This document shows, piece after piece, positions 1-64,000 of a DNA stretch of 64,000 nucleotides. The stretch's first letter is position 1. Each line of letters begins with the position of its first letter. A program made the position numbers and the translations under genes. The notes beneath the pieces are model-generated. The model was not told the origin of the DNA and did not search any database. It was given only the letters and a program-made list of their open reading frames with translations. Origin of the DNA: Alphaproteobacteria bacterium (lineage in GTDB: Bacteria > Pseudomonadota > Alphaproteobacteria > SHVV01); contig OZ253470.1 in the NCBI GenBank assembly GCA_965261735.1, forward strand, positions 2,304,001-2,368,000, read 5' to 3'.

Positions 1-460
1 CTGCTCGAAGCCGAGCGAGACCCTGTTCCTGATCTGCTGATAGACGCTGTCGGAGATGCAGATACCGCCGGCAGGGGCGAGCTCCTGGAGCCGCGCGGCG
101 ATGTTCACGCCGTCGCCGAACAGGTTCTCGCCTTCCACCATGACGTCGCCGAGGTTGATGCCGATACGCAGGCGCATGCGCCGCTCCTCGGGAACCTCGG
201 CGTTCCACTCCTCAAGCTCGGCCTGAATCTCGGCGGCGCAACGGACCGCTTCGACGGGGCTCATGAACTCGCCCATCATGCTGTCGGCCATGAGGCCGAA
301 GGGCCGGCCCTCGTGCTGGCGCACCCGCCGCTCGACGATCTCCCGCACGCTGTGCAGTGCGCGCAGGGTGCCCTCGTCGTCCGCGCCCATGAGACGGCTA
401 TAGGACCACGTCGGCCGCCAGGATCGCCGCCAGCTTGCGGCGCACGCCCTCTTCCGCCAT
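1..460 (-). pseudogene. Class III adenylate/guanylate cyclase, 5' part (runs off window), frameshifted near 403
   Basis: Manual translation gives MAEEGVRRKLAAILAADVV / YSRLMGADDEGTL...LRIGINLGDVMVEGENLFGDGVNIAARLQ. About 2 nt are missing between DVV and YSR, giving an early TAG. Confidence 0.85.
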
Positions 461-537
461 CCAGGTCTCCCGTAGTGGAGGCGCAGCTTAACGACGCCGC
501 CCGGCGTTATCCATACCGGCCTCGGGCGCCGTAGGGG

Positions 538-2982
538 CTATTCGGCGGGCAATCCGGGGCGGACGAGGGCGCGCGTGCGGGTGCGCTCGAAGCCGGGTGC
601 CGCCGGGTAGACGGGGGCGGTAAGCGGGGGTGCCGCAAACGAGGCCTCGGTCCGCAGGGCAGGTGGGGGCGTGTAAGTCGTCGTCCGCTGCGCCGGCTCG
701 CGGTCCGCGCTCCGGATCAGGGCTTCCATCGCTTTGGGCGGCAACTCCTGGCCGTGCTCGGTGCCCGCGGCGCGGGTAATGCTCTCGTTCATGAGCGTCC
801 CGCCGAGATCGTTGGCGCCCGCCGCGAGGCACGCCCTGGCGCCGTCGGGGCCCATCTTCACCCAGGAGGTCTGGATGTTGGTCAGGTGCGGATGCAGCGC
901 GAGGCGCGCGACCGCATGCATGAGCACGGCCTCGCGGAAGGTGGGCCCGCGCCGGGCGCGGCCCTTGAGGTAGAGCGGCGCCTCCATGTGCACGAACGGA
1001 AGCGGCACGAATTCGGTGAAGCCGCCGGTTGCCGCCTGTAGCTCGCGCACGCGCAGCAGGTGGCGCGCCCAGTGCCGCGGTGCATCGACGTGGCCGAACA
1101 TGATGGTCGCCGTGGTGCGAAAGCCCGCGGCATGCGCCGCCGCCATGCCATCGAGCCATTGTGCCGTGTTGATCTTGTCGGGGCAGATCACGGCGCGGAC
1201 CTTGTCGTCGAGGATCTCGGCCGCGGTGCCCGGCAGGGTCCCGAGCCCCGCCTCCATGAGCGCGGCGAGGAAGGCCGGCACTTCGAGCCCGAGGGTGTGG
1301 GCACCCTGCCACACTTCGAGCGGCGAGAAGGCATGCACGTGCATGTCGGGCACCGCCTCCTTCACCGCGCGACAGATGGCGAGATAGGTCTCGCCCGTAT
1401 AGTCGGGGTGGATGCCGCCCTGCATGCACACCTCGGTCGCGCCGCGCTGCCATGCTTCGCGGGCGCGCCGCGCGATCTCGCCGAGATCGAGGTCGTAGGC
1501 GCGGCCGCGCAGGTTTTCGCTGAACTTGCCCTTGGAGAAGGCGCAGAACTGGCAGCGGAAGTAGCACACGTTGGTGTAGTTGATGTTGCGGTTGACGACG
1601 TAGGTCACGCTGTCTCCCGAGACCCGGGCACGCAGCTCGTCGGCGGCCCCGCACACGGCCTCGAACTCGGCGCCGCGGGCCGCGAACAGGCGCACGATGT
1701 CGGCCTCGGACAAGCCCTCGCCAGCTTGAGCCCGGCCCACGATGCGCGAGACCTCGGCCGCCGGGCTCGGGGCGTGGGGGGGCGCCGGCGGCGGCGCCGT
1801 CGACACGCCAGGCGACCACGCCTCCGCCCGCGCAAAACCATCGGCGTCGATGGCGCGCAGCACGTGTGGCCGCAGGTTCGCGTCGAGCCAGCGCTCGCCG
1901 TTGAGCGCGTAGGCGGGGTAGAGGGCGAGGCGCTCCGTCAGTAGCTTGCCGGCCGCCGCCGTCTCGCGCGCCAGCGCATCGAGCTGCGGCCAGGGCGCCT
2001 CGGGGTTGACGTAGTCCGGCGTGACCGGTGACACGCCGCCCCAGTCGTTGATGCCGGCGCCGACGAGCCGCGACAGCGCGCCGGGGCTTAGGTTGGGGGG
2101 CGCCTGGATGTTCATCGCCGGCCCGAACAGGAGGCGGGCGACGGCGATCGTCCAGCACAGCTCATCGAGCGAGGGCTCGGGCGCGTCGGCCATGCGCGTC
2201 GCCGGCTTGGCGCGGAAGTTCTGGACGATGATTTCCTGGATGTGGCCGTAGCGGTCGTGAAGCGCGCGCAGGGCGAGCAGCGATTCGATACGCTCGGCGC
2301 GCGTCTCGCCGATGCCGATGAGGATGCCCGACGTCATCGGAACCGCCATCTCGCCGGCGAGCCGCAACGTCTCGAGGCGCACGGCCGGGTCCTTGTCGGG
2401 CGAGCCGTAATGCGCCCCGCCCTTGGCGCACAGCCGCGGCGCCGCACTCTCGAGCATGATGCCCTGCGAGACCGACACCTCGCGTAGGGAGCGCAGGTCG
2501 TCGGCCCCCATGACGCCAGGGTTGAGGTGCGGCAGGAGCCCGGTTTCGTCGAGGACGAGGCGGGCTGCGGCGCGCAGATAGGAGAGCGTCGTCTCATGGC
2601 CCACTTCGGCGAGCTCGCGCCGCGCCACCGCGTAGCGCAGCTCCGGCTTGTCGCCGAGGGTGAACAGTGCCTCCTTGCATCCGGCGGCGGCACCGGCGCG
2701 CGCGATGGTGAGAACCTCGTCGAGCGTGAGGTAGGCGCGCTGTCCCCGCCGCGGCGGGTGCGCGAAGGTGCAGTAGTGGCACACGTCGCGGCACAGTTGC
2801 GTGAGCGGGATGAACACCTTGCGCGAATAGGATACGAGGTCGCGATGGCCGGCATCGCGCAGACCGGCGCCCGCCTCGGCTAACGGCCCGAGTTCGCTCC
2901 GTGTGAGTTCGCTTGCCGAGGCGTCCTCGAGGCGATCGCGGTCGCCGAGGCGGCTGAGCCACGGGTTTTCGCGCCCCCTCAC
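538..2982 (-). CDS. fbiC: FO synthase, fused CofG-CofH radical SAM enzyme
   Basis: Two CxxxCxxC motifs (CRDVCHYC, CYFRCQFC); NRNINYTN and PGTAAEIL motifs; GTG start overlaps the cofC stop (GTGA). Confidence 0.95.
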   Translation of the reverse strand: MRGRENPWLSRLGDRDRLEDASASELTRSELGPLAEAGAGLRDAGHRDLVSYSRKVFIPLTQLCRDVCHYCTFAHPPRRGQRAYLTLDEVLTIARAGAAAGCKEALFTLGDKPELRYAVARRELAEVGHETTLSYLRAAARLVLDETGLLPHLNPGVMGADDLRSLREVSVSQGIMLESAAPRLCAKGGAHYGSPDKDPAVRLETLRLAGEMAVPMTSGILIGIGETRAERIESLLALRALHDRYGHIQEIIVQNFRAKPATRMADAPEPSLDELCWTIAVARLLFGPAMNIQAPPNLSPGALSRLVGAGINDWGGVSPVTPDYVNPEAPWPQLDALARETAAAGKLLTERLALYPAYALNGERWLDANLRPHVLRAIDADGFARAEAWSPGVSTAPPPAPPHAPSPAAEVSRIVGRAQAGEGLSEADIVRLFAARGAEFEAVCGAADELRARVSGDSVTYVVNRNINYTNVCYFRCQFCAFSKGKFSENLRGRAYDLDLGEIARRAREAWQRGATEVCMQGGIHPDYTGETYLAICRAVKEAVPDMHVHAFSPLEVWQGAHTLGLEVPAFLAALMEAGLGTLPGTAAEILDDKVRAVICPDKINTAQWLDGMAAAHAAGFRTTATIMFGHVDAPRHWARHLLRVRELQAATGGFTEFVPLPFVHMEAPLYLKGRARRGPTFREAVLMHAVARLALHPHLTNIQTSWVKMGPDGARACLAAGANDLGGTLMNESITRAAGTEHGQELPPKAMEALIRSADREPAQRTTTYTPPPALRTEASFAAPPLTAPVYPAAPGFERTRTRALVRPGLPAE

Positions 2983-3644
2983 GCCGAGAGCTCCGCGGCG
3001 GCCATAGCGCCCATGTCGTCCTCGGCGAGCACGGCGTGCGTGCGCGTGCGCGCCGGCCGGCCGCGCAGGGCGGCGAGGTCCTCGGGCGTGTCGATATCGA
3101 GGGCGAGCCCCGGCAACCGCTCGATGCGGGGCGCGATACCGCGCCGGCGCGCGGCCGCGAGGTGGGGGAAGAAGCTGTCGGCGCCGAAGCGTAGCGGCAC
3201 CGAGTCGGGCGGCGAGCAGACGACGCAATTGGACCCGCGCTCGTCGCGCGAGGGCACGATCGTCATCGCCGGTGCGGAGCCGTGGGCGGCGAGGACCTGA
3301 GCAAGCTCGGTCGCGCTGAGGAGGGGAACGTCGCCCGGCACCACGACCATGCCGGCTGTGCCCTCGGCGCTCAGCACATCGGCCGCGTGCGCCACCGCCT
3401 CCGTTTGACCGCGGTTCTCGGGCTCGGCTATCAACCGGGCGCCGAAACGCTCGGCGAGGCCGGCGCCTTCCGAGCCCGGCTTGGCCACCACGGCAATCCC
3501 GTCGAGGCCCGGCGTCGCCGATAGCGCCGATAGCACGTCATCGAGCATGGCGGCGAACAACCGGCGGCGCTCGTCGGGGCTCAGCACCCCTGCGAGCCGC
3601 TGCTTGGCGTCGGCAAAGTCCTTGATCGGCAGGACCGCCCACAT
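2979..3644 (-). CDS. cofC: 2-phospho-L-lactate/PEP guanylyltransferase
   Basis: MWAVLPIK..AKQRL, GDVPLL, FGADSF..H and LDIDTPEDL motifs; lies in the F420 operon. Confidence 0.93.
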   Translation of the reverse strand: MWAVLPIKDFADAKQRLAGVLSPDERRRLFAAMLDDVLSALSATPGLDGIAVVAKPGSEGAGLAERFGARLIAEPENRGQTEAVAHAADVLSAEGTAGMVVVPGDVPLLSATELAQVLAAHGSAPAMTIVPSRDERGSNCVVCSPPDSVPLRFGADSFFPHLAAARRRGIAPRIERLPGLALDIDTPEDLAALRGRPARTRTHAVLAEDDMGAMAAAELSA

Positions 3645-3681
3645 AGGTCCCTCCCCACAAGCGGGCGTACCCTTGGCCGTG

Positions 3682-4662
3682 TCATATACCAGCATCGCAG
3701 GCGAGCGCGCCAGCAAAGTCAAGCACCACATGGGCCAACGATACGCGGTCCTCCAAGCTCTCCATCACCGTTGCGGCGACCACGACGCGGAAGCCGAGAT
3801 CGCCCACCGCGCCGGCCAGCCCAGCGTCCGCCGTGTCGAGGACGAAGCCGTCGAGCAGGTCGCCGTAGTGGCGCGCGACGGCCAGGACGGACGCATCGAG
3901 CCCGAGCTCTTCCATCATCTTGGCCGTCGGGCCCTTGAGTGCGCGCCCACCGATAATGGGCGAGACCGCGATGACCGGCGCCGGGCCAGCGGCGAGGGCT
4001 TCGCGCACCCCGGGCAGGCTGAGGATGGGATCGATGCTGATGAACGGGTTCGAGGGGCACAGCACCACGGAGCGCAAGCCAGGCGCCCGCAGCGCGCCGA
4101 GAAGAACGGGCTGAGGGCGGGCCGCCGCGGCGCCATCGAAGCGGAACCCGGTGACCACGGGGTTGCACTGCCGGCGCACGAAGTACTCCTGGAAGGCGAT
4201 CTCGCCCTCGGCCGCCTCGACGATCGTGCGCACGGGATCGTCCGACATCGGCAAGAGGCGCGGCTGGACGCCGAGGCGGGCGGCGACATCGGCCGTGATG
4301 GTGCTCAGGGGCTCGCCTGCGGCGAGGCGCCGGGTGCGTTCGACGTGGAGGGCGAGGTCGGCGTCGCCGAGGTGAAACCAGGTCTCGCCGCCGAGCGCCG
4401 CCATCGCGGCCATGAAGGTCGCGGTCTCACCGGCACGGCCCCACCCGGTGTCGGGGTTGGCGAGGCCCGCGAGCGTGTAGGTGAGGGTGTCGAGGTCGGG
4501 ACAGATGCGCAAGCCCAGATGGTCGAAATCATCGCCCGTGTTGGCGACCACCAACAGCGCCTCAGGCGCCAGCACCTTGGACAGGCCGAGCGCGAGCTTG
4601 GCGCCACCCACACCGCCGGACAGGGCGACGCAGTCGATGCCGCTCGCATCCAACGCGCTCAC
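3682..4662 (-). CDS. cofD: 2-phospho-L-lactate transferase
   Basis: LSGGVGGAK, NTGDD, PDLDT, PSNPFISIDPIL and KGPTAKMM motifs; GTG start overlaps the cofE stop. Confidence 0.95.
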   Translation of the reverse strand: MSALDASGIDCVALSGGVGGAKLALGLSKVLAPEALLVVANTGDDFDHLGLRICPDLDTLTYTLAGLANPDTGWGRAGETATFMAAMAALGGETWFHLGDADLALHVERTRRLAAGEPLSTITADVAARLGVQPRLLPMSDDPVRTIVEAAEGEIAFQEYFVRRQCNPVVTGFRFDGAAAARPQPVLLGALRAPGLRSVVLCPSNPFISIDPILSLPGVREALAAGPAPVIAVSPIIGGRALKGPTAKMMEELGLDASVLAVARHYGDLLDGFVLDTADAGLAGAVGDLGFRVVVAATVMESLEDRVSLAHVVLDFAGALACDAGI

Positions 4663-5426
4663 CGGAACAAATCCTCCTCGGCCGAGCGGACGAGAGCGGC
4701 CGCGTTGGTGCCGGCCTCGGCCGCGAGGCCGCGCACGAGAACGACGGGCGTGCCCTCGTCGGCCTGGCCCTGCACGAGCGAGGCGGCGGCCGCGAGCTCG
4801 TCGGCGAGCCCGACCTCGGTGGCGATCAGCGGGCGCCCGAACAGATCGAGCCGGCCGCGCAGGTCCTGCAGCGCGGGCAGGCCCGCGGCGCCGAGCGCCA
4901 TGCCCATCGTGCCGTTGCGAAAGGCGCGGCCGGTGCTGTCGTTGATGACGACGGCGACGGGCATACCCGTGCGCACCGCCAGCGCATCGCGCAAGGAGGC
5001 GCACGTCGCGTCGGGGTCGACCGGCAGCAGCAGAACGCGCTCACCCTCACCCGCGGGCTCGACGTTGGAGGCGTCGATACCGGCATTGGCCATGACGTAG
5101 CCGAGCCGATGGACGACGATCAGCACCCCGGGCCGATGGCGCAACACCTCGCCCGACTCCGAGAGGATGAGCTCGACCAGGCGCGCGTCCTTGTGCGCTG
5201 CCGTGGCCAAGTCGCGCGCCCGCGCCGATGGCGTCACGTCGCGCAGATCGACGAAGCGGTCCTCGGCCTTGGAGATGATCTTTTGCGCGATCACCAGCGC
5301 ATCGCCGGCGCGCAACGCCTCGCCCGCCCGCTCGACGCCCTCGAGGATGAGCCCGGCGAGGTCGTCGCCGGGCTGCACCAGCGGCATGCCGGGGAGCGCG
5401 ACGAGCTCGATTCTGGCGTAAGCCAC
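4659..5426 (-). CDS. cofE: Coenzyme F420-0:L-glutamate ligase (stand-alone, no nitroreductase domain)
   Basis: QKIISKAE, ANAGIDASN, PVDPD, DSTGRAFRNG and C-terminal DLFR motifs. Confidence 0.95.
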   Translation of the reverse strand: MAYARIELVALPGMPLVQPGDDLAGLILEGVERAGEALRAGDALVIAQKIISKAEDRFVDLRDVTPSARARDLATAAHKDARLVELILSESGEVLRHRPGVLIVVHRLGYVMANAGIDASNVEPAGEGERVLLLPVDPDATCASLRDALAVRTGMPVAVVINDSTGRAFRNGTMGMALGAAGLPALQDLRGRLDLFGRPLIATEVGLADELAAAASLVQGQADEGTPVVLVRGLAAEAGTNAAALVRSAEEDLFR

Positions 5427-5447
5427 CCCGGCCGATCCGCGCCTAGC

Positions 5448-6134
5448 CTATCGGTCCGCGGCGCTCGGCGCCGACGGGTCGCCGGTGATGCGGATGCCGG
5501 CGCCGTCGATCTTGTAGTGCCGGTTGATGAAGATCAGCGCCGAGGTCAGCGCCTCGGCGATGACCGAGTTGGCGATCGGCCCGGCGTGCCAGGCGCGCAG
5601 GCCGGCGGACGCGGCCAACCCGACCACGGTCTCGCGTGCCTCGGCGTCGTTGCCGCACACGAGCACGTCGCAATCGATGGTCGTATCGCCCTCGCTGAGG
5701 CGCTCGGCGGCGATGTTCTGGAAGGCCGACACGACGCGAACCTCATCGCCAAGCAGCTCCTGCGCGGCCTGCGCCACCGACCCGCCCGCCGGCAGCGTCA
5801 CCGTGCTCACGCGCGGCGGCACCAGCGGTACCGTGGCATCGATAAGGATCTTGTCGGCGCTGCCGGCCCGCACCTCCGCCAGCATCGCGTCGTGGCTCGC
5901 GAACGGCACGGCGAGCACGACGATCTCAGCCGCCTCGGCCGCGGCCCCGTTGGCCATGCCGCGCACGCGCCCGCCGCTACGCGCGCCCAACTCTTGCGCC
6001 GCCGCCGCCGCCCTATCTGGCGAGCGCGAGCCGATGATGATGTCGTGGCCGGCGCGCGCCCATCGTAGCGCGAGCCCGGCGCCGAGCGCGCCGGTGCCGC
6101 CAATGACGGCGATGCGGGTGGGGGTGTCGGTCAT
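5448..6134 (-). CDS. npdG: NADPH-dependent F420 reductase (Fno)
   Basis: IGGTGALGAGLA, IGSR, VVSAFQN and EALTSALIFIN..YK..GAGIRITG motifs. Confidence 0.92.
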   Translation of the reverse strand: MTDTPTRIAVIGGTGALGAGLALRWARAGHDIIIGSRSPDRAAAAAQELGARSGGRVRGMANGAAAEAAEIVVLAVPFASHDAMLAEVRAGSADKILIDATVPLVPPRVSTVTLPAGGSVAQAAQELLGDEVRVVSAFQNIAAERLSEGDTTIDCDVLVCGNDAEARETVVGLAASAGLRAWHAGPIANSVIAEALTSALIFINRHYKIDGAGIRITGDPSAPSAADR

Positions 6135-6226
6135 GGGAGGTCCTGCCTGGCGAACGGGCGGCTTTGACGGTGAGCCCGCGAAAGATGTTATTTAGCACCG
6201 TCCGCCGGGCTCGGCCACGGCGGGGA

Positions 6227-6325
6227 CCCCCTCCCCCTACCCCCTCCCACGAGGGGAGGGGGAATTGTGACGCGATGTCCAGTCGTTAACCCTCCCCCTT
6301 GATGGGGGAGGGTTGGGTGGGGGTG
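6227..6325. repeat. Inverted doublet of C/G-rich hairpin-plus-tail repeat (REPIN-like), copy 1
   Basis: Units 6227-6262 and 6290-6325. The reverse complement aligns with 13294-13397, including the spacer. Confidence 0.85.
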
Positions 6326-6367
6326 AGGCCGGCGGCGGCCACGGGATGCAGGGCGGGGGGTGGCGTG

Positions 6368-7393
6368 ATGGGTGACTTTCAGTTCGGCCTCATGATTCGC
6401 GGCCAGTTCTCGCCGCCCGACGACATGTCGGTGCGCTTCCGCGAGCTGATGGAGCAGGCGCGGCTCGCGGACGCGCTGGGTTATGCCTCGATCACCAACG
6501 GCTCGCACTACAGCACGAGCCCGTTTCAGGACTTCCAGCAGTTCCCGTTCCTGTCCCGCGTCATGGCCGAGGCGCCGCGCGTCCGGCTCAATGCCGGCAT
6601 CGTCCTGCTCGCGCTGCACAAACCGCTCGACATCGCCGAGCAGCTCGCCACCATCGACGTGATGTCGGGCGGCAAGCTCATCTTCGGGGCCGCGCTCGGC
6701 TACCGCGAGGTCGAGTTCAAGGCGTTCGGCACCACGCACGCCGAGCGGGTCACGCGCTTTGAGGAGAATCTCATCGCGATCAAGCGGCTGTGGACCGAGG
6801 ACGGCGTCGACATGGTGGGCTCGCACTTCGAGCTTGAGGGCGCGAGCTGCGCGCTCAAGCCGACACAAAAGCCTCACCCGCCGATCTGGATCGGCGCCAA
6901 CGCCGACGTCGCGATCCGGCGCGCGGCCCGGCTCGGCGACTGCTGGTACGCCAACCCGCACGGCCGCATCGATACTATCGAGCGCCAGGTCGAGGTCTAC
7001 CGCCGCGCGCTCGACGACGAAGGCAAGCCCTTCCCTGCCGAGTTCCCGGGCCGGCGCGAGGTCTTCGTCGCCGCCAGCCGCGACGACGCGGTGCGCCTCG
7101 CCGGCCCCTACCTCGCGACCAAGTACAAGGTCTACCACGACTGGGGCCAGGACAAGGCGATGCCGCAGGGCGATGACGACCTCGGCCAGGATTTCGACGA
7201 GCTCGCGCGCGACCGCTTCATCCTGGGCGGACCGGACGAGGTCGCCGAGCAGATCCTCAACCTCCACGCCCGCACCGGCCTCAACCACCTGATCATGAGC
7301 ATCCAGTGGCCCGACATGCCGCAGGCCCTGGTCAACGAGACCATGCACCGCCTCGCCGAGGAGGTCTTCCCGCAAGTCCGCGACGGGATGTGA
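6368..7393 (+). CDS. Luciferase-like monooxygenase (LLM) family oxidoreductase, possibly F420-dependent
   Basis: AEQLATIDVMSGG, GYREVEF, KPTQKPHPPIWIG and RAARLGD motifs; divergent from the F420 operon. Confidence 0.9.
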   Translation: MGDFQFGLMIRGQFSPPDDMSVRFRELMEQARLADALGYASITNGSHYSTSPFQDFQQFPFLSRVMAEAPRVRLNAGIVLLALHKPLDIAEQLATIDVMSGGKLIFGAALGYREVEFKAFGTTHAERVTRFEENLIAIKRLWTEDGVDMVGSHFELEGASCALKPTQKPHPPIWIGANADVAIRRAARLGDCWYANPHGRIDTIERQVEVYRRALDDEGKPFPAEFPGRREVFVAASRDDAVRLAGPYLATKYKVYHDWGQDKAMPQGDDDLGQDFDELARDRFILGGPDEVAEQILNLHARTGLNHLIMSIQWPDMPQALVNETMHRLAEEVFPQVRDGM

Positions 7394-7414
7394 GGCGGGG
7401 CGCCTGCGCGGCGT

Positions 7415-8301
7415 TCAGGCCATGACCACGGTCGCGACGGCGCGGCGCGGGCTGGGCGGCGCTTCTCGCGTCGGATGGCCCATGCGAAAGGCGAAGGTCG
7501 GCTTCCAGTCCGGGCCGCCCTCCGTCAAGCCCGCCAACACCGCCGCCGTGCGCGGTGGCAGATTCAGCTGACGTTCGCGATCGACCATCTCGGGCAGTTG
7601 GTTGAGGGGCTGCATCGCGAGACCCGCCGCAGTCGCCCACAGGTGCATCCGCTGCCACAGGCGGCCGACCTCGAGGGCGGCCGGTCGGTCGTAGAGGTCG
7701 TGCACCGACAGGAAGCCGGTCATGCGCGCGGTCGCGAGATGCACGTCTCGCGCCGTCTCGAGCCATATCCGGTGGCTCTCCTCGCTGGACGGCGGCGGCA
7801 GGAGCCGCGCGGCCGTGCGGATGAGCGGCGGCAGGCCAACCGAGCGCAGGGTGACGCCGTCGCGATGGCGCGCTACGGCGGCCGGAGTGAAGCGGAACCA
7901 TGCCTCGCTGTCGTGCACCATTTCCGCATCGGCGACGATCATTCCCGTGGCCCGAACCGTCGCCAGGTCGAAGCGCTCGCGCGCCGGGCCGTCGCGGTAG
8001 AGGTCGAGCTTGACGTCGGGCTGGTTGGCCAGGCCGGCAAGTAACGCAACGAGTTCTTCCGCTACCGGGCGGTCCGCGTCATAGGCGCCGCGATTCGTGT
8101 GGCGCTCGGGGATCGCCTTATAGAGATCGGATTCCCCCCGCTGACCGGGCCGCATCTGCACCCGCGCCACCAACAGCGGCGGCGGCGCATCCGGCGGAGG
8201 ATCGAGCGTGCCGGGCACGAGTTCGACGTCCGGCACGAAACCCTGTGCGCGGGCGGCGAGCACCATGTTCTCCAGCGCGCAACCAAGACTGATGAACATT
8301 T
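7415..8301 (-). pseudogene. Acg-family/nitroreductase-like protein, 3' remnant
   Basis: EMFISLGCALEN, RHTNRGAY, GRLWQRMHLWAT..GLAMQPLNQ and SPRR motifs; cut at the IS1595 left end. Confidence 0.85.
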
Positions 8302-8891
8302 CTTGCCTATCCGGTTTACACCCACACCCACTAGGGCTAGAATGGGCGCAACCCGGATATAGGGGAGCGCGCCATGGATGTTCTCGACCGCGCCGATCTC
8401 CCATTCCCGCATTCGCTACCCGAGTTCCAGCGACTTTTCCCCGATGATGCGGCCTGCGCCGCCTACCTGGAGAAAGCCCGCTGGGGAGACGGCTTTGCGC
8501 TGCCGCAAGTGCCGCCAGAACACCGGGCTGACGGTGGGAACAGTGATGGAGCGTAGCCACACTCCGCTGAACGTCTGGTTCTGGGCCGCTTATCTGGTCG
8601 CCAGTCAGACGCCCGGCATGTCCGCCGTGCAGTTTCAGCGGCAACTTGGTCTTTCGCGCTACGAGACGGCCTTTCAAATTCTCCACAAGCTCAGCTCGGG
8701 CATGGTGCGGCCCAACCAAGACAGGATCGGTGGACAGCCCAAGAACCATGTTGAGGTGGACGAAACCTGGGTTGGCGGGCGAACGCGTGGGGAAGGCCGT
8801 GGTGTTCACCACAAGGTTCCCGTCTCCTGTGCCATCGAGGTGCGTCATCGAAAGCCGGGCACCAAGCTCGACAACCGGAAAGACGGACGCT
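8302..8891 (+). mobile_element. IS1595-family (ISSod11 group) copy 1, internally deleted and 3'-truncated
   Basis: Left TIR CTTGCCTATCCGGTTTACACCCA. Near-identical to 21169-22266 but lacks a 62-bp internal segment and everything after about 8891. Confidence 0.92.
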
Positions 8892-8981
8892 GGTGTCGTA
8901 GGCTCGCCAAACGAGCCCGCCCGCGACGATCACGGTGACCGCCCCGGCGCCTTGCAGCACCCGACGGCGTTTCACGGCCAC
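8892..8981 (-). pseudogene. 5' remnant of the Acg-like gene (twin-arginine signal peptide)
   Basis: MAVKRRRVLQGAGAVTVIVAGGLVWRAYDT, then joins IS sequence. Confidence 0.7.
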
Positions 8982-9017
8982 TCCATCGACATGCGGTCTG
9001 CCGCCACAGCCCTCAGG

Positions 9018-10412
9018 TCAGCCCGTGCGTAAGCAGGCGACGAGGTCGTCGGTGTTGGCGAGGTCGTCGAGCGCGGCCACTGTGGCGATGATGCGCTCAG
9101 TGGTCGCCTTGTCGATCCGCTCCGCGGTGAGGTCGCGGAACTTGGCCTCGACGTCGTCCGGGCCGAGCGGGTTGTCGGGGCTGCCGCGGCGCTGCAGCTG
9201 GAGCTTCTCGAGGCGGCGCCCGTCGCGGGTGGTGAGCACGATGCGTGCGGCGTGGCGGTGGGGCTCGCCCAGGGCTTCGATCTCGGGGTCGACCCGGGCC
9301 TCGATGCGCCCGATCAGGTCGAGAATCTTGGGATCTTTGAGGCGGTCCTTGCGGTATTGGCTGACGAACGCGGCGCCGTCGAGGATCATCACGGCGAGCC
9401 CGTAATACAGGTTCATCTGCGCCGCCGTCACGCTCTGCGCCTTGTACTCCCAGGCGCAGTGCTGGTAGGTCATCGGCGCCACCCCGGCCTCGACCAGTTC
9501 GATGTCGTCGGGGCTCAGGCCGTTGTCCTGCATCAGCGCGGCCAGCGCATCGAGGCAGGCATGGATGCTGGTCACCGAGGCGTGCGGCTTGAAGCCGACA
9601 TTGAGCACCTCCCATTCCGAGCCGAGCCCGGCGGTGAGCTTCTCGGGCGCCGGATCGGTGCTGTAGGAGCTGAGGAAGCCGCCATAGGCCGCCTCGAGTA
9701 CGTCGGGGATGCCAGTGAAATCGGCCTGCGCCATCAGCGCGGCGTAGACGCCGCTTTGGGCCGCGCGCCCCGAGTGCAGCCGCTTGGCCATGGCCCCCTC
9801 CTGCGCCGCCATCAGGCCGGCCGCCTGCGAGCCCGAGATGCCGAGCGCGTGCTGGGTTTGGCCCGGCGGCAGGCCGAGGAGGCGGGCGGCGGTGGCGCCG
9901 GCGGCGAACACTCCCGTCGTCCCTTGCGGATGAAAGCCGCGGAAGAACAGCGCTTGTGTCGCCGCCATGCCGACCCGGGTGCCGACCTCGTAGCCGGCGA
10001 CGATCGCGGCGATGAGCTCGCGCCCCGTCACCCCGCCGCGCCATTCGGCCAGCGCCAGCGCCACCGGCAGGCCGAGCGAGCCGGCGTGGAGGATGGCGCC
10101 GCGGTGGATGTCGTCGAGCTCGAAGGCGTGGGCGGCGGTCGCGTTGGCGAGCACGGCCTGGGACGCCGAGGTGCGCACGCCGGTGCCGAAGATCGCCGCC
10201 TGGGGATGGCCGCCCTGGCTCTCGATCATCGCGATCACCTTGCGCGTCCAGGGCAGGCCCGAGCCGTGCAGCGCACAGGCGATACCGTCGAGCACCAGCA
10301 GCTTGAGATGAGCGAGTGCCGCGGCCGGAATGTCCGCGAACTGGAGCTCGGAGGTAAAGCGCGCGAGGCGGGCCGTCGCGTCGGCGGCCAACGGCGGTTG
10401 CGAGGCGGTCAT
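9018..10412 (-). CDS. MmgE/PrpD family protein
   Basis: HAFELDDIH, GFHPQG, KRLHSGRAA and RGSPDNPL..KF motifs. Confidence 0.93.
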   Translation of the reverse strand: MTASQPPLAADATARLARFTSELQFADIPAAALAHLKLLVLDGIACALHGSGLPWTRKVIAMIESQGGHPQAAIFGTGVRTSASQAVLANATAAHAFELDDIHRGAILHAGSLGLPVALALAEWRGGVTGRELIAAIVAGYEVGTRVGMAATQALFFRGFHPQGTTGVFAAGATAARLLGLPPGQTQHALGISGSQAAGLMAAQEGAMAKRLHSGRAAQSGVYAALMAQADFTGIPDVLEAAYGGFLSSYSTDPAPEKLTAGLGSEWEVLNVGFKPHASVTSIHACLDALAALMQDNGLSPDDIELVEAGVAPMTYQHCAWEYKAQSVTAAQMNLYYGLAVMILDGAAFVSQYRKDRLKDPKILDLIGRIEARVDPEIEALGEPHRHAARIVLTTRDGRRLEKLQLQRRGSPDNPLGPDDVEAKFRDLTAERIDKATTERIIATVAALDDLANTDDLVACLRTG

Positions 10413-10596
10413 CGGTCCTGGGATCCTCCCCATTGGGCTGGGCGCGACGCTAGCCCCTTTTGCCCCGCCCCGCCACGGCGGCAGACGGGAAGTGCGGGGC
10501 GGCGGGAAAACGACTACGATGCGCCGACACCTCGCCGACGGCACGCCCGGGTCGCGCCCCGTCCCTGCGACCGCCGCCACTGGACAACCGCCGCTC

Positions 10597-11007
10597 ATGA
10601 TCAGCAAGCTCCGCGCATTCCTGTGGCCGCGAATCGACGACCTCACCTCGGCCCATCGCGCCGCTCAGCAGGGCCTGATCGCGGCACTGTTCGCAGCCGC
10701 CATCACGGTCGTTTCGTCCCCGGTCGCGACGTGGGGCCCGGCGGCGCTGCGCGGGCGGGTCTGGCATATCGCCGACGTCGTCCTCTGGCTGGCGATTGCC
10801 GCCGCCCTTTATTACAAGTCCCGTAGCGCCGCCGTGGTCGCGCTGGCGCTGTTCGTCGTCGAGCGCGCGATCGAGTTCTCGCACAGCGTGCGCGCCCTCG
10901 GCATCATCCTCGCGGTGTTCTTCGTCTTCTTCTTCATCAGCGCCGTGCGCGGCACTTTTCGCCACCACGAGCTTGGCGGACAGCGGACTCCGAGCGCGCC
11001 TGAGTAG
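10597..11007 (+). CDS. Small integral membrane protein (about 4 TM), hypothetical
   Basis: Hydrophobic helices with GC-type codon usage. Confidence 0.7.
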   Translation: MISKLRAFLWPRIDDLTSAHRAAQQGLIAALFAAAITVVSSPVATWGPAALRGRVWHIADVVLWLAIAAALYYKSRSAAVVALALFVVERAIEFSHSVRALGIILAVFFVFFFISAVRGTFRHHELGGQRTPSAPE

Positions 11008-11887
11008 GCTGGCGCCGGCACGGGCGCTGGCGCTGGTTGGGCTGTTCGCGGGCGCCTTCGGCTTCTCGCTGACGCCGATCTTCGTACGCCTGAGCGAAGT
11101 CGGCCCGATCGCCACCGGCTTTTGGCGCATGCTGTTCGCGCTGCCCATCGTCCTGGCGTGGCTGGCCGTCCAGGCGCGGCGCAGCGAAGCGCCGGCCCGT
11201 GAGGTCTCGGCGCGTGACTATGGGTGGCTGGTCCTGGCCAGCCTGGTCCTCGCGGTAGACCTCATGCTGTGGCAGTCCTCCTTCCACCTGACCTCGATCG
11301 CCAACGCGACCCTGCTCGGCAACTTGCACCCCATCGTCGTGACAGTCGGCGCGTGGATGTTCCTGCGCGAGCGCATCACCGGGTCGTTCCTCTTGGGCAT
11401 GGCGGTGGCGCTGGCGGGTGCGGTCATGCTCGCGCGTGCCGGCGCGACGGAGCTCGAGCCGGTGGCGCGCGGCGACGTCCTTGCGGTGCTCTCGACCACC
11501 CTATTCGCGGTCTTTACCCTGATGCTGAAGCGATTGCGCGGGCGCTTCTCGACGGCCGCCGTGATGACCGGAACCGTCACCGTCTGCTCCATCTCCATGC
11601 TGCCCGCGGCCGTGGTCATCGAGGACGTGCTGCTACCGACGAGCTGGGTCGGCTGGGCGTGGCTGGCGGCCTTTGCGGTGGTCGTCAATCTGGGCGCGCA
11701 GAGTGCGTTCACGTTCGCGTTCGCCCACCTCTCAGCGTCGTTCTCCTCGGTCGGCCTGCTGATTCTGCCGCTGTTTGCTTCGGCGCTCGCCTGGGCGATT
11801 TTCGGCGAGGCCGTCTCCGGCCTACAGGCCATGGCCGGCGCGCTCGTTCTGGCCGGTATCGTCCTCGCCCAGCGCGGGCATCACTGA
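10973..11887 (+). CDS. DMT/EamA family transporter (start approximate)
   Basis: About 10 TM; PIFVRLSEVGP, TSIANATLL and LRERI motifs. Confidence 0.88.
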   Translation: MADSGLRARLSRLAPARALALVGLFAGAFGFSLTPIFVRLSEVGPIATGFWRMLFALPIVLAWLAVQARRSEAPAREVSARDYGWLVLASLVLAVDLMLWQSSFHLTSIANATLLGNLHPIVVTVGAWMFLRERITGSFLLGMAVALAGAVMLARAGATELEPVARGDVLAVLSTTLFAVFTLMLKRLRGRFSTAAVMTGTVTVCSISMLPAAVVIEDVLLPTSWVGWAWLAAFAVVVNLGAQSAFTFAFAHLSASFSSVGLLILPLFASALAWAIFGEAVSGLQAMAGALVLAGIVLAQRGHH

Positions 11888-12077
11888 GGGTGCTCCCTGG
11901 CCCGTGGATTTCGTGCCGCGCCGCGCCTATAATGTGCCGGCACAAGAAGCCGTGCCGCCACAACGGCACGTGTACGCGTTGAGTAGAACGGCGGGTGTGG
12001 GGGTCTGGACGCCCGTTCGAATCGTCGCCGCTCCGCGGTGTGTGGAGCCTGGGAATCGCATCCTACGGGAGGACGCT

Positions 12078-13265
12078 ATGAAATTCAGTTTTCGCTTTTT
12101 GACACCGGTGCTGGCGGCGATCGGCCTGGCCCTGGCGAGCGCACCGGCGGCGCTGGCCGCGGAAGCCACGGGCGAGCCGATCCGCATTCCGATGATGGAG
12201 AGCTTCAGCGGCGCCGCCGCCGACTGGGGCGAGGACATGTGGACGGGCGCTGTCGCGGCGCAGAAGATCATCAACATGCGCGGCGGCATCAAGGGACGCC
12301 CCCTCGAGTTCTACAAGGCGGACGCGCCCTACGACGACCTGCCGACAGCGGTCTCCATGTTCAAGAAGCTGGCCCGCGACCCTAACGTCACCATGATCTT
12401 CGATGGCGGTGCCACCAGCGTCATCGCCGCGGTCCACGATCTCACGGGCGATGCGAAGCTTCCTCTGTTCGCGTTCTCGTCCGGTGGGTTCTGGCGTATG
12501 GGCCATTTCAATCCGTGGGTGTTCCGCGCCCTGCCGCAGGCCTATACGGCGCTGCCGGTCCTTCTGCCCAAGGCCAAGAAGAAGTTCGGCATCAAGAAAG
12601 CGGCCCTCATCTATACGCATGACGACGAGGCCGAGGTCGCCAACGCCATCGTGTGGCGTGATCTCGCCAAACAAAACGGCATCGAGATAGTCGAGGTCAC
12701 CAACAAGACCAAGGAGACCGACTTCTCAGCCCAGCTCACCCGCGTGAAGGCGGCCAAGGTCGATGCCTTCTTCGTCGCCCTGCAGGCCTTCGACGGCGGC
12801 ACGATGATGGCCCAGGCCCGCGACATGGGCCTGAAGCAGCCCGTCCTCGGCACTATGGGGTCGAGCAACAAGGACTACTGGAAGATGTCGAAGGGCAAGG
12901 TAGCCGAGGAGCACGGCGGCCCGACGATCCTCTACAGTAACTACGACCCGACCGATCCCAGGCCGTACGTTCAGGACATCAAGAAGATGTACAAGGAGCA
13001 TTACGGCACGGATCCGACGACCTGGGCCGCGCTCACCGCGGACGCGGCGTTCGTCACCGCCCAGATCCTCAACCGGGCCACGGACTTGACCCGCGAGGGC
13101 ATTCGCAAGGCCTTCGCCGAAACCGGGGCGATCGAGTCGCTGAGCGGCGTGATCGGCTGGGACGGCTCGGGCGATGCCATCCGTGACTCGGTCCTGTTCG
13201 TCAAGTGGGTGGACGGCAGGCTGGTTCCGGTGCGCGACGAGTACTGGGACGACACCGGTAGCTAG
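12078..13265 (+). CDS. ABC transporter substrate-binding protein, LivJ/LivK-like (orphan)
   Basis: Signal peptide; IN.RGGIKGRPLE and DFSAQLTRVK motifs; GGAGG RBS. Confidence 0.92.
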   Translation: MKFSFRFLTPVLAAIGLALASAPAALAAEATGEPIRIPMMESFSGAAADWGEDMWTGAVAAQKIINMRGGIKGRPLEFYKADAPYDDLPTAVSMFKKLARDPNVTMIFDGGATSVIAAVHDLTGDAKLPLFAFSSGGFWRMGHFNPWVFRALPQAYTALPVLLPKAKKKFGIKKAALIYTHDDEAEVANAIVWRDLAKQNGIEIVEVTNKTKETDFSAQLTRVKAAKVDAFFVALQAFDGGTMMAQARDMGLKQPVLGTMGSSNKDYWKMSKGKVAEEHGGPTILYSNYDPTDPRPYVQDIKKMYKEHYGTDPTTWAALTADAAFVTAQILNRATDLTREGIRKAFAETGAIESLSGVIGWDGSGDAIRDSVLFVKWVDGRLVPVRDEYWDDTGS

Positions 13266-13293
13266 TGTACTTGCTTGGGTTAAGTCTGCGTGT

Positions 13294-13397
13294 CACCCCC
13301 TCCCAACCCTCCCCCATCAACAAGGGGAGGGCCAAGAGTCGGACCTCGCGCCGTAACTCCCCCTCCCCGTGGTGGGAGGGGGTAGGGAGAGGGGGTG
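13294..13397. repeat. Inverted doublet of C/G-rich hairpin-plus-tail repeat, copy 2
   Basis: Units 13294-13331 and 13359-13397; homologous to the reverse complement of 6227-6325. Confidence 0.87.
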
Positions 13398-13525
13398 GCT
13401 AAGGAGTGTCACGCTCCTTGGCAACCAAGGACGAGGACGCGGGCTTGGATTGAACGGCCCCCGGCGGCGCGCGCTTTTATTGAGGCGCGCCGCCGGGGGC
13501 GGCTGCCTTGCGGGAGGGTGCGCCC

Positions 13526-14575
13526 GTGACCACGAACGCGAACGACGTCGATCTCACCAAAATCCCCGGCTACGAGCCGGACAAGCCGCCCCGGCGCCTC
13601 GACGAGGCCACCTGGTACGACGAACTCGAGGCCATGTGGGGGCGCAAATGGGGCGCCTGCTCGACCATCGGCAAGCTCCGCACGGCCATGGTCACCCGGC
13701 CCACCGACGCCTACATCGAGACGGTGATCGGCCATTTCGGCTCCGATGCGCGCGCCCTCAACCTCGGCAGCAACGCGCGAACACCCGACGCGGAAAAGCT
13801 CAAGCACGACCACGACACTTACGTCCAGCTCCTACAGAGCAACGGCGTCGAGGTCCTCTACGCCGACCTGCCGGAGCCCATGTTCGGCATCTACACCCGC
13901 ATCCGCTCCCACATCGCGCCCGAGCCGACCGTCATCCGCGGCGGCGCCATCATGGCGCGCACCGCGATCGCCGTGAAACGCGGCATGGAGCCCCATTGGC
14001 AGAAGGTCTTCGCCGACCTCAAGATCCCCATCCTGGCGACGATCCACGGCGCCGGCATCTATGAGGGCCGGATCGACTGGCTCGATCCCCATCACGCCTG
14101 TCTCGGCTACGGCGTACGCGCCAACTGGGAGGGCATCCAGCAGATGGAATACGTGCTCCGGCTCAGCGGGGTCGAGGACGTGCACGTCGTCCACCTGCCG
14201 GCGTACCTCGAATCGCGGCGCTACTCGCACGGCCCGGTGCATCTGTGCAACGTCTTCTGTCTCGTCGACCGCAAGGTCGCGCTCGTCTATCCGCAGAGCC
14301 TGCCCTACGAGTTCCTCGAGTACCTGCGCGGCTTCGGCATCGAGTTGATCGAGATTCCGGAGGACGAGATGGAGTTCATGCCCGGCAACTCGCTGCCGCT
14401 CGAGGCCGGCCGGCTCGTCATCCCCAAGGGCTCGCCGCGCACGGTCGATAAGCTCACCGCCGCGGGCGTCGAGTGCATCGAGGTCGATTTCGAGCAATTC
14501 ACCAACGTCGGCGGCGGCCCGACCTGCCTCACGCTGGCGCTCATCCGCGACGACGGACCCCTGCTCGACGCCTAG
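13526..14575 (+). CDS. Amidinotransferase/dimethylargininase (pentein) family protein
   Basis: C-terminal GGGPTCLT..LIRD catalytic Cys motif; GVRANWEG and HLCN motifs. Confidence 0.88.
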   Translation: MTTNANDVDLTKIPGYEPDKPPRRLDEATWYDELEAMWGRKWGACSTIGKLRTAMVTRPTDAYIETVIGHFGSDARALNLGSNARTPDAEKLKHDHDTYVQLLQSNGVEVLYADLPEPMFGIYTRIRSHIAPEPTVIRGGAIMARTAIAVKRGMEPHWQKVFADLKIPILATIHGAGIYEGRIDWLDPHHACLGYGVRANWEGIQQMEYVLRLSGVEDVHVVHLPAYLESRRYSHGPVHLCNVFCLVDRKVALVYPQSLPYEFLEYLRGFGIELIEIPEDEMEFMPGNSLPLEAGRLVIPKGSPRTVDKLTAAGVECIEVDFEQFTNVGGGPTCLTLALIRDDGPLLDA

Positions 14576-14583
14576 CGGCTGCC

Positions 14584-15189
14584 TCAGTTCGCGCCTTCCT
14601 CCGCCAGCGCCTTGTCCAAAAGGCTGCGGCCTTCGGGCGTGAGCTCAAGGGTGCGCGCCGCCGCGTGGCCGGCGGGTGACATCTTGGCCCAGGTCTTGCG
14701 CAGGATGCCGATCACCTTGACCTTGTCGTGCTGGCGCGCGAAGTCCGCGAACGTGCTCTCGAGGAAGACGAGACAGATCACGTCCTCGAGGAGCTGCGCT
14801 TCCGGGTCGCGCTTGAGCCCCTGCTTGCGCACGAGCGACGCGACCCGCGCCGCCGTCGCCTCGTCGTAGCCGGCCTCGCGCACGATGGCCGCGGCGGTTT
14901 CGGCGTGGAAGCGGGCGAGGGTGGTACGCCAGCGTAGGTAGCCGTCGCGGCCGGCCGGGAAGTCGCTCCGCGGCATGGTCCAGCGCCTGATGTGCTGGGC
15001 GCGGGCGGCGAGGCGTAGCGCTTCGGAGGCGTCCGGCGCCAGGCGCGCGAGCCAGGCCGTCATGCGCTCGGCGTAGAGCTGCTCGCGCGGGGCGATCCTG
15101 GCGGCGAAGGTCTCGCTGCGGGGATCGTCGGCGTTGGCCGCGTCGATCGCGGCGATGGCCGCGCGAAAGCGTTCGTCGGGGCTGGCCAT
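14584..15189 (-). CDS. DUF4202 domain protein
   Basis: IDAANADDP, LAARAQHIRRW, GYLRWR and LEDVICLVFLE..KTWAKMS motifs. Confidence 0.88.
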   Translation of the reverse strand: MASPDERFRAAIAAIDAANADDPRSETFAARIAPREQLYAERMTAWLARLAPDASEALRLAARAQHIRRWTMPRSDFPAGRDGYLRWRTTLARFHAETAAAIVREAGYDEATAARVASLVRKQGLKRDPEAQLLEDVICLVFLESTFADFARQHDKVKVIGILRKTWAKMSPAGHAAARTLELTPEGRSLLDKALAEEGAN

Positions 15190-15286
15190 GGCGCCGGAAG
15201 TATAGCCGAACCCATCGTCCACGCGGCTTCCCGCGGACGCATCCGGTTTGTATCCTGATGCGATCAGCACAAGGGGGTGAGACGTC

Positions 15287-16144
15287 ATGATCCTGGTAAC
15301 CGGAGCGACGGGTACGACCGGCGGCGAAGTGGCTCGGCAGCTCGCGGCGAAGGGCGCACCGCTACGCGCCCTGGTGCGTAATCCCGCCAAGGCCGATGGA
15401 TTGAAGCAGTTGGGGGTGGAGATCGCGGTCGGTGACATGACCGACCCCGCGAGCCTCGATCCAGCGCTCGCCGGGATCGAGCGCGTCTATTTGGTGACGC
15501 CGCCCGAGGCCGACCTGGTCGCGCTTCATGCCAACGTCGTCGACGCCGCGGTGCGCGCCGGCGCACGCCACGTGGTCAAGATCTCGTCCTTCTTCACCAG
15601 CGCGACGACGCCGGTGGTCTACGCCCGCCAGCACTGGCAGGCGGAAGAGACGATCAGGGGCTCGGGCCTCGGCTATACCTTCCTGCACCCGTCGTTCTTC
15701 ATGCAGAACTTCCTCTTTTTCGCACCCGCGATAAAGAAGGACGGGGTCTTCGCGGTGCCAATGAGCGAGGGCCGGGTCAGCATGATCGATGCCCGCGACA
15801 TCGCCGCAGTCGCCGCCGCGGCATTGACCGAGGACGCACACCTCGGCAAGACCTACGTCATTACCGGGCCGCAAGCCCTGACTTTTGGCGACGCTGCCGG
15901 GCTGCTCGGCGAGGCCATCGGCAAGCCGGTGAGCCATGACAACATCACCCCGGAAGCCGAGCGCGCCGCGCTGATCGCCGCCGGCGATACGGCCGAGCAC
16001 GCCGACGACCTCCTCGCCGTCTACGAGGCTTTCGATAACGGGGCCGGCCTCGCCGTCGAGCCGACGGTGCGCGACATCGGCAAGACCGAGCCCCACACCT
16101 TCGCCGACTTCGCCCGCGACTACGCGCACCGCTTCAAGGACTGA
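15287..16144 (+). CDS. NmrA-like atypical SDR oxidoreductase
   Basis: MILVTGATGTTG, FFMQN, IDARDIA and ITGP motifs. Confidence 0.9.
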   Translation: MILVTGATGTTGGEVARQLAAKGAPLRALVRNPAKADGLKQLGVEIAVGDMTDPASLDPALAGIERVYLVTPPEADLVALHANVVDAAVRAGARHVVKISSFFTSATTPVVYARQHWQAEETIRGSGLGYTFLHPSFFMQNFLFFAPAIKKDGVFAVPMSEGRVSMIDARDIAAVAAAALTEDAHLGKTYVITGPQALTFGDAAGLLGEAIGKPVSHDNITPEAERAALIAAGDTAEHADDLLAVYEAFDNGAGLAVEPTVRDIGKTEPHTFADFARDYAHRFKD

Positions 16145-16251
16145 GCGCGGCGCCCGGCGCTCGGCGCCCTCACGCGATCGTGCGCCCTATTTGATGGGCG
16201 CACCGGCGCCCGCCGGCCCATCTCTCGTCATGGGGACGGAGGGATGGGACG

Positions 16252-16521
16252 ATGCATGTTCGCAAGAAGAGGCGCGCGGGACCGGCGATCCTATTCGTAG
16301 CCCTGGCCGCGTTGGCGCTCGCTGGATGCCAAAGCAGCTACGCGGCGCGGTCCTCACTCGTCGTCGGAGGGATCGAAAGCGCCCGGCCGTATAGCGTCAA
16401 CCCCAGCCACGGCACCCGTTATGGCTATGGCCCGCGCTACGGCTACGGATATTCGCGCGGCACGCGTCACCATTTCGGATCGCCCCGCCGGCGCCACTGG
16501 CGCCGCGTTCACCGCTATTAG
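16252..16521 (+). CDS. Small basic lipoprotein with Gly-Tyr repeats
   Basis: Basic N-terminus, hydrophobic stretch and LAGC lipobox; RYGYG repeated. Confidence 0.6.
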   Translation: MHVRKKRRAGPAILFVALAALALAGCQSSYAARSSLVVGGIESARPYSVNPSHGTRYGYGPRYGYGYSRGTRHHFGSPRRRHWRRVHRY

Positions 16522-16554
16522 TCAACCGCGGACCGAGAGGCCTACGGCGCGCGC

Positions 16555-17562
16555 CTAGACCAGATAGGGCCGGAGCTCGGGCTCGGCACTCGCGACCGCC
16601 GCGAGGTCAGGGGAGCGCGGGACGTAGAACTCGCAGCGCAGCCCGTCGGGGTCGCGGATGAAGAAGCTCCGTTTCGCCGCGTTGTCGATGCGCTTTTCGA
16701 CATCGATCCCGGCCTTCTCGACCGCGGCTTCCGCGGCCCCCGATTCGGCCTCGTTTGCCACCTGATAGCTGTAGTGGTGAACGCTAGGTTGCGTGTCCGG
16801 CGCCTGGCGGAACAGCGCCAGATCGAACGCGTACCCCGAATGCGTACCCGCCAGGCACACGAAGTCGCCGGCGGGCGATTCGTAAGCCGTGTCGAGCCCG
16901 CCGACCTCGCGGTGGAAGGCGAGCATGTCGTCGTAGCGGCGCGTCATCAGCACGCCATGGGTGAAGCGCGAGGGGTGGATCAGAGCTTCGTCGACGCGCC
17001 GAATCTCGGGGTCGACGGGGTAGCCCTGATGGGTGAGTGCGGGCGCCGCGTGCGGGTCCCAACGGCCCGAGATGAGTTGGCCGGCGTTGTCGTCGAAGAA
17101 CGAGCGCCAATCCTTGAGCACGTCCGAGTAGTACTCCTGCATGAAGCCGTCGGGGTCGAACAGGTAGATGCTGTGGGTCGCCTGATGGTCGATGAGGCCG
17201 CGCATCTCCACATCTGTGGCAACCGCCCGGTCGTAGGCCGCGATCAGTAGCCCATCGGTTTCCATTTCCCAGCCGAAGTGGTTGAGCCCGGGCTGCGTCG
17301 CGCGCCCGCTCGACAGGGTCTTGTGGCCGTCGCGCCCCCTCAGCTCCTTGTCCGTGCACTCCACGAGGCCGAGGTCGTGGTGGGTGTTGCCGTTAGAGAG
17401 GAAGCCGGCGCTGATCCCGGGCTCACTGAAGACCTCCTCGAAGCCCGCCACCTTGTTGTAGAAGTGCATCGAGCGCTCGAGATTGCCGACGAACAGGTTG
17501 GCGTGGCCGACCCGGCGCGGCGAGAACATCGCGGCCGGTGCGTCTTGCGTTTGCGCGGTCAT
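16555..17562 (-). CDS. Two-domain VOC family protein (extradiol dioxygenase-like)
   Basis: GHANL, NGNTHHDLG, LNHFGWE, YLFDPDG..EYY; second domain HHYSY..DPDGLRCEFY. Confidence 0.9.
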   Translation of the reverse strand: MTAQTQDAPAAMFSPRRVGHANLFVGNLERSMHFYNKVAGFEEVFSEPGISAGFLSNGNTHHDLGLVECTDKELRGRDGHKTLSSGRATQPGLNHFGWEMETDGLLIAAYDRAVATDVEMRGLIDHQATHSIYLFDPDGFMQEYYSDVLKDWRSFFDDNAGQLISGRWDPHAAPALTHQGYPVDPEIRRVDEALIHPSRFTHGVLMTRRYDDMLAFHREVGGLDTAYESPAGDFVCLAGTHSGYAFDLALFRQAPDTQPSVHHYSYQVANEAESGAAEAAVEKAGIDVEKRIDNAAKRSFFIRDPDGLRCEFYVPRSPDLAAVASAEPELRPYLV

Positions 17563-17585
17563 GAACCTATCTCCTTGGCCCGGCG

Positions 17586-18590
17586 TTAGAGCAGGAAGGG
17601 CCGGTCCACCGTGGCGGCCCCATCGATGGCGCTGAAGTCGGGCGTGCCGGCGACGTAGAACTCGCAGCGCAGCCCGTCCGGGTCGTTGATGAACAGGCTG
17701 CGCTTGACCGCCGTGTCGATGCGCCGCTCGATGGGGATCTCCGCCTTGGCTAGTGCCGCGACCGCCTCCTCGAGCTCGGAAGTGCCCGCCAGCCTGTAAC
17801 TATAGTGGTGGACATCGGCTGCCTGCCCGGGCTCTTGCGCGACCAGCGCCACATCAAAGGCATAGCCGGCGTGGCTGCCCGCGAGGCAAACGACGGCGCC
17901 GTCGGACGAGCGGTACACCGTTGTGAGGCCGGCGACGTCGCGGTAGAAATCGATCATCGCCTCGTGGCTCGCGGTCGACAGGACGGCGTGGGTGAACTTC
18001 TCGGGATGGATGAGGGCGTCTGGCACGCGCCGGATTTCCGGGTCGACCGGATAGTTCGCCTCGGTCAGGGGCGGCTCGGCGTCGATGTCCCAGGTCGTGC
18101 TGAAACCCTTCTCGACGTGGCCCTTGAACACGCTACGCCAGTCCTTGAACCGGTCGCCATAGAACTCGTGCAGGTGGCCGTCGGGGTCGAACAGGTAGAT
18201 GCCGCGCGAGATGTAGTGGTCGATCACGGACCGGATGGCGACTCCGCTGGCCTCGGCGCGCCGGTAGCCCTCGGCCGCGGCGAGCTCGTTTTCCAACTCC
18301 CATCCGAAATGGTTGAGGCCCGGCTGCGTCGCACGCCCCTGCGAGGGGATCGGTTTGCCGTCATTGCCGAGCAGGTCTTCTTTGGTGACCTTCACCAGGC
18401 CGAGGTCGTGGTGGGTGTTGCCGTTGGTGTGAAAGCCGGCGCGATCACCGACGCGGCGAATGGCCTCGAAACCCGCCACGTTGCTGTAGAAATCCATCGA
18501 GCGGTCGAGATCGCCGACGAAGAGGTTGGCGTGACCGAGCCGGCGCGGCGCGAACGCAGCGGCGGTCGATTCCTTCGCTTGAAGGGACAT
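17586..18590 (-). CDS. Two-domain VOC family protein, tandem paralog
   Basis: Same motifs as 16555-17562. Confidence 0.9.
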   Translation of the reverse strand: MSLQAKESTAAAFAPRRLGHANLFVGDLDRSMDFYSNVAGFEAIRRVGDRAGFHTNGNTHHDLGLVKVTKEDLLGNDGKPIPSQGRATQPGLNHFGWELENELAAAEGYRRAEASGVAIRSVIDHYISRGIYLFDPDGHLHEFYGDRFKDWRSVFKGHVEKGFSTTWDIDAEPPLTEANYPVDPEIRRVPDALIHPEKFTHAVLSTASHEAMIDFYRDVAGLTTVYRSSDGAVVCLAGSHAGYAFDVALVAQEPGQAADVHHYSYRLAGTSELEEAVAALAKAEIPIERRIDTAVKRSLFINDPDGLRCEFYVAGTPDFSAIDGAATVDRPFLL

Positions 18591-18691
18591 GGTTTTGCCT
18601 CGTCTGATGCCATCGTGACGGCGCGCGGCCGGCTGGTGGCCACTCTAGCACGGTCCTCTCGTGACCGCCTATCCCAGGCGCGCTAGCGCTC

Positions 18692-19207
18692 TCAGTTGCG
18701 CCGGCTGATGCGGGCCTCGAGCGCGCGCAGGTAGGCGCGGTCCGATTCGTCGAACTCGCCGTCGGCCAGGTCATCCTTGTAGCCCTCGAGCTCCTCCCGC
18801 GTCGCCTCGGCGATGTCGTCGCGCGCGAGCAGGCGCTCGATCGCGGCGAACACACCGGCGTCGCCTGGCGCCACGGGCGCGGGCTTGTCCTCGTCGGCGT
18901 CCGGCTCGTCCTCGTCGGCGTCCGGTTCGTCCTCGGCATCGTCCTCGTCGGTGTCCGGCTCGTCCTCGGTATCGTCCTTCTCGGCGTCCGGCTCGTCCTC
19001 GTCCTCGCCTTCGTCGGCGTCCGGCTCATCCTCGTTGGCGGGCGGCTCGCCCTCGTCTTCGCCGACCAGCAGCTCGTCCCACGACAGCCCGGCGGCGGTT
19101 AACGCGGCGTGGATTTCGCGCGCCGCGGCCAGGGCGTCCTCGTCGCTCTCGCTGCCGAGTCGCTCCAGCCGGCGCATCATCTCGTCTCTGTCGAGTCCCT
19201 CGCTCAT
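18692..19207 (-). CDS. Hypothetical protein with central acidic DEDEPD repeats
   Basis: Helical termini flank a D/E-rich repeat linker. Confidence 0.75.
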   Translation of the reverse strand: MSEGLDRDEMMRRLERLGSESDEDALAAAREIHAALTAAGLSWDELLVGEDEGEPPANEDEPDADEGEDEDEPDAEKDDTEDEPDTDEDDAEDEPDADEDEPDADEDKPAPVAPGDAGVFAAIERLLARDDIAEATREELEGYKDDLADGEFDESDRAYLRALEARISRRN

Positions 19208-19309
19208 GCCCGCCCCACCTTGCCGTGTGCGCCAAGCTTACTGTAGTGGCGGCGCCACCGCTACCGGGGCGCCACCACACTCGGCCCGGGACGGGCAAGG
19301 GGATGCGAG

Positions 19310-19822
19310 CTACGCGTGGCGCGACCGGGTCGTGCGCTGTCCGCTGATCCTGGGCCACACGAAGTGGTCGAGCGAGAGCGGCCCTGGTCCGCGAACGGCA
19401 ATGACGATCAGTAGGATCATCCAGTAATAGTGCGCGATGTTGTCGAAGGCGGGGTTGGCCGCACCGAGCGCGAACTGGATAACGAGCGCCATGGCCAGTA
19501 GCGGCAGGGCGGCGAGCCGGGTCGTGAAGCCGGCGACGAGCAGGACCGGCATCGCGAGCTCGAACGCGGTGGCGAACCCGGCGGCCAGCACCGGCGGCAG
19601 CACAGGCACCTGATACTCGAACTCGAACAGGAACACGGTGTTTTCCCAGCTGGCGATCTTGGTCAGTCCGGAGCTGAAGAACACCTGCGCCATCCACAGC
19701 CGCAGACCGAGGGCGAGGACGGGCTCGATCCACTTGTGCGCGAGCGCGCGCGCCGTTGCGAGCGCGGCCACCACGACGGCCGGCGCGGATGAGGAAATCA
19801 TGGGGGCGGGAGCGGTCGTCAT
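19310..19822 (-). CDS. DoxX family membrane protein (BufD-like)
   Basis: FFSSGLTK..W..T.FLFEFEY.VP, ELAMPVLL..GFTTRLAA and GPGPLSLD motifs. Confidence 0.92.
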   Translation of the reverse strand: MTTAPAPMISSSAPAVVVAALATARALAHKWIEPVLALGLRLWMAQVFFSSGLTKIASWENTVFLFEFEYQVPVLPPVLAAGFATAFELAMPVLLVAGFTTRLAALPLLAMALVIQFALGAANPAFDNIAHYYWMILLIVIAVRGPGPLSLDHFVWPRISGQRTTRSRHA

Positions 19823-19840
19823 GGGAGGTTCTCCTTCGAA

Positions 19841-20623
19841 TCAGTCGCCGCTGAAGGCACGGAAGGTGCCGTGGGTGAGGTGGTGGAGGAGCGATCCCAG
19901 GAGATCGAAATCGGGGGTCGAGCGCTGCGCGGCCTGCGCCGCCCGCTCGAGCGTGACGCCGGCGGTCAGCGCCAGGAGGAAGGTGAAATCGCCGTTCGCT
20001 AGGCTCTCGTGCCGGACGTGGGCCTGGGGACGAATGACGAGGATTCGCATCGCCGCGCCGGAGGGCTCGATCGCCGGGTCCGGCACCTCACTTCCCTGAT
20101 GCGCCTGCCAAATCCCGTCGACGGCAAAGCGCGAGGCGATGAATGCCGCGGAGGGGTGGAGCTCGAACTTGAGCGCGGCGTAGCTCGCGGGCGGGACGTC
20201 GCGTAGATGCCAGGCCGTGAGGGGTTCGGCGTCGGCGGCGAAGTAGGCGACATTGTGGGCCCATTCGAGGCGTGCGAGGTCAGCGAGAAAGGGCGTGCTG
20301 CGGGCCGGCTCGAAGGCGTCGAGGAAGTCGGCAAAGCGGTCCCCGTAGGCCGAGAGCTGCGGCCTGCGCGGCGGATGAGCGCGGACGTACCGGTATGCGG
20401 CAACGCGGAAATTGGCCGCGCCGACGACTTTGGAGAGCACCGGATAGGCGGCGCCGAGGACCGAGATGAGCGAAGCGAGCGTATTGTTGCGGTAGATCGC
20501 GAGGCGCTCGCCGGCCGCGACGGAGCCGTCGGCGACCAGATCGGTCAGTAAGGCGCCATCCGCGGCCATGCCGTCCGTCTCGAAGGCGGCGCACCGAAAG
20601 GCCTCCTGCAGCTCATGCAGCAT
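19841..20623 (-). CDS. DUF2063 protein (MNIO partner, BufC-like)
   Basis: RLAIYRNN, YP...VVG..NF, YGD.FADFL and LADLARLEWA motifs. Confidence 0.9.
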   Translation of the reverse strand: MLHELQEAFRCAAFETDGMAADGALLTDLVADGSVAAGERLAIYRNNTLASLISVLGAAYPVLSKVVGAANFRVAAYRYVRAHPPRRPQLSAYGDRFADFLDAFEPARSTPFLADLARLEWAHNVAYFAADAEPLTAWHLRDVPPASYAALKFELHPSAAFIASRFAVDGIWQAHQGSEVPDPAIEPSGAAMRILVIRPQAHVRHESLANGDFTFLLALTAGVTLERAAQAAQRSTPDFDLLGSLLHHLTHGTFRAFSGD

Positions 20624-21168
20624 CACGGCCTCGCGCGTGGCTGCGCGCCGCGTCGAGGGCGCCGTCGGCCTGGCGCGCTTCGGCCAGGAGTTCGCCGAGC
20701 GGCGGGATGTTGGTGTCGCGCTCGATGAGGGTTGGTACCGGGCCGAGCCGGCGCAGCGTCGCCTCGAACAATCGCCACACTCGCGAGTCGATCGGCGATC
20801 CGTGGTCGTCGATGAGGACCTCTTCCTCGCCGACCCGCTTGACGGCATGGCCGGCCAGGTGAACCTCGCGGACGGCCTCGCCGGGGATGGCGTGGAGATA
20901 GCGCTCGGCGTCGAACCCCAGGTTCGAGGCGCTGACATGAATGTTGTTGACGTCGAGCAGGAGGGCGCAGCCGGTGCGGCGCACGACCTCGGCGAGGAAC
21001 TCGGGCTCGGGCATCGTCGAGTGGGTGAAGGCTATGTAGGATGAGGGGTTCTCGATCAGGATCTGGCGTGCGAGTCGGTCCTGGGCATTGTCGACATTAC
21101 GGCAAACGACGGCGAGCGCTTCCGCGGTATAGGGGAGCGGCAACAGGTCGTTGAGGTAGATACCATGG
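20613..21168 (-). pseudogene. DUF692 multinuclear non-heme iron enzyme (BufB-like), 5'-truncated by IS1595
   Basis: YLNDLLPLPY, IENPSSY, LLDVNNIHVS, EVHLAGH, IDDHG and LIERD motifs; N-terminal part absent. Confidence 0.9.
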
Positions 21169-22266
21169 CTATCCGGTTTACACCCACACCCACTAGGGCT
21201 AGAATGGGCGCAACCCGGATATAGGGGAGCGCCATGGATGTTCTCGACCGCGCCGATCTCCCATTCCCGCATTCGCTACCCGAGTTCCAGCGACTTTTCC
21301 CCGATGATGCGGCCTGCGCCGCCTACCTGGAGAAAGCCCGCTGGGGAGACGGCTTTGCCTGCCCGCACTGCGGCACGGCGGGAGAGCCGTTCCACTTTGA
21401 AAACCGCCCTGGCGTCCTGCGCTGCCGCAAGTGCCGCCAGAACACCGGGCTGACGGTGGGAACAGTGATGGAGCGTAGCCACACTCCGCTGAACGTCTGG
21501 TTCTGGGCCGCTTATCTGGTCGCCAGTCAGACGCCCGGCATGTCCGCCGTGCAGTTTCAGCGGCAACTTGGTCTTTCGCGCTACGAGACGGCCTTTCAAA
21601 TTCTCCACAAGCTCCGCTCGGGCATGGTGCGGCCCAACCAAGACAGGATCGGTGGACAGCCCAAGAACCATGTTGAGGTGGACGAAACCTGGGTTGGCGG
21701 GCGAACGCGTGGGGAAGGCCGTGGTGTTCACCGCAAGGTTCCCGTCTCCTGTGCCATCGAGGTGCGTCATCGAAAGCCGGGCACCAAGCTCGACAACCGG
21801 AAAGACGGACGCTATGCCGGACGCGTTCGGCTCGCCGTCGTGCTCGACCGTAGCGCCGAGTCGCTCTGTGGGTTCGTCGAGAGCACCGTCGCGCCGCGAT
21901 CGCTGATCGTTACTGACGATTGGAGCGGCTATGCTGGCCTCGGTAAGCGCGGCTATGAGCACTTCGCTGTTGCCGAGTGTGGTGATCCAGAGGTTGCCGA
22001 GCAATACCTGCCGATCATCCATCTGGTTTTCGCCAACTTGAAGACGTGGCTGATCGGTATCCACCACGGCGTTAGCCACCAGCACCTACAAGCCTACCTC
22101 AACGAGTTCACCTTCCGCTTCAACAGGCGGTTCTACCCGTTCAACGCCTTCCGCTCATTGCTCGGCATCGCGGGCGACACCTCTGCTCCAACCTATGCCG
22201 AGCTTTACTCGGGAGAGTGGCGGCACCCTACATGTAGCGGTCATGGGCGTTAACCGGATAGGCAAG
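21169..22266 (+). mobile_element. IS1595-family (ISSod11 group) copy 2; left TIR clipped
   Basis: Right TIR TGGGCGTTAACCGGATAGGCAAG; left end lacks the outer CTTGC; no TSD. Confidence 0.93.
21234..22253 (+). CDS. IS1595-family transposase (intact ORF)
   Basis: Zn ribbon CPHC..CRKC; VEVDE, TDD and IHLVF (DDH type); YLNEFTFRFNRR. Confidence 0.95.
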   Translation: MDVLDRADLPFPHSLPEFQRLFPDDAACAAYLEKARWGDGFACPHCGTAGEPFHFENRPGVLRCRKCRQNTGLTVGTVMERSHTPLNVWFWAAYLVASQTPGMSAVQFQRQLGLSRYETAFQILHKLRSGMVRPNQDRIGGQPKNHVEVDETWVGGRTRGEGRGVHRKVPVSCAIEVRHRKPGTKLDNRKDGRYAGRVRLAVVLDRSAESLCGFVESTVAPRSLIVTDDWSGYAGLGKRGYEHFAVAECGDPEVAEQYLPIIHLVFANLKTWLIGIHHGVSHQHLQAYLNEFTFRFNRRFYPFNAFRSLLGIAGDTSAPTYAELYSGEWRHPTCSGHGR

Positions 22267-22298
22267 CAAGCAATTACTAAGGTGCAAGCAATTACTAA
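22266..22298. repeat. 15-bp direct repeat GCAAGCAATTACTAA x2
   Basis: Copies at 22266-22280 and 22284-22298. Confidence 0.8.
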
Positions 22299-22313
22299 AC
22301 TGTTCGGCTTTTA

Positions 22314-22357
22314 ATGCCTAAGCGCACCGACATCGAATCGATTCTGATCGTCGGCGC
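22314..22357 (+). repeat. Duplicate of the first 44 bp of carB
   Basis: First 35 nt identical and 41/44 overall with 23098-23141 ([14 protein letters not shown] vs [14 protein letters not shown]). Confidence 0.92.
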
Positions 22358-22368
22358 AGTTGCCGAGT

Positions 22369-22406
22369 CCCCTCCCCCCTTGTGGGGGAGGGTTAGGGAG
22401 GGGGGG
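22369..22406. repeat. Hairpin-plus-tail repeat, left of the DUF559 gene
   Basis: CCCCTCCCCCCTTGTGGGGGAGGGTTAGGGAGGGGGGG. Confidence 0.88.
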
Positions 22407-22417
22407 ATGATTAACCA

Positions 22418-22750
22418 ATGGTCAGCAAAATCGCTCGGCAGCTCCGCACGAACCTCACCGAGGCCGATCAGCGGCTATGGTCACGGCTCCGGCGCCGACA
22501 ACTCGGCGGATGTTATTTTCGGCGCCAAGCCCCTATCGGAGATTACATCGTCGACTTTGCCTGCTTCGAGCGGAATCTCGTGGTCGAGGTGGACGGCGGC
22601 CAGCATACGGAGCGGGTGGCGCAAGACACAAAAAGGTCCGAGTGGCTCGAGAGCCAGGGCTACAGGGTCCTTCGCTTTTGGAACAATGACGTGCTCCAGA
22701 ACGTGGACGGGGTCGTGGACACGATTCTGGCGGCGCTTCGGGAACCATAA
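22418..22750 (+). CDS. DUF559 (Vsr-like, PD-(D/E)XK) endonuclease
   Basis: ARQLR.N.TEA...LW..LR, FRRQAPIG.YIVDF, EVDGGQH and GYRVLRFWN motifs. Confidence 0.93.
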   Translation: MVSKIARQLRTNLTEADQRLWSRLRRRQLGGCYFRRQAPIGDYIVDFACFERNLVVEVDGGQHTERVAQDTKRSEWLESQGYRVLRFWNNDVLQNVDGVVDTILAALREP

Positions 22751-22753
22751 GAA

Positions 22754-22793
22754 CACCCCCTCCCTAACCCTCCCCCATCAACAAGGGGGAGGG
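22754..22793. repeat. Tail-plus-hairpin repeat, right of the DUF559 gene
   Basis: CACCCCCTCCCTAACCCTCCCCCATCAACAAGGGGGAGGG; inverted relative to 22369-22406; same ATCAACAA loop as 13294-13331. Confidence 0.88.
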
Positions 22794-22819
22794 AGCAGGC
22801 TCTGACGTCGCCCGCGACT

Positions 22820-23041
22820 TTATTCCCTGCGTTCAAAGTCGAGCGGCGTCGTGGTACCTGTGCGCACTTCCGCCAAGGCTTCATCGGCGAGCCTAGCCAG
22901 AACGTCCTGAGAATCAGCGAATGCCTTGGCCCAGCGCTTTTCCGAACGCAGTTCATCGAGTATGAAGACGGCTAGCTCGCACTGCTCTTCGGGCGCAAGC
23001 TTGGCGGCTTCGTCTAGAACCTTCTTCAGCAACGTGTTCAT
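22820..23041 (-). CDS. Small antitoxin-like protein (orphan)
   Basis: MNTLLKK..KL..EEQ...[23 protein letters not shown]...G.T.PLD pattern, recalled from proteins paired with RelE/ParE-like toxins. Confidence 0.65.
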
Positions 23042-23097
23042 GTGGCGCGGTATACAGCGACACACTACCCCCCGCGAGCGATAGGGGGGCGATGGCC

Positions 23098-26346
<3,249 letters not shown>

Positions 26347-26415
26347 TAGGCGGAAGGGATCGGGCGCCGCCCGCTCTGACCGCGGGCGAGCTAGGTCCGT
26401 CCAGGGACTGGTGAC

Positions 26416-26889
26416 ATGGACAAAGAGCCGATGACTCCGGCGGGGTTCGAGCGCCTGCAGCAGGAAGTCAAACACCTCAAGACCGTCGAGCGGCCGGCCT
26501 TGATGAAGGCGCTCGAGGAAGCCCGCAGCTACGGCGACATCTCGGAGAACGCGGAGTATCACGCGGCCAAGGAGCGCCAGGGCTTTATCGAGGGCCGGGT
26601 TTATGAGCTCGAGGACAAGCTGCGCCGCGCGGAGGTCATCGACGTAACCAAGCTGTCAGGCAGCGGCATCAAGTTCGGCGCCACCATCAGGCTCGCCGAC
26701 GAGGATACGAACGCCAAGGTGACTTACCAGATCGTCGGCGCGCTCGAGGCCGACATCAAGGAAGGCCGGCTGTCGATCACCTCGCCGCTCGCACGGGCGC
26801 TGATCGGCAAGTCCAAGGGAGATTCGGTCGAGGTCAGCACCCCCGGCGGCTTCAAGTCCTACGAAATCGTCTCGGTGAAGTACGGTTGA
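26416..26889 (+). CDS. greA: Transcription elongation factor GreA
   Basis: [14 protein letters not shown] and [10 protein letters not shown] motifs. Confidence 0.97.
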
Positions 26890-26931
26890 GCGTGGCCGTT
26901 GCGGCGCCCGTCCGCGTGGTCGCGAGCGCCG

Positions 26932-27402
26932 CTACTCGAGCGGCACGCCGGGCAGGCGTTTGGACGCACGAATGGCGAGCGAGCTCTTGACTTGACCGAC
27001 GTTGGGTGCGGCCGTGAGCTCGGTGGTCAGGAAGACCTGGTAGGTGTCCCAGTCGGGCGACACGATCTTGAGCTGGAAGTCGGCCTCCCCGGCCAACATG
27101 TAGCACTCGCGCACCATCGGCCACGTCGCCACCAGCCGCTCGAAGGCCACGAGATCCGACTCGGCCTGGCTCTTGAGGCCGACCTGGGCGAACACGGTGA
27201 CGCCGTAGCCCAGCGCCTGGTCGTTGAGGTCGGCGTGGTAGCCGCGGATGTAACCCGCCTCTTCGAGTGCGCGCACCCGCCTGAGGCACGGCGGAGCCGA
27301 AATCCCGGCGCGGCGGGCGAGTTCGACGTTGGTGATCCGGCCGGTGTCCTGCAGATCGCGTAGGATGCGACGATCGATCTCGTCGAGCTTCACGCGCGCC
27401 AT
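26932..27402 (-). CDS. Lrp/AsnC family transcriptional regulator
   Basis: LDEIDRRIL..LQ..GRITNVELA..SAPPCLRRVRALE. Confidence 0.93.
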   Translation of the reverse strand: MARVKLDEIDRRILRDLQDTGRITNVELARRAGISAPPCLRRVRALEEAGYIRGYHADLNDQALGYGVTVFAQVGLKSQAESDLVAFERLVATWPMVRECYMLAGEADFQLKIVSPDWDTYQVFLTTELTAAPNVGQVKSSLAIRASKRLPGVPLE

Positions 27403-27509
27403 GGTTTCTCCCACCGTGCCGCGGGCGTCTTTATAACATTGTTTCGCATGCGAGTAATGATATTTCGCGTTCTCGCGAATCCGCGCAACGACGCACAACA
27501 GGTGCCACG

Positions 27510-28535
27510 TTGCTGAAGGAAACTCCACCTTCGGACCGCGCCGCGGACCACGACGCCGGCGGGGCGAGTCGCACCTGCTGGGTCGTCACCGACGGCAAGG
27601 CGGGCACGCAGAACCAGTGTGTCGGGCTCGCGGAGGCGGTCGGCCTGCCGACCACCGTGAAGCGGATACGGCCGCGGGCACCGTGGCGGTTCCTGCCGCC
27701 CCGGCTCTGGGCGGCGCTGCTCGGGAATGATCCGACGCGAACGCTCGCGCCCGACAGCGACACCCTGTTGCCACCGTGGCCGAGCCTCCTCATCGCCGCC
27801 GGTCGTGCCAGCGTTCCCTACGCCATTGCATTGGGCCGGTTTAGCGCCGGCACCACGTATCGGGTCCAGCTGCAGAACCCGCGGGTGCCCTCGCGCTTGT
27901 TCGATCTCGTGGTGCCGCCGCGGCACGACCGCGTCTCGGGCGCCAACGTTTTGGCGACTCGCGGCGCGCTCCACCGGGTGACGGCCGAGCGCCTCGCCGC
28001 GGACGCCGCCCGCGTCGCCCCGAGCCTCGCGCACCTACCGCGGCCGCTGGTGGCGGTCCTCATCGGCGGCGCCAACAAGTACTACCGGCTAACGCCACGG
28101 GTCGCGCAACGCCTTGCGGCGCAGCTCGCGGGCCTGTGCCGCGAGGCTGGCGCGGGGCTTGCGGTAACTCCATCGCGGCGCACCGGGCTCGAAAATGCAG
28201 CCCTGTTGCGCGCACACCTCGGCGACGCCCCGGCCGTCGTCTGGGACGGCACCGGCGACAACCCCTATTTCGGCTACCTCGGGCTCGCCGACGCCGTCGT
28301 CGTGAGCCCCGATTCGGTCTCGATGGCCTCGGAGGCGTGCGCCACCGGCAAGCCGGTCTACGTCATCGAGCTCGAAGGCAGCGGGCGCAAGTTCCGCGCG
28401 TTCCACGAGGCGCTGCACCGCGACGGCCTGACCCGGCCCTTCTCGGGGAGGCTCGACAGCTGGAGCTACACGCCTCTCGACGACACCGCGGCCGTGGCCG
28501 CCGAGGTCAAGCGCCGCATGGGCCTGCCGGTGTGA
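27510..28535 (+). CDS. ELM1 (mitochondrial fission-like) family protein
   Basis: TDGKAG..NQC.GLAEA, NPYFGYL and DSVSMASEA..TGKPV motifs. Confidence 0.9.
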   Translation: MLKETPPSDRAADHDAGGASRTCWVVTDGKAGTQNQCVGLAEAVGLPTTVKRIRPRAPWRFLPPRLWAALLGNDPTRTLAPDSDTLLPPWPSLLIAAGRASVPYAIALGRFSAGTTYRVQLQNPRVPSRLFDLVVPPRHDRVSGANVLATRGALHRVTAERLAADAARVAPSLAHLPRPLVAVLIGGANKYYRLTPRVAQRLAAQLAGLCREAGAGLAVTPSRRTGLENAALLRAHLGDAPAVVWDGTGDNPYFGYLGLADAVVVSPDSVSMASEACATGKPVYVIELEGSGRKFRAFHEALHRDGLTRPFSGRLDSWSYTPLDDTAAVAAEVKRRMGLPV

Positions 28536-28656
28536 GCGCGGCCTGAAAGCGGCCGCGGCGGGACGCCGCCGGCGCGATGGTCTTGCGCGGCTCGCGCCGG
28601 GCTCGTAAATAAGGATCATCCGCGCACGTCGGTGTACTTACGCCCAGGAGACGGAC

Positions 28657-29625
28657 ATGTCCCACCACCGCCACGCCAAGGTCCTGATCCTGGGATCGGG
28701 TCCGGCCGGCTACACCGCAGCGGTCTACGCCGCCCGCGCCGGCGTGAATCCGATGCTCGTGCAAGGCATGCAACCCGGCGGCCAGATGACGATCACCACC
28801 GACGTCGAGAACTACCCGGGCTTTGCCGACGTGATCCAGGGTCCCTGGCTGATGGAGCAAATGGAGGTCCAGGCCAAGCACGTCGGCACCCAGATGGTGC
28901 AGGATGTCGTCGTCGCGGTCGATCTCAGCCAGCGCCCGTTTCGCTGCACAGGTGATTCGGGCGATACCTACAGCGCCGATGCACTGATCATTTCCACCGG
29001 AGCGCAGGCGCGCTGGCTCGGGCTCGAGGGCGAGGAGCGATTCCAGGGGCACGGCCTCTCGGCCTGCGCGACCTGCGACGGATTCTTCTTCCGCGGTGAG
29101 GAAGTAGCGGTCATCGGCGGCGGCAACACCGCGGCCGAGGAGGCGCTGTTTCTCACCAACCATGCGAGCCGCGTCACACTCGTGCATCGCCGCGACCGCC
29201 TGCGTGCGGAAAAGATCCTGCAGGAGCGCGTCTTCGCGAACCCCAAGATCGATATCGTTTGGGATCACGTGGTGGACGAGATTCTCGGCACCGATGAGCC
29301 GCCGGCGGTGACGGGCGCGCGGCTGCGCCACGTCAAGACGGGCGCCTTGCGTGAGCTGCCGATTGGCGGGCTGTTTATCGCCATCGGCCACGACCCCAAT
29401 ACGGCGCTCTTTCGCGGCCAGGTCGCGATGGCCGAGGACGGCTATATCCTGACCGCGGGCGACTCGACGGCGACCAACGTGCCTGGCGTCTTCGCCGCCG
29501 GCGACGTCCAGGACCGGGTGTTTCGCCAGGCCGTCACCGCCGCCGGCACCGGGTGCATGGCGGCGATCGAGGCCGAGAAGTTCATCTCCGAACACGCGGA
29601 CACGGCTGCGGCCGCGGCCGAATAG
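28657..29625 (+). CDS. trxB: Thioredoxin reductase
   Basis: GSGPAGYTAA, CATCDGFF and GGGNTA motifs. Confidence 0.97.
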   Translation: MSHHRHAKVLILGSGPAGYTAAVYAARAGVNPMLVQGMQPGGQMTITTDVENYPGFADVIQGPWLMEQMEVQAKHVGTQMVQDVVVAVDLSQRPFRCTGDSGDTYSADALIISTGAQARWLGLEGEERFQGHGLSACATCDGFFFRGEEVAVIGGGNTAAEEALFLTNHASRVTLVHRRDRLRAEKILQERVFANPKIDIVWDHVVDEILGTDEPPAVTGARLRHVKTGALRELPIGGLFIAIGHDPNTALFRGQVAMAEDGYILTAGDSTATNVPGVFAAGDVQDRVFRQAVTAAGTGCMAAIEAEKFISEHADTAAAAAE

Positions 29626-29670
29626 CGTGGATCGATTTCGCCCGCGGGCGGGCGAAGACAGCCTGAAATC

Positions 29671-30558
29671 ATGGACTGGGACAAGCTCAGGATCTTTCAC
29701 GCGGTCGCCCGCGCCGGCAGCTTCACCGGCGCCGGCACGGTGCTTAACCTGAGCCAATCCGCGATCAGCCGCCAGGTCAGCGCGCTCGAGCAGAGCCTGG
29801 ATGTCGTGCTGTTTCATCGCCACGCGCGCGGCATCATTCTGACCGAGCAAGGAGAGACGCTCTATCGGACCGCGCAAGAGGTATCGACCCGGCTGTTGAT
29901 GGCCCAGGCGGCGCTCAGCGAGGCGGCCGAGATGCCGAGCGGGGAGCTTCGCATCACCACCACCGTCGCCTTCGGCTCGACCTGGCTCACGCCGCGCATC
30001 GGCGAGTTTCTCGACCTTTATCCCGACATCTCCGTGACACTGCTGGTCGAAGACCGCGAGCTCGACCTCGGCATGCGCGAGGCCGACATAGCGATCCGCA
30101 TGAGGAGGGCGGCCCACCCCGACCTCGTGCAGCGCCGACTGCTGACCGTGCACAACCATATGTACGCCTCGCCCGAGTACCTTCAGCGCTACGGCCGACC
30201 CCAGACGGTGGCCGATCTCGACCAGCACCGGGTTCTCGGCTGGGGCGACGTGCCGGCGCCGGTGGGCGACGTCAACTGGCTGGTCACGATGGGGAATCGG
30301 CTGAAGACCGCTCGCCGTCCCGTCCTGACCGTGAACAATGGATACGGGCTGCTGTTGGCGGTCGAAAGTGGCATCGGGATCGCCGCGCTGCCCGACTACA
30401 TGGTGCGCGCGAATTCCCGCGTCACGCGCATCCTACCGGAAATCGAGGGCCCGGTTCACGACACCTACTTCGTGTACCCCGAAGAGCTGCGGCACACGAA
30501 ACGGATCGCCATCTTCCGCGACTTCCTGCTCGACAAGGTCGCGGACTGGGAGTTCTAA
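29671..30558 (+). CDS. LysR family regulator (LsrB/VtlR-like by trxB synteny)
   Basis: MDWDKLRIFH..SQSAISRQ..LFHRHARG; C-terminal FRDFL..W.F. Confidence 0.92.
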   Translation: MDWDKLRIFHAVARAGSFTGAGTVLNLSQSAISRQVSALEQSLDVVLFHRHARGIILTEQGETLYRTAQEVSTRLLMAQAALSEAAEMPSGELRITTTVAFGSTWLTPRIGEFLDLYPDISVTLLVEDRELDLGMREADIAIRMRRAAHPDLVQRRLLTVHNHMYASPEYLQRYGRPQTVADLDQHRVLGWGDVPAPVGDVNWLVTMGNRLKTARRPVLTVNNGYGLLLAVESGIGIAALPDYMVRANSRVTRILPEIEGPVHDTYFVYPEELRHTKRIAIFRDFLLDKVADWEF

Positions 30559-30673
30559 GGCGCCCTGCGCCGAGATACCAAGTATCCCGAGATTATTAGC
30601 AGCGGCCAAGTTCAAGGGGGATAGAATCTCTGGAGGTCTGAGCGACACGCTCGAGCACGACGCCTAATCTGGA

Positions 30674-30705
30674 CAAAGGGCCGATCCCTTGGGATCGGCC
30701 CTTTG
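30674..30705. terminator. Hairpin between convergent genes, likely terminator
   Basis: Perfect 15-bp inverted repeat CAAAGGGCCGATCCC-TT-GGGATCGGCCCTTTG. Confidence 0.75.
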
Positions 30706-30730
30706 CTGTGTGTTGCCGCGGCCGGCCGCG

Positions 30731-31297
30731 CTAGGCGAGATAGGGGCGGCGTGCGGCGGGCGCCTGGTCGATGGCGTCGAAGTTCAGCGAGCGGTCGGCG
30801 TAGAATTCGACGCCGGTTCCCGAGGGGTCCCTCAGAAACATGCTGCGCTTGCGTGCGTTGTCGACCTCGAAATCGACGGTGATGCCGGCCGTGGCCAGCT
30901 TATCCTTGGCGTCCGCTAAGTCGGACTCGTCGGCGAGTTCGAACGACACGTGGTGGAGCCCCGCCTCGCCGCCGTTTTCGAGGGCGAAGAGCGCCAGGTC
31001 GAACTCGGACGCGCCACCGCGGTAGCAGGCGAAATCGGCATCCGGCGAGGCATATATTTCGACCAGCCCGAGGAGGTCGGTGACGAATCGGCGCATCAGA
31101 TCGAAGCGCTTCGTCACCAGCACGCCGCGGGCGATCCGTATGGGATGGAACGGTGCCTCCTCGACCCGCGTGATCTCGGGATTGACGTGGTAGCGCCGGT
31201 CCGTGGTCGGCGGCGGATCGCCGGGCGTCCACTCGCCCGAGATCAGCTCGATGTCGCCGCCCGTGAACATCTCCCACCACTCCTTCTTGGCGTCGGC
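30731..31297 (-). pseudogene. VOC family protein, 3' half (third paralog), truncated by IS1595
   Basis: VNPEITRV..HP.R and LHHVSF..RDPSG..VEFY motifs; homologous to the C-half of the 16555 and 17586 proteins. Confidence 0.87.
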
Positions 31298-32402
31298 CTT
31301 GCCTATCCGGTTTACACCCACACCCACTAGGGCTAGAATGGGCGCAACCCGGATATAGGGGAGCGCGCCATGGATGTTCTCGACCGCGTCGGTCTCCCAT
31401 TCCCGCATTCGCTACCCGAGTTCCAGCGACTTTTCCCCGATGATGCGGCCTGCGCCGCCTACCTGGAGAAAGCCCGCTGGGGAGACGGCTTTGCCTGCCC
31501 GCACTGCGGCACGGCGGGAGAGCCGTTCCACTTTGAAAACCGCCCTGGCGTCCTGCGCTGCCGCAAGTGCCGCCAGAACACCGGGCTGACGGTGGGAACA
31601 GTGATGGAGCGTAGCCACACTCCGCTGAACGTCTGGTTCTGGGCCGCTTATCTGGTCGCCAGTCAGACGCCCGGCATGTCCGCCGTGCAGTTTCAGCGGT
31701 AACTTGGTCTTTCGCGCTACGAGACGGCCTTTCAAATTCTCCACAAGCTCCGCTCGGGCATGGTGCGGCCCAACCAAGACAGGATCGGTGGACAGCCCAA
31801 GAACCATGTTGAGGTGGACGAAACCTGGGTTGGCGGGCGAACGCGTGGGGAAGGCCGTGGTGTTCACCACAAGGTTCCCGTCTCCTGTGCCATCGAGGTG
31901 CGTCATCGAAAGCCGGGCACCAAGCTCGACAACCGGAAAGACGGACGCTATGCCGGACGCGTTCGGCTCGCCGTCGTGCTCGACCGTAGCGCCGAGTCGC
32001 TCTGTGGGTTCGTCGAGAGCACCGTCGCGCCGCGATCGCTGATCGTTACTGACGATTGGAGCGGCTATGCTGGCCTCGGTAAGCGCGGCTATGAGCACTT
32101 CGCTGTTGCCGAGTGTGGTGATCCAGAGGTTGCCGAGCAATACCTGCCGATCATCCATCTGGTTTTCGCCAACCTGAAGACGTGGCTGATCGGTATCCAC
32201 CACGGCGTTAGCCACCAGCACCTACAAGCCTACCTCAACGAGTTCACCTTCCGCTTCAACAGGCGGTTCTACCCGTTCAACGCCTTCCGCTCATTGCTCG
32301 GCATCGCGGGCGACACCTCTGCTCCAACCTATGCCGAGCTTTACTCGGGAGAGTGGCGGCACCCTACATGTAGCGGTCATGGGCGTTAACCGGATAGGCA
32401 AG
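31298..32402 (+). mobile_element. IS1595-family copy 3, full length; transposase inactivated by CAA>TAA at 31700
   Basis: Both 23-bp TIRs present; no TSD; nonsense codon relative to copy 2. Confidence 0.94.
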
Positions 32403-32408
32403 CCTCGT

Positions 32409-33460
32409 CTATTGGATGTTGAGTAGCCGAGCGGCATTCCCGCCGACAATCTTCTCCTGGTCGTCGCGATCTAAGTTGGCGAGCAGCTCCGTCAGCTTGC
32501 TCTGCGTCTCCAGGCCGATGGAACGGATGTGCGGAAAGTCCGAGCCCCACAGCACGTGAGTCGGGCCGATGTGCGGGATCGCCTCGGCGCCGTGCGCATC
32601 GTCGATCATGCCGTGCCAGATGCGCGTGCGCATGTAGGCGCTGGCCCGCATCTCGAGCTTACGCAGGGGCAGGCGCCACGACATCGCCTGCATGCATCTG
32701 GTCGAGGCGCCACATGAAATACGGGATCCATGAAATCTCGAACTCGGTGCACATAAGATTGAGCTCGGGAAACCGGTCGAGGATGCCGCCGAAGATGAAA
32801 TCGTCGGCCAGGACGCCCATGACCTCGGTGCCGAGCGCGATAAGCGTGCTCGGGCTGGTCTCGCGTTCCTCGTCGCTATGGTAGTGGAGCGGGTCGGGGA
32901 GCCGGCCCGTGATGATGTGGAGCTGGATCGGCACGCCCATCTCCTGGCAGCGGGCCCAGAACGGATCGTAAGCCGCCTTGCGGTAGGGCGGGCAGCCGGG
33001 AGGTGGGACCAGGTGGATATTGGCGCACCGCAGCCCCTTTTTCACGGTCCGCTCGAGCTCGGCGGTGGCTCACTCGACGTCGGCCATCGGGATCGTGGAG
33101 ACGCCGATAAGGCGGCCGCTGTCGTAAGCACAGAATTCGGCGAGCCAGTCGTTGAAGACCCGGGCCGAGTCCTGCAGCACGTCCTGCGCCGGGTGCCGCA
33201 TGATGAGCAGCATGGTCGTCGCGTTCATGATCTCCGCGGCGACGCCGGCCCTCTCCTGGAACGCGACCCGCACAGCCGGATCCCATCCGGCCTCCTGCAT
33301 ACCGATCTTTTGGGAGTCGGCATCGCCCTGGCCCCAGTACAAGACCTGGCCACCGGTGTAGAAGAAGGTCCCCTCCTCACCGTTGTAGCCTTGAAGGACG
33401 CGCGGCGTCGCGTCGCCATACTTGTTGCCGATCGTCTTGAACCACAGGTCGGGCGGTTCG
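32409..33460 (-). pseudogene. Amidohydrolase_2 family pseudogene
   Basis: EPPDLW, FNDWLAEFC, GILDRFP and WGSDFPH motifs. In-frame TGA at 33070-33072, ATGC duplication at about 32690-32697, 5' end missing. Confidence 0.9.
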
Positions 33461-33970
33461 GCTAAGTAGCAACAACCTCACCAGAGCCGCGGCGGCACGG
33501 CTTTGATCCAGGTTAATGGCGGGGGATGCCTCGGCCATCCGACCAAGGGGTCAAACACCGCCGCGCGGCCGTGCACAGCGTCCCACCCCGTCGAAAGTGG
33601 GGGGCTCTCAGGCATGGCCGGGCGAGACGACATGCGCAGCTAACATAGCTGGATTGCAGAAACTGCAATTTCGACCTTTGGTGCGCACGGCTATATTGCA
33701 CCTGCAACGGGTGTCGGGTGACGGCATTCGTGCCGGCGGGGCCATCCCCGGCGATAACGGATCGCCAGAATTGCAGGTGATTGACGTGCGTCTCCCAGAC
33801 GTGAAGCCTCCCTGTTGAAATCTCGGCCGGAGCCTTACAACTCCGGCCTCTTCTTGTGCCCGCCGGAGTACCGGCCAGCCCGCATGGGCCACGCAATAGT
33901 GTAACAACCGCCACATTTCTTTACACTCGACGGAACGCCGGTTCTTGGACCCGGAGTTCTCCGTAATTTA

Positions 33971-34275
33971 TTGTTCGCAAGAGATTATTCCACGCGGCCC
34001 CAGTTCAAGCTCGGCGCAACACCGGGCGGCGAGGGGTCGGACATCGGCAAGAACATCAAGCTCGTGGATTTCGACGGTGGCCCGGTGAGCGGCGGGCGCA
34101 AGCACGGCCACTCCTTCATTTACGCGCTCGACGACCATCGCCTCGGCAACAAGGGCCACTGCGTCCTCCTCCCAACCCCCGACGAGTTGTGCAGCCGCCA
34201 CGTCGGCCGCGGCTGGATGAACCACAGCGAAACGTTCAAGGATGACAGTTTCGTGGTCGCTCAGACCGTCGCCAA
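33971..34275 (+). pseudogene. Gene fragment of unknown function cut by IS256
   Basis: Open frame with GC3-rich codons ending at the IS terminus. Confidence 0.4.
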
Positions 34276-35724
34276 GATCGTGTCCCGCGGAGTGGTGTAA
34301 GAGCGTTGCGCTCTACGCGGCTCCCGGCGGGTAGGGCCGGGACGTTCAGGCTGCCACGGTGGGCAGCGTGATGGGGACACCATCGCTCAGCGGAGCGATG
34401 GATTCCAGCGTCATGTATCTCCTTGAGACGGCCCACTCGTCGTTCTGCTCGAGAAGGATGGCGCCGACGAGCCGTGTGATGGCGGCTTCGTTGGGAAAGA
34501 TACCGACGACGTTGGTGCGACGCTTGACCTCGGCATGGAGCCGTTCGATCGGGTTTGTGGAGTGCAATTTCTGGCGGTGCTCCCTGGGGAAGCTCATGTA
34601 GGCGAGGACGTCGTGCTCGGCTTCGTCCATGAGAACTGCCAGCTTGGGCACCTTGGGCCTGAGCTGGTCGGCGACCTGGCGCCACTGGACCTTCGCGCTG
34701 TCGGCGTCCTCCTGGGCGAAGGCGGTGGCGACGAAGGCGGAGACGACGCGCCGGCCCTGGCGGCCGGCATGGGCCAGCAGGTTGCGGGCGAAGTGCACGC
34801 GGCAGCGCTGCCATGTGGCGCCGAGGATCCGGGTCGCGGCGGCCTTCAGGCCCTTGTGGTCGTCGGAGATCACCAGCTTCACGCCGCGCAGCCCGCGCCG
34901 GGCCAGCGAGCGCAGGAACTCGGTCCAGAAGGTCTCGGCCTCCGACGCGCCGATCGCCACGCCCAGGACCTCGCGGCGGCCTTGGTCGTTGACGGCCACA
35001 GCCACGGTCACCGCGACCGAGACGATGCGTCCGGTCTGGCGCACCTTCACGTAGGTGGCGTCGAGCCACAGATAGGGCCAGTCGCCCTCCAGCGGTCGAT
35101 CGAGGAAGCCGGTGACCTTATCGTCGATCTCGCCGCACAGCCTGGAGACCTGGCTCTTGGAGGCGCCCGACATCCCCATCGCCTGAACCAGATCGTCGAC
35201 CGAGCGGGTCGACACCCCCTGGATGTAGGCCTCCTGGATCACCGCAGCCAGCGCCTTCTCGGCCATCCGCCGCGGCTCCAGGAAGCCCGGGAAGTAGCTT
35301 CCCTTCCTCAGCTTCGGGATCTTCAGCTCGACCGTGCCGGCCCGCGTCTCCCAGGACCGGTCGCGGTAGCCGTTGCGATGGGTGATACGATCCGCCGAGC
35401 GCTCGCCGTGCCCGGCGCCGGTCAGGCCCTCAACCTCCAGTGCCATCAGCCGCTCGGCCGTGAAGCCGATCATCTCGCAAAGCAGATCGGCATCGGAGCT
35501 CTTCTCCAAAAGCGCGCGCAGGGTCATCATGTCCTGGGTCATCGTGGTTCTCCTTCGGGTCAGGTTGGTTTGCACTAGCCCAACCCTAAACCGGAACCGC
35601 GATGGCCTCCGCTGTGGATAGCCGGCTTGCCTACGCCAGACTCTCGGCGGTCGCTACGGCAAGCCGCCTACCCACAGCTAACAGAGGCTCCAACAACTCC
35701 TACACCACGTCCTGGGACACGACC
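34276..35724 (-). mobile_element. IS256-family element
   Basis: Imperfect TIRs GATCGTGTCCC..GTGGTGTA and TACACCAC..GGGACACGACC; no TSD. Confidence 0.92.
34346..35542 (-). CDS. IS256-family transposase
   Basis: [30 protein letters not shown] and STNPIER motifs. Confidence 0.96.
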
Positions 35725-35921
35725 TAAATCAGTGGCGCCGAAGCGCAACATATCGCCATGACGGATCATCAGGTCGCCATAGAAAATGGAACCAAGGATG
35801 AGGTTTTGGAGCACCTAATGCTGGTGGCTTTCAAGGAGATACCTGCGGCGAGGGAGAGATAAACCACTCCACTTGCCAGGCCCAAGGGCCGTTTCGCTCG
35901 GCAGGCCCTAGGGCGCGCGCC

Positions 35922-36524
35922 CTATCTCAACTCGTCAATGAAGAGCTGATAGAGCGTCCGCTGGTCCGGGAGGCCCGTGGCGGAGATGTTTTCGGCGTTC
36001 TGGAAGGCTTCGATGGCGGTCCGCGTGGCGTCGCTCCACGCCCCGTCGGTGGCGCCCTGCTAGTGCCCGCGCTCGGCGAGCGCGAGCTGTATCTTGCGCA
36101 GCACCGCCTGGTATAGGCTCACCTTCTGGTCGGCCTCACCGGTGGTCACGACCGGTGAGTTCTCGCTTATCCGGCCCTTCAGCAGCGAGTTGGTCAGCGT
36201 CATGACGGCGAGCCCAAAGCGTTGCTCGAGGTTGCGCTTGCAGAACGCCTCGAGCAGGGTCATCAGGATTTCTATGCTCTGCCACGGCGCGACGTCGAAG
36301 GTCTCGAAGCCGCGCTGGTTGATGGCTGTAATGTAGCCCATGGTCCAGCCGGCGAAGTTGGGGTAGCTCGGCAGCTTCTCGGCCCGCGCCTTCAGATAGT
36401 TCTCGCAGGTGACGAGCCCCGCCCCCTTCATCGCGAATTTGTTCGATCGGTCGGCCGCGTCCGCGGCGCCTATAGTGCCGATCCAGACAACCGCAAGGGC
36501 CGCCGGCCACGTCAAGCGCTTCAT
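35922..36524 (-). pseudogene. Secreted protein with C-terminal peptidoglycan-binding domain, interrupted by in-frame TAG at 36060
   Basis: Signal peptide; IQLALAERGH*QGATDGAWSDATRTAIEAFQ..TGLPDQRTL continues in frame. Confidence 0.8.
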
Positions 36525-36572
36525 CGGCCCCTCCGCTCCACTGATGCCCGGCGGATTGCGGCCGCGGGGGCC

Positions 36573-37196
36573 CTAGTTGTCGTCCGCGTTGATCTTTTGG
36601 CGGAGCTGGGCGATGAGGCCCGATACCTCGCCACCCTCGCGCTGGATCACGGACGAGAACTCGTCGCGCTGGGTGATGGCCATGCTGAGGCCCTCGACGA
36701 CGACGTCGATCACCTTATAGTCGCCGTCGCGGTCGCGGTCGCGCACGCGCCAGTCGACCCGCACGGCCCGACCCGAGGAGCTGCGAATCTCGCTCGAGAC
36801 GATAGTATCGTGGTCGCCGTGGGTTCGCGCGCCATCGACGTGAAGTGTTTCGCCGGCGTACTGGCCGAGGCGCGAGGCGTAGGCGATGACGACGAATTCT
36901 TCGAAGAGCGTCGCGTATTCGCGACGCTCCTGCACGTTGGCGCGCCGCCAATAGCGGCCGAGCGCGAAGCGGCCGATGGTCTGGAGGTCGAAGCCCTCGC
37001 CGAGCAGGCGTCGGAACTCGTTGGTCCGCGTCTCCTCACTGATCCGCGAATCGCCGAGCACGCTGATCGCCTCGCCGCCGAGCGCGCGGACAAACTCGAC
37101 GGGCGTGTCGGGTGCTGCCAGGGCCGGGCCGAGGGACCCGCCCGAGCCCAGCATGAAGCCGCCGAGCATGACGATGGTTAGCGCGCGCCAAGGCAT
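36573..37196 (-). CDS. mlaC: MlaC/Ttg2D phospholipid-binding protein
   Basis: FD..IGRFALGRYWR and IDVVVEGLSM..TQRDEF motifs. Confidence 0.92.
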   Translation of the reverse strand: MPWRALTIVMLGGFMLGSGGSLGPALAAPDTPVEFVRALGGEAISVLGDSRISEETRTNEFRRLLGEGFDLQTIGRFALGRYWRRANVQERREYATLFEEFVVIAYASRLGQYAGETLHVDGARTHGDHDTIVSSEIRSSSGRAVRVDWRVRDRDRDGDYKVIDVVVEGLSMAITQRDEFSSVIQREGGEVSGLIAQLRQKINADDN

Positions 37197-37213
37197 GGAA
37201 GGGCTGGTCGTGG

Positions 37214-38053
37214 CTAGGGCGAGGTCAAGGTCAAGGCCGCCTCACCGGTGTCCTCGTCGAGGTCAATCGAGATCTGCGGCACCGGCACCAGCGGCGCCAG
37301 ATCACCATTGCGGATCTCGTCGGCTCGACGCTGCCGGTAGAGGCTGCGCACGGTCGCGTAGAGATCGATGGAGGTGCGCTCGATCTCGTCAAAGGCCTCG
37401 AGGTTGCGCCCCTGGAAGTCGATGGCGTCGACCGCGTACCGGGTAATCGGAATCCAGTCGCGATCGGTGTTTCGGGCCCACAGGTTGAGGGGATCGAAAT
37501 AGCCGTCGACGAAGGTGCCGACCGCGTCGCGCGGCGGCGCCGGCCCGAGTAGCGGCAATACGAGATAGATGCCCTCACCGACGCCGTAGACCGCGAGCGT
37601 CTGGCCAAAGTCCTCGTCGTGCTTCTCGAGGCCGAAATGCGCCGCGACGTCGAACAGCCCGAGAATGCCGATGGTGCTGTTGGTCAGGAAGCGGCCCGAG
37701 GTGGTGGCGGCCCGACTCATTTCTCCCTGCAGCACGTCGTTGGCCAGGATGACCGGCGTCTTAAGATTGTCGAGGAAGTTGCGCACCGCATCGCGCCCCG
37801 GTTCCGGGACGATACCGACATAGACCTCGGCCAAGGGCCGCAGCGCCATGATGTCGATGAAACGATTGACCTCGAAGATGTACCGGTTGAACGGCTCCAG
37901 CGGGTCGTTCGCCTCTTCGAAGGCGGCCTTCGCCAGGGGATCGTCAGCGGGCGCCGAGGCGCAGCCGGCCAACGCTATCGCGAGCAGCCAAAGCGGCGCG
38001 CTGAGGAGCCCCGATCGCGACCAGCGTCTACGCGTGCGAATGATCGCCGTCAC
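37214..38053 (-). CDS. mlaA: MlaA/VacJ lipoprotein (start approximate)
   Basis: LAGC lipobox; DPLEPFNR, EDFGQTL and YLVLPLLGP motifs. Confidence 0.92.
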   Translation of the reverse strand: MTAIIRTRRRWSRSGLLSAPLWLLAIALAGCASAPADDPLAKAAFEEANDPLEPFNRYIFEVNRFIDIMALRPLAEVYVGIVPEPGRDAVRNFLDNLKTPVILANDVLQGEMSRAATTSGRFLTNSTIGILGLFDVAAHFGLEKHDEDFGQTLAVYGVGEGIYLVLPLLGPAPPRDAVGTFVDGYFDPLNLWARNTDRDWIPITRYAVDAIDFQGRNLEAFDEIERTSIDLYATVRSLYRQRRADEIRNGDLAPLVPVPQISIDLDEDTGEAALTLTSP

Positions 38054-38615
38054 CCTAGCGTTGCTTGTCGGCGCAACCTCGACCCACTCGGCCACGTCCC
38101 CGTACCCCCAACAAGACTCAGCCCATCCCCGCCGCCGCCGAGCCCGTGACCTGCGGCCAAGCGAGCGGACCGGACGCCGCAAGTGCGTCCGGGAAGGGCA
38201 TTTTTCCTACCATAGCGCTAGGCCAAAGACCAGCGGGTGTTCCTCCCCGTGCGCCCATTTTGTCACCCCTGTTGCCAATATGTCGCGCCTCGCGAGTGAG
38301 CGGGCGCTGAGGCGAATTGGCGCAGCACCTCTGCCGTCTCCATCGAGCATGCTAATCTATTATTAATCAATATATATGCATATTAACATTACATCATGAA
38401 TGGCATAACGTTCGCGTCGCTCGGTCCACGAATGCCTTGATGATGTCGCCCGCGACGACCGCTGCACTATGGCGCTGGCGGATGGACAAGGCGTAAACGC
38501 CGGGGGCCGGGTTTCGGGGGGACTCCGTTCCGAGCCGTGGTTGCTAGACGGGATCATAAAGACCAACGCACCGGGGGCGATCCGCGAACCGTGATCGGCA
38601 GAGGCATGTCACACC

Positions 38616-39557
38616 ATGATTGACCTTTTAAACGGCCTCAAGGCGGCGGGCGAGCCTTCGCGGCTTCGGCTTTTGGCGCTGTGCGCCCAGGGCGAGCTCA
38701 CCGTGCGTGAGCTGACACAGATCCTCGGCCAGAGCCAACCGCGCGTGTCGCGCCACCTCAGACTGCTGTGCGAGGCGGGGCTCCTCGAGCGTCGACGCGA
38801 GGCGACGTCCGCCTTCTACCGCCTCGCCGACGCCAACGGCTCGGTCGCGCTCGCGCGTACCCTCGTCGATCTGGTGCCCGAGGACGATCCCACGCTGGCG
38901 CTCGACCGCGACCGGCTTACCGTCGTCAAACAAACCCGGGCCGCCCAGGCCACCGCCTACTTTCGTGCCAACGCGCCACGCTGGCACGAGGTCCGCGCCC
39001 TGTATGCGCCCGAAACGAGCGTCGAGAAGGCGATGCTCGACCTCCTCGATGGACCCATTCATGATCTGCTCGATGTCGGCACTGGCACGGGCCGCACTCT
39101 CGAGCTGTTTGGAGAGCGCATACGCTCGGGCGTGGGTGTCGATCTGTCGCGCGAGATGCTGGCACTGGCGCGCGCCAATCTCGAGCGTGCCGGCCTGCGC
39201 CATTGTCAGGTACGCTACGCCGACATGTACGCACTACCATTTGAAGAACCCTGCTTCGACGCCGTGACCTTCCACCAGGTGCTCCATTTCGCCGACGACC
39301 CGGCGCGCGCGATCGCCGAGGGCGGGCGCGTTCTCAGGAAGGGCGGCCGATTGGTCATCGCCGACTTCGCTCCCCATGCGCTCGAACATCTACGTGACGA
39401 ACACGCGCATCGCCGGCTCGGTTTCCCTGAGCACGAGGTCGCGGGCTGGTGCCGCGCGGCCGGGCTCGAGGTGGCCAAGGTCGTCAACATAGCCGGCGAT
39501 CCGCTGACGGTGACCTTGTGGGCCGCGCATCGGACCGACAACGGGCGGCGCGCATGA
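38616..39557 (+). CDS. ArsR-HTH plus methyltransferase regulator (SahR-like)
   Basis: GQSQPRVSRHL HTH; LDVGTGTGR and HAHRRLGF motifs; upstream of metF-metH. Confidence 0.9.
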   Translation: MIDLLNGLKAAGEPSRLRLLALCAQGELTVRELTQILGQSQPRVSRHLRLLCEAGLLERRREATSAFYRLADANGSVALARTLVDLVPEDDPTLALDRDRLTVVKQTRAAQATAYFRANAPRWHEVRALYAPETSVEKAMLDLLDGPIHDLLDVGTGTGRTLELFGERIRSGVGVDLSREMLALARANLERAGLRHCQVRYADMYALPFEEPCFDAVTFHQVLHFADDPARAIAEGGRVLRKGGRLVIADFAPHALEHLRDEHAHRRLGFPEHEVAGWCRAAGLEVAKVVNIAGDPLTVTLWAAHRTDNGRRA

Positions 39558-40468
39558 GCGCGGGATCCGCACCGGCCACGGCGGTGCCGCTCGCGGCGCC
39601 GGGCGCCCCTCGCCCGGACGTTTCGTTCGAGTTCTTTCCCCCGCAAACCGCGCAAGCCGAGGCCAACCTATGGGTCGCGGTCGAACGACTGGCGCCGCTG
39701 GCACCCCGTTTCGTCTCGGTAACGTACGGCGCCGGCGGCAGCACGCGCGAGCGTACCCACGCCACGCTGCGCCGAATCAAGCACGAGACCGCCTTGACGC
39801 CGGCCGCCCACCTGACCTGCGTCGGCGCGACCCGAGACGAGGTCGATGCCGTCGCTCGCGACTACTGGAGCACCGGCATCCGTCATATCGTCGCGCTGCG
39901 CGGCGATCCTCCCGCCGGTACCGAGCGCTACATCCCCCACCCCGGCGGCTATGCCTTCGCCGGTGATCTCGTCGCGGGCCTGAAGCGGATCGCCGATTTC
40001 GAGATCAGCGTCGCGGCCTATCCCGAAACCCATCCCGAGGCGACGAGCGCCGCCGCCGACCTCGATCACCTCGAGCGCAAGATCGATGCCGGCGCGACCC
40101 GCGCCATCACCCAGTTCTTTTTCGATACCGACCTCTACCTGCGCTTCCTCGATCGCGTCGCCGCGCGCGGCATTGGCGTGGCCATTGTGCCCGGCATCCT
40201 GCCGGTCACCAACTTCACTCAGGTCGCCAAGTTCAGCGCGCGCTGCGGGGCCACCGTTCCGGGCTGGCTCGCCGACCTGTTTGAAGGCCTCGACGACGAT
40301 GCCGATACCCGCAAGCTGGTTGCCGCCACGGTCGCCGCGGAGCAATGCCGTCGGCTGCAGGACGCGGGCGTGAACGAGTTTCACTTCTACACGCTCAATC
40401 GCGCCGACCTCGCGTACGCGATCTGTCACATCCTTGGCCTGCGTCCTCTCGTGCGGACGACCTCATGA
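39554..40468 (+). CDS. metF: 5,10-methylenetetrahydrofolate reductase
   Basis: SFEFFPP, SVTYGAGGST, ALRGD and HFYTLN motifs. Confidence 0.97.
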   Translation: MSAGSAPATAVPLAAPGAPRPDVSFEFFPPQTAQAEANLWVAVERLAPLAPRFVSVTYGAGGSTRERTHATLRRIKHETALTPAAHLTCVGATRDEVDAVARDYWSTGIRHIVALRGDPPAGTERYIPHPGGYAFAGDLVAGLKRIADFEISVAAYPETHPEATSAAADLDHLERKIDAGATRAITQFFFDTDLYLRFLDRVAARGIGVAIVPGILPVTNFTQVAKFSARCGATVPGWLADLFEGLDDDADTRKLVAATVAAEQCRRLQDAGVNEFHFYTLNRADLAYAICHILGLRPLVRTTS

Positions 40469-43400
40469 GCGGCTTTCTCGATGCCCTGAGCGATCGCGTT
40501 CTGCTGTGCGACGGCGCCATGGGGAGCCGCGTGCAGGCCCTCGATCTCGAGATAGAGCGCGACTATGACGGTCAGGAGAACTGCACTGAAATCCTGACCC
40601 GAACCCGCCCCGATATCGTGCGCGACATTCATGCGGGCTACCTCGAGGCCGGCGCCGACGTCGTGCAGACCAATACCTTCGGCGGCTCGCCGATCACGCT
40701 CGGCGAGTTCGGCCTCGAGGACGAGGCCCATGAGCTCAACCGCCGCGCGGCGGAGATCGCCCGCGAGGCGGTCGATGCCTTCGCCCATGACGGGCGCCCC
40801 CGCTACGTCCTCGGCTCGATCGGACCCGGCACCAGGCTTCCGAGCCTCGGCCACGTCGCCTACGACGCGCTCGAGGAGGCGCTCGCCGTTCAGTGTCGCG
40901 GCCTGATCGCCGGCGGCGTTGATGCCCTCCTCATCGAGACCTGCCAGGACCCGCTGCAGATCAAGGCCGCCGTCAACGCGGCCAAGCGCGGCCGCGCCGA
41001 AGCGGGCGCGGCGCTGCCGATCGCGGTGCAGGCGACGGTCGAGACCACCGGCACCCTGCTGGTCGGCGCCGACATCGCGTCGGCGGCCACCATCGTCGAG
41101 GCGCTCGGCGTCGACATGGTCGGTCTCAACTGCGCCACCGGACCGCAGGAGATGGCCGAGCACGTCAAGTGGCTGCGCGAGAATTGGCCCGGGCTAATTT
41201 CGGTGCAGCCCAATGCTGGCCTCCCCGAGCTGGTTGACGGAAAGACCCACTATCCGCTGACGCCGCCCGAGATCGCCAAGTGGCTCGAGCGCTTCATCGT
41301 CGAGGACGGCGTCAATATGGTCGGCGGCTGCTGTGGCACCACGGTGGAGCACATCGCCGCGCTCGACGCCATGCTCGCCGGCCTCGACAACGGCGCGCGG
41401 CGGCCGCGACCTGCGCGCCGGAGCGTGCACTGGGTGCCGGCGGTGGCGTCGCTGTTCAGCCAGGTGCCGATGCGACAGGAAAACGCGTACCTGTCGATCG
41501 GCGAGCGCTGCAACGCCAACGGGTCGAAGAAGTTTCGCGAGGCCCAGGAGGCGCAGGATTGGGATAGTTGCGTCGCCATCGGGCGCGATCAGGTGCGCGA
41601 GGGCTCGCACGCGCTCGACGTCTGCACCGCCTTTGTCGGCCGCGACGAGCGCGGCGAAATGTGCGAGCTGGTGGGGCGCATGCGGGGCGCGGTCGATGCG
41701 CCGCTGATCATCGATTCGACCGAGCTCGAAGTGATCGAGGCGGCGCTGAAGCTCTACGGCGGCAAGGCGATCATCAACTCGATCAACTTCGAGGATGGCG
41801 AGGAGCCCGCGGCAAAGCGGCTCGAGCTCGCACGCCGCTTCGGCAGCGCGGTGATCGCATTGACCATCGGCGAGGAGGGCATGGCCAAGACCACCGAGGA
41901 CAAGGTCGCGCTCGCCCATCGCCTCCACGACTTCGCTTGCGGTACTCACGGACTACCGGCCTCGGACTTCCTCTTCGATCCGCTGACGTTCACCATCTGC
42001 ACGGGCAACGAGGACGATCGCAAGCTCGGCCTATGGACGCTCGATGCCATCGAGCGCATCGCCGGGGAACTGCCGCGTTGTCAGATCGTGCTCGGGCTGT
42101 CGAACATCTCCTTCGGGCTCGCGCCCGCGGCGCGCCAGGTGCTCAATTCGGTCTATCTCGACCATGCATTGAAGCGCGGCCTCACCTCGGCGATCCTCCA
42201 CTTCGGCAAGATTCTACCGCTGCATGCGATTCCCGCCGAGGAGGTCACGGTCGCCGAGGACCTGATCTACGATCGCCGGCGCGAGGGTTACGATCCGCTG
42301 CATGCATACCTCGCGCTGTTCGAGGACCGCGCGGCCGCGCCAAAAGCGGCGAAGGAGCCGCCGGCGAACGTCGGCGAACGCCTCACGCATCGCATCATCG
42401 ACGGCGACCGGCGCGGCCTCGAAGGCGACCTCGACGAGGCGCTCACCGAGACCCCGGCGCTCGATATCATCAACACCTTCCTCCTCGACGGCATGAAGGT
42501 GGTCGGTGAATTGTTCGGCGCTGGCAAGATGCAGCTGCCGTTCGTGCTCCAATCGGCCGAGACGATGAAGGCGGCCGTCTCCCATCTCGAGCCGCACATG
42601 GAGAGGGTCGAGGGCCAGGAGAAGGGCACCCTCGTCGTCGCCACGGTCAAGGGCGACGTGCACGACATCGGCAAGAACCTGGTCGACATCATCCTCACCA
42701 ACAACGGCTATCGCGTGATCAATCTCGGCATCAAGCAGCCGATCGCCAATATCATCGCGGCGGCGATCGAACACGGCGCCGACGCTATCGGCATGTCCGG
42801 GCTGCTCGTCAAGTCGACCGTGGTGATGCGCGACAATCTCGTCGAGATGACCCGCGCCGGGCTCGATCTGCCGGTCCTGCTCGGCGGTGCCGCCCTGACC
42901 CGCGCCTACGTCGAGGAAGATTGCGCGCAGACCTACGGGACGGGGCTGGTGGCCTACGCGCGCGATGCCTTCGACGGGCTCGGCCTCATGGAAAAGGTGA
43001 AGAGCGGCACCTTCGCCGATCACGTCGCCGAGGCAACGCAGAAGCGCGACCAGCGCCCCTCACGCAATCGCCGCCGGCTCGGCCAAGCCGCACCCGAGGC
43101 GCTACAGCGGCCCGTCGACCTCGAGGAGATACGGCTCAAGCGCGCCGAGCTCACGAACGGCATCGAGGTGCCGGAGCCGCCCTTTTGGGGTGCGCGCCTG
43201 GTCGAGCGGGTGCCGCTCAAGGCACTCCTGCCTTACATCAACGAGACCATGCTGTTCCAGTTCCAGTGGGGCTTTCGCAAGGCCGGGCGCGACCGCGAGG
43301 AATTTCGTGCGTGGGCGGAGCGCGAGGTTCGACCGATTCTCCATCGTATGATCGAGATCGCCAATCGCGAGGACATCATCCACGCCGGCGCCTGCTACGG

Positions 43401-43956
43401 CTATTGGCGGGCGGCGGCCGAGGGCAACGACATCATCCTGTTCGAGGACGGCGCCCGCGAGGTCGCGCGCTTTGCGCTGCCGCGCCAGGATCGCTCCGGC
43501 GGCCTGTGCATCGCCGATTTCCTGCGCGACGTCGACTCCGGTGAGACGGACGTGATCGGTCTGCAGGTCGTGACCATCGGGCAGCGCGCGTCGGAGGTGG
43601 CGCGCGCCTGGTTCGCCGAGGACCGCTACCAGGACTACCTCTATCTCCACGGCCTCGGGGTCGAGGTCACCGAGGCGCTGGCCGAGTACGTGCACAAGCG
43701 GATTCGCGGCGACCTCGGCTTCGGCCACGAGGACGAGCGCGAGATCGACAAGCTCCTGAAGCAAGGCTATCGCGGCTCACGCTACTCCTTCGGCTATCCC
43801 GCGTGCCCCAATCTCGGCGATCAGCGCGTCCTGCTCGAACTCCTCGGCGCGGAGCGCCTCGGCATCGCCATGGCCGAGGAGGACCAGCTCCATCCCGAGC
43901 AATCGACCTCGGCGATCGTCATCCACCACCCCCAGGCGAAGTACTTCTCGGCGTGA
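40465..43956 (+). CDS. metH: B12-dependent methionine synthase
   Basis: DGAMGS, GGCCGT, IGERCNANGS, GDVHDIGKN and RYSFGYPACP motifs. Confidence 0.97.
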   Translation: MSGFLDALSDRVLLCDGAMGSRVQALDLEIERDYDGQENCTEILTRTRPDIVRDIHAGYLEAGADVVQTNTFGGSPITLGEFGLEDEAHELNRRAAEIAREAVDAFAHDGRPRYVLGSIGPGTRLPSLGHVAYDALEEALAVQCRGLIAGGVDALLIETCQDPLQIKAAVNAAKRGRAEAGAALPIAVQATVETTGTLLVGADIASAATIVEALGVDMVGLNCATGPQEMAEHVKWLRENWPGLISVQPNAGLPELVDGKTHYPLTPPEIAKWLERFIVEDGVNMVGGCCGTTVEHIAALDAMLAGLDNGARRPRPARRSVHWVPAVASLFSQVPMRQENAYLSIGERCNANGSKKFREAQEAQDWDSCVAIGRDQVREGSHALDVCTAFVGRDERGEMCELVGRMRGAVDAPLIIDSTELEVIEAALKLYGGKAIINSINFEDGEEPAAKRLELARRFGSAVIALTIGEEGMAKTTEDKVALAHRLHDFACGTHGLPASDFLFDPLTFTICTGNEDDRKLGLWTLDAIERIAGELPRCQIVLGLSNISFGLAPAARQVLNSVYLDHALKRGLTSAILHFGKILPLHAIPAEEVTVAEDLIYDRRREGYDPLHAYLALFEDRAAAPKAAKEPPANVGERLTHRIIDGDRRGLEGDLDEALTETPALDIINTFLLDGMKVVGELFGAGKMQLPFVLQSAETMKAAVSHLEPHMERVEGQEKGTLVVATVKGDVHDIGKNLVDIILTNNGYRVINLGIKQPIANIIAAAIEHGADAIGMSGLLVKSTVVMRDNLVEMTRAGLDLPVLLGGAALTRAYVEEDCAQTYGTGLVAYARDAFDGLGLMEKVKSGTFADHVAEATQKRDQRPSRNRRRLGQAAPEALQRPVDLEEIRLKRAELTNGIEVPEPPFWGARLVERVPLKALLPYINETMLFQFQWGFRKAGRDREEFRAWAEREVRPILHRMIEIANREDIIHAGACYGYWRAAAEGNDIILFEDGAREVARFALPRQDRSGGLCIADFLRDVDSGETDVIGLQVVTIGQRASEVARAWFAEDRYQDYLYLHGLGVEVTEALAEYVHKRIRGDLGFGHEDEREIDKLLKQGYRGSRYSFGYPACPNLGDQRVLLELLGAERLGIAMAEEDQLHPEQSTSAIVIHHPQAKYFSA

Positions 43957-43968
43957 GCCGCGAGGTCC

Positions 43969-45171
43969 TCAATCGCCGAACATGCGCTCCAGATAGTCGT
44001 TGATGTAGTTGTGGACGAGAAACTCGCCGCTCGACATGCGGCCGGGCTCGAAGGCGCCCGAGCTCATCACCTTCTGCAGCGATTCGATCATCGGCCGGTC
44101 CTCTTCGAGGATCTCCAGCATGAGATCGTAGGTGGGCTTTCGTTCCTCGAAATCAGGGAGGTCGAAATAGGCCTCCGGGAACGTCCGGTACTGAACGATG
44201 CGGCACTGTCCGGGCGATAGGGGCCAGACGATGATCTGCGAGACCCCGTAGGGGCGGGCGAAGGTCGTGAAGTTGGGCGTCAGGAAACCCGCACCCATGT
44301 AGCGCACCGGATCCTTGCCCTCCATCCACTCGGTGAGCCACGGCGCCGTGTCGAAGATCTTGTCGGGGTCCGTCGCCGCGGCTTGCGCCTCGTAGAAGGT
44401 GGCGTAGCCGCCATGCTTCATGCGCCGGTATTCGTAATTCTCGGGCCGTGGCCAATCGGTGAGCGTGTCGCCGTGCAGGGTGATGAGGTGATAGACGTCG
44501 ACGAAGTTCTCGTTGACGAGCTTCCAGTTGCAATTGAGGACGGTCTCGATCTTGCCGGGCAGGAGCCGGCAGCGGCCCTGCTGGAAGACGCCGAACTCCT
44601 CCGCGAACTCGGCGACGAAATCGGCGAGCGGTGCCGCGTGCTCATCGAAGTTCACGAACACCCAGCCCTCCCAGACGCCGAGCCGGAGCGGGCGCAGGCG
44701 GCAGTCGCCCGCGTCGAAGCCCTTGACGTCGTCCATGTAGGCCGCGCCCAGAAGCTTGCCCGATAAGTCGTAGGTCCAGGCGTGGTAGGGGCACTGGAAG
44801 TGCTTGAGGTTGCCCTCGCCGGCGGCGACCTCGACGCCGCGGTGGGCGCACACGTTGTAGAAGGCGTTGAGCTCGCCGGCGTGGTTCCGCGCAACGACAA
44901 TGGGCTCGCCCATGATGTTGAAGGTCATGTAGTCGCCGGGCTTCTCGACCTCCTCGGCGCGGGCCACCGCGAGCCAGTCCTTCATGAAGATCTTCTGCTT
45001 CTCGATCTCGAACAGCTCGGGCGAGGTGTAGATGTAGGCCGGCAGGTGGCGCGCCTCGTCGAGCGGCCGTTGCGTCGCCTCGAGCCCTTCGCCGAGGGCG
45101 TTGCTTCCGTTGCCGGGTGGGAATGCTTCCGCGAGCGCCATGGCATCCTCCGCTAGGGGCGCATCGTTCAC
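43969..45171 (-). CDS. Rieske non-heme iron oxygenase alpha subunit (choline monooxygenase/CntA-like)
   Basis: CAH..CPYH Rieske motif; NWK..ENFVDVYHLITLH; EED. Confidence 0.92.
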   Translation of the reverse strand: MNDAPLAEDAMALAEAFPPGNGSNALGEGLEATQRPLDEARHLPAYIYTSPELFEIEKQKIFMKDWLAVARAEEVEKPGDYMTFNIMGEPIVVARNHAGELNAFYNVCAHRGVEVAAGEGNLKHFQCPYHAWTYDLSGKLLGAAYMDDVKGFDAGDCRLRPLRLGVWEGWVFVNFDEHAAPLADFVAEFAEEFGVFQQGRCRLLPGKIETVLNCNWKLVNENFVDVYHLITLHGDTLTDWPRPENYEYRRMKHGGYATFYEAQAAATDPDKIFDTAPWLTEWMEGKDPVRYMGAGFLTPNFTTFARPYGVSQIIVWPLSPGQCRIVQYRTFPEAYFDLPDFEERKPTYDLMLEILEEDRPMIESLQKVMSSGAFEPGRMSSGEFLVHNYINDYLERMFGD

Positions 45172-45226
45172 GTAGCATAGCGCGATTCGCGAACCGCCAA
45201 AAGCCGAGCCTACCGACGGGCTGCTT

Positions 45227-46327
45227 CTATGTGGTCTGGGCGTAGGCGTCCATGACCGCGGCGATCACGCGTTCGGATTCATTGATTACGGGCTGCCACG
45301 CCGGCGTCACCGGATCGGCGTGGAACAGGACCTTGTGGCGTGCGAAAAAATCGATCTCCGGGTAGTGCCGGAACAGCTTGCGCTTCAATTCCCGCAACAC
45401 CTCGGCCAGGGTCGCGGTTGAGAACCGGTTCTCGGATTCGGGACGGCCATAGTAGTAGTCGGCTGGTGCCAGGCATCCGGCGCAGATCGCGTCGCTGTCG
45501 CCGACCACGTGGATGCGCTCGAGCTCGGGGATGACGGTGAAGATAAAGCCGCCGTCGATCTGGTCGTTCGCCTGCGGTTCAGCATGACGGGTCGGCCGGA
45601 TGGCCAGCGGGTGCATGGCGAACCACCTCTGGACCAAACCGCCGTCACCGACGTGCCACAGGAGGTTGTGTTTCCACTGCGGGAACCACTCCGAATCGAC
45701 GAAGGCGCCGGCCACGCTCGGATGCAGGCAGTCGAGCGCAAGCCGCACAAGGTCGCGCGGCGGCACCGTGATAGAGAACTCTTCAGGGCGCGCGAATTTC
45801 TCGGCAATACGATGCGCCGCGGGCTCGTGAACCATGTCGAAGGGCGCGAAGCAGATACCACGTGCCCCCGACTCCAGCAGCTCGACGATCGCGGGGAAGG
45901 TGCCGTCCGCGTAGACGACGTCGGCGGTGGCGATGACCAGCGCCGCGTCCGCCGCCGCGCCCGCACGGATACCGTCGAAATAGCACGCGGACTGCAGGTT
46001 GAACTTGCTCATGTCGTAGCGGTCCATCGCGCGGATGTTCTTGGTCTGATCGGTCTTGTCGCTCCCTGGCTCTCGGGTGAAGGACACCTCGTCGGGGAGC
46101 GGAACCCAGTCGATCTTGGCGAAGTCGGCGAGCCGCTTGATCAGGCCGGGCGCCTCGCGAACGATGGCCTGATAGTCGGTCTGCGTGCTGTAGATGCGGT
46201 AACTGACGGCGACGTCCTTGGCGATCGCGGGCAGGTTGTTGGCCGACAGGTGCGACGGCAGGACGTAGTTCTGCGTGAGCTTGCGGAAGTAGGAGCCCCA
46301 GGCCGGAAGGAGAATATGGAGGTCCAT
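45227..46327 (-). CDS. Hypothetical protein, possible GT-A-like fold
   Basis: AWGSYF...LPS..SANNLPA N-terminus and ADVVYADG; GC-type codon usage. Confidence 0.7.
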   Translation of the reverse strand: MDLHILLPAWGSYFRKLTQNYVLPSHLSANNLPAIAKDVAVSYRIYSTQTDYQAIVREAPGLIKRLADFAKIDWVPLPDEVSFTREPGSDKTDQTKNIRAMDRYDMSKFNLQSACYFDGIRAGAAADAALVIATADVVYADGTFPAIVELLESGARGICFAPFDMVHEPAAHRIAEKFARPEEFSITVPPRDLVRLALDCLHPSVAGAFVDSEWFPQWKHNLLWHVGDGGLVQRWFAMHPLAIRPTRHAEPQANDQIDGGFIFTVIPELERIHVVGDSDAICAGCLAPADYYYGRPESENRFSTATLAEVLRELKRKLFRHYPEIDFFARHKVLFHADPVTPAWQPVINESERVIAAVMDAYAQTT

Positions 46328-46382
46328 GGGGGGTCCTACTTGAAGGCCGCGGCGGGTATTCGAGAGGTGGCGGCGCGGCCCG

Positions 46383-47072
46383 CTACCAGGGAATTTCGCT
46401 TCCGTCGTAGTTGAGATAGCGGCCCGAATCGCCGGGGCCAAGCTCGGCGATCACCGCGCGCAGGGCGGTGACGCTCTCGGTCGTACTCAAAGCCGCGTTC
46501 TTGCCACCCATGTCGGTCCGCACCCAGCCCGGATGGACGACCACCGCGGTTGCCCGGCCGTCGAGGTCGCGGGCGAGGTTGCGCGTCACCGCGTTTACGG
46601 CCGCCTTGCTCGACCGGTACAGATAGGCGCCGCCCGGCGCCTCGGTGATGCTTCCCATGCGGCTCGACACCGTGACGACCAGTTTTCGCTCGCTGCGTGC
46701 GACGTGATCGATAAAGGCCTCGATCATCTTCGTCGGCCCGAGGAGGTTCGCCCGCAGCACCTCCTGCCACTCCACGTAGTCGATCTTGCCGAACACCTGC
46801 GGCCAGCCGCCCGAGACGCCGGCGTTGTTCAACAATAGGTCGATCGCTTCGCCCCCGAGGGCACTGGCGAGCCGGTCGACACCGCCGAGATCGGTAACGT
46901 CGAGCGCGTGCACCGATAACCGGCCCGCGCTCGCCTCGGCGAGCCGGTTGAGTGCATCGGCGCGGTCGGGATCGCGCGCGCCACCGAACACGCGCCAGCC
47001 ATCGCTCGCGTACTGCTTCGCGAATTCAAGGCCGAGGCCGCGGTTCGCCCCGGTGATGAGCGCCGTGGGCAT
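46383..47072 (-). CDS. CsgA-like SDR oxidoreductase
   Basis: TGANRGLG, NNAG, YRSSKAA and HPGWVRTDMGG motifs. Confidence 0.92.
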   Translation of the reverse strand: MPTALITGANRGLGLEFAKQYASDGWRVFGGARDPDRADALNRLAEASAGRLSVHALDVTDLGGVDRLASALGGEAIDLLLNNAGVSGGWPQVFGKIDYVEWQEVLRANLLGPTKMIEAFIDHVARSERKLVVTVSSRMGSITEAPGGAYLYRSSKAAVNAVTRNLARDLDGRATAVVVHPGWVRTDMGGKNAALSTTESVTALRAVIAELGPGDSGRYLNYDGSEIPW

Positions 47073-47081
47073 GCCGCTGCT

Positions 47082-47816
47082 CTAGGGCGGGAACTCCTCG
47101 CCGTGCCACCAGTAGAGGCGGCCGGAATCGGCGGGAGTCAGCGAATCCATGATCTTGCGCATGCCCTGGATGCTCTCTGACGGAGCGATCAGCAGGTCTT
47201 CGGTCTGGCCCGGATCGAGGTCGGCCCGGCCCATCTCGGTGTTGGACCACCCCGGGTTGATCGACACGACCGTAGTGCCATCGCCCTTAAGGTAGCCCGA
47301 GAGCTCCTTGGTGATCAGGTTGATCGCCACCTTGCTCGAGCGATAGACGTGCTTGTTGTCGCCCCACTCGATGTACTCGCTGCCCGTCGAGGACACCGAG
47401 CCCAGCGTGCTCGTCATGTTGAGGATGATCTTGCGCCGGCCGCGCGCGACGTACGGCGCGAAGGCCTCGCACATCTTCATGGTGCCGAAGAGATTGGTGC
47501 GCAGGACGGCGTCCCACTTGGCGTAGTCGGTGGCACCAAATACGTCGCGCGTGGGTAGGACGCCGGCGTTGTTCACGAGCACGTCGATGGCCTCGCCGCC
47601 GAGTTCAGCGGCCAGCGCATCGATACTCGCGTGATCGTCGATGTCGAGGGGATGCACGCTGACGCGGCCCTTGGAGGCGGCGGCGATGGCGTTGAGCTCC
47701 TGGGCCCCGGCGGGATTGCGGCAGCAGGCGAGGAGGCGCCAGCCCGCTTCGTCCAGCTGCCGCACCCACTCGAGGCCGAGGCCGCGATTGGCGCCGCTAA
47801 TCAGCATCGTGTCCAT
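47082..47816 (-). CDS. CsgA-like SDR oxidoreductase
   Basis: SGANRGLG, NNAG and YRSSK motifs. Confidence 0.92.
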   Translation of the reverse strand: MDTMLISGANRGLGLEWVRQLDEAGWRLLACCRNPAGAQELNAIAAASKGRVSVHPLDIDDHASIDALAAELGGEAIDVLVNNAGVLPTRDVFGATDYAKWDAVLRTNLFGTMKMCEAFAPYVARGRRKIILNMTSTLGSVSSTGSEYIEWGDNKHVYRSSKVAINLITKELSGYLKGDGTTVVSINPGWSNTEMGRADLDPGQTEDLLIAPSESIQGMRKIMDSLTPADSGRLYWWHGEEFPP

Positions 47817-47862
47817 GGCAGGCGAGGTTAATCGCGCCGCCGCGCGGCGTCAAAGCCTTCGA

Positions 47863-48606
47863 TTACCAGGGGACGTCGGTTCCGTCATAGCGGATGAAAC
47901 GCCCGGCGTCGGCGGCCGCGAGCCCGTCGATCACCCCGCGCATGCCGGCGATACTGACCTCCGGTGTGAGCATATCGGCGAGCTTCGCGTCGGGCTTGAG
48001 CACGCGCCCCTCCTCGTCGCGGTCATGCAGGCTCGCGATCCCCATGTCGGTCGCGACCCAGCCCGGCGTCAGCGCCACGGCGATGATGCCGCGCGGCGCC
48101 AGGGCATCCGCCATCATGCGCACCACCATGTTGAGGGCCGCCTTCGAGGTGCGGTAGGCGAGCGCGCCGTCGCCCCGGGCATTGGCGATGCTGCCGAGGC
48201 CACTGGAGAGGGTGGCGAGAACACCGCGCCGGCTCCGCGCCACGTGAGGCGCAAAGGCCTCGGCCATCCTCATCGGCGCAAAGACGTTGGTCCACATCGT
48301 CTTCGCCCATCGCGCATAGTCGGTGTGCCCGAACGCCTGGTAGAGCGGCATGACGCCCGCGTTATTGATCAGCACGTCGATGGTCTCGTCGCGCAGCGCA
48401 TCTGCCAGCGCAGCGATTGCTGCGTGGTCGTCGATGTCGAGCGCATGGACCGCGACGCCGCCCGCGCCCCCGGCCAGCGCGGTGAGCGGGTCGGCCTGCG
48501 CTGGGTCGCGGCAGCAGGCGAGGACGCGCCAACCGGCGCCCGCGTACTGCCGAACGAATTCGAGCCCAAGGCCGCGATTGGCCCCGGTGATCAGAAGCGT
48601 GTCCAT
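47863..48606 (-). CDS. CsgA-like SDR oxidoreductase
   Basis: TGANRGLG, NNAG, YRTSK and PGWVATDMG motifs. Confidence 0.92.
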   Translation of the reverse strand: MDTLLITGANRGLGLEFVRQYAGAGWRVLACCRDPAQADPLTALAGGAGGVAVHALDIDDHAAIAALADALRDETIDVLINNAGVMPLYQAFGHTDYARWAKTMWTNVFAPMRMAEAFAPHVARSRRGVLATLSSGLGSIANARGDGALAYRTSKAALNMVVRMMADALAPRGIIAVALTPGWVATDMGIASLHDRDEEGRVLKPDAKLADMLTPEVSIAGMRGVIDGLAAADAGRFIRYDGTDVPW

Positions 48607-48687
48607 GGGAGACTCGTGCGTTGCTGGGTCGGGTGCCGCCAGACTAGGCGTTTTCCTCGCCGCTTGAAAACAGGGGCGCTCGCGCGC

Positions 48688-52274
<3,587 letters not shown>

Positions 52275-52278
<4 letters not shown>

Positions 52279-53426
52279 GATCCGCCCCACTCGCCATAGG
52301 CGGCGCACAGGCGGGCGGCCATCACCTCGCCTGCGACGCGGTGGCCGCGGGCGTTCCAGTGGCCGCCGGCGAAGGACTTGGAGCCGTGCAGGCGAGCGGC
52401 GTTGGCTTCGGCGTAGTGGCGTAGAGGCTCCACGAGCGTGATGGCCGGGATGCCGCGCACGGCGGCGAATTCGGCGAGCCGCCGGTCGGGATAGTCGAGG
52501 CTCTCGACCCCAAGAGCGCGGCGACGGGTGTCGCGCACCGAGGCATCCGGATAGACCTGAATGGGGTTCGTCAACGTCACCAGCCAGAAATCGGCGTCAC
52601 GCGCCGCGGCGGCGTCCCGCATGTGCGCGATGAGTGCCTCGCTGACGCGCCAGGCCTCGCGCCACGGCCCGGTGGGCTCGCGGTAGAGTTCGGCGCCGAG
52701 GCCCGCGCCAAGCTGATCGAGGACATCGCCACCCGCCGCACTGCCGCCACGCACCCGCCGGTAGGCTTGGCGCGCCACCTGCAGGGTGCGCGACGCGTTG
52801 TGGAGCGCGTGTTTTAGATCGGACCAGGTCTTCTTGGTGCGGAAGCGGGCCGAACGCAGGTTGCCGTCGTCGACCACGAGCGCGCCGTCGCGCAGGACGA
52901 AGTAGGGGCGGTCGGGATGGCCGTCGAGGGCGCGGCTGTTGTTGGCCACGTCGTTGCCGGTGAAGAACGCGAGCATCACGACGTCCGGGGAGTAGGGCCA
53001 CACGCGGGTTTCGAGCACGATCGCGGCTTGCGCGGTGCCGTAGCCGTTGACCCCGAAGCCCAGGACCTCGACCGCGCCGACGCAGTCACTCAGTTTGCGC
53101 TCGGCGACCTTCCAGAAAGTATCCTCGAGCGCCACCTCACGGCCCTCGGTAAAGGAGTCGCCGAGCACCGCGACGCGCAGCGTGCCGGGGGGCTTGGCGA
53201 GCGCATGCGCTTCGTCGCGAAAGCCGGCATCGTTGATGCGAATGTGCGTCCTTCCCTCGAACGCATAGGTCCCGGCGAGACCCGGCCGCGGCGACCAGCC
53301 GAGGACAGGGTCGAGACGGTTGATCTCGGGGTACGAGATGCCGAGCAGCCGCAACACGACCTCGCCGACCACGAGGGCGAGGACGAGGCTCGCGGCAACG
53401 AGGAGCAGATTTCCCTTGGCCATCAT
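52275..53426 (-). CDS. Membrane-anchored SGNH/GDSL hydrolase family protein
   Basis: [15 protein letters not shown] and GHWN..GH motifs. Confidence 0.88.
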
Positions 53427-53448
53427 CCGCGAGGCTCGCCGGTCGGGG

Positions 53449-53590
53449 CCCCCCTCCCTAACCCTGCCCCACGAAGGGGGGAGGGGATGTTGGAGCCGGT
53501 CGGGCCGGCGCGCTACGATCGCCCGTGGACAACGAACCCTCCGAGCTTCGTCACCCTCCCCCTTGATGGGGGAGGGCTGGGGCGGGGGTG
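53449..53590. repeat. Inverted doublet of C/G-rich hairpin-plus-tail repeat, copy 3 (longer, different spacer)
   Basis: Units 53449-53486 and 53554-53590; the second begins CCCTCCCCCTTGATGGGGGAGGG, as at 6290. Confidence 0.85.
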
Positions 53591-53621
53591 GCATGCGGGT
53601 TCAACTGTTGGATCACCACCC

Positions 53622-55454
53622 CTAGTCGGGCGCGAAGGTGTTCTTGTAGTCGCGCGCGAGCGCCGGGTCCTGGTCCAGCTTGCGCAGGTAGCAGTCGCCG
53701 ATGGCGAGCGCATCGAGGTCGGTGCCCATGAAGCAGCGGAAGGCATCTTCGGGCGTACACACCATGGGTTCGCCGCGCACGTTGAAGCTCGTGTTGACCA
53801 GGACCGGGCAACCGGTGAGCTCCTTGAAGCGGGTCAGTAGCGCGTGATAGCGCGGGTTGGTTTCGCTGTGCACGGTCTGGATACGGGCCGAGTGGTCGAC
53901 GTGGGTGACGGCCGGGATCGTCGAGCGCGGCACGTTGAGCTTGTCGATGCCGAACAGCGCCTGGTCGGCATTGGTCATGGCGCGGCGCTGTGCCTCCGCG
54001 ACCGCCGCCACGATCAGCATGTAGGGGCTGTCCTCGTCGAGCTCGAACCACTCGGCCGCGTCCTCGCGCGGCACCGAAGGCGCGAAGGGGCGGAAGGACT
54101 CGCGGAACTTGACCTTGAGATTAAGCACCGACTGCATGGTCGGCGAGCGGGCATCGCCGAGGATCGAGCGCCCGCCGAGCGCCCGCGGCCCGAACTCCAT
54201 GCGGCCCTGGAACCACCCGACGGCCTCGCCCGCAGCCAGTGCGCGCGCGCAGGAATCGATGAGCGCCGCATCCTCAAGCACCTCAAACCGCGCTCCCACC
54301 TCGCCGAGCCGCGCCTCGATGTCGTCCTGGGCGAAGCCGGGCCCGAGGAAGGCACCCTGCATGGCGTCGGCACCGTTGGTTTGGCGCGGCGCGCCGTTGA
54401 GCAGGTGGGTCGCGCACAGCGCGGCCCCGAGCGCACCGCCGGCATCGCCCGCCGCGGGCTGGACCCACAGCCGCTCGAACCGGCCGTCGCGCAGGACCTT
54501 GCCGTTGGCGACGCAGTTGAGCGCCACACCGCCTGCGAGGCACAGGTATTTCGCCCCGGTGTCCTCATGGAGCGCCCGGGTGAGGCGCAGAACGACTTCC
54601 TCGCACACGGCCTGGATCGATGCCGCGAGGTCCATGTCGCGCTGCGTCACCAGCGCGGCCGGATCGCGCGCCGGCGCACCGAACAGCGCGTCGAACTTGG
54701 GGTTCGTCATCGCCAGCCCGGTGCAATAGTCGAAATAGGACTGATCGAGGCGGAAGGTGCCGTCGGGCTTGAGGTCGATCAGGTGGTCGAGGATGGTCTG
54801 GGTGTATTTGGGCTCGCCGTAGGGTGCCAGGCCCATGACCTTGTGTTCGCCGGAATTGACCTTGAAGCCCGTGTAATAGGTGAAGGCGGAGTAGAGCAGG
54901 CCGAGCGAGTGGGGGAAATAAATCTCACGCAGCATGTCGAGCCGATTGCCGTGGCCGGCCGCGACCGACGTGGTCGCCCATTCCCCGACCCCGTCCATGG
55001 TCAGTACGGCGGCCTCGTCGAACGGCGAGGGGAAGAAGGCGCTGGCGGCGTGGCTCTGGTGATGCTCGGTGAACAGGAGCTTGGCGCGGGCATCGAAGTC
55101 GGGATCGAAGCGCGCGAGCTCGCTACGCAGCAGCCGCTTCTGGAACAGCTTCTCCTTGAGCCACAGCGGCATCGCCATGCGGAACGAGCGATAGCCCCTG
55201 GGCGCGAACGCCAGGTAGGTCTCGACGAGGCGCTCGAACTTGATGAACGGCTTGTCGTAGAAGGCGACGTGGTCGACGTCGGCGAGCTCGAGGCCCGCGT
55301 GTGCGAGGCAGCTCGCGATGGCGTGCCGGGGAAAGCGGGCATCGTGCTTGCGGCGGGTGAAGCGCTCCTCCTGCGCGGCCGCCACGATGTGCCCGTCCTC
55401 GACGAGCGCGGCGGCGCTGTCGTGATAGAACGCGGAGACGCCGAGGACGCGCAC
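53622..55454 (-). CDS. NodU/CmcH-family carbamoyltransferase
   Basis: YHDSAAA, QEERF, EHH.SHAASAF, GGVALNC, GPRALG and NTSFN motifs. Confidence 0.95.
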   Translation of the reverse strand: MRVLGVSAFYHDSAAALVEDGHIVAAAQEERFTRRKHDARFPRHAIASCLAHAGLELADVDHVAFYDKPFIKFERLVETYLAFAPRGYRSFRMAMPLWLKEKLFQKRLLRSELARFDPDFDARAKLLFTEHHQSHAASAFFPSPFDEAAVLTMDGVGEWATTSVAAGHGNRLDMLREIYFPHSLGLLYSAFTYYTGFKVNSGEHKVMGLAPYGEPKYTQTILDHLIDLKPDGTFRLDQSYFDYCTGLAMTNPKFDALFGAPARDPAALVTQRDMDLAASIQAVCEEVVLRLTRALHEDTGAKYLCLAGGVALNCVANGKVLRDGRFERLWVQPAAGDAGGALGAALCATHLLNGAPRQTNGADAMQGAFLGPGFAQDDIEARLGEVGARFEVLEDAALIDSCARALAAGEAVGWFQGRMEFGPRALGGRSILGDARSPTMQSVLNLKVKFRESFRPFAPSVPREDAAEWFELDEDSPYMLIVAAVAEAQRRAMTNADQALFGIDKLNVPRSTIPAVTHVDHSARIQTVHSETNPRYHALLTRFKELTGCPVLVNTSFNVRGEPMVCTPEDAFRCFMGTDLDALAIGDCYLRKLDQDPALARDYKNTFAPD

Positions 55455-55463
55455 GCGCGGACG

Positions 55464-55613
55464 TCAGAAGATCGTGTAGATGAAGGGGGCCACGGCCGAG
55501 CCCTGGCTCAGCACGACGAGGCCGCCGAACAGCAGCAGCATGGCGAACAGCGGCAGCAGCCAGAACTTCTTGCGCGCCCTGAGGTAGGCCCAAAACTCGA
55601 TCAGGAAGTCCAT
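55464..55613 (-). CDS. DUF5989 (SxtK-like) 49-aa membrane protein, absent from the ORF track
   Basis: MDFLIEFWAYLRARKKFWLLPLFAMLLLFGGLVVLSQGSAVAPFIYTIF. Confidence 0.88.
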   Translation of the reverse strand: MDFLIEFWAYLRARKKFWLLPLFAMLLLFGGLVVLSQGSAVAPFIYTIF

Positions 55614-55799
55614 GCACAGCCCCACCGCCGGCCCGTGGCGCGCCGCGCGAGCCCCGGACGACTGCTACTATACCGCACGGCACCGGTCGGTGCAGCCGCG
55701 GGGCGCGCCACGGGTACGCGTCTGGCGCGCGCGCGGCGAAGGGAGTAAGTTGCGGTGGGCGCGGCAGCTCCGCCCGATGCGGACGATACGCGCGCGATC

Positions 55800-56525
55800 A
55801 TGACCATCTGGGGCAAAATTCTCGGCGGAACCGTGGGCTTCGCGCTCGGCGGTCCGCTCGGTGCGCTGATCGGCGGCTTCGCCGGCCACGCCATCGATCG
55901 CATGCGCGCCGAGCCTGAAAGCCCCGATGCGACCAAGGAGATCGCCTTCACCATCGCCGTTGTCGTCCTCGGGGCCAAGATGGCGAAGGCCGACGGCGTC
56001 GTCACCGACGACGAGGTCGCCGCCTTCAAGCAGGTGTTTCACGTACCGCCCCACGAGATGCGGAACGTCGGTCGCCTGTTCGACCGGGCGCGCCGCGACG
56101 CCCACGGGTTCGAGCCCTACGCGCGCCAGATCGCGGGCCTGTTCAAGGACAACCCGGCCGTGCTCGAGGACCTTCTCGACGGCCTTTTCCATATCGCCAA
56201 GGCGGACAACGTCGTCCACCCCAAGGAGATCGACTACCTGCGCCGGGTCGCCGCCATCTTCGGTTTCGGCGACGCCGCCTTCGCGCGTATCCGCGCGAGC
56301 CATCTCGGACCCGACGAGGCCGATCCCTACGTCGTTCTCGGCGTCGCGCACGAGGTTTCGGACGCGGAGCTGAAAAAAGCCTATCGCCAGCTCATCCGCG
56401 AGAATCACCCCGATGGGCTGATCGCCCAGGGCCTGCCGCAGGAGTTTATCGACGTCGCCAACGACAAGCTGGCGGCGATCAACGACGCCTACGACCGCGT
56501 AAGCGCGCAACGAGGCCTCAAATAG
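55800..56525 (+). CDS. djlA: DjlA co-chaperone (TerB plus J domain)
   Basis: IWGKILGG..GGPLGA, KMAKADG and HPD motifs. Confidence 0.92.
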   Translation: MTIWGKILGGTVGFALGGPLGALIGGFAGHAIDRMRAEPESPDATKEIAFTIAVVVLGAKMAKADGVVTDDEVAAFKQVFHVPPHEMRNVGRLFDRARRDAHGFEPYARQIAGLFKDNPAVLEDLLDGLFHIAKADNVVHPKEIDYLRRVAAIFGFGDAAFARIRASHLGPDEADPYVVLGVAHEVSDAELKKAYRQLIRENHPDGLIAQGLPQEFIDVANDKLAAINDAYDRVSAQRGLK

Positions 56526-56580
56526 CGGTGGTACGGCGTGCACGAACGGCCGCCGCAACGGCCGGCCGCGGGCCGGCGCC

Positions 56581-57468
56581 GTGAAGCCCCGACACATCGG
56601 GCTCGCGATCCTCGTCAACGTCGTCTTTGCCGTCAACGTCATGGCGGGCAAGATCGGCGTCGATCATTTTCCGGCGCTGTTCTTCACCGCGTTGCGGTTC
56701 GCTGTCGTGGCGCTTGCGGTGGCCGCCTTCATGCGCCTCCAGCCCGGGCGCATGGGGCAGCTGGTGCGGCTCGCCATGGTCATCGGCGTTTTTCACTTCG
56801 CGTTCATGTTCATCGGCCTCAAGCTCGCGTCCGGCATCTCGTCCGTGGCCATCGGCGCGCAGTTGTACATCCCGTTCGCGACCCTGCTCGCGGCCGTCTT
56901 TCTCAAGGAAAGGGTCGGGCTGTGGCGCCTGGCCGGTCTCGTGCTCGCGTTCTCGGGGGTGATGTTCATCACCTTCGATCCCAGCGTGTTCGACAACCTG
57001 GTATCGCTCGCGTTCGTCGTGCTCGGCGCTTTGGCGATGGGGGTCGGCGTCATCATGATACGGCGCAGCCATGCCGTCGACGTCGTCAACCTACAGGGCT
57101 GGATCGCCGTCATCTCGGTGCCGCAGCTGCTGATCCTGTCGTTCATCCTCGAGGACGGTCAAATCGAGGCGCTGCGTACCGCCGATGGCATGGTCATCGG
57201 CGCGCTGGCGTTCACGGCCCTGATCGGCACGCTGGTGGGGCATGGCGGCTGGTACCACCTGCTGCGGCGCTACCCGGTCGGCCTGGTAACCCCATTCCTA
57301 CTGCTCGCGCCCGTGTTCGCGGTGATCGGCGGGGTGCTGTTCATGGGCGACCTCTTCGGCTGGGCCATGGTTATCGGCGGCGCGATCACGCTCGCCGGGG
57401 TCGGCATCATCATCGTGCGCGAGGGTGCGGCCGCGGCCCGGCCCGCACCCGCGCCGGGCCGCGGCTAG
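56581..57468 (+). CDS. EamA family transporter
   Basis: About 10 TM; LLRRYP..VTPFLLLAPV motif. Confidence 0.9.
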   Translation: MKPRHIGLAILVNVVFAVNVMAGKIGVDHFPALFFTALRFAVVALAVAAFMRLQPGRMGQLVRLAMVIGVFHFAFMFIGLKLASGISSVAIGAQLYIPFATLLAAVFLKERVGLWRLAGLVLAFSGVMFITFDPSVFDNLVSLAFVVLGALAMGVGVIMIRRSHAVDVVNLQGWIAVISVPQLLILSFILEDGQIEALRTADGMVIGALAFTALIGTLVGHGGWYHLLRRYPVGLVTPFLLLAPVFAVIGGVLFMGDLFGWAMVIGGAITLAGVGIIIVREGAAAARPAPAPGRG

Positions 57469-57480
57469 AGCTACGCCCGC

Positions 57481-58191
57481 GTGATCGAGCGCGCCTCGCC
57501 CAACCACGATGCGCGGCCCGCGCGGCCTGCGGGCGCCGCGATCGACATGTTGATCTTGCACTACACCGGGATGCCCGATACCGACGGTGCGTTGGCGCGG
57601 CTGTGCGACCCGGCAGCCAAGGTGAGCGCCCATTATCTCATCGACGAGGACGGCACCTCGTATCGGCTTATTTCCGAGGAACGGCGCGCCTGGCACGCCG
57701 GCGTGGCGAGGTGGGCCGGAGCGGCCGACGTCAACGGCCGCTCGATCGGGGTCGAGCTCGCCAATCCCGGGCACGAGTGGGGCTACCGGCCGTTTGCCGA
57801 GGCGCAGATGGCGGCGCTGGTGGATCTCGCCCGCGACATCCTCGCGCGCCATCCGATCCCTCCGCGCCACGTGCTCGGGCACGCGGACGTGGCGCCGAGC
57901 CGGCGCATGGACCCGGGTGAACTGTTCGATTGGCGCCGGCTCGCCGCCGCCGGCATCGGCCTGTGGCCGCGCGCGGAGCTGGCGCCGGCGGCCGAATACG
58001 GAGCCGGCGAGCTGCAGCGCAAGCTCGCGCGCTTCGGCTACGCGCTCGCGCCCTCGGGCACCCACGACGCCGAGACGACGGCCGTCGTCACGGCCTTTCA
58101 GCGCCACTTCAGGCAGGACCATATCGACGGCGTCGCCGATGCCGACACCCGCGCCCGCCTCGACGATCTGATTCGCCAGATCTCGTTATGA
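57481..58191 (+). CDS. N-acetylmuramoyl-L-alanine amidase (AmpD/AmiD-like) with PG-binding domain
   Basis: SPNHD, LHYTGM, VSAHY, AWHAG, DPGELF and AFQRHF motifs. Confidence 0.93.
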   Translation: MIERASPNHDARPARPAGAAIDMLILHYTGMPDTDGALARLCDPAAKVSAHYLIDEDGTSYRLISEERRAWHAGVARWAGAADVNGRSIGVELANPGHEWGYRPFAEAQMAALVDLARDILARHPIPPRHVLGHADVAPSRRMDPGELFDWRRLAAAGIGLWPRAELAPAAEYGAGELQRKLARFGYALAPSGTHDAETTAVVTAFQRHFRQDHIDGVADADTRARLDDLIRQISL

Positions 58192-58266
58192 GGCCGCGCT
58201 TCCACACCCGGGATCGCAATCGCTTCGCCCCTTGACCGGGGTTCGGGCGGTCGCTACGTACAATGG

Positions 58267-58699
<433 letters not shown>

Positions 58700-58733
58700 G
58701 CTTTGCCTGCAACGGGCCGAGGGAGTCGGAGAA

Positions 58734-59279
58734 ATGGCGAAAGTATCGAAGTCGGCACGCATCGGCCGCCCCGCGGGCGAGGTGTGGGCGCTCATCCGCG
58801 GCTTCAACGATCTACCGAAATGGCTGCCCGGCGGCGCCACCTCGACGATGGAGGGCGAGGGCGTCGGCGCCGTGCGCACGCTCGTCGGGCATGGCCGGGT
58901 CAAGGAACGCCTCGACGCCTACGATGAGGCGGGGCGCACCTTCTCCTACAGCATCGTCGAAGGAACGCTACCGGTTGCGGGCTACGCGAGCACCATGCGC
59001 GTGATCGCCGAGGGCGACGATGCGTGCATCGTGGAATGGTGGAGCACGTTCGAGCCCGACGGCGCGCCCGAGGCCGAGGTCGTCGCCGACATCGAGGCCC
59101 TCTACGACCGAGGCCTCGCCGGCATCAAGGACACCCTAGTCTCCGAACGTTCTTGCGGCATGGTTTATGACCGGACAGACTCGCTTATCGAGCGAGGTCC
59201 ACGCCTGGTCGAGGTCTTGAAGGACTTAGTCACATCATGGAAGCGTGGCGATTTGCGCGGGAGGCTCACCAATGACTAA
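58734..59279 (+). CDS. SRPBCC/polyketide cyclase-2 family protein; tail after about 59138 probably foreign
   Basis: VWALIR.F..LPKWLP, GVGAVR and FSYSIV..LPV motifs; composition shifts near 59138. Confidence 0.8.
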   Translation: MAKVSKSARIGRPAGEVWALIRGFNDLPKWLPGGATSTMEGEGVGAVRTLVGHGRVKERLDAYDEAGRTFSYSIVEGTLPVAGYASTMRVIAEGDDACIVEWWSTFEPDGAPEAEVVADIEALYDRGLAGIKDTLVSERSCGMVYDRTDSLIERGPRLVEVLKDLVTSWKRGDLRGRLTND

Positions 59280-59573
59280 GATTCGTGCCTTTGTGGGCCA
59301 TAGTTTTGTTGATGACGATGCAGGAGTCGTAGGTAAGTTCCTATTGTACTTTGACCAATTGTCAAAATCGAGTTTGGATTTCTCATGGGAACATGCCGAA
59401 GCTGCAGAGCCTAAGGCTCTGGCTGAAAAGGTGATGCGCCTCATGTCAGATAAGGATGTTTTTGTGGGGATTTGCACCAGGAGAGAACGCGCGATTTCTC
59501 CTGCATCTCTTAAGCCAACGTTGCTTAGATCCAATGTCCTGAAGGCACAGGAGAAGGAGTTCTCTCTCTTGGA
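59272..59573 (+). pseudogene. TIR-like nucleotide-binding domain fragment, low GC, cut by IS
   Basis: MTKIRAFVGHSF...LAEKV..LMSDKDVFVGICT. Confidence 0.55.
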
Positions 59574-61228
59574 GGGTGCGAGTCTCGCATGGCAGTGATG
59601 TCTGCGGCTTGGTTCGTTGAGTTCAGGCAGCGATTGCCATGGCTGCTGCACGTGGACTGATGTTGTCGTTGGCCGGTGTGTCGGTTGCGCTGATCAGGGC
59701 CTTCCATGCGCGCTCGAAGCGGCCGGATTTGATCAGGGCGCGGAAGGTCAGAACAGCCTGTCCGCCGACGATCCGCCAGCGCATGCCGGAGCGCTTCATG
59801 CGCTGTGTCACCAGGGATCTTGTTGGCAGCCTCGACCACGCCTGAGCCGATGGCGATGCCCTCTTCCTTCAGGGCGTGGTAGCGCATGCGATGGCGATGC
59901 TTGCGGAAGAAGGCGAGTTCCCGCTCGGTCTCGGCCCGGTCCGGCGCAGCGGCGGCATCGCGAAGGTGGCGCAGCGCCCGGATCACCTTGGCGACGCCAC
60001 GGGGATCGTGACGGAGGATCTCGCGGTACTTCTCGAACCAGCCGGGCGCCACGGCATGGTCGGACGCGGTTTGCAGATGTTCGCAAGCATGCCAGAAGTC
60101 GATCACCTCGGTTTCGGGCGACAGGGTCTCCAGGAAGGTCCAGTTGTCGGCGGCGCCATCGGCGATAGCGACGATCCCGATCTCGGGGCGTGCTCGCCTG
60201 ATGTGTGCGACTTCGCTTGCAAGCTGCGCCTTCAGCGTGAGCTTGCCGCTCTCCGGCATGGGGCCGAGATAGAGGGTCTTCAGGCGCTTGCCCTCGGCGT
60301 CGTGGAAGGAGACCGTGCCGCAGGCGGCCTCGCGCCAGGAGGCCTTGGCGCGACCGTCCTCGCCGGGTCTCAGCGACACCATGACGCCGTCGAGGGAGAC
60401 CGAGGCGGTGGTCGCGTCCTGCGGTATGCCCTCGGCCTCACGGATGCTGCCCAGCGTCTCCGGGCCGAGGCTCTCCCAGCATTCGTGCATGCTCAGGGTC
60501 AGGCGCTCACCGACGGCGTCATGGCGCCGGTCTTCGCAAAGAACGCCGCCGCTTCCCGGGCCGTGCAGCGACCCATCATCAGCAGACCGAGCTCGGCCGC
60601 CGGCCGCGTCAGGTAATCGTCGACGAGGCCCAGGCTCTCGTCGACCGGCACCGGCGATGCCCCGCTCGCGCCGCTGCGGTAACGCGCTCGCCGGTAGGTC
60701 ACCGGACCGAGCGAGGTCATGATCGTCTTCGGCGTCACCGCGACCCGGAACCAGCTCTGCCCGTCCCGCTCGATCCGGGAAGCGCCATCGTCCCGGTTCT
60801 CGATGACGGCGCCCATGACATCGCGAGCGAACTCGTTCGTGGCCTCACGCACCCGCAACTCGACCTCCTCGGGCGCCTCGGGGCGCGGCTCGGAACGAAG
60901 CTCCTCGCGACACAGTGCGAGCACCCGGGCGGCCGCCTCGACGACCCGAGGAGGCAGGCCGGAAAGATCGATGGACGAAGGCGCCGGAGGCGGGGATACT
61001 GCCATGGGAATGCTCCCGATGTTGGGTTTCGAGACACGGCATCGTACCGCTTCTGGCGGTGCGGAGCGTTCCCACCTTCCCCTGCTCGACCCTGCCGTCG
61101 TGACAAAATCCTGCCTTGGAGCGGCCCATTGTCACGAATAGCCGTTTTCGGCCGTTCGTCTCGACACAAAAACGCACTAAATCAATGACTTAGATTTTCC
61201 ATACCAGACCCATACCAGACCCACACCC
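59574..61228 (-). mobile_element. ISKra4-type IS with frameshifted transposase (61005 to 59623)
   Basis: VSLDG, ADGA.DNW, DFWHACEHL and IGSGVVEAA..RMKRSGMRW motifs; short imperfect TIRs GGGTGCGAGTCT / AGACCCACACCC; two frameshifts. Confidence 0.85.
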
Positions 61229-61975
61229 GATGCACCCCACCGGGACCAGCGGAACCGCGAGCTCGCCGCCCCCGATCTGCTCCGTTCTCGTCGGTGAACA
61301 GTCCGCCGGGGCGGCGGTCTTCAGGTTGCCAAACTCGACCCGGGAATAGACGTTCGATTTAATGACTCCAACAAAACCCTTAGGGATGTTGGTAACCTCG
61401 AATGTTTCCACGTCCCACAGGTAAAGGTTCATGCGGTACTTCCCGGGGGTGAGCACCGAAGTTTGTGGTCCCTTTTGGCCCCCACCAAGGTTCAGGAAGT
61501 AGGTCGCATCACTGACCATCCTGGCGGTTGCACCGGCCGCAAAGGGGTCGGCGTAGGTCTGGTCCGGACGCATCGGTCGGCCGTCGACGGCAACAATGTA
61601 CCCGTAGCGGTCCTCCGGAATCTCGACCAACTGCCTCACGTCCACTTCGTAGAAGACGTTTAGGAACGGCTCGAAGTGGAACCCCGGGGGCAGAATGTCG
61701 GCCTGCGGACTCTTTTCGCCATTGGTGGCGATGATCGCACCCGCCTCGAGGTTACCGCCGAAATAGATCTTGTGCCTCAGGCCGGTCTCATCCTCACCTA
61801 CAAAGACATACGAAGTAGAGGCCACAATCAAGAGGATGAGAAGAACGCCGACAACTCGCACTCCCTGACGAACCGCCTGAGCCAAGTCCTGCCGCGCCGG
61901 ATCAGTTGTCGTGATGAACCGCGGTCCAAGAACGACGAGAATTGCGGCAATGATGGCGAGTAGGATTGTGAGCAT
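61229..61975 (-). pseudogene. SPFH/flotillin-like membrane protein, 3'-truncated by IS
   Basis: Two N-terminal TM helices; PQADILPPG, GQKGPQ..LTPGKYRMN and GFVGV motifs. Confidence 0.75.
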
Positions 61976-62098
61976 AGCCAACTCCCGTATCCGCGAGTTT
62001 AAGCGGAATAGCGCCAACGTTCACTGCATGGACACAGGTGTCCTCATCGCGTACGACAGCGCCCTGAAGGGCGCCGAAGAGGCAGTGCCGGCAACCGC

Positions 62099-62746
62099 CT
62101 AGCCCGCCCCCACGTCGTCGGGGGAGCGCGCGAGGGCCACGCCGACCAGAGAATCGCGGGTGACGAGCTTGGCGAGCTCCGCTTCGGAGAAGCCCTCCGT
62201 GCCCTCGGGACGCAAGGGGATGACGATGTAGCGCATGTCGGCGGTCGAGTCGGCGACGCTGAGCTCCACGTTCGCGGGCAGCTCGGTGCCGAACTCACGC
62301 AACACGCCGCGCGGGTTGATGACGACGCGCGATCGGTAGGCCCGGCTCTTGTACCACGCGGGCGGAATGCCGAGCAGCTTGCGCGGGTAGCACGAGCACA
62401 GCGTGCAGACGATGACGTGGTGGCGCTCGGGCGTGTCCTCGAGAGCGATCAGGCCGGGCGAGTTGCTGAGGTCGATGCTCAGGCTCTCGGCCGCCGCCTT
62501 GGCATCGGCCAGCAGGAAGCGCTTGAACTCGGGATCGACCCAGGCCCGCGCCACCACCTTGGCGCCGAGCGCTGGGGTGCGCGATTCCATGTCGGCGATC
62601 TGCCGGGTGATATCGACCGCCGTGAGGTGGCCGCCCTCGATGAGGAGCTCGCGCACCGCCTGCTCGAGGATCTCGTAGGGCCCCGGTGGACCACCGCCTT
62701 CGTCGACCGCCTCGTGCGCGTGGCCGTGGCTCGCCGCATCCGCCAT
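62099..62746 (-). CDS. Nitrile hydratase alpha / thiocyanate hydrolase gamma-like subunit (Co-type)
   Basis: GAKVVARAWVDP, VCTLCSCYP, PPAWYKS..YRSR and DSTADMRY..P.RP.GT motifs. Confidence 0.95.
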   Translation of the reverse strand: MADAASHGHAHEAVDEGGGPPGPYEILEQAVRELLIEGGHLTAVDITRQIADMESRTPALGAKVVARAWVDPEFKRFLLADAKAAAESLSIDLSNSPGLIALEDTPERHHVIVCTLCSCYPRKLLGIPPAWYKSRAYRSRVVINPRGVLREFGTELPANVELSVADSTADMRYIVIPLRPEGTEGFSEAELAKLVTRDSLVGVALARSPDDVGAG

Positions 62747-62756
62747 TACCGGCGCC

Positions 62757-63041
62757 TCACGACAGCTCCAGCCAGTGCTCGTAGATGTCGGCGACCAGCG
62801 AATCGCGCACCGCGGCGGGGTAGCCGGACCACAGGTCCGCCTGATCGAAACGCACCCGATAGAGCTCGATCTTGGGCAGGCCGGGCCTATGGTAGGCGAG
62901 CTCCTCGGGGTTGCGGTACGCGCCGAGGTCGCTCTCGATCACGCCGTTGCGGCCGCGCAGATAGTAGGGCGTGCGGCAGTGGCCCTCGTGCTCGCGGGTC
63001 ATGACCCGCACCCGGTCGCCGGCCTTGTAACGCGCCGCCAT
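62757..63041 (-). CDS. Nitrile hydratase beta C-terminal SH3-like subunit (ScnA-like)
   Basis: GDRVRV, GHCRTPYYLRG, LYRVRFDQ..LW and DIYEHWLE motifs. Confidence 0.9.
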   Translation of the reverse strand: MAARYKAGDRVRVMTREHEGHCRTPYYLRGRNGVIESDLGAYRNPEELAYHRPGLPKIELYRVRFDQADLWSGYPAAVRDSLVADIYEHWLELS

Positions 63042-63373
63042 CAGCCCGCGGCCCCGGTCGCGTGTTCGGCCACGATACGGGCCTCGATTTCGGCCACGCG
63101 CTTCTCGAGCGCCTTAGGGTTGATCAGTCCCTTCTCCAGGACCAGACGCTTGATCGATTCCATCCACAGCTCGTAGTAGGACAGGCTCTTGTACATTTCT
63201 TCCGGGACGGTCTCCATGACGCGGCGCTGGGCGTCGACGGCAAAGTGCGAGCGCGGCGGGTCGGCAAGCAGGCGCAGCAGGGCATCGACACGCTTCTCGA
63301 AGAAGGTGAGCTCGTGCTCGCTCGTGTCGATGGCGCCGGCTTCGCGCCCGCCGAGATCGCTCTGTGCCCGCAT
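63041..63373 (-). CDS. Nitrile hydratase beta N-terminal subunit (ScnB-like)
   Basis: DLGG, FEKRVDAL, RR..E...Y..LSYYE.W and LEKG motifs. Confidence 0.88.
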   Translation of the reverse strand: MRAQSDLGGREAGAIDTSEHELTFFEKRVDALLRLLADPPRSHFAVDAQRRVMETVPEEMYKSLSYYELWMESIKRLVLEKGLINPKALEKRVAEIEARIVAEHATGAAG

Positions 63374-63524
63374 CGCTCCACCCTAAGACGAATGCGTTCG
63401 AGTATAGGTTTGCGGCCGCCGGGGCACAACGACTCGGCGGTGGACGGCGCGCCGGGTTCGGCCCTACTGTTGCCCCACGAGGGAGGCTCGGCCGCGCCGG
63501 GCGCCAGCCGGAGGGGGGGCGACA

Positions 63525-64000
63525 ATGACCACGGCGCGTTTCGAGGGCCAGGACAAGGCCATGAAGAGCGCCGGCTACGGCGAGCGCCTCGGCTTCGGCG
63601 AGCGCCCGGCCCTTCTGATCGTCGATATCACCCGCGGCTTCACCGAGAAGCGCTACAAGTTCGCGTGCGACATGGACGGCCCCGTCGAGGCCAACAACCG
63701 CCTCATCGCGGCGGCGCGCCCCAAGGGCGTGCCGATCGTTTTCACCACCGTTTGGTACGATGACCCCGATTTCGCCGATGCCGGCATCTGGGGGATCAAG
63801 CTCAAGGGTGCGCACGAGCTCCGCGCCGGCTCGCCCGCCGTCGAGATCGACCCACGGCTCGACCGGCGACCGGGCGATGCCCTGCTGATGAAGAAGTACG
63901 CGTCGAGCTTCTTCGGCACCGACCTGTCCTCGCGCCTGGTTTCGCAGCGTATCGACACGGTTATCATCACGGGCGCCTCCACGAGTGGCTGCGTCCGCGC
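63525..64000 (+). CDS. Isochorismatase-family cysteine hydrolase (amidase-like), runs off window
   Basis: Manual translation: MTTARF..GFGERPALLIVD..KKYASSFFGTDL..TGASTSGCVR (Asp-Lys-Cys triad). Confidence 0.92.
   Translation, partial: MTTARFEGQDKAMKSAGYGERLGFGERPALLIVDITRGFTEKRYKFACDMDGPVEANNRLIAAARPKGVPIVFTTVWYDDPDFADAGIWGIKLKGAHELRAGSPAVEIDPRLDRRPGDALLMKKYASSFFGTDLSSRLVSQRIDTVIITGASTSGCVR

Follow-up and report, generated by a model that had tools for sequence, protein, structure and literature searches.

A DUF559 nuclease gene framed by inverted triplex-type repeats as a candidate member of a widespread family of small cassettes

BoxC, PIT or triplex repeats have been found in hundreds of bacterial genomes, where they are associated with genome instability. 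DUF559 proteins form a large family, with almost no assigned role to our knowledge. The repeats were first described in the 1990s, according to the introduction of Holder et al. (PMC4666352), who in 2015 set out an intrastrand-triplex design for BoxC/PIT/TMECO elements. In the class II purine-motif definition given there, a second G-arm follows the first after a loop of ~3 nt and mirrors it, with G over G, and A or T over A (PMC4666352). The triplex was undetected in vivo by DMS footprinting, and an earlier study cited by Holder et al. is described as having found no promoter or terminator activity of the elements in E. coli (PMC4666352). The parts of that paper drawn on here report no linked mobility gene and mention neither ycjD nor any endonuclease. 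Among DUF559 proteins, VsrA of Caulobacter acts in a damage pathway linked to cytosine methylation (PMC12907096, as far as that source was available). Our literature search found no published description of a pairing between DUF559 genes and triplex repeats.

Such a pairing is present at positions 22369-22793 of the window (the whole 64,000-nt stretch of DNA analyzed), where two inverted repeat units frame a DUF559 gene in a cassette of 425 bp. In the left terminal unit (22370-22404, + strand, as delimited by our unit scanner; 22369-22408 in the earlier note), a 5-nt loop separates a 9-nt C-arm from the complementary G-arm, also of 9 nt, and a TTA loop leads on to a 9-nt G-tail mirroring the G-arm; as DNA, the unit is predicted to form a 9-bp hairpin of -11.2 kcal/mol. 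The right terminal unit (22756-22793, - strand) is its inverted copy. Arms (CCCTCCCCC/GGGGGAGGG), TTA second loop and tail (GGGAGGGGG) are identical at the two ends, and the first loop of the right unit measures 8 nt (ATCAACAA on the + strand). The earlier note had observed that this loop recurs in the unit at 13294 (22777-22784 and 13316-13323, respectively) and that the hairpins lie outermost, both of which we could reproduce; the tails point toward the gene. The DUF559 gene is the only ORF of the cassette with a family match and does not lie inside an intron or intein. The cassette contains no transposase of any known class and is flanked by neither a target-site duplication nor any other direct repeat, so that it does not qualify as an insertion sequence or transposon. 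An Rfam search of positions 20000-25000 (E up to 1) returned no family.

The gene (22418-22750, + strand) encodes a protein of 110 amino acids that belongs to PF04480 (E = 1.2e-42; 144.6 bits compared with a curated cut-off of 20.6) and matches PDB entry 3HRL (E = 1.1e-27). An AF2 model (pLDDT 88) was matched by Foldseek to 3HRL (TM 0.72/0.84), to the homing endonuclease I-Bth0305I as the second-best fold match (TM 0.68-0.77, probability 1.0) and to Vsr (1CW0, TMq 0.65), suggesting a Vsr-like fold in which acidic and histidine active-site residues are retained. Four residues invariant in 45 of 45 aligned sequences (D46, E57, D59 and H63) are, by analogy, putatively catalytic. The gene is single-copy in the genome (one HMM match; next tblastn hit at E = 1.2), and a search for DUF559 pseudogene relics beside the solo units of the genome found none. 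Elsewhere, the genome carries a canonical Vsr gene beside a C5 methyltransferase gene (a dcm-vsr pair) and a second C5 methyltransferase gene without an adjacent Vsr.

A scanner built to find a 9-nt C-arm followed by its complementary G-arm and then by a mirrored tail, with at most one mismatch each, detected 51 units in the 5.03-Mb genome and exactly eight in the window, the number counted in the earlier note. All 51 have the C-arm and complementary G-arm with no more than one mismatch, and first loops are mostly 5 nt long, reaching 7-8 nt, beyond the published 3-6 nt, in three units that include the right cassette end. The reversed unit pattern, which served as a control, had no match in 41 genomes and one in 201, and the 8-mer CCCTCCCC occurs 15 times in the window compared with a mean of 3.9 and a maximum of 9 in 100 shuffles. 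Two arm types are found in the genome (CCCTCCCCC and CCCCCTCCC), each with its matching mirrored tail. Among 102 hairpins with an asymmetric G-arm at related DUF559 loci, a mirror of the G-arm fitted the tail better than a direct copy did in 63 cases, worse in 8 and equally well in 31.

This layout is the one that BoxC/PIT/TMECO elements have in common with the units here, namely a C-rich arm of 9 nt joined through a short loop to its complementary 9-nt G-arm, then a loop of 2-3 nt and a mirrored 9-nt G-arm (PMC4666352). Moreover, both are multi-copy, intergenic, often found as inverted pairs of two subtypes and unevenly distributed along the chromosome, and the TTA second loop of the cassette ends is that of E. 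coli type A (PMC4666352). The arms differ, being CCCTCCCCC or CCCCCTCCC here and CCCTC(T/G)CCC in E. coli (PMC4666352), and the TMECO consensus (GGGNGAGGG arms) is not matched by the G-arms here (GGGGGAGGG or GGGAGGGGG); with the same design but variant arm sequences, the units are not TMECO in the strict sense. Judged by sequence, they are a variant of the BoxC/PIT/TMECO triplex design and not classical REPs. The proposal of a REPIN-like system lacking a RAYT transposase holds in its second half only: a RAYT profile (PF01797) had no match in this single-contig, 98% complete genome (control positive in 6 of 14 genomes) and none in five repeat-rich relatives, but the nearest repeat family is that of the triplex elements. 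A G-quadruplex built from the four G-runs of a unit is a possible alternative to the triplex, and the unit folding reported here was computed for the Watson-Crick hairpin only.

The six other units of the window form three intergenic doublets, all (-)(+), with tails outward and hairpins inward; this geometry, opposite to that of the cassette, had also been recognized in the earlier note. Doublet 1 (6229-6323), upstream of a luciferase-like monooxygenase gene, combines a CCCCCTCCC-type unit (6229-6262, -) and a CCCTCCCCC-type unit (6290-6323, +) across a 27-nt spacer, and is predicted to fold as single-stranded DNA at -33.4 kcal/mol (z = -3.8). Doublet 2 (units 13296-13331, -, and 13359-13393, +; 27-nt spacer) extends with its outer inverted ends over approximately 13262-13440 and starts where a periplasmic binding protein gene ends, at its stop codon. 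Doublet 3 (53450-53588), between a carbamoyltransferase gene and a GDSL-like gene, is atypical: both units (53450-53485, -, and 53554-53588, +) are of the CCCTCCCCC type, the spacer is 68 nt, and the left unit has the TTA loop of the cassette ends. Across the genome, 19 (-)(+) doublets were found, 15 of them with spacers of 24-29 nt, and the cassette is the sole (+)(-) pair less than 1.4 kb apart among 23 adjacent unit pairs within 3 kb. The doublets are part of a longer repeat of ~165 bp, with outer inverted ends starting CTAGTAC and a spacer that is not related to the cassette. Conservation of this spacer and of the outer ends extends over at least 15 doublets. The abundant IS1595-family element of this genome was considered as a parent of which the doublets might be miniatures, and its ends do not match theirs. 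Genes between closely spaced doublets (1.5-1.9 kb apart) were considered as candidates for another nuclease and were found to encode an MBL-fold hydrolase and two EamA transporters. A DNA search of the nearest relative for empty sites of doublets 1 and 2 matched nothing, which has no bearing either way.

Compared with the nearest relative (G002), in which the pattern finds no such units, homology stops at 22367 and restarts near 22804, and the cassette is an insertion bounded by its hairpins that replaces ~316 nt, including a toxin gene. Comparing an empty with a filled site had been suggested previously, and the orthologous site of G002 indeed has no cassette. To the right of the cassette, an orphan antitoxin-like ORF (22820-23065, - strand) matches PF09720 weakly, at an E-value of 0.0067 and short of the curated cut-off, and shares 63% identity with the antitoxin ORF of G002, whose toxin partner sits where the cassette lies here. 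The left end of the cassette abuts a duplicate of the first 44 nt of carB (22314-22357, + strand; 93% identical to 23098-23141), which remains from an earlier event in which a toxin-antitoxin pair inserted into the start of carB. An IS1595-family insertion sequence (21163-22266, + strand; PF12762, PF12760) ends 104 nt upstream of the cassette and has 94 full-length copies of ~99% identity in the genome. GC skew was too weak for the origin and terminus to be placed reliably.

Evidence of mobility was also sought in metagenome contigs from four studies, in which the cassette appeared unchanged in place, with no convincing excision joint. One contig joined 22404 to 22753, skipping the gene, with only 24 nt on one side of the joint, and probably stems from a unit pair of another organism. 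Another joined 23097 back to 22314; this joint lies within the 35 nt over which the two carB copies are identical, away from the cassette ends, and may represent a tandem copy, a circle or a k-mer assembly artefact.

To place the cassette in a wider context, 80 related DUF559 loci were fetched, 76 of which had both flanks present. With the strict scanner, 41 of the 76 have units on both sides in cassette orientation (upstream only, 6; downstream only, 12; none, 17), and the remaining parts of these loci hold 0.21 units per kb. Detection of hairpins alone found one at 136 of 152 flanks, and in 67 of 76 loci the flanking inverted-repeat scores lay above the 95th percentile of a displaced control. 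A DUF559 gene framed by units is a layout conserved across phyla. The DUF559 protein tree mixes phyla with strong support (e.g., Chloroflexia with Calditrichales). Labeling the tree by arm type gave 57 changes compared with a shuffled mean of 63.9, a clustering that we do not count as co-evolution because related hosts share labels.

Among 201 genomes of the class, strong DUF559 matches were present in 22 of 29 genomes with at least five units compared with 26 of 172 others (odds ratio 17.6), and in 16 of 20 with at least 15 units compared with 32 of 181 others. The expectation that repeat abundance tracks DUF559 is borne out as an association, but not as a rule: the gene was undetected in 4 of the 20 genomes with at least 15 units, namely G001 (95 units), G192 (98), G144 (51) and G056 (37). 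In G001, which is from the same family as the genome studied here, none of three queries (the window protein, the Pfam model and a protein from its own genus) found the gene. Some such negatives may be false, as the Pfam search also missed the control E. coli despite its annotated DUF559 gene ycjD. Within single genera, G001 (95 units) has no DUF559 gene and G006 (48 units) has three, and G192 (98 units) has none and G041 (91 units) has two.

We give an even chance to the explanation that 22369-22793 belongs to a widespread family of small cassettes, for which our search found no published account, in which a DUF559 nuclease gene between inverted triplex-type repeats moves between genomes on an evolutionary time scale, with the nuclease recognizing the unit, cutting at its hairpin-side edge and leaving host repair to spread the cassette. 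What we observe is the architecture of the cassette, its recurrence and its boundaries, together with intact active-site residues, co-occurrence and mixing across phyla. That the enzyme recognizes and cleaves the unit, or takes any part in the spread of doublets, is what we infer. The unit would probably be recognized once it folds out of single-stranded or supercoiled DNA as a hairpin or triplex, and cutting at the hairpin-side edge would produce breaks that feed host repair, whereby the cassette might be copied or relocated and resident DNA replaced. Solo units and doublets with the same arms could act as substrates in trans, which would explain both the build-up of units where the gene is present and their persistence after its loss. 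Points that we count against this explanation are the single gene copy without relics, the opposite geometry of the doublets and their own spacer and ends, the missing target-site duplication and the methylation role of VsrA. The four repeat-rich genomes without DUF559, the lack of an excision joint in metagenomes and the failure to detect the triplex in vivo are counted likewise.

An alternative that we consider unlikely, yet the most serious, is association without enzymology. Units and doublets would form an independent repeat family (with ends of its own and a lost transposase, or simply unstable DNA driven by its structure), and DUF559 would encode an ordinary Vsr-like nuclease, of repair or restriction type, with the gene often caught between the units or inserted beside them. 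The ~165-bp element with its own outer ends and a spacer unrelated to the cassette is consistent with this, as are the 7 of 29 repeat-rich genomes that lack DUF559, the variation of DUF559 within two genera at persistently high unit counts (G001/G006 and G192/G041) and the bracketing by doublets of ordinary genes such as those for the MBL-fold hydrolase and the EamA transporters. The link of Caulobacter VsrA to cytosine methylation (PMC12907096, seen in part) points the same way, together with the second C5 methyltransferase that lacks an adjacent Vsr, but a canonical dcm-vsr pair is already present in this genome. Nor was any element combining the outer ends of the doublets with a transposase found when the genome was searched for one. 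Chance capture fails to account for units on two sides, in fixed orientation and within ~100 nt, at 41 of 76 loci across phyla given 0.21 units per kb, and it leaves unexplained the common arms, second loop and tail at both cassette ends. Furthermore, the cassette brought both units to a site where G002 has none. One would not expect repair genes inside inverted-repeat frames or in place of resident DNA.

The flanking units could instead act in cis on the expression of a nuclease gene that is potentially harmful, with no part in mobility, serving as terminators or insulators and with the G-rich tail doubling as a ribosome-binding site or hiding one. The tail GGGAGGGGGGG ends 11 nt ahead of the start codon and resembles such a site, a centroid fold pairs the C-arm with the tail rather than the G-arm, so that the RNA could switch, and no sigma-70-like promoter was found inside 22100-23200. 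We nonetheless regard this as distinctly improbable, since the inverted unit on the far side of the gene has no obvious role in expression, the mirrored tail is retained at both ends, most units (49 of 51) lie far from the gene, and the E. coli elements had no promoter or terminator activity in the study cited by Holder et al. (PMC4666352, in the part drawn on). Less probable still, and largely refuted by the sequence, is the proposal of the earlier note that doublets are end-to-end or circle junctions or non-autonomous deletion derivatives of the cassette, as is the related idea of a true REPIN population with a RAYT elsewhere. The order of right-type unit, spacer and left-type unit does suit a head-to-tail junction, ~18 nt past the right hairpin weakly resemble a doublet spacer (58 nt at 84% including the unit), and one metagenome contig has the joint from 23097 to 22314. 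However, beyond the 38-40-nt units the sequence outside the doublet tails is unlike the gene ends, doublet units differ in arm type (CCCCCTCCC and CCCTCCCCC) where both cassette ends are of the CCCTCCCCC type, and the doublets share a 24-29-nt spacer and outer inverted ends of their own, conserved in at least 15 copies. The contig joint falls in the 44-nt carB duplication, and the genome has no PF01797 match.

If the repeats and DUF559 form one system, each of two orphan families, one of repeats and one of nucleases, would explain the other, and a simple kind of selfish element would be defined. Holder et al. state, in the part drawn on here, that no mobility function has ever been found beside BoxC/PIT/triplex repeats (PMC4666352). 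More tentatively, and with somewhat less confidence than in the cassette family itself, we propose that DUF559 nucleases are the missing trans-acting partner of these repeats, acting as structure-specific enzymes that would recognize the folded unit and spread both their own cassette and gene-less units. Mobile DNA of this class would depend on a Vsr-fold nuclease and host repair alone and do without a transposase or recombinase. A parallel exists in E. coli, where ycjD occupies the position of eefRABCD (PMC12817139, likewise seen in part). That resident DNA has been replaced, a toxin gene here and an efflux operon there, suggests that cassettes also shape gene content.

Compared with REP/REPIN-RAYT systems, the likeness lies in short palindromic, intergenic repeats in inverted pairs and a single-copy gene flanked by the repeats that it is proposed to serve. 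Inverted pairs predicted to fold into a long hairpin, as in REPINs, are represented by the 19 (-)(+) doublets (z = -3.8 for doublet 1), but a repeat-flanked RAYT gene is not (zero PF01797 matches). The enzyme here is a Vsr-fold nuclease of the PD-(D/E)xK type rather than an HUH tyrosine transposase, and each unit has a mirrored third arm. Inheritance of RAYTs is mostly vertical, whereas the DUF559 tree shows cross-phylum mixing. In contrast to BoxC/PIT/TMECO as published, two units here frame a nuclease gene, and the pairs are (-)(+) with tails outward, where the five E. coli pairs are (+)(-) by the coordinates of Table 1 (PMC4666352). VsrA shares fold and family with the cassette protein, its DUF559 gene being unlinked to its own methyltransferase gene according to the part of the source available (PMC12907096). 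The homing endonuclease I-Bth0305I (PMC3239194, seen in part) has a common catalytic fold with the DUF559 protein by Foldseek and is a selfish gene that cuts DNA beside its own insertion site so that break repair spreads it, which we propose, by analogy, for the cassette. Its gene lies within a group I intron of phage recA, and the enzyme carries additional DNA-binding domains and recognizes a 14-bp pseudopalindrome (PMC3239194), whereas the protein here is a bare 110-amino-acid domain whose gene is bounded by structured inverted repeats that are also found without the gene.

The DUF559 gene (22418-22750, + strand, 110 aa; PF04480 match, E = 1.2e-42) is framed by two copies of a 35-38-nt unit, the left at 22370-22404 (+) and the right, an inverted copy on the other side of the gene, at 22756-22793 (-). 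In each unit, a 9-nt C-rich arm CCCTCCCCC and its complementary G-arm GGGGGAGGG enclose a loop, and a TTA loop then leads to a G-tail GGGAGGGGG. The G-tails point toward the gene and the hairpins lie at the outside, as described in an earlier note on this DNA, and the span proposed there (22369-22793) coincides with the outer edges of the structure. Both ends share one arm type and the TTA loop; elsewhere in the genome, that loop is present in only two units. A scanner requiring a C-arm, its complementary G-arm, and a mirrored tail (≤1 mismatch per relation) returned 51 units from the genome (single contig, 5.03 Mb, 65.7% G+C; the window spans positions 2304001-2368000), 22 in (+) and 29 in (-) orientation, and inside the window exactly the same eight that had been recognized previously. 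Two arm types occur, namely CCCTCCCCC / GGGGGAGGG with the tail GGG(A or T)GGGGG, and CCCCCTCCC / GGGAGGGGG with the tail GGGGGAGGG. Each has its own matching tail, so the tail reflects, in mirrored order, where the A falls in the G-arm. The hairpin and G-rich tail first proposed are both present, but the tail mirrors the G-arm, making the unit a triplex-type motif and more than a simple hairpin plus tail. A chance origin of this pattern is excluded because the 8-mer CCCTCCCC occurs 15 times in the window versus a shuffle mean of 3.9, the pattern read backwards is almost absent (0 matches in 41 genomes, 1 in 201 genomes), and no Rfam family matches the cassette region.

As a control for circularity in the mirror relationship, hairpins alone were detected in related loci, and tails were scored afterwards. 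A hairpin was present at 136 of 152 DUF559 gene flanks. For the 102 hairpins whose G-arm is asymmetric, the 9-mer that follows was closer to the mirror than to a direct copy in 63 cases, less close in 8, and tied in 31, and scores of at least 8/9 were obtained for the mirror in 69, for the direct copy in 23, and for a 5'-side control in 0.

The Pfam model identified a single DUF559 gene in the genome, and tblastn with the window protein yielded no second copy (next match E = 1.2; no match near any unit). Among PDB entries the protein matches 3HRL, an "endonuclease-like protein" from structural genomics (E = 1.1e-27), which is also the best fold match (TM 0.72/0.84) of the AlphaFold model (pLDDT 88; alignment input of 45 sequences). 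The model further resembles the catalytic domain of the homing endonuclease I-Bth0305I (TM 0.68/0.75-0.77) and Vsr (TMq 0.65). Residues D46, E57, D59, and H63, predicted to be catalytic by analogy with Vsr and the EDxHD family as described in PMC3239194, are invariant in 45/45 aligned DUF559 sequences, which argues that the gene family is under selection as an active nuclease. In contigs of metagenome study X4, a G-to-A change at 22680 turns the W88 codon into a stop, which may represent a decaying allele in one population, or an error (single contig, depth 5).

Comparison with the nearest relative genus (genome G002, carB N-terminus 86% identical) provided the empty-versus-filled site sought by the earlier note, in the form of a site without cassette or units (0 by pattern), although with other DNA in place. 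The gene order there is carA, an 87-nt duplicate of the carB start, toxin and antitoxin genes (minus strand), and carB. The window retains 44 nt of the same carB-start fragment (22314-22357) and an antitoxin-like ORF (22820-23065) with a counterpart in G002. Homology ends at ~22367 and restarts at ~22804, such that ~316 nt of G002, comprising the remainder of the carB fragment and almost the entire toxin gene, are replaced by the cassette together with ≤2 nt to its left and ~10 nt to its right. The lack of units in G002 and the homology breaks at the hairpins indicate that the DUF559 gene and both units arrived together, as an inserted segment bounded by hairpins. No target-site duplication was found at the cassette. 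Across window positions 22314-23141 and the G002 locus (L103), the toxin-antitoxin pair itself is inserted into the first carB codons, the start of carB being duplicated. At the same spot, another relative (G005, locus L107) has a different small ORF on the minus strand and a short carB-start duplicate, and in other family members carA directly precedes carB. The carB start seems to be a recurrent landing site.

The same arrangement recurs well beyond this genome. Most of 19 further DUF559 matches from 40 relatives (one being the window's own gene) have the same layout with lineage-specific arms. A wider scan using one genome per species gave 468 stretches encoding relatives, and 76 loci among the best 80 of 468 had both flanks present. 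Of these 76, according to the strict scanner, 41 carry units at both flanks in cassette orientation, 6 have an upstream unit alone, 12 a downstream unit alone, and 17 neither, relative to a background elsewhere in the same loci of 0.21 units per kb. In most of the 17 unit-negative loci, the hairpin and tail are the same but the second loop contains an additional GC-rich hairpin. In 67/76 loci, a model-free measure of flanking inverted repeats was higher than the 95th percentile of a displaced control. Hosts include Alpha-, Beta-, Gamma-, and Deltaproteobacteria, Chloroflexota, Nitrospirota, Planctomycetota, Verrucomicrobiota, and others, and DUF559 is thus generally paired with triplex-type units. 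Phyla are intermixed with strong support in the DUF559 protein tree, which points to horizontal transfer.

The three window doublets (6229-6323, approximately 13262-13440 including outer ends, and 53450-53588) are all intergenic, and at each the geometry noted earlier was confirmed, with tails outward and hairpins inward, opposite to the cassette. Adjacent pairs less than 3 kb apart in the genome comprise 19 (-)(+), 3 (+)(-), and 1 (-)(-). Spacers measure 24-29 nt in 15 of the 19 (-)(+) doublets, most of which mix the CCCCCTCCC and CCCTCCCCC arm types. Alignment of the 19 showed the doublet to be the core of a ~165-bp repeat with a conserved spacer and conserved outer flanks, the latter ending in inverted repeats that begin CTAGTAC. 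One of the three (+)(-) pairs is the DUF559 cassette (351 nt between units); the other two, 1.5 and 1.9 kb apart, bracket an MBL-fold protein gene and two EamA transporter genes. Pairs of the (-)(+) type also occur in relatives G001, G006, G041, G144, and G192, whereas (+)(-) pairs are present in G011. The idea that doublets are junctions or derivatives of the cassette did not hold, as similarity between the region and the genome (BLAST) is confined to the 38-40-nt units, except for ~18 nt past the right hairpin that weakly resemble the doublet spacer. Sequence beyond the doublet tails is unrelated to the DUF559 gene ends, and a search of the genome for a full-length element bearing the outer ends of the doublets found none.

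Other unit arrangements include tandem arrays of five alternating (-)(+)(-)(+)(-) units ~115 nt apart (G001:C5:858879-859358) and of four direct (+) units with a 152-nt period (G151:C1:390735-391223). Single hairpins with mirrored tails on both sides, matching the unit on both strands (G006:C118:2429-2475, G006:C45:354-400, and G144:C4:396301-396347), may be collapsed tails-outward doublets. All 30 unit loci of the genome under study lie within 0.74-3.94 Mb, leaving 36% of the chromosome, including the cumulative GC-skew maximum, without any; the 64-kb window holds 4 loci versus 0.38 expected. A similarly uneven spread of repeats is described for E. coli K-12 (Holder et al., PMC4666352).

An IS1595-family element (21163-22266 in the window) is massively expanded genome-wide, with 94 full-length copies at ~99% identity plus many fragments. 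It was ruled out as a source of the doublets, as its ends differ. Five unit loci (6 including the window's own) have an IS terminus within 120 nt, versus 0.68 expected; one copy sits inside a doublet outer end (2141407-2142568, 8-bp duplication CTTGGTTG), and another splits a doublet (2865616-2866838). An MbnB/TglH/ChrH-like gene for a RiPP-modifying enzyme (window 20613-21272, minus strand) covers profile positions 95-260 only and appears to be truncated at its 5' end by the IS.

We consider it most likely that the cassette is a selfish element made up of a nuclease and its ends. The data show its architecture, recurrence, boundaries, co-occurrence with units, conserved active site, and horizontal transfer, whereas each enzymatic step is inferred. 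The DUF559 enzyme would recognize the unit, probably as an extruded hairpin or triplex, and cut at its hairpin-side edge; host repair of the breaks would copy or relocate the cassette, and resident DNA could be replaced. Gene-less units with the same arms could be acted on in trans and would persist after loss of the DUF559 gene. In the main rival explanation, the units would form a repeat family of their own and DUF559 would be a standard Vsr-like nuclease, the two simply tending to co-locate. The doublets, with their own ends and geometry, favor it, as do VsrA, a Caulobacter DUF559 protein linked to cytosine methylation (PMC12907096), and the presence here of a second C5 methyltransferase that lacks a neighboring Vsr. 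The genome also encodes a canonical dcm-vsr pair (1930298-1931579); the Vsr-less methyltransferase (326944-328080) matches in two pieces and is possibly interrupted.

The proposed link between repeat abundance and DUF559 was borne out in part. Among 201 genomes of the class (≥90% complete, 184 genera; including G045, DUF559-negative and flagged unpublished), surveyed with the Pfam model and unit pattern, strong DUF559 matches (E below 1e-20) occurred in 22/29 genomes with at least 5 units versus 26/172 with fewer (odds ratio 17.6, Fisher P = 1e-10). At a threshold of 15 units, where the cassette's own two no longer contribute, the counts were 16/20 versus 32/181 (odds ratio 18.6). Nonetheless, repeat-rich genomes without DUF559 exist, as the rival would have it: no match was found in G001 (95 units), G192 (98), G144 (51), or G056 (37), and G001 was also negative with the window protein and a same-genus protein as queries, and for RAYT. 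Within two genera, DUF559 varies in presence while units remain numerous. The unit pattern misses some arm variants (e.g., in G019 and G035), and the Pfam search was silent in the control E. coli despite an annotated DUF559 gene (ycjD); some DUF559 negatives may therefore be false.

Metagenome contigs of four studies gave no sign of present-day activity; they show the cassette still at its site (≥99% identity), and none contains a convincing excision joint. Doublet units are ~82-95% alike (BLAST) versus 99% for IS copies. One 164-nt contig of study X4 joins, with no mismatches, 23097 (upstream of carB) to 22314 (duplicated carB fragment) and continues into the left unit; this could be a tandem copy, a 784-bp circle formed via a 44-nt direct repeat, or a k-mer assembly artefact across a 35-nt identical stretch.

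The units of this genome share the published design of BoxC/PIT/TMECO repeats (Holder et al. 2015, PMC4666352). In those repeats, three 9-nt stems, one C stem followed by two G stems, are separated by a first loop of 3-6 nt and a second of 3 nt, and in vitro the motif adopts a triplex of the class II purine-motif type. The arm-type mixing in most doublets here echoes E. coli, where type A units invariably pair with type B units (PMC4666352). The five E. coli pairs are (+)(-) by the coordinates in Table 1 of Holder et al., opposite to the (-)(+) doublets. According to the same authors, mobility functions were never found near the motifs (PMC4666352). Both the repeats and the protein family are known on their own; their pairing was not found in the literature on DUF559, ycjD, intrastrand-triplex, or BoxC repeats, although the supplementary tables of Holder et al., outside that scope, could name ycjD as a neighbor. 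A published parallel to the replacement of resident DNA by the cassette comes from E. coli strains lacking eefRABCD, in which ycjD occupies the same place between fabI and sapF (PMC12817139). TMECO unit number 9 in Holder's table lies ~170 nt downstream of ycjD in the orientation of the gene. In E. coli K-12 (locus L021, 5205-5420), a degenerate C-arm/G-arm hairpin at the ycjD stop codon precedes a ~40-nt duplicate of the ycjD 3' end, after which comes this unit, and the region 3' of ycjD looks like a decayed or rearranged cassette end.
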